Shown: positions 1 through 37,309 of the stretch, in pieces
How positions within the stretch are numbered: position 1 is the first letter of the stretch
Layout of the letters: each line of letters opens with the position of its first letter
NCBI GenBank assembly: GCA_964538435.1
Contig: CAZIDX010000005.1
Coordinates: 35,802-73,110 of the forward strand
Length of the DNA: 37,309 nt
Reading direction: 5' to 3'
From: an uncultured Gammaproteobacteria bacterium
GTDB taxonomy: Bacteria; Patescibacteriota; Patescibacteriia; UBA9934; GWF2-40-263
Notes under the pieces: model-generated
What the model was told of the DNA's origin: nothing
The model's input: the letters and a program-made list of their open reading frames with translations, nothing else
Databases searched by the model: none
Position numbers and translations under genes: made by a program

Positions 1-15049: not shown

Positions 15050-16162
15050 TTATTTGTGTGCGCTACCGATGGCTTCTGAGATGTTTTTGAAGCCGTCTTT
15101 TTTGAGAAGTTTAACCAATCCTTTATTGATGCGCCCAACTACCTGTGGTCCTTCGTAGATCATTCCTGTGATCATCCCAACGAGAGAGGCACCGAGCTTG
15201 ATTTTCTCGTAAGCATCGTTTGCATTGAAGACTCCACCGACACCTACAATCACGTAACGATCACCAGCTGCTTGATATGCGTGTGAGATAAGATTGTTTG
15301 CTAAGTCGCTTGTTGATGCCCCGCTTATACCCCCAACATTGATCCCTTTAATCTCATCCTGATCGACTGAAACAAGCCTGCGATTCTTTGTGAGGTTAGA
15401 AAGGATAAGTCCATGCACGTGATGCTTGTCGCAGACCTGGATGAGCTCGTCGAGCTCGTGGGTTGAGATGTCGACTGGGAGCTTGAGCATGACTGGCTTG
15501 AAGACCTTTTCTTTGTCGATGGCTGCCAGGAGCAGGTCGAGGCGCTCGGGTGCGGTGAAAGGCTCACCTCCGAATGCATTTGGGCATGAGATGTTGATCA
15601 CGAAAAAGTCTCCGGTGTTTTTCAAGGTCTTTACCGCTTTGATGTAGTCTCGGATTCCCGCTTCGAGCTCTACGGTTGTGTCGTCGTTGGTCTTGGCAAT
15701 GCTCACACCAATTGGGAAACGGAACTTTAGTTTTGAAAGACGTTTGCTAATCGCTTCACACCCGTCGTTCATGAGGCCGTAGAAGACCACCAAGCCTTTT
15801 GACCTTGGAAGTCGCCAGAGTCGCGGGCGCTCGCTGTTTCCTGCGCATGGCTCGCCAGTGATTGATCCAATGACCTCGAACCCGAATCCAACTGATGGGA
15901 GGATCTGGGTGAGACGTGCGTTTTTATCAAACCCTGCGACGAGTCCGATTGGGTTCTTGAACTTGATACCGAGCACGGTCTGCTTGAGCCGGCGACTCTT
16001 GTATGAAAAGAGTAGCGCAGCAATAGCTCGTGAGAGCGGGCACTTGCCTAGATAGTGTCCGGATGAGACAAAGAAGTCGTGGATGGCTTCCGGATCAAAC
16101 TTAAACAAGATTGGTTTGAGAAGATTGCGATATAGGAGTCCTTGTATTCGTGGAAATAGCAT
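15050..16162 (-). CDS. pyrD: dihydroorotate dehydrogenase (quinone-type, class 2-like)
   Basis: IGLVAGFDKN, GFGFEVIGSIT, NISCPN, GGISG, VGVGGV motifs. Start trimmed to MLFPRIQ at 16162 because the longer call runs through the structured element. Confidence 0.8.
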   Translation of the reverse strand: MLFPRIQGLLYRNLLKPILFKFDPEAIHDFFVSSGHYLGKCPLSRAIAALLFSYKSRRLKQTVLGIKFKNPIGLVAGFDKNARLTQILPSVGFGFEVIGSITGEPCAGNSERPRLWRLPRSKGLVVFYGLMNDGCEAISKRLSKLKFRFPIGVSIAKTNDDTTVELEAGIRDYIKAVKTLKNTGDFFVINISCPNAFGGEPFTAPERLDLLLAAIDKEKVFKPVMLKLPVDISTHELDELIQVCDKHHVHGLILSNLTKNRRLVSVDQDEIKGINVGGISGASTSDLANNLISHAYQAAGDRYVIVGVGGVFNANDAYEKIKLGASLVGMITGMIYEGPQVVGRINKGLVKLLKKDGFKNISEAIGSAHK

Positions 16163-16180
16163 ACGTGTTTTCAGACTTAT

Positions 16181-16303
16181 GACCACCCCAAAATCAGATG
16201 AGATTTCCTTAAATGGGGAAACGAGCCACCGAGGCGTACTTAACATACGGCGAGGTGGTCGTGGGGCCCCATGAAAGGAAATATCGCTGATTTTGAGGTG
16301 GTC
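16181..16303 (+). ncRNA. candidate structured RNA element, copy B
   Basis: Outer stem CAAAATCAG / CTGATTTTG, AAUGGGG ... CCACC/GGUGG ... GGGGCCCCAUGA. Same orientation as copy A at 4548-4640, with compensatory changes. Confidence 0.4.
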
Positions 16304-16353
16304 ACGAATCAAAAAACAGCTAAGGATATATTAGCTGTTTTTTGTATTTTGAT

Positions 16354-16713
16354 CTAGATTCCTAGGTCATCTACAGACGCGTCGTCTACAGTGCTGAAAT
16401 CGTCGCTTGGTGCTGCTTCGGTGCTGGTTTCAGCATCTTCACGGCGTGGGCGGCGAGATCCTTCTGGCTCATAGATCTTAAGGTTAACGCGAGCGTTTTC
16501 CTTAGCACCTACGATTTTGAGAAGGGTTCGTACTGCACGAGCTGTCTGACCTTGTCGACCAATGACATAACCCATGTCTTCTGGGTTGATGTGGAGAGTG
16601 ATGAGTACACCACGCTCGTCAACGATGCGTTCTGTTTTAACGTCATTTGGGTTGTTGACGATTCCGCGGATAATGTACTCCACGAACTCCTGATCGAACT
16701 GTTTGTCAGCCAT
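16354..16713 (-). CDS. KH-domain RNA-binding protein (YlqC/UPF0109-like) with acidic tail
   Basis: VIGRQGQTARAVRTLL is a KH GXXG-loop signature. 119 aa. Confidence 0.75.
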   Translation of the reverse strand: MADKQFDQEFVEYIIRGIVNNPNDVKTERIVDERGVLITLHINPEDMGYVIGRQGQTARAVRTLLKIVGAKENARVNLKIYEPEGSRRPRREDAETSTEAAPSDDFSTVDDASVDDLGI

Positions 16714-16910
16714 AGCTAATTCATCAGTTGTTATCGAATCTTTGTTTACCCCTCTTGTCGTCTGTCGACCTGCGCAGCATGACGCGTGCTCAGACAGAGA
16801 AAGTGAACGGAAAGTAGCATAGCTGAAATTTGGGTTTTTGTCAATCTTAAGGCATTAAACCTCAAGTTTTTGACCTATTTTTTCTTTCCCCAATTTTCCC
16901 CCAAAAGCCC

Positions 16911-16945
16911 TTGACAGGTTTTCCATACTTTATTACAATGCGCGC
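16911..16945 (+). promoter_or_regulatory. rRNA promoter
   Basis: TTGACA, 17 nt, TACAAT, about 160 nt upstream of the 16S gene. Leader processing-stem hairpins at 17004-17035 and 17055-17072. Confidence 0.55.
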
Positions 16946-17097
16946 GCTGGTTGAAGGAATCAGCAGACAGTTTGATCCTTACAAAAAAATACATTTCCAC
17001 ATCACATAAAGACAATGGTTGTCTATTATGTGATTGCAACGTTTATTCCAATACCCTCACTTTATGTGAGGAAGCAGAGTCTTGATAACTCAAGATT

Positions 17098-18597
<1,500 letters not shown>

Positions 18598-18737
18598 GGG
18601 ATATCTATCTATGGAAACATAGAAGCATGATCCTAGGTCGAGATTAGTCTCAGACTAATCGGAATCTCAAGTTCGCTTGAGATGAGATAGCCGAATAAAC
18701 GATGCAATCACTTAGTGGATAACAAAAATGTATTTCC

Positions 18738-18768
18738 CGGCGAAAGCCGGGTTTTTTGTTGTATCAAA
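18738..18768 (+). terminator. intrinsic terminator directly after 16S (no ITS tRNA, no 23S)
   Basis: CCCGGC-GAAA-GCCGGG then TTTTTTGTTGTATC. Confidence 0.7.
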
Positions 18769-18792
18769 AAACCAGGAGATGAGTCCTGATTT

Positions 18793-19650
18793 TTATTTGT
18801 TTTTTATTACCTTTACTACTTTATTATCTGGATCAGGATTTCCATCTGGGAATGAAACGACTCTGTACTCTTTGCATGAAGCAAATATCTTTTTTGAAAC
18901 ACGCCCTTCAAAAATCTCTTCGGGGACATAGGGGGTCAGTTCCAAATCGTTGAAAACTGAGATGATTGGAATCCAGATCCAAGTTCGTTCACCCCGAGTT
19001 AGGTTGTTGAAGTCTTGCAGAATAAATAGGAACAAGGCTAGTGTTGTGGCAAGGATTGGAATAGTAATCAGCATGAAGATAGAGCCGTCGTTTTGCAGAA
19101 AAAGGCAAATCCAGATCACAACAATGAGCGCAAAAAGGCTTCCCCATTCATGCTTAGACATCTTTGATTTCACTAGGTGCGAAATTTCTCTACTGTTTCG
19201 CATAACAGCCTCGATATGCCCTATTGCATAGTATGCTGCGTGGTTTTGCATAACAGTGCGTGGACGCAGATCAAGCACGAAGTCATTAAGCTTGAGAAGT
19301 GTTCTTGTGGATTTATCGATGTCTTCCAACCTATAATCGAGTTGCAAAATGAAATGATCTTCGATCAGCTTGAGGCACTTCTTACTCTTGGTTTTCCCAA
19401 ACAGTGAGACTGATCGGTACAAATGAAGTAAACGTGCATCATTTTCTCGGAGTCGTGTTCGAATCTGTGATATTCTCCTATTCCGTCCCGAGAGCAAGAA
19501 CCCCACAATAATTGCGAAGGTGAATGTTGTAATTGAAAGAACAATAGTAACAATCTCAGAATCGACACGTGGTTGAGGCAAAACAAAATACACCGCCAGG
19601 TATATGAGGTAAAAGAATGGGATTTGAAAAGCCGTTTTCCTCCATGACAT
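18793..19650 (-). CDS. multi-pass membrane protein, hypothetical
   Basis: 285 aa, several hydrophobic helices, about 35% GC. Flanked by 18-nt direct repeats GGGTTTTTTGTTGTATC (18749-18765 and 19718-19735). Confidence 0.6.
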   Translation of the reverse strand: MSWRKTAFQIPFFYLIYLAVYFVLPQPRVDSEIVTIVLSITTFTFAIIVGFLLSGRNRRISQIRTRLRENDARLLHLYRSVSLFGKTKSKKCLKLIEDHFILQLDYRLEDIDKSTRTLLKLNDFVLDLRPRTVMQNHAAYYAIGHIEAVMRNSREISHLVKSKMSKHEWGSLFALIVVIWICLFLQNDGSIFMLITIPILATTLALFLFILQDFNNLTRGERTWIWIPIISVFNDLELTPYVPEEIFEGRVSKKIFASCKEYRVVSFPDGNPDPDNKVVKVIKNK

Positions 19651-19994
19651 ACTGAAGATAGTTTACCATAATTTGACCAGATATTTTTGAGTGGACCTCA
19701 CCTTCTTGGTGCAAGCTGGGGTTTTTTGTTGTATCTATTGACAAAGAGGGGTTTTTGTGAAAAAGTTTTCAGTTCTCGATTAAGAGAGCGGCCCCTGGAA
19801 AGGAGAGAGGGATGTTCTTCTCGAATTGGGATATGACAGTTCATGCTGCTCAGCAGGTCACTTCGGTCTCTATCAACGATGTACTCCTTCTTGCATGTTA
19901 CTTCCTGATGGCATTGGGGATGTGTCTGAGTGATGGACACACAGGTCTTTTCCGCGCCGGTGTTGTCAGAAATCATCAGAAGGGCAGGTGATCC

Positions 19995-20603
19995 ATGCAA
20001 CGTCTTTTGATTCTGGGTGCTTTCGTGATTGTGGCTGGATGCTGCTGCGCTGAGAGTAATACACCCTTGATGCCACCAGGTGTTCCAGTCACCCCAGAGG
20101 TCGTCGAGACCAACGAGCCCGAGTTCGTTCGTGATGAGCTCAAGGAGCCGCGGCCGTACTCCATGGAGCTGTGTGTGTCTCCGATCACAGATGGTGAGGG
20201 GCAGATCCATGTTCACGCGCAGCAGATGGCAGACTTCTGCAACGACTACGAGTATGTGGATGTGACCCCAGGCGACAACTGGAGTTGCGGCACATACAAC
20301 CTGATCGAGTCGGATGCAAACTGCTTGCTGGATCGACCCGTAACCATGTTCATCAGCAGTATGGGCTGGGTCGAGTACGACACACTTCGTGTTCGCACGA
20401 CTCGCTGGTGCGAAGAGGATAGTGACTACTGCACGGACTTAATCACACTCCCCTCAGTGGGCGGAGGCAAGTTCGTCTTCATGGCGGACCTGCAGATTCC
20501 TCACATTACGCTGGGGCAGGATCCTCCGAAGGAATCTGTAGCGAGTGGGGCCGAGCCAACCTCTGAGGCCCATGACCTTCTCGAGAACGAGCATCTGCGC
20601 TAA
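19995..20603 (+). CDS. lipoprotein, hypothetical (Cys-rich)
   Basis: Signal + lipobox MQRLLILGAFVIVAGCC. High GC. Followed by hairpin ACGGACCC-CCA-GGGTCCGT + TTTCTTATT terminator at 20612-20640. Confidence 0.6.
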   Translation: MQRLLILGAFVIVAGCCCAESNTPLMPPGVPVTPEVVETNEPEFVRDELKEPRPYSMELCVSPITDGEGQIHVHAQQMADFCNDYEYVDVTPGDNWSCGTYNLIESDANCLLDRPVTMFISSMGWVEYDTLRVRTTRWCEEDSDYCTDLITLPSVGGGKFVFMADLQIPHITLGQDPPKESVASGAEPTSEAHDLLENEHLR

Positions 20604-20747
20604 GCGCGCAACGGACGGACCCCCAGGGTCCGTTTTCTTATTAATGTACTCACCTTACTTGCCGCACTTTTCTACCCAAACTTTAATCCTCACCCTTGAC
20701 AGCACTTCGAATCCCTGGCATTCCGAATTGGTAAGATGGCAATGTAA

Positions 20748-20781
20748 CCACTAAAGGACCGATCGGACCTTATATGGATAG
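20748..20781. repeat. 34-bp perfect direct repeat, copy 1 (CCACTAAAGGACCGATCGGACCTTATATGGATAG)
   Basis: Identical copy at 21302-21335. Copy 1 contains the start codon of the enclosed gene. Confidence 0.9.
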
Positions 20782-21298
20782 AAGAACACGAAAAACCAAG
20801 CACGGCTCAAGAGCCTCTGATATTCTTCTGGAGCTTCTCAATGCAACAGATCTGCTTTTTGAAAATATTCATCAGCCTGGCCTTGCTTTTCGCTACGGTT
20901 TAGAGAACGCAATCGAGATTCGAAACAATCGGGAACGGTGGTTACAAAATCGAGAAGTAAAACGTCTTGAAAAACGGAAGCTGGTTGAAATAAACAAAAT
21001 CGCCGATAAGTATCATGTTTGTTTAACAGACGAAGGTAAAATCGAGGCGCTTCGACTTGCAATACTTGAAGCTAATCTTCTACCTGAGGGACAGGACTGT
21101 ATTGTGATGTTTGATATCCCTGAATCAAAACGCAAGCTACGAAAACAAATCCGAGAGCTATTAAAAGAAGCTGGGTTCTTTTGTATCCAAAGAAGCGTCT
21201 GGATGTCTCCTTTTGATGCAGCCGAAGCTTTTTCAGCGTACTTCAGATCAGTTAACGGCCATGATCGGGTGCGGGTGTATACTGGCGTTAGATGTTAA
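20774..21298 (+). CDS. winged-HTH protein with Cas2-like C-terminal domain (PaaX-like?)
   Basis: N-terminal wHTH (LEKRKLVEINK...LTDEGK). C-terminus VMFDIPESKRKLRKQIRELLKEAGFFCIQRSVWMS resembles the Cas2 motif hhhYDI..kRr.kl.k.L..yG.rvQnSVf. About 42% GC inside a high-GC block. Confidence 0.5.
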   Translation: MDRRTRKTKHGSRASDILLELLNATDLLFENIHQPGLAFRYGLENAIEIRNNRERWLQNREVKRLEKRKLVEINKIADKYHVCLTDEGKIEALRLAILEANLLPEGQDCIVMFDIPESKRKLRKQIRELLKEAGFFCIQRSVWMSPFDAAEAFSAYFRSVNGHDRVRVYTGVRC

Positions 21299-21301
21299 TA
21301 T

Positions 21302-21335
21302 CCACTAAAGGACCGATCGGACCTTATATGGATAG
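21302..21335. repeat. 34-bp direct repeat copy 2
   Basis: Perfect match to 20748-20781. Followed by a truncated duplicate start (MDRLELHN...). Confidence 0.9.
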
Positions 21336-21423
21336 GCTTGAACTTCACAATCCATCAAGTGATCCACAATGCCAATATTGACAATTACCTTCTTCCTTGT
21401 TGCAATACAAGTAACCCTATCCT

Positions 21424-21460
21424 CCCCGTCTGCGCATAGTGCGCGGTCGGGGTTTTTCGT
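21424..21460 (+). terminator. intrinsic terminator
   Basis: CCCCGTCTGCGCATAGTGCGCGGTCGGGG then TTTTTCGTT. Confidence 0.55.
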
Positions 21461-21483
21461 TCCTTTCACAACTGGAGTGTGAT

Positions 21484-22266
21484 ATGCGACATCTGATTCT
21501 CGTACTCTTTTTCCTGATCCCGAGCCCTGTGTGGGCTCAAAGTGATCAAGATGATGGGTTGCTTTGGGTTGCCCTGAATCTTGTAGACGCGCTTGAGCCT
21601 GGGCAACCAGTGATCGAGAGCGACTGGACGATTCCCTGCTCTGAGCAGAACACGCTCGATCCCCTACCTCACGGCTTTTCGCTCGAGCATGCTGATCGAG
21701 AGCTACCAAACGAACTTTGCGAGAGCGCGCTCGATGTGCGTGTGGGCGGCTGGATCAATGACCAGTTCGTGTTTTGCCGAACACTGTGGTGGCAACCAGG
21801 ACAGGACGGCACGAACATGATTGGGATCCCGCGCGAAGGGACTCGGACTGTGAAGATCGTCTTGCCTGAGAAAATCCAGATTGGTCAGGAGGTGTACCAG
21901 GCTCCTGAGCAAATCTTACTGCGCCCAACCGGAGTTGAGCGGATCGTGGAGATCGATGTGGAGCTGCGGCGTCTACCGTCAGTAGATCTCGTTGTGGATG
22001 CAGAGCATGCAGACCCGCGCGAGCTACTGGATGCTCGCGCAATCTGGGTTACGGATTCGAGAGCATTCCTTGATCTCGATCTGTTCACGATCAGAGCTCC
22101 GCGAGGGTTTGCACTTGAGGCAGAGGCTACAGATCGGTTTGGGCTTACGCGCTCAATCACGCCCGCTGTACGTCCTGCTGTGTACGTAGATCTCTACGGA
22201 TACTACGGTTGGAGCTTTCAGGTTCGCGTGGTGCCCAAACACCCTGAGCACACTGCAAAACGATAA
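21484..22266 (+). CDS. secreted hypothetical protein
   Basis: GGAGTG RBS. Signal peptide MRHLILVLFFLIPSPVWAQS. High GC. The 275-aa ORF-track call is trimmed. Confidence 0.6.
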   Translation: MRHLILVLFFLIPSPVWAQSDQDDGLLWVALNLVDALEPGQPVIESDWTIPCSEQNTLDPLPHGFSLEHADRELPNELCESALDVRVGGWINDQFVFCRTLWWQPGQDGTNMIGIPREGTRTVKIVLPEKIQIGQEVYQAPEQILLRPTGVERIVEIDVELRRLPSVDLVVDAEHADPRELLDARAIWVTDSRAFLDLDLFTIRAPRGFALEAEATDRFGLTRSITPAVRPAVYVDLYGYYGWSFQVRVVPKHPEHTAKR

Positions 22267-22271
22267 TCAAA

Positions 22272-22305
22272 AAGACGAGGTACGCAACCTCGTCTTTCTA
22301 TTCTT
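22272..22305. terminator. bidirectional terminator
   Basis: AAGACGAGGT-ACGCAA-CCTCGTCTT flanked by T-runs. Separates the plus gene from the minus ASCH gene. Confidence 0.6.
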
Positions 22306-22636
22306 CTTTTTCTACCTTTCGAAATCCAATCTTTACAGCTCCAAATTCTTTTTCTTTTTCCTCTGAGTAGTACGTTCGCATCCTATTGATGAATTCTTCT
22401 TTTTTGCATTTACCCTTCAGCTCTGAGTCTTCGTACATTGCGCCAAAGTCTGGATAAACCGAGATGGAAGTAATCTCTATGAGTAAAACCTCATCAAGAT
22501 CGGGGCGCTTTCGAAGTCGGATGTAATCATTTACTTCGAGCTGCCTGCGCTTTGCATCAAAGACACGATACTCCTCTGTCTTTTCACCAGCTTTGATCCT
22601 CTCAAACGGTTTTGGATGTAATCTCATTTCTGTCAT
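22298..22636 (-). CDS. ASCH/PUA-like domain protein
   Basis: MTEMRLHPKPFERIKAGEKTEEYRVFD fits an ASCH fold. Start trimmed because the ORF-track extension translates the tRNA genes. Confidence 0.55.
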   Translation of the reverse strand: MTEMRLHPKPFERIKAGEKTEEYRVFDAKRRQLEVNDYIRLRKRPDLDEVLLIEITSISVYPDFGAMYEDSELKGKCKKEEFINRMRTYYSEEKEKEFGAVKIGFRKVEKEE

Positions 22637-22670
22637 AACAATTTGATTTATGAAAAACAGCCACAACGTG

Positions 22671-22745
22671 ACTGGTTTTCTGGTGCCGAGGGTGAGAATT
22701 GAACTCACGACACGAGGATTTTCAGTCCTCTGCTCTACCACTGAG
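22671..22745 (-). tRNA. tRNA-Phe (GAA)
   Basis: Reverse complement GCCGAGGTAGCTCAGTGGTAGAGCAGAGGACTGAAAATCCTCGTGTCGTGAGTTCAATTCTCACCCTCGGCACCA. Cloverleaf with anticodon GAA, encoded CCA. Confidence 0.9.
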
Positions 22746-22746
22746 C

Positions 22747-22823
22747 TACCTCGGCGTGGTGGGTGTGGGAGGACTTGAACCTCCGACCTCGTCCTTATCA
22801 GGGACGCGCTCTAACCACCTGAG
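22747..22823 (-). tRNA. tRNA-Ile (GAU)
   Basis: Reverse complement GGGTGTGTAGCTCAGGTGGTTAGAGCGCGTCCCTGATAAGGACGAGGTCGGAGGTTCAAGTCCTCCCACACCCACCA. Anticodon GAT. 1-nt spacer to tRNA-Phe. Confidence 0.9.
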
Positions 22824-23048
22824 CTACACACCCATAGAAAGATTGCCTGAAACTGGCGACCTATTGGCTCTGCGCTGTGCGCGCTCAGTCGACGCACGTT
22901 TCAGTACGTCTCCATCGCGTGCTCGCGCATCACCAATATCTCATCCAGTTTCAACCAATCTTTGTTCTATGCTTTTGTTGAAATTTGAAGGGAACGACAA
23001 TAGTTTACAAGAATCTGCTGAAGCGGTCAAGGCTTGTTTGAGGCGGTT

Positions 23049-23429
23049 TTACTCCTCTGAAACCTCTGTGACAACCACAGGATCTACAGCCATCTCAACA
23101 TGCAGACCACGGCTAACTGTTCCCGAATCAAGACTAATATCTGCGTGCCTAACCCCTACCTCTGGGATGGTGAGTGAAAGCGTGCAGGTTGCGTCTGTTG
23201 TAACAAGTTCATTTGCAGAAAAGTTTACGTCGGCTTGAAGCTGAATGAGAAGCTCGTTCATACAACCATCGAGCTGGCTGCGAACTTGGGTTGCCATGGC
23301 GCCTTGGTTGGTGTCAACAAATGCATCAATGCTCGCACGCGAGAGAATGATAAAAGCAGACACTGAAGCTAGACCAAGGATGATGACTGTGAAAAGCAAC
23401 ACTGTTCCGTTTTGATCATTTCGTATCAT
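23049..23429 (-). CDS. pilus-associated membrane protein (non-canonical prepilin-like N-terminus)
   Basis: N-terminal hydrophobic segment. Last gene of the pilus operon. Confidence 0.45.
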   Translation of the reverse strand: MIRNDQNGTVLLFTVIILGLASVSAFIILSRASIDAFVDTNQGAMATQVRSQLDGCMNELLIQLQADVNFSANELVTTDATCTLSLTIPEVGVRHADISLDSGTVSRGLHVEMAVDPVVVTEVSEE

Positions 23430-23971
23430 AGTTCTGTTGTGTGAGGCTGGAGATGTACTGTTGCCTGAGAAGAAAATATGGACGATCGGAAGGCACCGAG
23501 TCCTGCGTTGAGCATTTCGATCTGAAGCGCAATGTTTATACCTGTAAGATCATAAGTTGAGTCTCGAACCGGATCAATTTGCCAACGTGTTACGTTCATG
23601 TCAGCGTCTGTGAGGAAATAGGCACCTGACCCATCATTGAGTTGAAGTCGATGCACGGTTTGTTCTCCTGTTGGAAACTGTTCGAGTGTCTCGATCACAC
23701 TGATTGTAAGTGTCTGACTTTCATCATCGACAAACACAAGCTCGCTTTCAGTTTCACCTAGTGTGGACGCGGTGATGTTTATTGAGTCAGCTGCTGTCAT
23801 CTCGTACGTGAACCAGTTGTTGATCATGCCTGCTTTTTGTTCCATGCGAATACGTGGATCCACAAGCTGAAACTGATCAGAAAGGCTAATTGAAAATACT
23901 GTCGCGGAAGGAAGGATGATTCCGAGAATAGCAATGTAAAAAATTGTTTCAATCAGGCTAAAGCCTTTCAT
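23426..23971 (-). CDS. type IV minor pilin (prepilin-type N-terminus)
   Basis: MKGFSLIETIFYIAILGI: G/FSLIE class III signal motif. Confidence 0.7.
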   Translation of the reverse strand: MKGFSLIETIFYIAILGIILPSATVFSISLSDQFQLVDPRIRMEQKAGMINNWFTYEMTAADSINITASTLGETESELVFVDDESQTLTISVIETLEQFPTGEQTVHRLQLNDGSGAYFLTDADMNVTRWQIDPVRDSTYDLTGINIALQIEMLNAGLGAFRSSIFSSQATVHLQPHTTEL

Positions 23972-23972
23972 A

Positions 23973-25427
23973 CTAATAGAGAGTAAAGTCTCCGGAATTC
24001 ACCGTAGATCCGTCTGTGCACTCAAGCTGAATATTGAACGTTCGTCCGCTCATACTCGATCCAAACTTGATCATGCTTATCTCTTCTGATTCACCGCTGT
24101 AGATAGCGTTGTCTTCTCCGTCTAATTGCGTGCCGCTGTATTGGTTCCCCGATGGTGTTCCTGGACCGTATTTTGACCAGAATGTAATACCTTCAAAATC
24201 AATCTCTTGGATGCTTGCTCCTGAATCATATGTCACAGTTGCCTTGTCCACCATGACCGCTTGCGCAGCACATCCACAGTCAGGTTCTGGGTACTCATCG
24301 CACCCCTCTCCGGAATCTAGTGTTGTTAGCATGACCAGGTCTTGCATATCAAACGCTGGGCTGTCTGGATCTGATGATCCAAGCTCCCAAAGGCAAAGTA
24401 CTTGGTTGTCTTGAATGACAACTGTTCCTGTTTCTTCATCAAGGTAAGGCTCGAGAAATTCTTCAATTGAGGGTTGTCCTTCGTATGGATCAAACTCTGG
24501 TGGCTGCTCACCATTTAGTACGCAAATGGCCTGTACGGGGTCTGTTGACCAATAAATGTTTGAATAGCTTCCTAAATCGGCTTCTGCTCGAATGGTGAAT
24601 GTTGAGCCTTCTTCTGCAAGATCTGTCCAGGTCTCTCCACCATCAACGTCTTGATAGCCCCAGAGTTCGTATTCGTCATATGTTTCATCTGGGTGATCCA
24701 CGCGCACCAATACATACACTGGCACTTCGGGCCCACCTTGACCAAACGAAATCGCAGATCCGATGACCTCTGCTGTGAGTTCAACACACTCGTTCATGGT
24801 GACTTCTCCGTCGTCTTCTGTGTAACCACCATCATCCCCGCCTTCATAACAACAACACTCGTGCTCCACAAATACATCTCGCATCCGATAGTTCCACCAA
24901 TAGAGATCAGCTTGCGAGGTATCAAACGCCAGGCACTCACACATCCCACCTCCTTCTGTAAAACAATCCCCCTGAGGCTCTTCCCAATTTGTGCGTAACG
25001 CACTTAGAGCTACTGTCTGAGGATTTCCTCGATTATCAGTCCATGAAACCTCACTGATAAGTTCGTAGCTATCAATGTCTTCATCCCCCCCTTCTTCTAC
25101 TTCGCAAGACTCACTTCGCCCCACAGCTTCAACTCTTACTATGCGAGACATCCCTGCGGTTAGCAGTTCTGGGCCATCCTGCCCAAGTGACCATTGCTCT
25201 GTTGCATACGCTAGTGATCCTATGTCTGTTTCGTAAAGATCATCAAAATCCATTGTTTTCAGTGCCTCGAGCCCTTCTTGAGCACGCCAGAGCGCTTGCT
25301 CGCGCGTGAGTCCTTCGGCACTAAGTGTGTTTGATAAAAACACCACCCCAAGTGCTCCAGTAAACAGCAGGGCAGCGATCCCAAGCGCAATGAGCGCTTC
25401 GAGGAATGAGTATCCTTGTTCATTCAT
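23973..25427 (-). CDS. large Cys-rich prepilin-like protein (484 aa), candidate tip/adhesin pilin
   Basis: MNEQGYSFLEALIALGIAALLF prepilin motif. Many Cys clusters (CFTEGGGMCEC, ECCCYEGGDDGG, CDEYPEPDCGC). Confidence 0.65.
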   Translation of the reverse strand: MNEQGYSFLEALIALGIAALLFTGALGVVFLSNTLSAEGLTREQALWRAQEGLEALKTMDFDDLYETDIGSLAYATEQWSLGQDGPELLTAGMSRIVRVEAVGRSESCEVEEGGDEDIDSYELISEVSWTDNRGNPQTVALSALRTNWEEPQGDCFTEGGGMCECLAFDTSQADLYWWNYRMRDVFVEHECCCYEGGDDGGYTEDDGEVTMNECVELTAEVIGSAISFGQGGPEVPVYVLVRVDHPDETYDEYELWGYQDVDGGETWTDLAEEGSTFTIRAEADLGSYSNIYWSTDPVQAICVLNGEQPPEFDPYEGQPSIEEFLEPYLDEETGTVVIQDNQVLCLWELGSSDPDSPAFDMQDLVMLTTLDSGEGCDEYPEPDCGCAAQAVMVDKATVTYDSGASIQEIDFEGITFWSKYGPGTPSGNQYSGTQLDGEDNAIYSGESEEISMIKFGSSMSGRTFNIQLECTDGSTVNSGDFTLY

Positions 25428-25953
25428 ATGAGAGCTCTCTAGTAATAAATCCTTGCGGAGTAATTACAACTTGGCGCGTTTCTCCAAAGATCTCAATTTC
25501 AACACTTCCGTATTGGGCTGTTGAGCCTGTGCGTGATTGAAATACGATTTCTGTGTCATTTCCGGTAGGGGTATCTTCTCCGCTAAAATCTGCTGAGATA
25601 AATTCTACTCCTGATGGATAGGCATATGGTGTGTCTTTGGACTGATCTCGGGTCGTATAGCTTTGTCCTGCAAAGACAATAATTTCATCTGTTGTTCGTT
25701 CAACTGGATCATAGGGGATATACAGACCCCAGTTTGAATTCGCCTCACCTGCTTGTGCGCGACGTGCTGCTGTGATCAAAATGTCCGCAAGTGCAATATC
25801 AGCTGAATTGACACGCATTTGTTTTGAAAGAAGCGTTCCAGCAAAGGCTGAGAGTGAAACAAGGGTCACAAAAATTACTAACATAACAAAGGTCTCAACA
25901 ATTGTGAGACCTCTTTGATCACTCTTGATTTTAGAAAGATCCAACCACTTCAT
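25420..25953 (-). CDS. type IV minor pilin
   Basis: QRGLTIVETFVMLVIFVTLVSL prepilin motif. Confidence 0.7.
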   Translation of the reverse strand: MKWLDLSKIKSDQRGLTIVETFVMLVIFVTLVSLSAFAGTLLSKQMRVNSADIALADILITAARRAQAGEANSNWGLYIPYDPVERTTDEIIVFAGQSYTTRDQSKDTPYAYPSGVEFISADFSGEDTPTGNDTEIVFQSRTGSTAQYGSVEIEIFGETRQVVITPQGFITRELSYE

Positions 25954-27010
25954 AAATCGGAGTCATGATAGAGAGTGCGAGCCCTCCAACAAATATTCCT
26001 ATGATGATAAGGAGGATTGGCTCAATAAGATCTGAAAGGTTGTCGGTGATATCTGAGACTTCTTGTTCGTAAAACTCTGCAAGGTACAAAAGCATCTCAT
26101 CGAGTGACCCTGCCTGCTCACCAACGTACACAACATGGGTTGCCATTGGTGGGATAAGGCGTGGGTACTTTTCAAATACGCTTGAGATCTCATTTCCAAG
26201 CGCAACAGCCTGCTCGAGTTCAAGAAAGATCTTTTTATAATGCGCATTGTGCACCACTTTTGCAGTGATTGCGATTGCCTCGTCAATGGTAATCCCGCTC
26301 TCAACCATGGTTCCAAGAGATCGTGTAAATCGAGCAAGGTTGACCTTTTTTGCAATCCCGCCGATTACAGGAATCATGAGAAGCAAGCGGTGAAGCAAGG
26401 GTTTGAAAAAATTGATCTTGCGAATGATCAGAGCCGCAAAAAAAGCTCCGATCATTGAAAAAAGGACGAGCAGACCGTGCTCTGTAACAAATGTTGAGAA
26501 CGCAATGAGGATGCGTGTCGAAAGCGGAAGAGCGAGGTTAAGAGACTCAAACATGCCTAGCACGTTTGGGATTACAAAAATAAACATTCCAATTGCAATT
26601 CCCAGTGCTGCAAGAATAATGATGGCAGGATAAACCATGGCACCACGTACTTTCGAGGTCAGTTGGTATTCCTTTTGCATCTGTTTGACCAGATGATCTA
26701 GGTTTTGCTGCAGCGTTCCAGAAGCCTCACCTGCCGCGACCAGGTTCACAAAAAGTGGCCCGAAAATGTATTCATACTCTTGCAGTCCTGATGAGAGTGT
26801 TTCTCCTCGACTGAGATAATCCGATAAGGTTCCAAGTACTTTTTTCATGGAGCGCTTTGATTGCTCAGCTAAAACATTGACCGCATCATCTATCGCAAGA
26901 CCCGCACCAAGAAGTACGGCAAAATATTTTGCAAACATGAGCTTCTCTTTTCGAGAAATCTGCACACTTGCTTGTTTCCACATTTGTTTTAGACCTTCTC
27001 CTCCTTTCAT
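25931..27010 (-). CDS. pilC: type IV pilus assembly platform protein PilC (GspF family)
   Basis: Two T2SSF repeats. Polytopic membrane protein, 359 aa. Confidence 0.85.
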   Translation of the reverse strand: MKGGEGLKQMWKQASVQISRKEKLMFAKYFAVLLGAGLAIDDAVNVLAEQSKRSMKKVLGTLSDYLSRGETLSSGLQEYEYIFGPLFVNLVAAGEASGTLQQNLDHLVKQMQKEYQLTSKVRGAMVYPAIIILAALGIAIGMFIFVIPNVLGMFESLNLALPLSTRILIAFSTFVTEHGLLVLFSMIGAFFAALIIRKINFFKPLLHRLLLMIPVIGGIAKKVNLARFTRSLGTMVESGITIDEAIAITAKVVHNAHYKKIFLELEQAVALGNEISSVFEKYPRLIPPMATHVVYVGEQAGSLDEMLLYLAEFYEQEVSDITDNLSDLIEPILLIIIGIFVGGLALSIMTPIYEVVGSF

Positions 27011-27013
27011 AGA

Positions 27014-28303
27014 TTATTCATGCATGACTCGAATGAACTCTTCGAGTGTTGTTTCACCGCCAAGAAGTTTTTCTACACCATTTTTCTCAAGTGTTGTCAT
27101 TCCTTCAGCAACAGCAACACGATGAATTTCCTCTGAGTTTGCTCGCTTGACAATGAGTTGCTGAATCGAATCTGTTACCTCAAGCACTTCGTAAATACCA
27201 ATTCTTCCTTTGTAACCTGTGTCGTTGCATGCTGCACACCCTTTTACCTCCACAAGTTTGACGCTTTTCTTTTTTCTAAAAATAAGCTCAAGCAAGCGGT
27301 CCTCAATAGAGCCTTTCATTTTCGTTTTTGTAAACACCTTTGTTTTCTGACATTTCTCACAAGCTCTTCTAAGCAAACGTTGTGAGATGGCAATGTTTAA
27401 TGTTGAAGCAAGCAAGAAAGGCTCAACTCCCATCTCAAGTAAACGTGGGATAGTTGTGGCTGCGTTGTTTGTATGTACTGTTGAGAGAAGTTTGTGCCCC
27501 GTAAGAGCAGCATTTACCGCGATCTTTGCTGTTTCTTCGTCTCTGATCTCTCCCACCATCAGAACATCTGGGTCTTGACGCACAAGCGAACGAAGCCCTG
27601 TAGCAAAAGTAAGCTTTGCTGACTGATCAACTTGGCTCTGATTAACCCCTGGGATATAGAACTCGACAGGATCTTCGATTGTGGATATGTTAACTTCGCG
27701 CTGATTGAGGATCTCAAGAATTGCATAGACTGTTGTCGTCTTTCCAGATCCAGTCGGGCCCGTTGTAAGCATCATTCCCCACGGCTTGTGAATAGCTCGC
27801 TCAACTTTTTCTAGGTCGCCCTTTTCAAACCCAAGCTGCTCGAGTGTGAGATTGTGAGATTCACTTGAGAGCAATCGTAGCACGGCCTTTTCTCCGACGC
27901 TCGTTGGCATTACAGATGCGCGTACATCCACAGTTCCAACAAGAGACTCAAACTGATCACGCCCATCTTGTGGTGCGCGATGCTCGTCTGTGCGCATGCG
28001 TGTCCGAATTTTTAAAAGCGAAATGAGGCGGTTGTGGAGCTGGACTGGAATCTTAAAATAGTCATGAAGAATCCCATCAATTCTGAGTCGGATGACTGCC
28101 TCAACTTTATCTGGCTCAAAATGAATATCAGACGCACGTGCATCTTGAGCAAACACCAAAAGCTCTGTGAACAGGCTTGCTGTGGACTTCCCTACTTTGT
28201 CTGCAACAGCTTTTTTTATATGACCCTCAATGTACTCCCGTGTTTGTGTTTTTATCTTGGTCGTTATCTCTGTTTTTTTGTCTTGTTTTTTCTTTACTGC
28301 CAT
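27014..28303 (-). CDS. pilB: type IV pilus assembly ATPase PilB (GspE family)
   Basis: GPTGSGKTTT Walker A, tetracysteine CEKC...CAAC zinc motif, GYKGRIGIYEVL. Confidence 0.85.
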   Translation of the reverse strand: MAVKKKQDKKTEITTKIKTQTREYIEGHIKKAVADKVGKSTASLFTELLVFAQDARASDIHFEPDKVEAVIRLRIDGILHDYFKIPVQLHNRLISLLKIRTRMRTDEHRAPQDGRDQFESLVGTVDVRASVMPTSVGEKAVLRLLSSESHNLTLEQLGFEKGDLEKVERAIHKPWGMMLTTGPTGSGKTTTVYAILEILNQREVNISTIEDPVEFYIPGVNQSQVDQSAKLTFATGLRSLVRQDPDVLMVGEIRDEETAKIAVNAALTGHKLLSTVHTNNAATTIPRLLEMGVEPFLLASTLNIAISQRLLRRACEKCQKTKVFTKTKMKGSIEDRLLELIFRKKKSVKLVEVKGCAACNDTGYKGRIGIYEVLEVTDSIQQLIVKRANSEEIHRVAVAEGMTTLEKNGVEKLLGGETTLEEFIRVMHE

Positions 28304-28394
28304 ATGTTTTCTGACTCTATCGTACCATATTCAGACACTTTGAGTCAGATGTGTGCAAATACAAAAGCACCGGATGATACCGGTGCTTTTTATG

Positions 28395-28916
28395 TTATCG
28401 AGAAGCTGAAATTGTTCCGTTTCCGTCGTACTCACTTTCACAGGCAGTGACCGTGACGAACCCGTCAGCACTCTTTGTGAGCACGTAACCTGATCCTTCA
28501 TCAGACGCACCTGACCCATCATCCCAGGTTGTTGCTCCAGCTGGGCTAATAGGCATCTCTGCTAGATATCCTTCTGAGATGAGACCTGCGATGTTAACAC
28601 AGTGTGTGTCACCAGTAACAGTAATATCGCAAGTGTTGTCATCACAACCTGACACCATTGTTGCTCCGTTTACCATCATGTAGTTTTCACCATCGGTCAT
28701 TCCCTCGACAGCGGCGAGGTATGATCCACCATTATCTACTTGGTCAAGTTTGACAGCAGAGAGCACTTCTTGAACATCGTTTTGCCTAACAGCGTCACGT
28801 GCTTGCGCAAAACGGGTTGCTGGGTCTAGGGCAACAAAAATGATTGCCACGAGCACTCCGATGATCGCGATTACAACGAGGAGCTCAACCAGCGTAAAAC
28901 CTTTTTGGTTATTCAT
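28395..28916 (-). CDS. pilA: type IV major pilin
   Basis: MNNQKGFTLVELLVVIAIIGVLVAII: canonical G/FTLVE N-terminal helix. Confidence 0.85.
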   Translation of the reverse strand: MNNQKGFTLVELLVVIAIIGVLVAIIFVALDPATRFAQARDAVRQNDVQEVLSAVKLDQVDNGGSYLAAVEGMTDGENYMMVNGATMVSGCDDNTCDITVTGDTHCVNIAGLISEGYLAEMPISPAGATTWDDGSGASDEGSGYVLTKSADGFVTVTACESEYDGNGTISASR

Positions 28917-28957
28917 ACGTATGAGTTAATGAATTCATTTATTAGATTATAACACGA

Positions 28958-29947
28958 CTAGATAATTCCAGCCTTTTCCATCTCTTTTATCGATCGGTCC
29001 ATGCTGATCATGCCGTGCTTTTTCCCCATTTGAATTGAGGACTGGATAACAGACAGATTGTTTGCTTGGATTGCGCTTCGCACAGCCGTAGACGACGTTA
29101 GGATTTCTCGCGCGGCAACAAGCCCACCTTCAGCGGCCGGCAGCAGCTTTTGTGCGACTACCATTTCAAGTGTTGCAGAGAGCTGAACAAGAACCTGGCG
29201 TTGCTCAGGCCCATCAAAGACGTTCACGATTCGCTCTACAACTTCTGCTGCGTTTGGTGCATGTAGTGTTGAAAGGACAAGGTGACCTGTTTCTGCAGCT
29301 GTGAGTGCAAGCGAGATTGTTTCTGGGTCACGCATCTCTCCGACCACAATCACATCTGGGTCCTGGCGCAAAACATGACGGAGCCCCTTTGAAAATGAAG
29401 GGAAATCAATGCCTAGCTGACGCTGCTCAATAAGACAATATCCTTTTGGAAAACGGTACTCGATTGGATCTTCAAGTGTAATGATATGACGCTTTGAGGT
29501 CTGGTTCATCTGCTCAACCAGCGCAGCTAGTGTGGTTGATTTTCCAGACCCTGTTGGACCACTAACGATCACAAACCCATCTTCAAGTTCTGGAATTTTC
29601 ATCATGGTTTCATGAAACCCAAGCTCTTCTGGTGAGGGAATGGTTGGTGAAATGAGACGAATCGCAAGCGCTAAGCCATTGCTCTGCCTGTGAATATTAA
29701 TACGCAACCCAACCCCTGAAACAACAGCTCCAATATCAACATCTCCATTTTCGTGCAGTTCTTTTAGCTGTGTTTGATGAAGAAGTGCATTTGCAAGCTT
29801 TTTCACCGCAGCTTTGGTGAGTGGCTGTTTTTTAACCGCAATAAGTTCGCGGTGCACGCGAATCATTGGCAAAGCACCGGCAACGAGATGGATATCCGAT
29901 GCCTTATTTTTTTGTGCGTATGCAACGTAGTGTTTTAACTCCTCCAT
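28958..29947 (-). CDS. pilT: twitching-motility retraction ATPase PilT
   Basis: ASDIHL, SGPTGSGKSTTLAA, GEMRD, TGHLVLSTLH motifs. Start placed at MEELKHY by homology; the ORF track extends to 30001. Confidence 0.8.
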   Translation of the reverse strand: MEELKHYVAYAQKNKASDIHLVAGALPMIRVHRELIAVKKQPLTKAAVKKLANALLHQTQLKELHENGDVDIGAVVSGVGLRINIHRQSNGLALAIRLISPTIPSPEELGFHETMMKIPELEDGFVIVSGPTGSGKSTTLAALVEQMNQTSKRHIITLEDPIEYRFPKGYCLIEQRQLGIDFPSFSKGLRHVLRQDPDVIVVGEMRDPETISLALTAAETGHLVLSTLHAPNAAEVVERIVNVFDGPEQRQVLVQLSATLEMVVAQKLLPAAEGGLVAAREILTSSTAVRSAIQANNLSVIQSSIQMGKKHGMISMDRSIKEMEKAGII

Positions 29948-30052
29948 AAACGAAATGAAAAAGCGTGATTTCGGTCTTCCCTTGCCTAATCTATACATCA
30001 AAACCGAGACTCACGCCCTTGTCTTCAAAATCAACCCCCTCTGATTGAGAGC

Positions 30053-30430
30053 TTATGCTTGTGTGTGCTCCTTTACCTTTGCAAGAACATCTTCAATACC
30101 ACTGTCAGATTTGACAATGTAGTCGTCTGCACCCAGTGCAAGACCTTGCTCAATATCGCTCTCCTGACCCAGGTTTGACATGATTACCACCTTGATTGCT
30201 TTGAGCTTTTCATCCTTTTGTCTTTCTCCAAGGAATCCAAACCCATCCATCTTTGGCATGATGATGTCTAGAAGAATGATGTTTGGTGTTTCGCTTTTGA
30301 GCACCTCAAGCGCCTCAAGACCATTACCAGCTGTCACAACACTGTATCCTTCTGCAGTGAGTTTAGTTTGGTAGATGTTTGAAAGGAATTTGTCGTCTTC
30401 AACGACGAGCACCTTGATTAGATCGGCCAT
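30053..30430 (-). CDS. single-domain response regulator (CheY-like receiver)
   Basis: VLVVEDD...LLDIIMPKMDGF...K receiver signature. 125 aa. Confidence 0.8.
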   Translation of the reverse strand: MADLIKVLVVEDDKFLSNIYQTKLTAEGYSVVTAGNGLEALEVLKSETPNIILLDIIMPKMDGFGFLGERQKDEKLKAIKVVIMSNLGQESDIEQGLALGADDYIVKSDSGIEDVLAKVKEHTQA

Positions 30431-30448
30431 ATGCCGGTGATTAGGAAA

Positions 30449-30838
30449 TTATTCTTGATTGATTGTTTTTAGTGCGATCTCTTTTAGATCATCCAGTGTC
30501 TGCTCAGCCTTTGTGAAAAAACGCGTGTTTGGATCATCCATGAGCTCACCATATTGTTTTTTGAACGGGCCGTTTGTCACAACCATCACAGGAACATTTG
30601 ACCATTTTTCATTTGTTCGCAGCTGCTCGAGCACGTCTTTTCCATCCATCTCTGGTAAGTAGTGGTCAAGCCAGATGAAATCTGGGGTTTCCTTCATGGT
30701 TTTGAGGGCCTCCATAACCTCAGTGCCTGTTGCATATGTCTTCACTTCCAGACCAGAGTCTTCAAGCTTGCGTTGAATGAGCGCTTGAAGAGGTTCTTCA
30801 TCTTCTACAAGAAGAACGGTCTTTTTCACTTCGTCCAT
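30449..30838 (-). CDS. single-domain response regulator (receiver)
   Basis: VLLVEDEE...WLDHYLPEMDG. 129 aa. Confidence 0.75.
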   Translation of the reverse strand: MDEVKKTVLLVEDEEPLQALIQRKLEDSGLEVKTYATGTEVMEALKTMKETPDFIWLDHYLPEMDGKDVLEQLRTNEKWSNVPVMVVTNGPFKKQYGELMDDPNTRFFTKAEQTLDDLKEIALKTINQE

Positions 30839-30846
30839 AGTTGTAT

Positions 30847-32697
30847 CTATTTTTTGGTTTTCTTTGTTGATTTAACTGCCCTCTTTTTTGAATCTCTTGG
30901 TTTTTCCGTCTTTTTTACTGTTGTTTTTGCAGCAGCGCGCTTTACCTGGGTCTGAATTTTTTTCTCTTGAATGATCTGTTTTGCGTGCTTTGCGCCAGCT
31001 AATTTACGGTCTCCCTTGTGTTCTATCATACCAGTTTTCGGAATCGTGAACCAGAAACTAGTACCTTTTCCTTCTTCTGATGAAAACCAAATCTTTCCTC
31101 CTGAGGATTCGACAATAGCCTTTGTAATGTAGAGCCCTAGACCTGTTCCGTCTGTGTCTTTTGAAATGATGTTTTCTGCTCTAAAGAATTTTTTGAAAAT
31201 CTTTGCTTGTTGGTGTGCTGGGATTCCATATCCGGTATCTGTAACCTGGGAAACTACCATATCCTCCTTCATACTCACAAACACGGTTACGTCCCCGCCT
31301 TCTGGTGTGTACTTAATCGCGTTTGTGATTAAGTTGGCATAAACCTCCCCCACCAATGAAGGGTCGATGTTGATTTCCTCCATGTTGGATGCAACCGAAA
31401 CTGTGAGGGTTATGTCTTTTTCTTCGATGCGCTGATTGTATTCCTGCACGATCGTCTTGATAAGCTCGCGTAGGTCTGTTGGTTCAGGATTCACCTGGAT
31501 GCGGCCAGATTCGATGCGCGCAACGTTGAGAAGGGCATTTACAAGATCGATCATTCGAATGACTGATTCGTGCATCATTGAAAGTGACTCTTTTTGATTA
31601 TCTTGAATAGCCCCTAGGTCGCCATCGAGAAGCATCTCATTGTACCAACGAATAGCGGTGAGCGGCGTTCGGAGCTGGTGAGACGCCACAGACACAAACT
31701 CACTCTTCATGCGATCAACCTCACGCGCCTTTGTTACGTCACGGAATACCGCGATGGCGCCCTCAACAATGCCATCTGTAACAAGTGGAGATGCCACAAG
31801 CTCTGCCTCAATAAAGTGGCCTTGCTCGTGCTTTACACGGAAATTTGGACCTGAGCGCACGGTGCGCTTGTGGTGCATGGATGAAAAGATTGGAAGCTGT
31901 TCTTTATCAACAACGGCCTCATCTTTATTGTGAGGATCAAGCACGTCGATAATACGAAGTCCAACTAGCACATCATGCTCTTTTCCTAAAATCTTCTTTC
32001 CAGCATCGTTGATAAACACAATCAAACCAGCAGAGTCAACCACACATACACCATCTTCCATTGAACGAAGAATGAGATCATTCTTTTGAGCATGGCGAAC
32101 AGCAACGCGTTTTTCCTCATCAACATCCTCGAGCACGTTCAACATAGCTTTTCGCACATCACCAAGCTTGTCGTTTTGACTTCGGATGCTCACCATCACC
32201 TTGGCAAGCTCATCCCCCTTAGAAGCCACCTCTTTTCTACTATGTGCGATTGTTGCGGTCATCTGACGAAGAGCATCGGCAAGCACGCCAAGCTCATCAT
32301 CGCTTTCTTCTTTTATTTGATAACCCCAGTCTCCTGCGGCAATCTTTCTTGCACCTTCTGTGATGCGACGTATTGGGAAAATGACAGATTTCAACGTGAG
32401 GTATTCAGCCAAAATAATAAGTAGCAAAATAAAGACAACCCAATAGATCGTGTAGTAGGTTGTTTGTTTGATTTCTTTGTTGACCCTGTTGCTCAGGTCA
32501 ATGAACTCTGAGAGGTTTGCACCTGTTTCTAGCTCAATTGCAGCAATGCGATCAGGCACTTCTTCTTTCAAGTGATGAGAGTAGCTTCCTAGTTGGAAAA
32601 TCCAAAAGACTCCAAACGCAACAATGACGAAGGAGATTAATACAAACGCCCCGAGCAATCTGACTTCAATTTTCTTTGTGCAACAAAGCATGGGCAA
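30847..32697 (-). CDS. sensor histidine kinase (TM, HAMP, PAS, HisKA, HATPase_c) with Lys-rich C-terminal tail
   Basis: H-box VASHQLRTPLTAI, N/G boxes (NLITNAIKYT, DTGYGIP, GTGLGL). Tail KRAAAKTTVKKTEKPRDSKKRAVKSTKKTKK. Confidence 0.85.
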   Translation of the reverse strand: MPMLCCTKKIEVRLLGAFVLISFVIVAFGVFWIFQLGSYSHHLKEEVPDRIAAIELETGANLSEFIDLSNRVNKEIKQTTYYTIYWVVFILLLIILAEYLTLKSVIFPIRRITEGARKIAAGDWGYQIKEESDDELGVLADALRQMTATIAHSRKEVASKGDELAKVMVSIRSQNDKLGDVRKAMLNVLEDVDEEKRVAVRHAQKNDLILRSMEDGVCVVDSAGLIVFINDAGKKILGKEHDVLVGLRIIDVLDPHNKDEAVVDKEQLPIFSSMHHKRTVRSGPNFRVKHEQGHFIEAELVASPLVTDGIVEGAIAVFRDVTKAREVDRMKSEFVSVASHQLRTPLTAIRWYNEMLLDGDLGAIQDNQKESLSMMHESVIRMIDLVNALLNVARIESGRIQVNPEPTDLRELIKTIVQEYNQRIEEKDITLTVSVASNMEEINIDPSLVGEVYANLITNAIKYTPEGGDVTVFVSMKEDMVVSQVTDTGYGIPAHQQAKIFKKFFRAENIISKDTDGTGLGLYITKAIVESSGGKIWFSSEEGKGTSFWFTIPKTGMIEHKGDRKLAGAKHAKQIIQEKKIQTQVKRAAAKTTVKKTEKPRDSKKRAVKSTKKTKK

Positions 32698-32751
32698 TAA
32701 GCTTGCTTCTATTATAGCAATTTGAAGCGATGATTTGAATTCACAGGTAAT

Positions 32752-32785
32752 AGAAAAGGGGTGATCCGAAGATCACCCCTTGTTT
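32752..32785 (-). terminator. intrinsic terminator for the block-4 gene
   Basis: AGGGGTGATC-CGAA-GATCACCCCT with a T-run on the minus strand. Confidence 0.55.
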
Positions 32786-32802
32786 GCAGACTGCGTTCTT
32801 GT

Positions 32803-33447
32803 CTACATCCCCCTTTCGAACACGTTGACGACGTCGCCCCAACCCTTGTCAGGGCCGAGCCAGGGAACCATGATCGCGTACACGGTCGTGGAACCAGAGT
32901 TGGGAACGAACAGAGCCGTGGACTTCTTGACCACAACCCCTGCACCACAGCGATGCTTGCCGTCCTCCTCCTCAACGTCGATGAACCTGAACTCGAACTG
33001 CTCCTCGGGATGCAGCGCCTGGTGATCGGTCAGCCAGGCGTCGTAGAGCTCGACAGCCTTGTCCACAGGCTCGCGACCCACGGTCCAGGAGAACTGAGTG
33101 CCGTCGAGACGGTAGCTCTCCATGCGAGTCATGAAACCAGAGCCGTAGATGGCCTGCACACGCTCGTTGAGCAGGCGCGGACCGAACACGAGGCCGTGAC
33201 GGTACGCACGCTTGAGCTCGGGGCTGGCACATGTCTCCATGAACTGTCGATTGCTCATGAGGCGCAGGCGCCACTCGAGCTTGAGTCGAGCCTTCTGCGA
33301 ATCGTCACCCTTGAGCCTGGCGAGTGTCTGTGCAGACATCTTTGCATACGTGGTACCCCCGTTGGGGCGCCGAAGCGGCTTGCCGGGATCGGAGGTGAGA
33401 CCCAGCAGGTCCCAGACCTCCCCGGTCACATCCTTCCGATTTGCCAT
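32803..33447 (-). CDS. hypothetical protein (about 62% GC single-gene block)
   Basis: AGGAGA RBS. Own promoter (TTGACT, 17 nt, TAGACT on the minus strand, 33490-33520) and own terminator. Confidence 0.55.
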   Translation of the reverse strand: MANRKDVTGEVWDLLGLTSDPGKPLRRPNGGTTYAKMSAQTLARLKGDDSQKARLKLEWRLRLMSNRQFMETCASPELKRAYRHGLVFGPRLLNERVQAIYGSGFMTRMESYRLDGTQFSWTVGREPVDKAVELYDAWLTDHQALHPEEQFEFRFIDVEEEDGKHRCGAGVVVKKSTALFVPNSGSTTVYAIMVPWLGPDKGWGDVVNVFERGM

Positions 33448-33532
33448 CGTAAGTCTCCTACTTGTAGTTCGGATGGTTCGACAGTAGTCTACGCTTTATT
33501 GACATATGAGTCAAACATTTGTGCACAATCAA

Positions 33533-33562
33533 AAAACCCGCTTTTTGCGGGTTTTTCTTGCT
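33533..33562. terminator. bidirectional terminator
   Basis: AAAAACCCGC-TTTT-TGCGGGTTTTT. Confidence 0.65.
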
Positions 33563-33575
33563 TTTTTCGCTAAGT

Positions 33576-34712
33576 TTAGTCCTCTCGCATGGTTGTAATC
33601 GTCATGGTCTGGTTGTGGAGTCGGCACTGTTTTTCTGTTGGTGTGATTGGACAAATCTCACCATAGGAGTAAAAACCTGTCATTGCTGCCTGCTCACCCA
33701 AAACCTCTTGCACTGCGTCGAGCTCTTCTTCTACACGCTCACCAAGAACAAGCTTCCGCCCGATGCAGCTGACAAGAATTGCGAGCTCAGCCTTTCCTTT
33801 TTCGATCACTTCAACTGTTAGTCCTGCAGCATCCCCAGCACCATCAATAAGACGATCAAAGTTTGCTTTCATGAGTCGAGCTTTTGAACCTTCTGGCATG
33901 TTTCCGGCAAAGGTCATAGACTGTGCTTCCTCATCAACAGCAAGCAGGGTTCGCACAACCTCTTTTTCACCTTCAACCTCTAGGTTGATTGGGAAGAGAA
34001 GCCCTGATCCTGGAAGCTCGTCCGCCTTGTCACCCAGGTACTCCTTGTAGAGCTTGAGTGCTGGCTCTCCATCGAGCTCAAAGAGGACATTGTCAGTAGA
34101 TTTTGTAACGGTTCGTGCTGGCCCGAAGTCATCCCATCCACCCAAAGATCCGTATGACACCTTAAAGTTATCGCCGTAGAAACCGATCACCACAACGTTT
34201 CCTGTTGCAGCTGGACCATTGAGACCAACGGCTGTTTGCTTGAAGTCTGCTCCGTCTCCAACAAGTCCACCTGTTACCGAGACGTTCTCTGGTGAATTAT
34301 CTGAAAGAGCAGAAGCAAGATATGTTCCATTTACACCCAATCCTTCTGAGAAAACCATGATGTGCTTTAGCCCGTCGTTTGGAAGCTTTTCAGCAAGTTC
34401 TTTTCCTGCTTTTGCGCTGTCTCCTGCATCTGCCACGCTGGCGGATGCAACTTCGATTGTTGTTTTTTCAAAGTAAATAGCCGTGAGTGCAATCTCTCCA
34501 TCAGTCACACTTGTTCCCATGATCTCACCAGCACTTGATCCAAGCACGATATGCGAGTCAGGATACATGCCGTTTACCTCTTTGTAGACATCTTCTTTCT
34601 CGAGCGTTTCTCTGTCTCCAAAGACAAGCACGAGTTGTGGAGCCTCTTCAAGAACTCCTTCTGAAACAGCTGACCAGGCGCCAGCTGCCCATTTTTTTTG
34701 TTCGATCTTCAT
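33576..34712 (-). CDS. FIST-domain (FIST_N/FIST_C) sensory protein
   Basis: GFYSYGEI FIST_C signature, about 378 aa. Confidence 0.7.
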   Translation of the reverse strand: MKIEQKKWAAGAWSAVSEGVLEEAPQLVLVFGDRETLEKEDVYKEVNGMYPDSHIVLGSSAGEIMGTSVTDGEIALTAIYFEKTTIEVASASVADAGDSAKAGKELAEKLPNDGLKHIMVFSEGLGVNGTYLASALSDNSPENVSVTGGLVGDGADFKQTAVGLNGPAATGNVVVIGFYGDNFKVSYGSLGGWDDFGPARTVTKSTDNVLFELDGEPALKLYKEYLGDKADELPGSGLLFPINLEVEGEKEVVRTLLAVDEEAQSMTFAGNMPEGSKARLMKANFDRLIDGAGDAAGLTVEVIEKGKAELAILVSCIGRKLVLGERVEEELDAVQEVLGEQAAMTGFYSYGEICPITPTEKQCRLHNQTMTITTMRED

Positions 34713-34715
34713 AGA

Positions 34716-35087
34716 TTAAATCGATTCCTTTGCAGGTTCTTTAGATTTTGTTAATTCCTCCTCGAGTTCTTTAATGTGTTTTTTAAGTGAGATCATCTTG
34801 AGCTCACGACCAACCATAAGATCATTGAGACGCTGCAACTCATCAGTTTGTTCTTTTACCTGCTTGATCTCCTGTGAAAGCTGGTCATTTTTACGATTTA
34901 GCTCCTCAGAAGAAAGATCAAGGGACCGCTCAATCAGCTCGCGGTCTTCGTCGGCATGCTTGTAGGAATCACTTACAGATTTTAGAAAACGCTGACAGTG
35001 CTCTGAGGTAAAATCAACACCTTTCAGGTATTTTTTTACCTGACGTTGCAACATTTTGTGAAATTGTGAGAGTTCTTCTTTTGTCAT
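34716..35087 (-). CDS. coiled-coil protein, hypothetical
   Basis: 123 aa, heptad-rich. Stop 3 nt from the FIST start, so co-transcribed. Confidence 0.5.
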   Translation of the reverse strand: MTKEELSQFHKMLQRQVKKYLKGVDFTSEHCQRFLKSVSDSYKHADEDRELIERSLDLSSEELNRKNDQLSQEIKQVKEQTDELQRLNDLMVGRELKMISLKKHIKELEEELTKSKEPAKESI

Positions 35088-35183
35088 GTGTATCTATCTT
35101 AACAAATTTTGCCCTGTGCTTCTACAAGAAGTCATTCACAGCCCAGCATGAGAAAACACCCATTGACTCTGGGTGTTTTCGCC

Positions 35184-36125
35184 TTATGAATCTGATACTG
35201 CATTGAGCGTAATAGTCCCTGAGCATGTTCCTGAAACATCTATGCTTGGCATGAGCAGATCCCAATGAATTTCTCCGGATGGATCCACCTCTGTCACTGT
35301 CTTGTACCCAATGGACAAATCGATATTTGCTGGAGTTGCTGAGAGTGAATTGGCCCCAGCTCCTCCATACCCGTCATCATTTAGAACATCCCACTCGATA
35401 TTTGCAACTGGAATTTCACCAATCCCACTACATGTCATGTTCGTTCCAGAGGCCTCAACATCTGACTGAGCGTTCCCGCCTTGATAGACGGTCATGAGCT
35501 GACTTTCCAGAGCTGTTGTCGATGCTCCCATTTCTAATGTTCCCCAGGCAACCCCTTCAGGAAACGTTAGTGCCAGCGTGGTTCCGATATCAATCGTATC
35601 TGTTTTATTGCCGGTATCTGACTGTGCATCTGTTACCACAATCTTTGCGTTCCAGTTGTTTCCGTTTTCATACCCCCCAAGAACCGTGCCGTTTGCCCAA
35701 TACTGAATCATTTTCATGCAATCGAATTCTTTTTGGTTTGGGTTTGTTGCGTTTCGTTTGCTGCAACCAGACACCTTATAACAGTTTGTTGGGTGTTCTG
35801 AACACTGATCAGACTCAGCACCGTCAGAATAGAAGGCTAGATCAATTGAAGTAATGTCGTCTTGACCGTCTAAATCTTCGACGATTCCAGAAACATGAAG
35901 CTCTGTGGTTGTTCCAGCATTTAACGTAATCTCACCATCACTTTCATTGGATGTCATTCTATAGCCTCCAGAACCTGTGTTTATATACGTAGAAACAACC
36001 GTTGGGGCATTGTTTGGAGGTGGAGGATCCTCTGCATGAATACTTAACGCGAATACAAGTCCTGTGGCAATAAGTGCGCACGCAAAGATAAGTGAGAACC
36101 TCCTGTGTTCTTGATGGGTTTTCAT
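35184..36125 (-). CDS. secreted Thr/Gly/Asp-rich protein, paralog 1
   Basis: Signal/anchor. Shares blocks with 36159..37169 (YxNTG.G.YR.ST.E.DG.ITL.AG..TE.H.SG, NC.[KR]VS.CS, SG.C.GT.TL.AV). Confidence 0.6.
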   Translation of the reverse strand: MKTHQEHRRFSLIFACALIATGLVFALSIHAEDPPPPNNAPTVVSTYINTGSGGYRMTSNESDGEITLNAGTTTELHVSGIVEDLDGQDDITSIDLAFYSDGAESDQCSEHPTNCYKVSGCSKRNATNPNQKEFDCMKMIQYWANGTVLGGYENGNNWNAKIVVTDAQSDTGNKTDTIDIGTTLALTFPEGVAWGTLEMGASTTALESQLMTVYQGGNAQSDVEASGTNMTCSGIGEIPVANIEWDVLNDDGYGGAGANSLSATPANIDLSIGYKTVTEVDPSGEIHWDLLMPSIDVSGTCSGTITLNAVSDS

Positions 36126-36158
36126 AGAATCAGGGCGTGTTAATCAATTCCTCCTGGG

Positions 36159-37169
36159 TTATGTAGACGGGACAGCTGTGAGGGTGGTTGTTCCTGTGCA
36201 CACTCCAGATACATCGTACTCTGGAATCTCAATATTCCAGTACAGCTTTTTTGAAATGATGGTATCAAGGCGATATCCAATGTTGATATCTGCAAGTTTT
36301 GGGTTTTGCGAATCGGTTGATAGAACCCTGTCTGGATTTGTTATGGCAGCATGCCCAAGATCAGCTGTTGACCACTTGATGTTTGACCCTGGAATCGTTC
36401 CAGTGTTTGAGCAAGGCATGTCAGATCCGTAAATGTTAATGTCGGCGATATCATTCCCGCGCTGGTTGATATCAAGCTCCACATTGTTTGCCAAAGTGGT
36501 TTTTGCACCCTGCGCCATGGTTCCCCAGTCAATTGTTGACGGGAAGTCGAGAGCGAGAAGTGTGTCAATATCAATTGTGGCAGTTTGTGTTGTTGCAGAA
36601 CCCAACTGATCTGTCACAGTAATTGTTGCTGTCCAGTCTCCACCATCCTCACGACCACCTGTTCGTGTGGAGTTTGTCCAGTATCCGAGGTTGATTGAGC
36701 AGTCGTAATCCAGCGAGTCTGCGTCCTTATTTTGTGTTGAGCATGTACTTACTCGAAAACAGTTGTTTACATCACTAGAGCAAAGGGCGTTTACAGACTC
36801 AGGGGACCAGAATGATGCTTCGACTTTGCTGATATCTGAGTCACCATTTGTGTCAGAAACTGTTCCTGAGATGTGAAACTCTGTATCGACTCCTGCGGTA
36901 AGTGTGATAATCCCATCCCCCTCATTCGTGCTCAACCGATAAGTGCCAGGCCCTGTGTTGAAGTAGACTGTGTCAACAGAAGGGTTTGCGTTTGCAACCC
37001 CAGCTGATGAGTTGATCTGATCGGCTTGTGAATTTGTACTCACCAAAGAAATGGCGACAAAAATCGTAATGGCAAGAAGTGCCGCACCCAGCACCCAATG
37101 AAGCGCGCTTGAGTTGTTTGATTCGGTCATATGACTGTTGTTTTGTAACATAAAACTCCTCAAATGCAT
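36159..37169 (-). CDS. secreted Thr/Gly/Asp-rich protein, paralog 2
   Basis: Tandem paralog of the previous gene. N-terminal TM anchor. Confidence 0.6.
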   Translation of the reverse strand: MHLRSFMLQNNSHMTESNNSSALHWVLGAALLAITIFVAISLVSTNSQADQINSSAGVANANPSVDTVYFNTGPGTYRLSTNEGDGIITLTAGVDTEFHISGTVSDTNGDSDISKVEASFWSPESVNALCSSDVNNCFRVSTCSTQNKDADSLDYDCSINLGYWTNSTRTGGREDGGDWTATITVTDQLGSATTQTATIDIDTLLALDFPSTIDWGTMAQGAKTTLANNVELDINQRGNDIADINIYGSDMPCSNTGTIPGSNIKWSTADLGHAAITNPDRVLSTDSQNPKLADINIGYRLDTIISKKLYWNIEIPEYDVSGVCTGTTTLTAVPST

Positions 37170-37195
37170 TTTAGCATAGCTCAGCCGAAAAAAAA

Positions 37196-37232
37196 CAAAA
37201 ACACCCAGGGTTATCCCCGGGTGTTTCCTTTT
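37196..37232. terminator. bidirectional terminator
   Basis: ACACCCAGGG-TTAT-CCCCGGGTGT, with TTTTGTTTTTTTT on the minus strand. Confidence 0.6.
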
Positions 37233-37234
37233 GT

Positions 37235-37309
37235 CTATTGTGCAGGCGGTGCTGGAGGTGCAGGTGGAGCAGCTGGTGGCTGCGGTGGAGCTGCAGGCGG
37301 TGCTGGAGG
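37235..37309 (-). CDS. 3' end of a gene with Pro/Ala-rich C-terminus (partial, continues beyond the window)
   Basis: Reverse complement encodes ...PPAPPAAPPQPPAAPPAPPAPPAQ* with stop at 37235-37237. Confidence 0.5.
   Translation of the reverse strand, partial: PPAPPAAPPQPPAAPPAPPAPPAQ

Follow-up and report, generated by a model that had tools for sequence, protein, structure and literature searches.

Genes and features of the locus

Analysis of the window, that is, the whole stretch of 37,309 nucleotides, revealed a gene for a protein of 174 amino acids, here called mini-PaaX, enclosed by two copies of a near-palindromic repeat. The features of the region, by position in the window, are as follows.

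20613..20635, + strand: intrinsic terminator of the upstream 202-aa gene (terminator scan)
20696..20701, + strand: TTGACA hexamer, conserved with the related loci L001 and L004, 30 nt before the TAAGAT box, a non-canonical spacing
20729..20737, + strand: putative extended -10 element, TGgTAAGAT, read by eye from the sequence
20745..20781, no strand: upstream palindromic site, a 36-bp near-palindrome with its centre between 20762 and 20763 on CGATCG
20774..21298, + strand: mini-PaaX gene (174 aa), the ORF between the two palindromes
21293..21301, + strand: extended -10-like TGtTAATAT, read from the sequence, overlapping the stop codon directly before the downstream palindrome
21299..21335, no strand: downstream palindromic site, with its centre between 21316 and 21317
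21378..21406, + strand: promoter-like TTGACA-N17-TGCAAT for the 260-aa gene, conserved with L001
21424..21457, + strand: leader stem-loop CCCCG...CGGGG followed by T5, conserved with L001, with changes inside the stem
21484..22266, + strand: high-GC gene of a 260-aa secreted protein without a Pfam family

The mini-PaaX gene was flanked by the genes of two secreted proteins of 202 and 260 amino acids, neither with a Pfam family, and the intrinsic terminator of the upstream 202-aa gene shows that it is a separate transcription unit. In L001 and L002, the 260-aa gene likewise followed the module as its syntenic partner. No canonical -35/-10 pair was called by a consensus sigma-70 scan of the region. 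The putative extended -10 element had counterparts at equal distance in L001 (TGtTAAGAT) and L004 (TGtTACGAT), and it would place the transcription start at about 20744-20746, the left edge of the upstream palindrome. A promoter role for the extended -10-like sequence at the stop codon is speculative, and this sequence was not consistent in other modules. The promoter-like element of the 260-aa gene was located about 60 nt past the downstream palindrome without overlapping it, an arrangement repeated in L001. The stem-loop between this element and the 260-aa gene was outside the repeat and could be an attenuator or a terminator-like element.

The GC content was 42.3% in the mini-PaaX gene, 56.2% in the upstream 202-aa gene and 55.5% in the downstream 260-aa gene. 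The initial annotation had pointed to a low-GC gene in a high-GC block, and these values agree with it, but they are not a sign of foreign origin. The composition of the mini-PaaX gene (GC 0.42, GC3 0.35) was near that of the housekeeping genes PilB (0.44 and 0.39) and S16 (0.48 and 0.41) of the window, whereas the two flanking genes belonged to an atypical high-GC class. A foreign low-GC island was therefore ruled out, since the composition of the gene matched that of native genes.

Domain architecture and family of mini-PaaX

The protein consisted of an N-terminal winged helix (approximately residues 13-98) and a C-terminal Cas2-like/PaaX_M domain (approximately residues 107-172). Pfam PaaX_M (PF20803) matched residues 109-171 with 56.4 bits against a cut-off of 24 (E 3.3e-15), CRISPR_Cas2 (PF09827) matched at 1.6e-5, over its curated cut-off, and the NCBIfam cas2 model TIGR01573 scored 34.5 bits against a cut-off of 24.5. 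A sequence search of the PDB gave only marginal Cas2 and Toprim matches (E>0.1), so a fold comparison was required; the best structural match of the 174-aa protein, whose AlphaFold2 model had a pLDDT of 83, was E. coli PaaX. Pfam, NCBIfam, the model and the fold comparison thus agreed with the earlier suggestion of a Cas2 fold fused to a winged helix. PaaX_C (PF08223) had no match in the protein, which ended directly after PaaX_M, and was found only in distant relatives of 231-258 aa.

The family was very large, with 1616 clusters at 50% identity (E<=1e-3), mostly from Patescibacteria and frequently labelled "Cas2" or "PaaX". The public label "CRISPR-associated endonuclease Cas2" arises because the scores exceed the curated cut-offs of both PF09827 and TIGR01573. 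All five invariant residues and eight of the ten near-invariant residues were within the Cas2-like half, and the winged-helix half was variable. As the initial annotation had stated, no CRISPR context was found: no CRISPR-like array was detected in the window by TRF and repeat search, no cas1 among the 30 large ORFs of the window scanned for domains, and no cas gene in 27 related loci. No paa genes were found in the window or any related locus. A PADLOC search gave Cas2 models and weak CARF matches and nothing else, and a PHROGs search gave no match. The results support a regulator-like protein of the PaaX type.

The two repeats are copies of one near-palindrome

An exact search showed that the 34-mer CCACTAAAGGACCGATCGGACCTTATATGGATAG occurred twice in the window, at 20748-20781 and 21302-21335 of the + strand, 554 bp apart from start to start. 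A 34-nt exact match was found in none of 100 dinucleotide-preserving shuffles, and the perfect direct repeats described initially are thus confirmed. With their flanks, 20745-20781 and 21299-21335 were identical at 36 of 37 positions. The whole repeat was a 36-bp imperfect palindrome, with TATCCACTAAAGGACCGA to the left of its centre and TCGGACCTTATATGGATA to the right, a property absent from the initial annotation. Only these two copies were present in 37 kb (<=3 mismatches or >=70% identity). Their full identity, non-palindromic bases included, is best explained by recent gene conversion between functionally tied sites.

The start codon of mini-PaaX (ATG at 20774) was inside the right arm of the upstream palindrome, and thus inside the first repeat as noted before, and the downstream palindrome started one base past the TAA stop codon (21296-21298). 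The second repeat had also been regarded as the start of a truncated duplicate ORF. This was not borne out, since the part in common with the real gene was ATGGATAG only; the frame that follows comprised 17 codons unrelated to mini-PaaX and was not conserved in the orthologous locus L001. Nor was the 34-mer the 5' end of a multi-copy paralogous family, the window having one family gene.

The palindrome bracket is conserved across Patescibacteria

To compare the arrangement among relatives, a set of 18 independent homologous modules was assembled from Uhr-, Davies-, Doudna- and Saccharibacteria and marine relatives, representing at least eight gene neighbourhoods. A scan with the alignment A2 yielded six loci in genome contigs, and the metagenome scan yielded three; a genome-contig scan with the narrow alignment A1 found no relatives. 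In 17 of the 18 modules, the gene was bracketed by two palindromes, each a near-palindrome of 30-44 bp, at protein identities among the modules of 25-75%. The contexts included the 16S/260-aa gene region, a V-ATPase operon, glyA, uvrA-X-uvrC, a Mur ligase region and tRNA/L33, among others. The same layout was present in independent assemblies of relatives, which ruled out an assembly artefact. A full-text literature search gave no description of the mini-PaaX family or of the palindrome bracket.

The position of the sites relative to the gene was also conserved. The upstream centre was 10-44 nt before the ATG in 14 other modules, and the downstream centre was 4-41 nt past the stop codon in 13; in L015, the downstream centre was 43 nt inside the annotated ORF end. 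When flank-repeat scores were calculated for 116 genes of six loci, family genes held five of the top six (34.5, 25.5, 22.5, 22.5 and 18.5) against a median of 8; the family gene of L009, whose start was mis-set, scored 14.5. The two copies were mostly in direct orientation, and in L003 the palindrome core was inverted between them.

The centre of the palindrome was conserved across modules as CGATCG, CGGCCG or CGTACG, and the arms were lineage-specific and paralogue-specific. Copies were 82% identical within a module versus 42% between modules, and paralogues in one genome (L015 and L026; L017a and L017b) each had private arms without cross-sites. In L001, the closest relative (75% aa identity), the gene occupied the corresponding position, with the 260-aa gene again behind it, and the two copies had diverged (22/30 identical). 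The arrangement is therefore old.

A scan for further palindrome sites covered 2-4% of each genome. The related 20-kb loci had no copies of the bracket type beyond the bracket, except for an extra site in L012. In this locus, a third copy, perfect and solo (7255-7288), preceded the true ATG of uvrA by 11 nt, and the downstream palindrome was 7 nt before the ATG of uvrC. In L019, the upstream palindrome was present and the family gene overlapped uvrC. A solo palindrome of other specificity was found in L004 near 19394. In L017a and L017b, the downstream palindrome was retained although the next gene was convergent.

The symmetry favours a duplex DNA site

The symmetry of the palindromes was 0.83-1.0 at positions 1-4 from the centre, dropped to about 0.5 at 5-6 and 11-12, and reached 0.86-0.92 at 13-14, and the two peaks (±1-4 and ±13-14 bp) were one helical turn apart. 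In most lineages, the four central bases (GATC, GGCC or GTAC) formed a palindrome of their own. A hand tally of pair types among the arm mismatches gave 10 G·T versus 19 A·C, without a sense-strand wobble bias. Folded as RNA, the two window copies gave weak hairpins (-7.8 and -11.9 kcal/mol, z -1.2 and -2.2). Several copies elsewhere were perfect palindromes of 34-44 bp, namely those of L009 (downstream), L015 (upstream), L019 and L026 (upstream); they would form very stable hairpins or cruciforms, with -27 to -29 kcal/mol as RNA.

An element acting at the RNA level is unlikely on these data. Hairpins at the two mRNA ends would make the start codon inaccessible, or else stabilise the transcript or end it, and the Cas2-fold domain might bind or cut them in a post-transcriptional autoregulation. 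Such domains are RRM-like and RNase-related, and some Cas2 and VapD proteins have been reported as RNases. The upstream copy was in the predicted leader and included or adjoined the ATG of a gene without a well-placed Shine-Dalgarno sequence, the downstream copy was positioned as a terminator would be, some copies were very stable as hairpins (z -6 to -9), and the stems co-varied around a conserved "loop". However, the hairpins of the window itself were weak, the upstream copy of L009 folded no better than shuffled sequence (z +0.47), and the sense strand had no excess of G·U over A·C in the hand tally. The would-be loop was self-complementary in most lineages and the pairing was periodic rather than continuous. 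Furthermore, no U-tract followed the downstream copy in the window, the palindrome of L017a spanned the -35/-10 region, so that its mRNA would be nearly leaderless, the core was flipped in L003, and no Rfam 15 family matched within 20550-21550 at E<=1. A duplex DNA site is the more consistent reading of these features.

Probable twin operators of a predicted autorepressor

The two repeats of the window are probably two copies of the cognate DNA site, a near-palindrome of about 36 bp, of the mini-PaaX protein encoded between them, and would act as twin operators. By analogy with PaaX, the Cas2-fold domain would be the dimerisation module. We infer that a dimer binds the palindrome, with the two winged helices reading the lineage-specific outer arms at about ±13-18 bp and the conserved protein core placed over the conserved CG-NN-CG centre. 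The distribution of conservation is consistent with such contacts, the conserved Cas2-like half appearing to match the conserved centre and the variable winged helix the variable arms. Autorepression would be expected because the upstream site extends from the predicted start of transcription over the entire short leader up to and including the ATG, and its occupation would shut off the gene. The second site, at the stop codon, would most likely be a paired or auxiliary operator, which could cooperate with the first by looping the gene of about 550 bp or could serve at the 3' boundary as a roadblock or insulator. In lineages whose next gene begins immediately behind this site (uvrC, glyA), the site is probably that gene's operator as well.

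Several lines of evidence support twin operators. The bracket recurred in 17 of 18 modules in differing contexts, and it was specific, with family genes holding five of the six top flank-repeat scores. The higher identity within than between modules points to co-evolution of site and gene. The self-symmetric centre, the helical-turn spacing, the absence of wobble bias, the weak window hairpins and the flipped core of L003 argue for a site in duplex DNA. The extra sites at other genes (uvrA/uvrC in L012, L019 and L004) are a further point in favour, and PaaX offers a precedent by analogy. On the other side, the consensus scan called no sigma-70 promoter, and the downstream copy was about 60 nt before the -35 of the next gene in the window and in L001. 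Its general role is not ordinary control of the next gene, because it was retained beside convergent genes in L017a and L017b. Both copies were tight against the ORF ends, which gives a cassette-like look, and perfect palindromes of 34-44 bp are more than a protein site would require. Variable arms around a strongly conserved centre would also be expected of a structured element with a recognised loop.

Insertion, mobility and duplication as alternatives

The initial annotation had suggested that the repeats are attL/attR-like and mark a site-specific insertion or a duplication. The bracket was present in 17 of the 18 modules and in varied neighbourhoods, with a repeat that changed with lineage, and the proposal fails because an att scar or target-site duplication would not co-evolve with a gene family over such distances. 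The comparison of empty with occupied sites gave no support to it either: L001 was occupied, with diverged copies, and the gap in L018 was without any palindrome. L018 lacked the second module that L017 carried between a tRNA gene and rpmG (ribosomal protein L33), but its flanks past the tRNA gene had diverged, so that it does not represent a clean empty site. No integrase or transposase was found within the unit or adjoining it, mini-PaaX being the sole gene between the repeats, and the family had no match in viral contigs, phage records or plasmid records. A CRISPR mini-array was ruled out by the presence of two repeats only and a "spacer" of 0.5 kb, and an integron attC cassette was rejected on the lack of an integrase or array in any locus.

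It is quite improbable that the unit is a mobile or selfish cassette, whether the palindrome-gene-palindrome block moves as a whole, with a Cas2-fold protein that recognises and perhaps nicks the palindromes in the manner of REP/RAYT or IS200/IS605 ends, or a 554-bp circle is excised through recombination of the direct repeats and re-inserted at solo palindromes. The many unrelated neighbourhoods between housekeeping genes, the palindromes adjoining both ORF ends, the several paralogues per genome with private ends, and the presence of the second module of L017 where L018 lacks it would all fit mobility, as would the solo palindromes of L012 and L004, a gene GC below that of the locus in 16 of 16 other modules, and the perfect identity of the window copies. 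However, no known recombinase, transposase or HUH fold was present, and to our knowledge Cas2 does not catalyse strand transfer. No two modules in one genome had the same ends, and there was no multi-copy dispersal in the scanned loci; the window held two copies in 37 kb, and the other 20-kb loci, L012 excepted, held the bracket only. The family was absent from the viral, phage and plasmid collections, the module was syntenic and old in the lineage of the window and L001, the "empty" site of L018 kept no palindrome between its diverged flanks, and the solo site of L012 was exactly where an operator of uvrA would be expected. A still bolder form, a free-living "Cas2 plus repeats" module whose protein recognises and possibly nicks or recombines its own palindromes of 34-44 bp, is very unlikely. 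If true, the cassette could be related to, or serve as a model for, the ancestral link between Cas2 and repeats of the CRISPR type, or it could represent a new class of minimal mobile elements among Patescibacteria.

We regard as most improbable a non-functional remnant, in which the downstream copy would be the operator and start codon of a lost tandem duplicate kept alike by occasional gene conversion: non-palindromic flanks and the ATG are common to both copies (as ATGGATAG for the window and ATGGA for L001) and paralogues can be close neighbours (L017), but a neutral leftover would not persist at the stop codon in 17 of 18 modules of 25-75% protein identity, nor keep tracking the lineage-specific arms of the upstream copy.

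Implications of the predicted operators

Patescibacteria (CPR) have tiny genomes with few recognisable regulators, and we know of no genetics in these bacteria. Under the twin-operator reading, a family of 1616 clusters would gain a function open to testing and, for each member, a predicted DNA site, the flanking palindrome being directly readable beside each gene. The systematic mislabel "CRISPR-associated endonuclease Cas2", which inflates the counts of "orphan Cas2" in CPR genomes, would be corrected, and uvrA/uvrC, glyA and the V-ATPase operon, for example, would become entry points into CPR regulons. A second operator exactly at the stop codon, conserved at phylum scale, is unusual for a repressor and suggests an undescribed regulatory or insulating geometry or, with lower probability, a unit resembling a cassette. 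That a Cas2 fold occurs together with palindromes of CRISPR-repeat size is also of evolutionary interest.

Comparison with known systems

PaaX acts on its own promoter, Px, which it represses through steric hindrance, and its operator, TGATTC-N27-GAATCA, is a 39-bp split palindrome (PMC9493321). Like this phenylacetyl-CoA-responsive repressor of E. coli and Pseudomonas (PDB 8a39 and 3l09), mini-PaaX has an N-terminal winged helix followed by a Cas2-like domain, which in PaaX is the middle, dimerisation domain, and its predicted sites of 30-44 bp are of comparable length. Unlike PaaX, it lacks the ligand-binding domain PaaX_C and has no paa genes nearby. Its predicted sites are uninterrupted palindromes around a conserved CG-NN-CG centre, two of them bracket the gene itself, one adjoining the stop codon, and the family has expanded in Patescibacteria, where each paralogue has private sites.

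The fold and the motif vvFDIPE...R..lr..L...GF..iQ.SVW are shared with Cas2, whose dimer, within the Cas1-Cas2 complex, runs along duplex DNA. Like many CRISPR repeats, the repeats of 34-40 bp that flank the gene are palindromic. In contrast to Cas2, mini-PaaX is fused to a winged helix, and no cas1, CRISPR array or other cas gene was present in the window or any mini-PaaX locus; two repeats enclosed a gene of 0.5 kb, whereas CRISPR spacers are 30-40 nt.

REP/RAYT units (REPtrons) and IS200/IS605 ends share with the mini-PaaX unit a single gene flanked by imperfect, hairpin-forming palindromes of about 35 bp. Their proteins resemble HUH-Y1 transposases, REPs are scattered and number tens to hundreds of copies, and those that flank RAYT genes are inverted; mini-PaaX instead combines a winged helix with a Cas2 fold, and its copies were local in the scanned loci and mostly direct.

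In the LacI, GalR and DeoR systems, the same palindromic operator is repeated tens to hundreds of bp apart, one copy at the promoter and another inside or beyond the gene, and the copies cooperate. Looping between the mini-PaaX sites would be an analogous arrangement. The mini-PaaX pair differs from these systems in that it encloses the coding sequence of the regulator itself exactly, and this enclosing geometry is conserved across a phylum-level radiation.

The repeat pair and the enclosed gene

The two 34-nt direct repeats described by the initial annotation around a low-GC gene were found as an exact pair: the 34-mer occurred exactly twice on the + strand, starting at 20748 and 21302, and in none of the dinucleotide-preserving shuffles of the window. 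When the repeats were widened to 20745-20781 and 21299-21335, 36/37 positions were identical, non-symmetric bases included, which suggests recent gene conversion. Missed at first reading, each repeat was a 36-bp near-palindrome with the centre CGATCG (TATCCACTAAAGGACCGA/TCGGACCTTATATGGATA). The right outer arm consisted of ATG plus the next five bases, and copy 2 therefore appeared to start an ORF; the truncated duplicate ORF claimed there amounted to 17 codons otherwise unrelated to the mini-PaaX gene and was unconserved in the orthologous locus.

20774-21298, + strand: mini-PaaX ORF, 174 aa; ATG within copy 1, TAA ending one base before copy 2

The protein matched the Pfam family PaaX_M (“PaaX central Cas2-like domain”) at 3.3e-15 and CRISPR_Cas2 at 1.6e-5, barely over the cut-off, while its N-terminal half gave a sub-threshold winged-helix match in Pfam and PaaX_C was absent. 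It also passed the NCBIfam cas2 equivalog (34.5 bits, cut-off 24.5), which is why relatives were deposited as “CRISPR-associated endonuclease Cas2”. The AlphaFold2 model (pLDDT 83) comprised a helix, a recognition helix and a beta-wing, followed by a ferredoxin-like beta-alpha-beta-beta-alpha-beta domain. No CRISPR array or paa genes were found in the window and no cas1 among its 30 large ORFs scanned, and the proposed Cas2 fold joined to a winged helix outside a CRISPR context was thus borne out. The family contained 1616 clusters (50% identity, E<=1e-3), and its named members were Patescibacteria (Uhr-, Davies-, Doudna-, Saccharibacteria and Parcubacteria).

Base composition

The GC contrast was confirmed (42.3% in the mini-PaaX gene, 56.2% and 55.5% in the upstream 202-aa and downstream 260-aa genes). 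The housekeeping-type genes of the window (S16, PilB/C, TrmD and others) had GC of 0.44-0.50 and GC3 of 0.39-0.58, and the mini-PaaX gene (0.42/0.35) stood at the low end of this class. Because it was the 202-aa and 260-aa genes (GC3 0.57-0.67) that fell in a separate high-GC class, together with the gene for a Major-Vault-Protein (MVP)-like protein and the 1-4400 cluster (GC3 up to 0.87), the “low-GC gene in a high-GC block” is a native-type gene flanked by atypical neighbours. The family gene was lower in GC than its own locus in 16/16 other modules; low GC characterises the family and does not point to recent transfer. Gene composition in the window was bimodal, with two classes interleaved on one contig: pilus genes, S16, TrmD, a histidine kinase and the mini-PaaX gene (GC3 ~0.30-0.58), and secreted or unknown proteins, the MVP-like gene, AAA_5 and the 1-4400 cluster (GC3 0.57-0.87). 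The same contrast was repeated in the closest relative, L001, an independent Tara scaffold.

Palindromes at both ends of related genes

Homologous loci (L001-L027) were obtained by exact-protein look-up and pattern scans, and the 150 nt before the start of each family gene were compared with the 150 nt after its stop. Near-palindromes of 30-44 bp were present at both gene ends in 17 of 18 independent modules; the sole exception, L019, whose gene overlaps uvrC, had the upstream copy only. Representative palindromes are given below.

L001 (75% amino acid identity, Tara Oceans): CCATATAATGAACGGCCGTACATGATATGG
L003: GATACCATTTAAGTGCCGATCGGACCTTAAGTGGTATC
L009: TTTTGTACGATTTCCGTCGATCGACGGAAATCGTACAAAA (perfect, 40 bp)
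L015: GCTGAACTAAGTGTCCGATCGGACACTTAGTTCAGC
L026: TCGAACCTCACACAAGGGCCGATCGGCCCTTGTGTGAGGTTCGA (perfect, 44 bp)
L022: CCCTATGTTCAGCGATCGCTTAAATTAGGG
L023: CCCATATTCCCATTTGTTGACGATAGCTTACAATTGGGAATATGGG
L027: TGCGTACTTTTTAATACGGCCGTACAAAAAAGTACGCA

In the 14 modules measured, the upstream centre lay 10-44 nt 5' of the ATG and the downstream centre 4-41 nt past the stop, or within the annotated ORF end in L015. The neighbourhoods varied: the window and L001 had the 16S gene 5' and the 260-aa secreted-protein gene 3', and other modules lay ahead of the V-type ATPase operon or glyA, had uvrA/uvrC or tRNA/rpmG (ribosomal protein L33) on either side, or adjoined Mur ligase genes. In a flank-repeat control of 116 genes in six loci, five of the six highest scores belonged to family genes (34.5, 25.5, 22.5, 22.5 and 18.5; median 8); the L009 family gene scored 14.5, computed from a mis-set start. 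Mean copy identity was 82% inside one module versus 42% across modules. Same-genome paralogues (L017a and L017b; L015 and L026 of GCA_016187485.1) had private arms, and no cross-sites were found between them. These comparisons show the palindrome as a conserved cis element tied to the mini-PaaX protein. The suggested site-specific insertion with attL/attR-like repeats was rejected, since the pair recurs at gene ends family-wide, and with arms private to each lineage and paralogue, neither an att scar nor a target-site duplication of recent date can explain the pair.

Symmetry of the site

When 36 sites were aligned on their centres, C-G at positions 2-3 was almost invariant. In most lineages the inner tetranucleotide (GATC, GGCC or GTAC) was self-complementary, which counts against a hairpin loop because a loop needs no self-complementarity. 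Two-fold symmetry was 0.83-1.0 at positions 1-4, ~0.5 at 5-6 and 11-12 and 0.86-0.92 at 13-14, and fell to background by position 20. Such a profile has a contact-like periodicity of what would be one helical turn, not that of a continuous stem. Although some other copies gave very stable RNA folds, a role of the palindromes at the RNA level is unlikely on this and the following grounds. Both window copies gave weak folds (-7.8 and -11.9 kcal/mol; z -1.2 and -2.2), the upstream L009 copy folded no better than shuffled sequence, and the arm mismatches held no sense-strand wobble excess (10 G·T versus 19 A·C by hand tally). In L003 the core was inverted between the two copies, which is irrelevant to duplex recognition, and no Rfam family matched the palindrome region.

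Several features would also suit a cassette or mobile unit: varied contexts, ends tight to the ORF and private to each paralogue, solo palindromes in L012 and L004, and the presence/absence difference between L017 and L018. This reading is nevertheless quite improbable, as no recombinase was present, no dispersal was seen, the family was not found in viral, phage or plasmid collections, the synteny with L001 is old, and the L018 site lacked any palindrome and had diverged flanks. That the downstream copy is a neutral duplication remnant is scarcely credible, being incompatible with phylum-wide conservation.

Around 12820-12880, the two Daviesbacteria genomes of L017 and L018 agreed fully as far as a tRNA gene on the minus strand; the difference began inside its anticodon arm and continued beyond, with a second mini-PaaX module and 23S-rRNA-IVP genes in L017 only. 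The tRNA gene may be a recombination boundary. The solo palindrome of L004 (~19377-19410; AAGCACATAACCGTCGATCGACGGTTATGTGCTG, 13/14 symmetric) was of the same class with other arms. The last V-ATPase gene lay on one side of it and a convergent HD-domain gene on the other, with no family gene nearby; it could serve as a bidirectional terminator or be targeted by another paralogue.

Other elements in the window

542-604, 1047-1075, 1704-1762, 2495-2557: hairpin-forming ~60-nt element (CCACCGATCCGGAGTCGAGT...ACTCGGCTCGGGGTCGGTGG) between successive minus-strand unknown-function genes of very high GC (GC3 0.75-0.87); two copies, 100% identical over 29 nt, bracket gene 1147-1635
3711-3755, 4309-4353: 45-nt internally palindromic element (TTGTCTCAACTCAGAGCTC...GAGAGCTGGGTTGAGA), 80% identical, 598 bp apart, at the high-GC block edge
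6753-6856, 6959-9681: SAM riboswitch (60.9 bits) ahead of an operon
17098-18594: 16S rRNA gene
18749-18765, 19719-19735: 17-nt exact direct repeats GGGTTTTTTGTTGTATC
18793-19650, - strand: Bestrophin-like low-GC gene, bracketed by these repeats
21378-21457: leader element of the 260-aa gene

The first gene of the operon encoded the MVP-like protein (MVP shoulder, Vault repeats, SPFH domain), followed by a PNP_UDP_1 (MTA/SAH nucleosidase-like) gene; it is unusual for a vault-like protein to be under SAM control. The 16S gene stood alone: neither 23S, 5S nor a spacer tRNA occurred in the window, and the rRNA genes appear unlinked. It was followed by a ~150-nt conserved trailer and terminator common to the window and L001. 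The 17-nt repeat was the T-tract of the hairpin after the 16S spacer plus 8 nt, and in L001 the same spacer and terminator ran straight into the mini-PaaX promoter, without the Bestrophin-like and 202-aa genes. Compared with the mini-PaaX unit, the Bestrophin-like neighbour is a far better candidate for a real insertion with a duplicated target.

The downstream copy

This copy ended 7 nt 5' of the uvrC ATG in L012, where a third, perfect copy ended 11 nt 5' of the true ATG of uvrA. With the order uvrB-[site]-uvrA-[site]-regulator-[site]-uvrC, the locus resembles a small local regulon. The copy preceded glyA in L009 and L008, lay ~60 nt 5' of a TTGACA-N17-TGCAAT promoter-like element without overlap in the window and L001, and faced a convergent gene in L017a and L017b. 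Because next-gene contexts differ, the sole universal feature is that the copy abuts the regulator stop codon. It is probably a paired or auxiliary operator, which could work through DNA looping or serve as a roadblock or insulator; control of the next gene would be an addition in particular lineages.

Ahead of the 260-aa gene (L001 ~935-1000), both the promoter-like element and a leader stem-loop (CCCCG...CGGGG, with a T run after it) were conserved, the changes between the window and L001 falling within the stem; the leader had no Rfam match and could be an attenuator or cis-regulatory RNA. A ~330-nt conserved leader ran from the downstream palindrome to the first V-ATPase operon gene (L003 1200-1540, L004 10500-10840), with a good TTGACC-N17-TACACT promoter, a structured-looking conserved stretch (GGTTGTCTGGTG...CCAGACGACCC) and no significant Rfam match. 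In L012 (Uhrbacteria; 7292-7400), a canonical UvrA N-terminus (MQDKIVIKGAREH...) directly followed the third palindrome and passed into unrelated sequence ~90 nt before the annotated uvrA start (7384), which a frameshift, small insertion or mis-called start could explain.

A putative repressor and its proposed twin operators

The palindrome-gene-palindrome pattern is conserved across Patescibacteria, and we consider it rather likely, in line with the PaaX precedent, that mini-PaaX is a repressor whose twin cognate palindromic operators bracket its own gene. The earlier “Cas2-like regulator” thus stands as a regulator-type protein and is refined to this putative repressor. No promoter was called in a consensus scan of the region. 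From an extended -10-like TGgTAAGAT (20729-20737), kept at equal distance in L001 and L004, transcription is predicted to begin at the left margin of the upstream copy. The palindrome lay directly past a TATAAT box in L027 and L012, farther downstream of it in L008 and L009, and between TTGACA and TGgTATATT in L017a; relative to these putative promoter boxes, all positions are repressor-type. In the family alignment, 5/5 invariant and 8/10 near-invariant residues fell in the Cas2-like half, with the winged-helix half variable; the site shows a matching division into conserved centre and variable arms. This matching conservation hints that a Cas2-like dimer would sit over the centre with the winged helices reading the arms.

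No description of the family or of the palindrome bracket was found in full-text searches of the literature. The practical value lies in annotation (false “Cas2” calls) and in the prediction of sites for regulators of CPR genomes. The review PMC9493321 gives TGATTC-N27-GAATCA, a split palindrome of 39 bp, as the sequence bound by E. coli PaaX, which represses the Px promoter of its own gene through steric hindrance. The palindromes described here are similar to that operator in size and outer-arm geometry (arms at ~±13-18), whereas mini-PaaX differs from PaaX in missing PaaX_C and in having no paa genes in the window.
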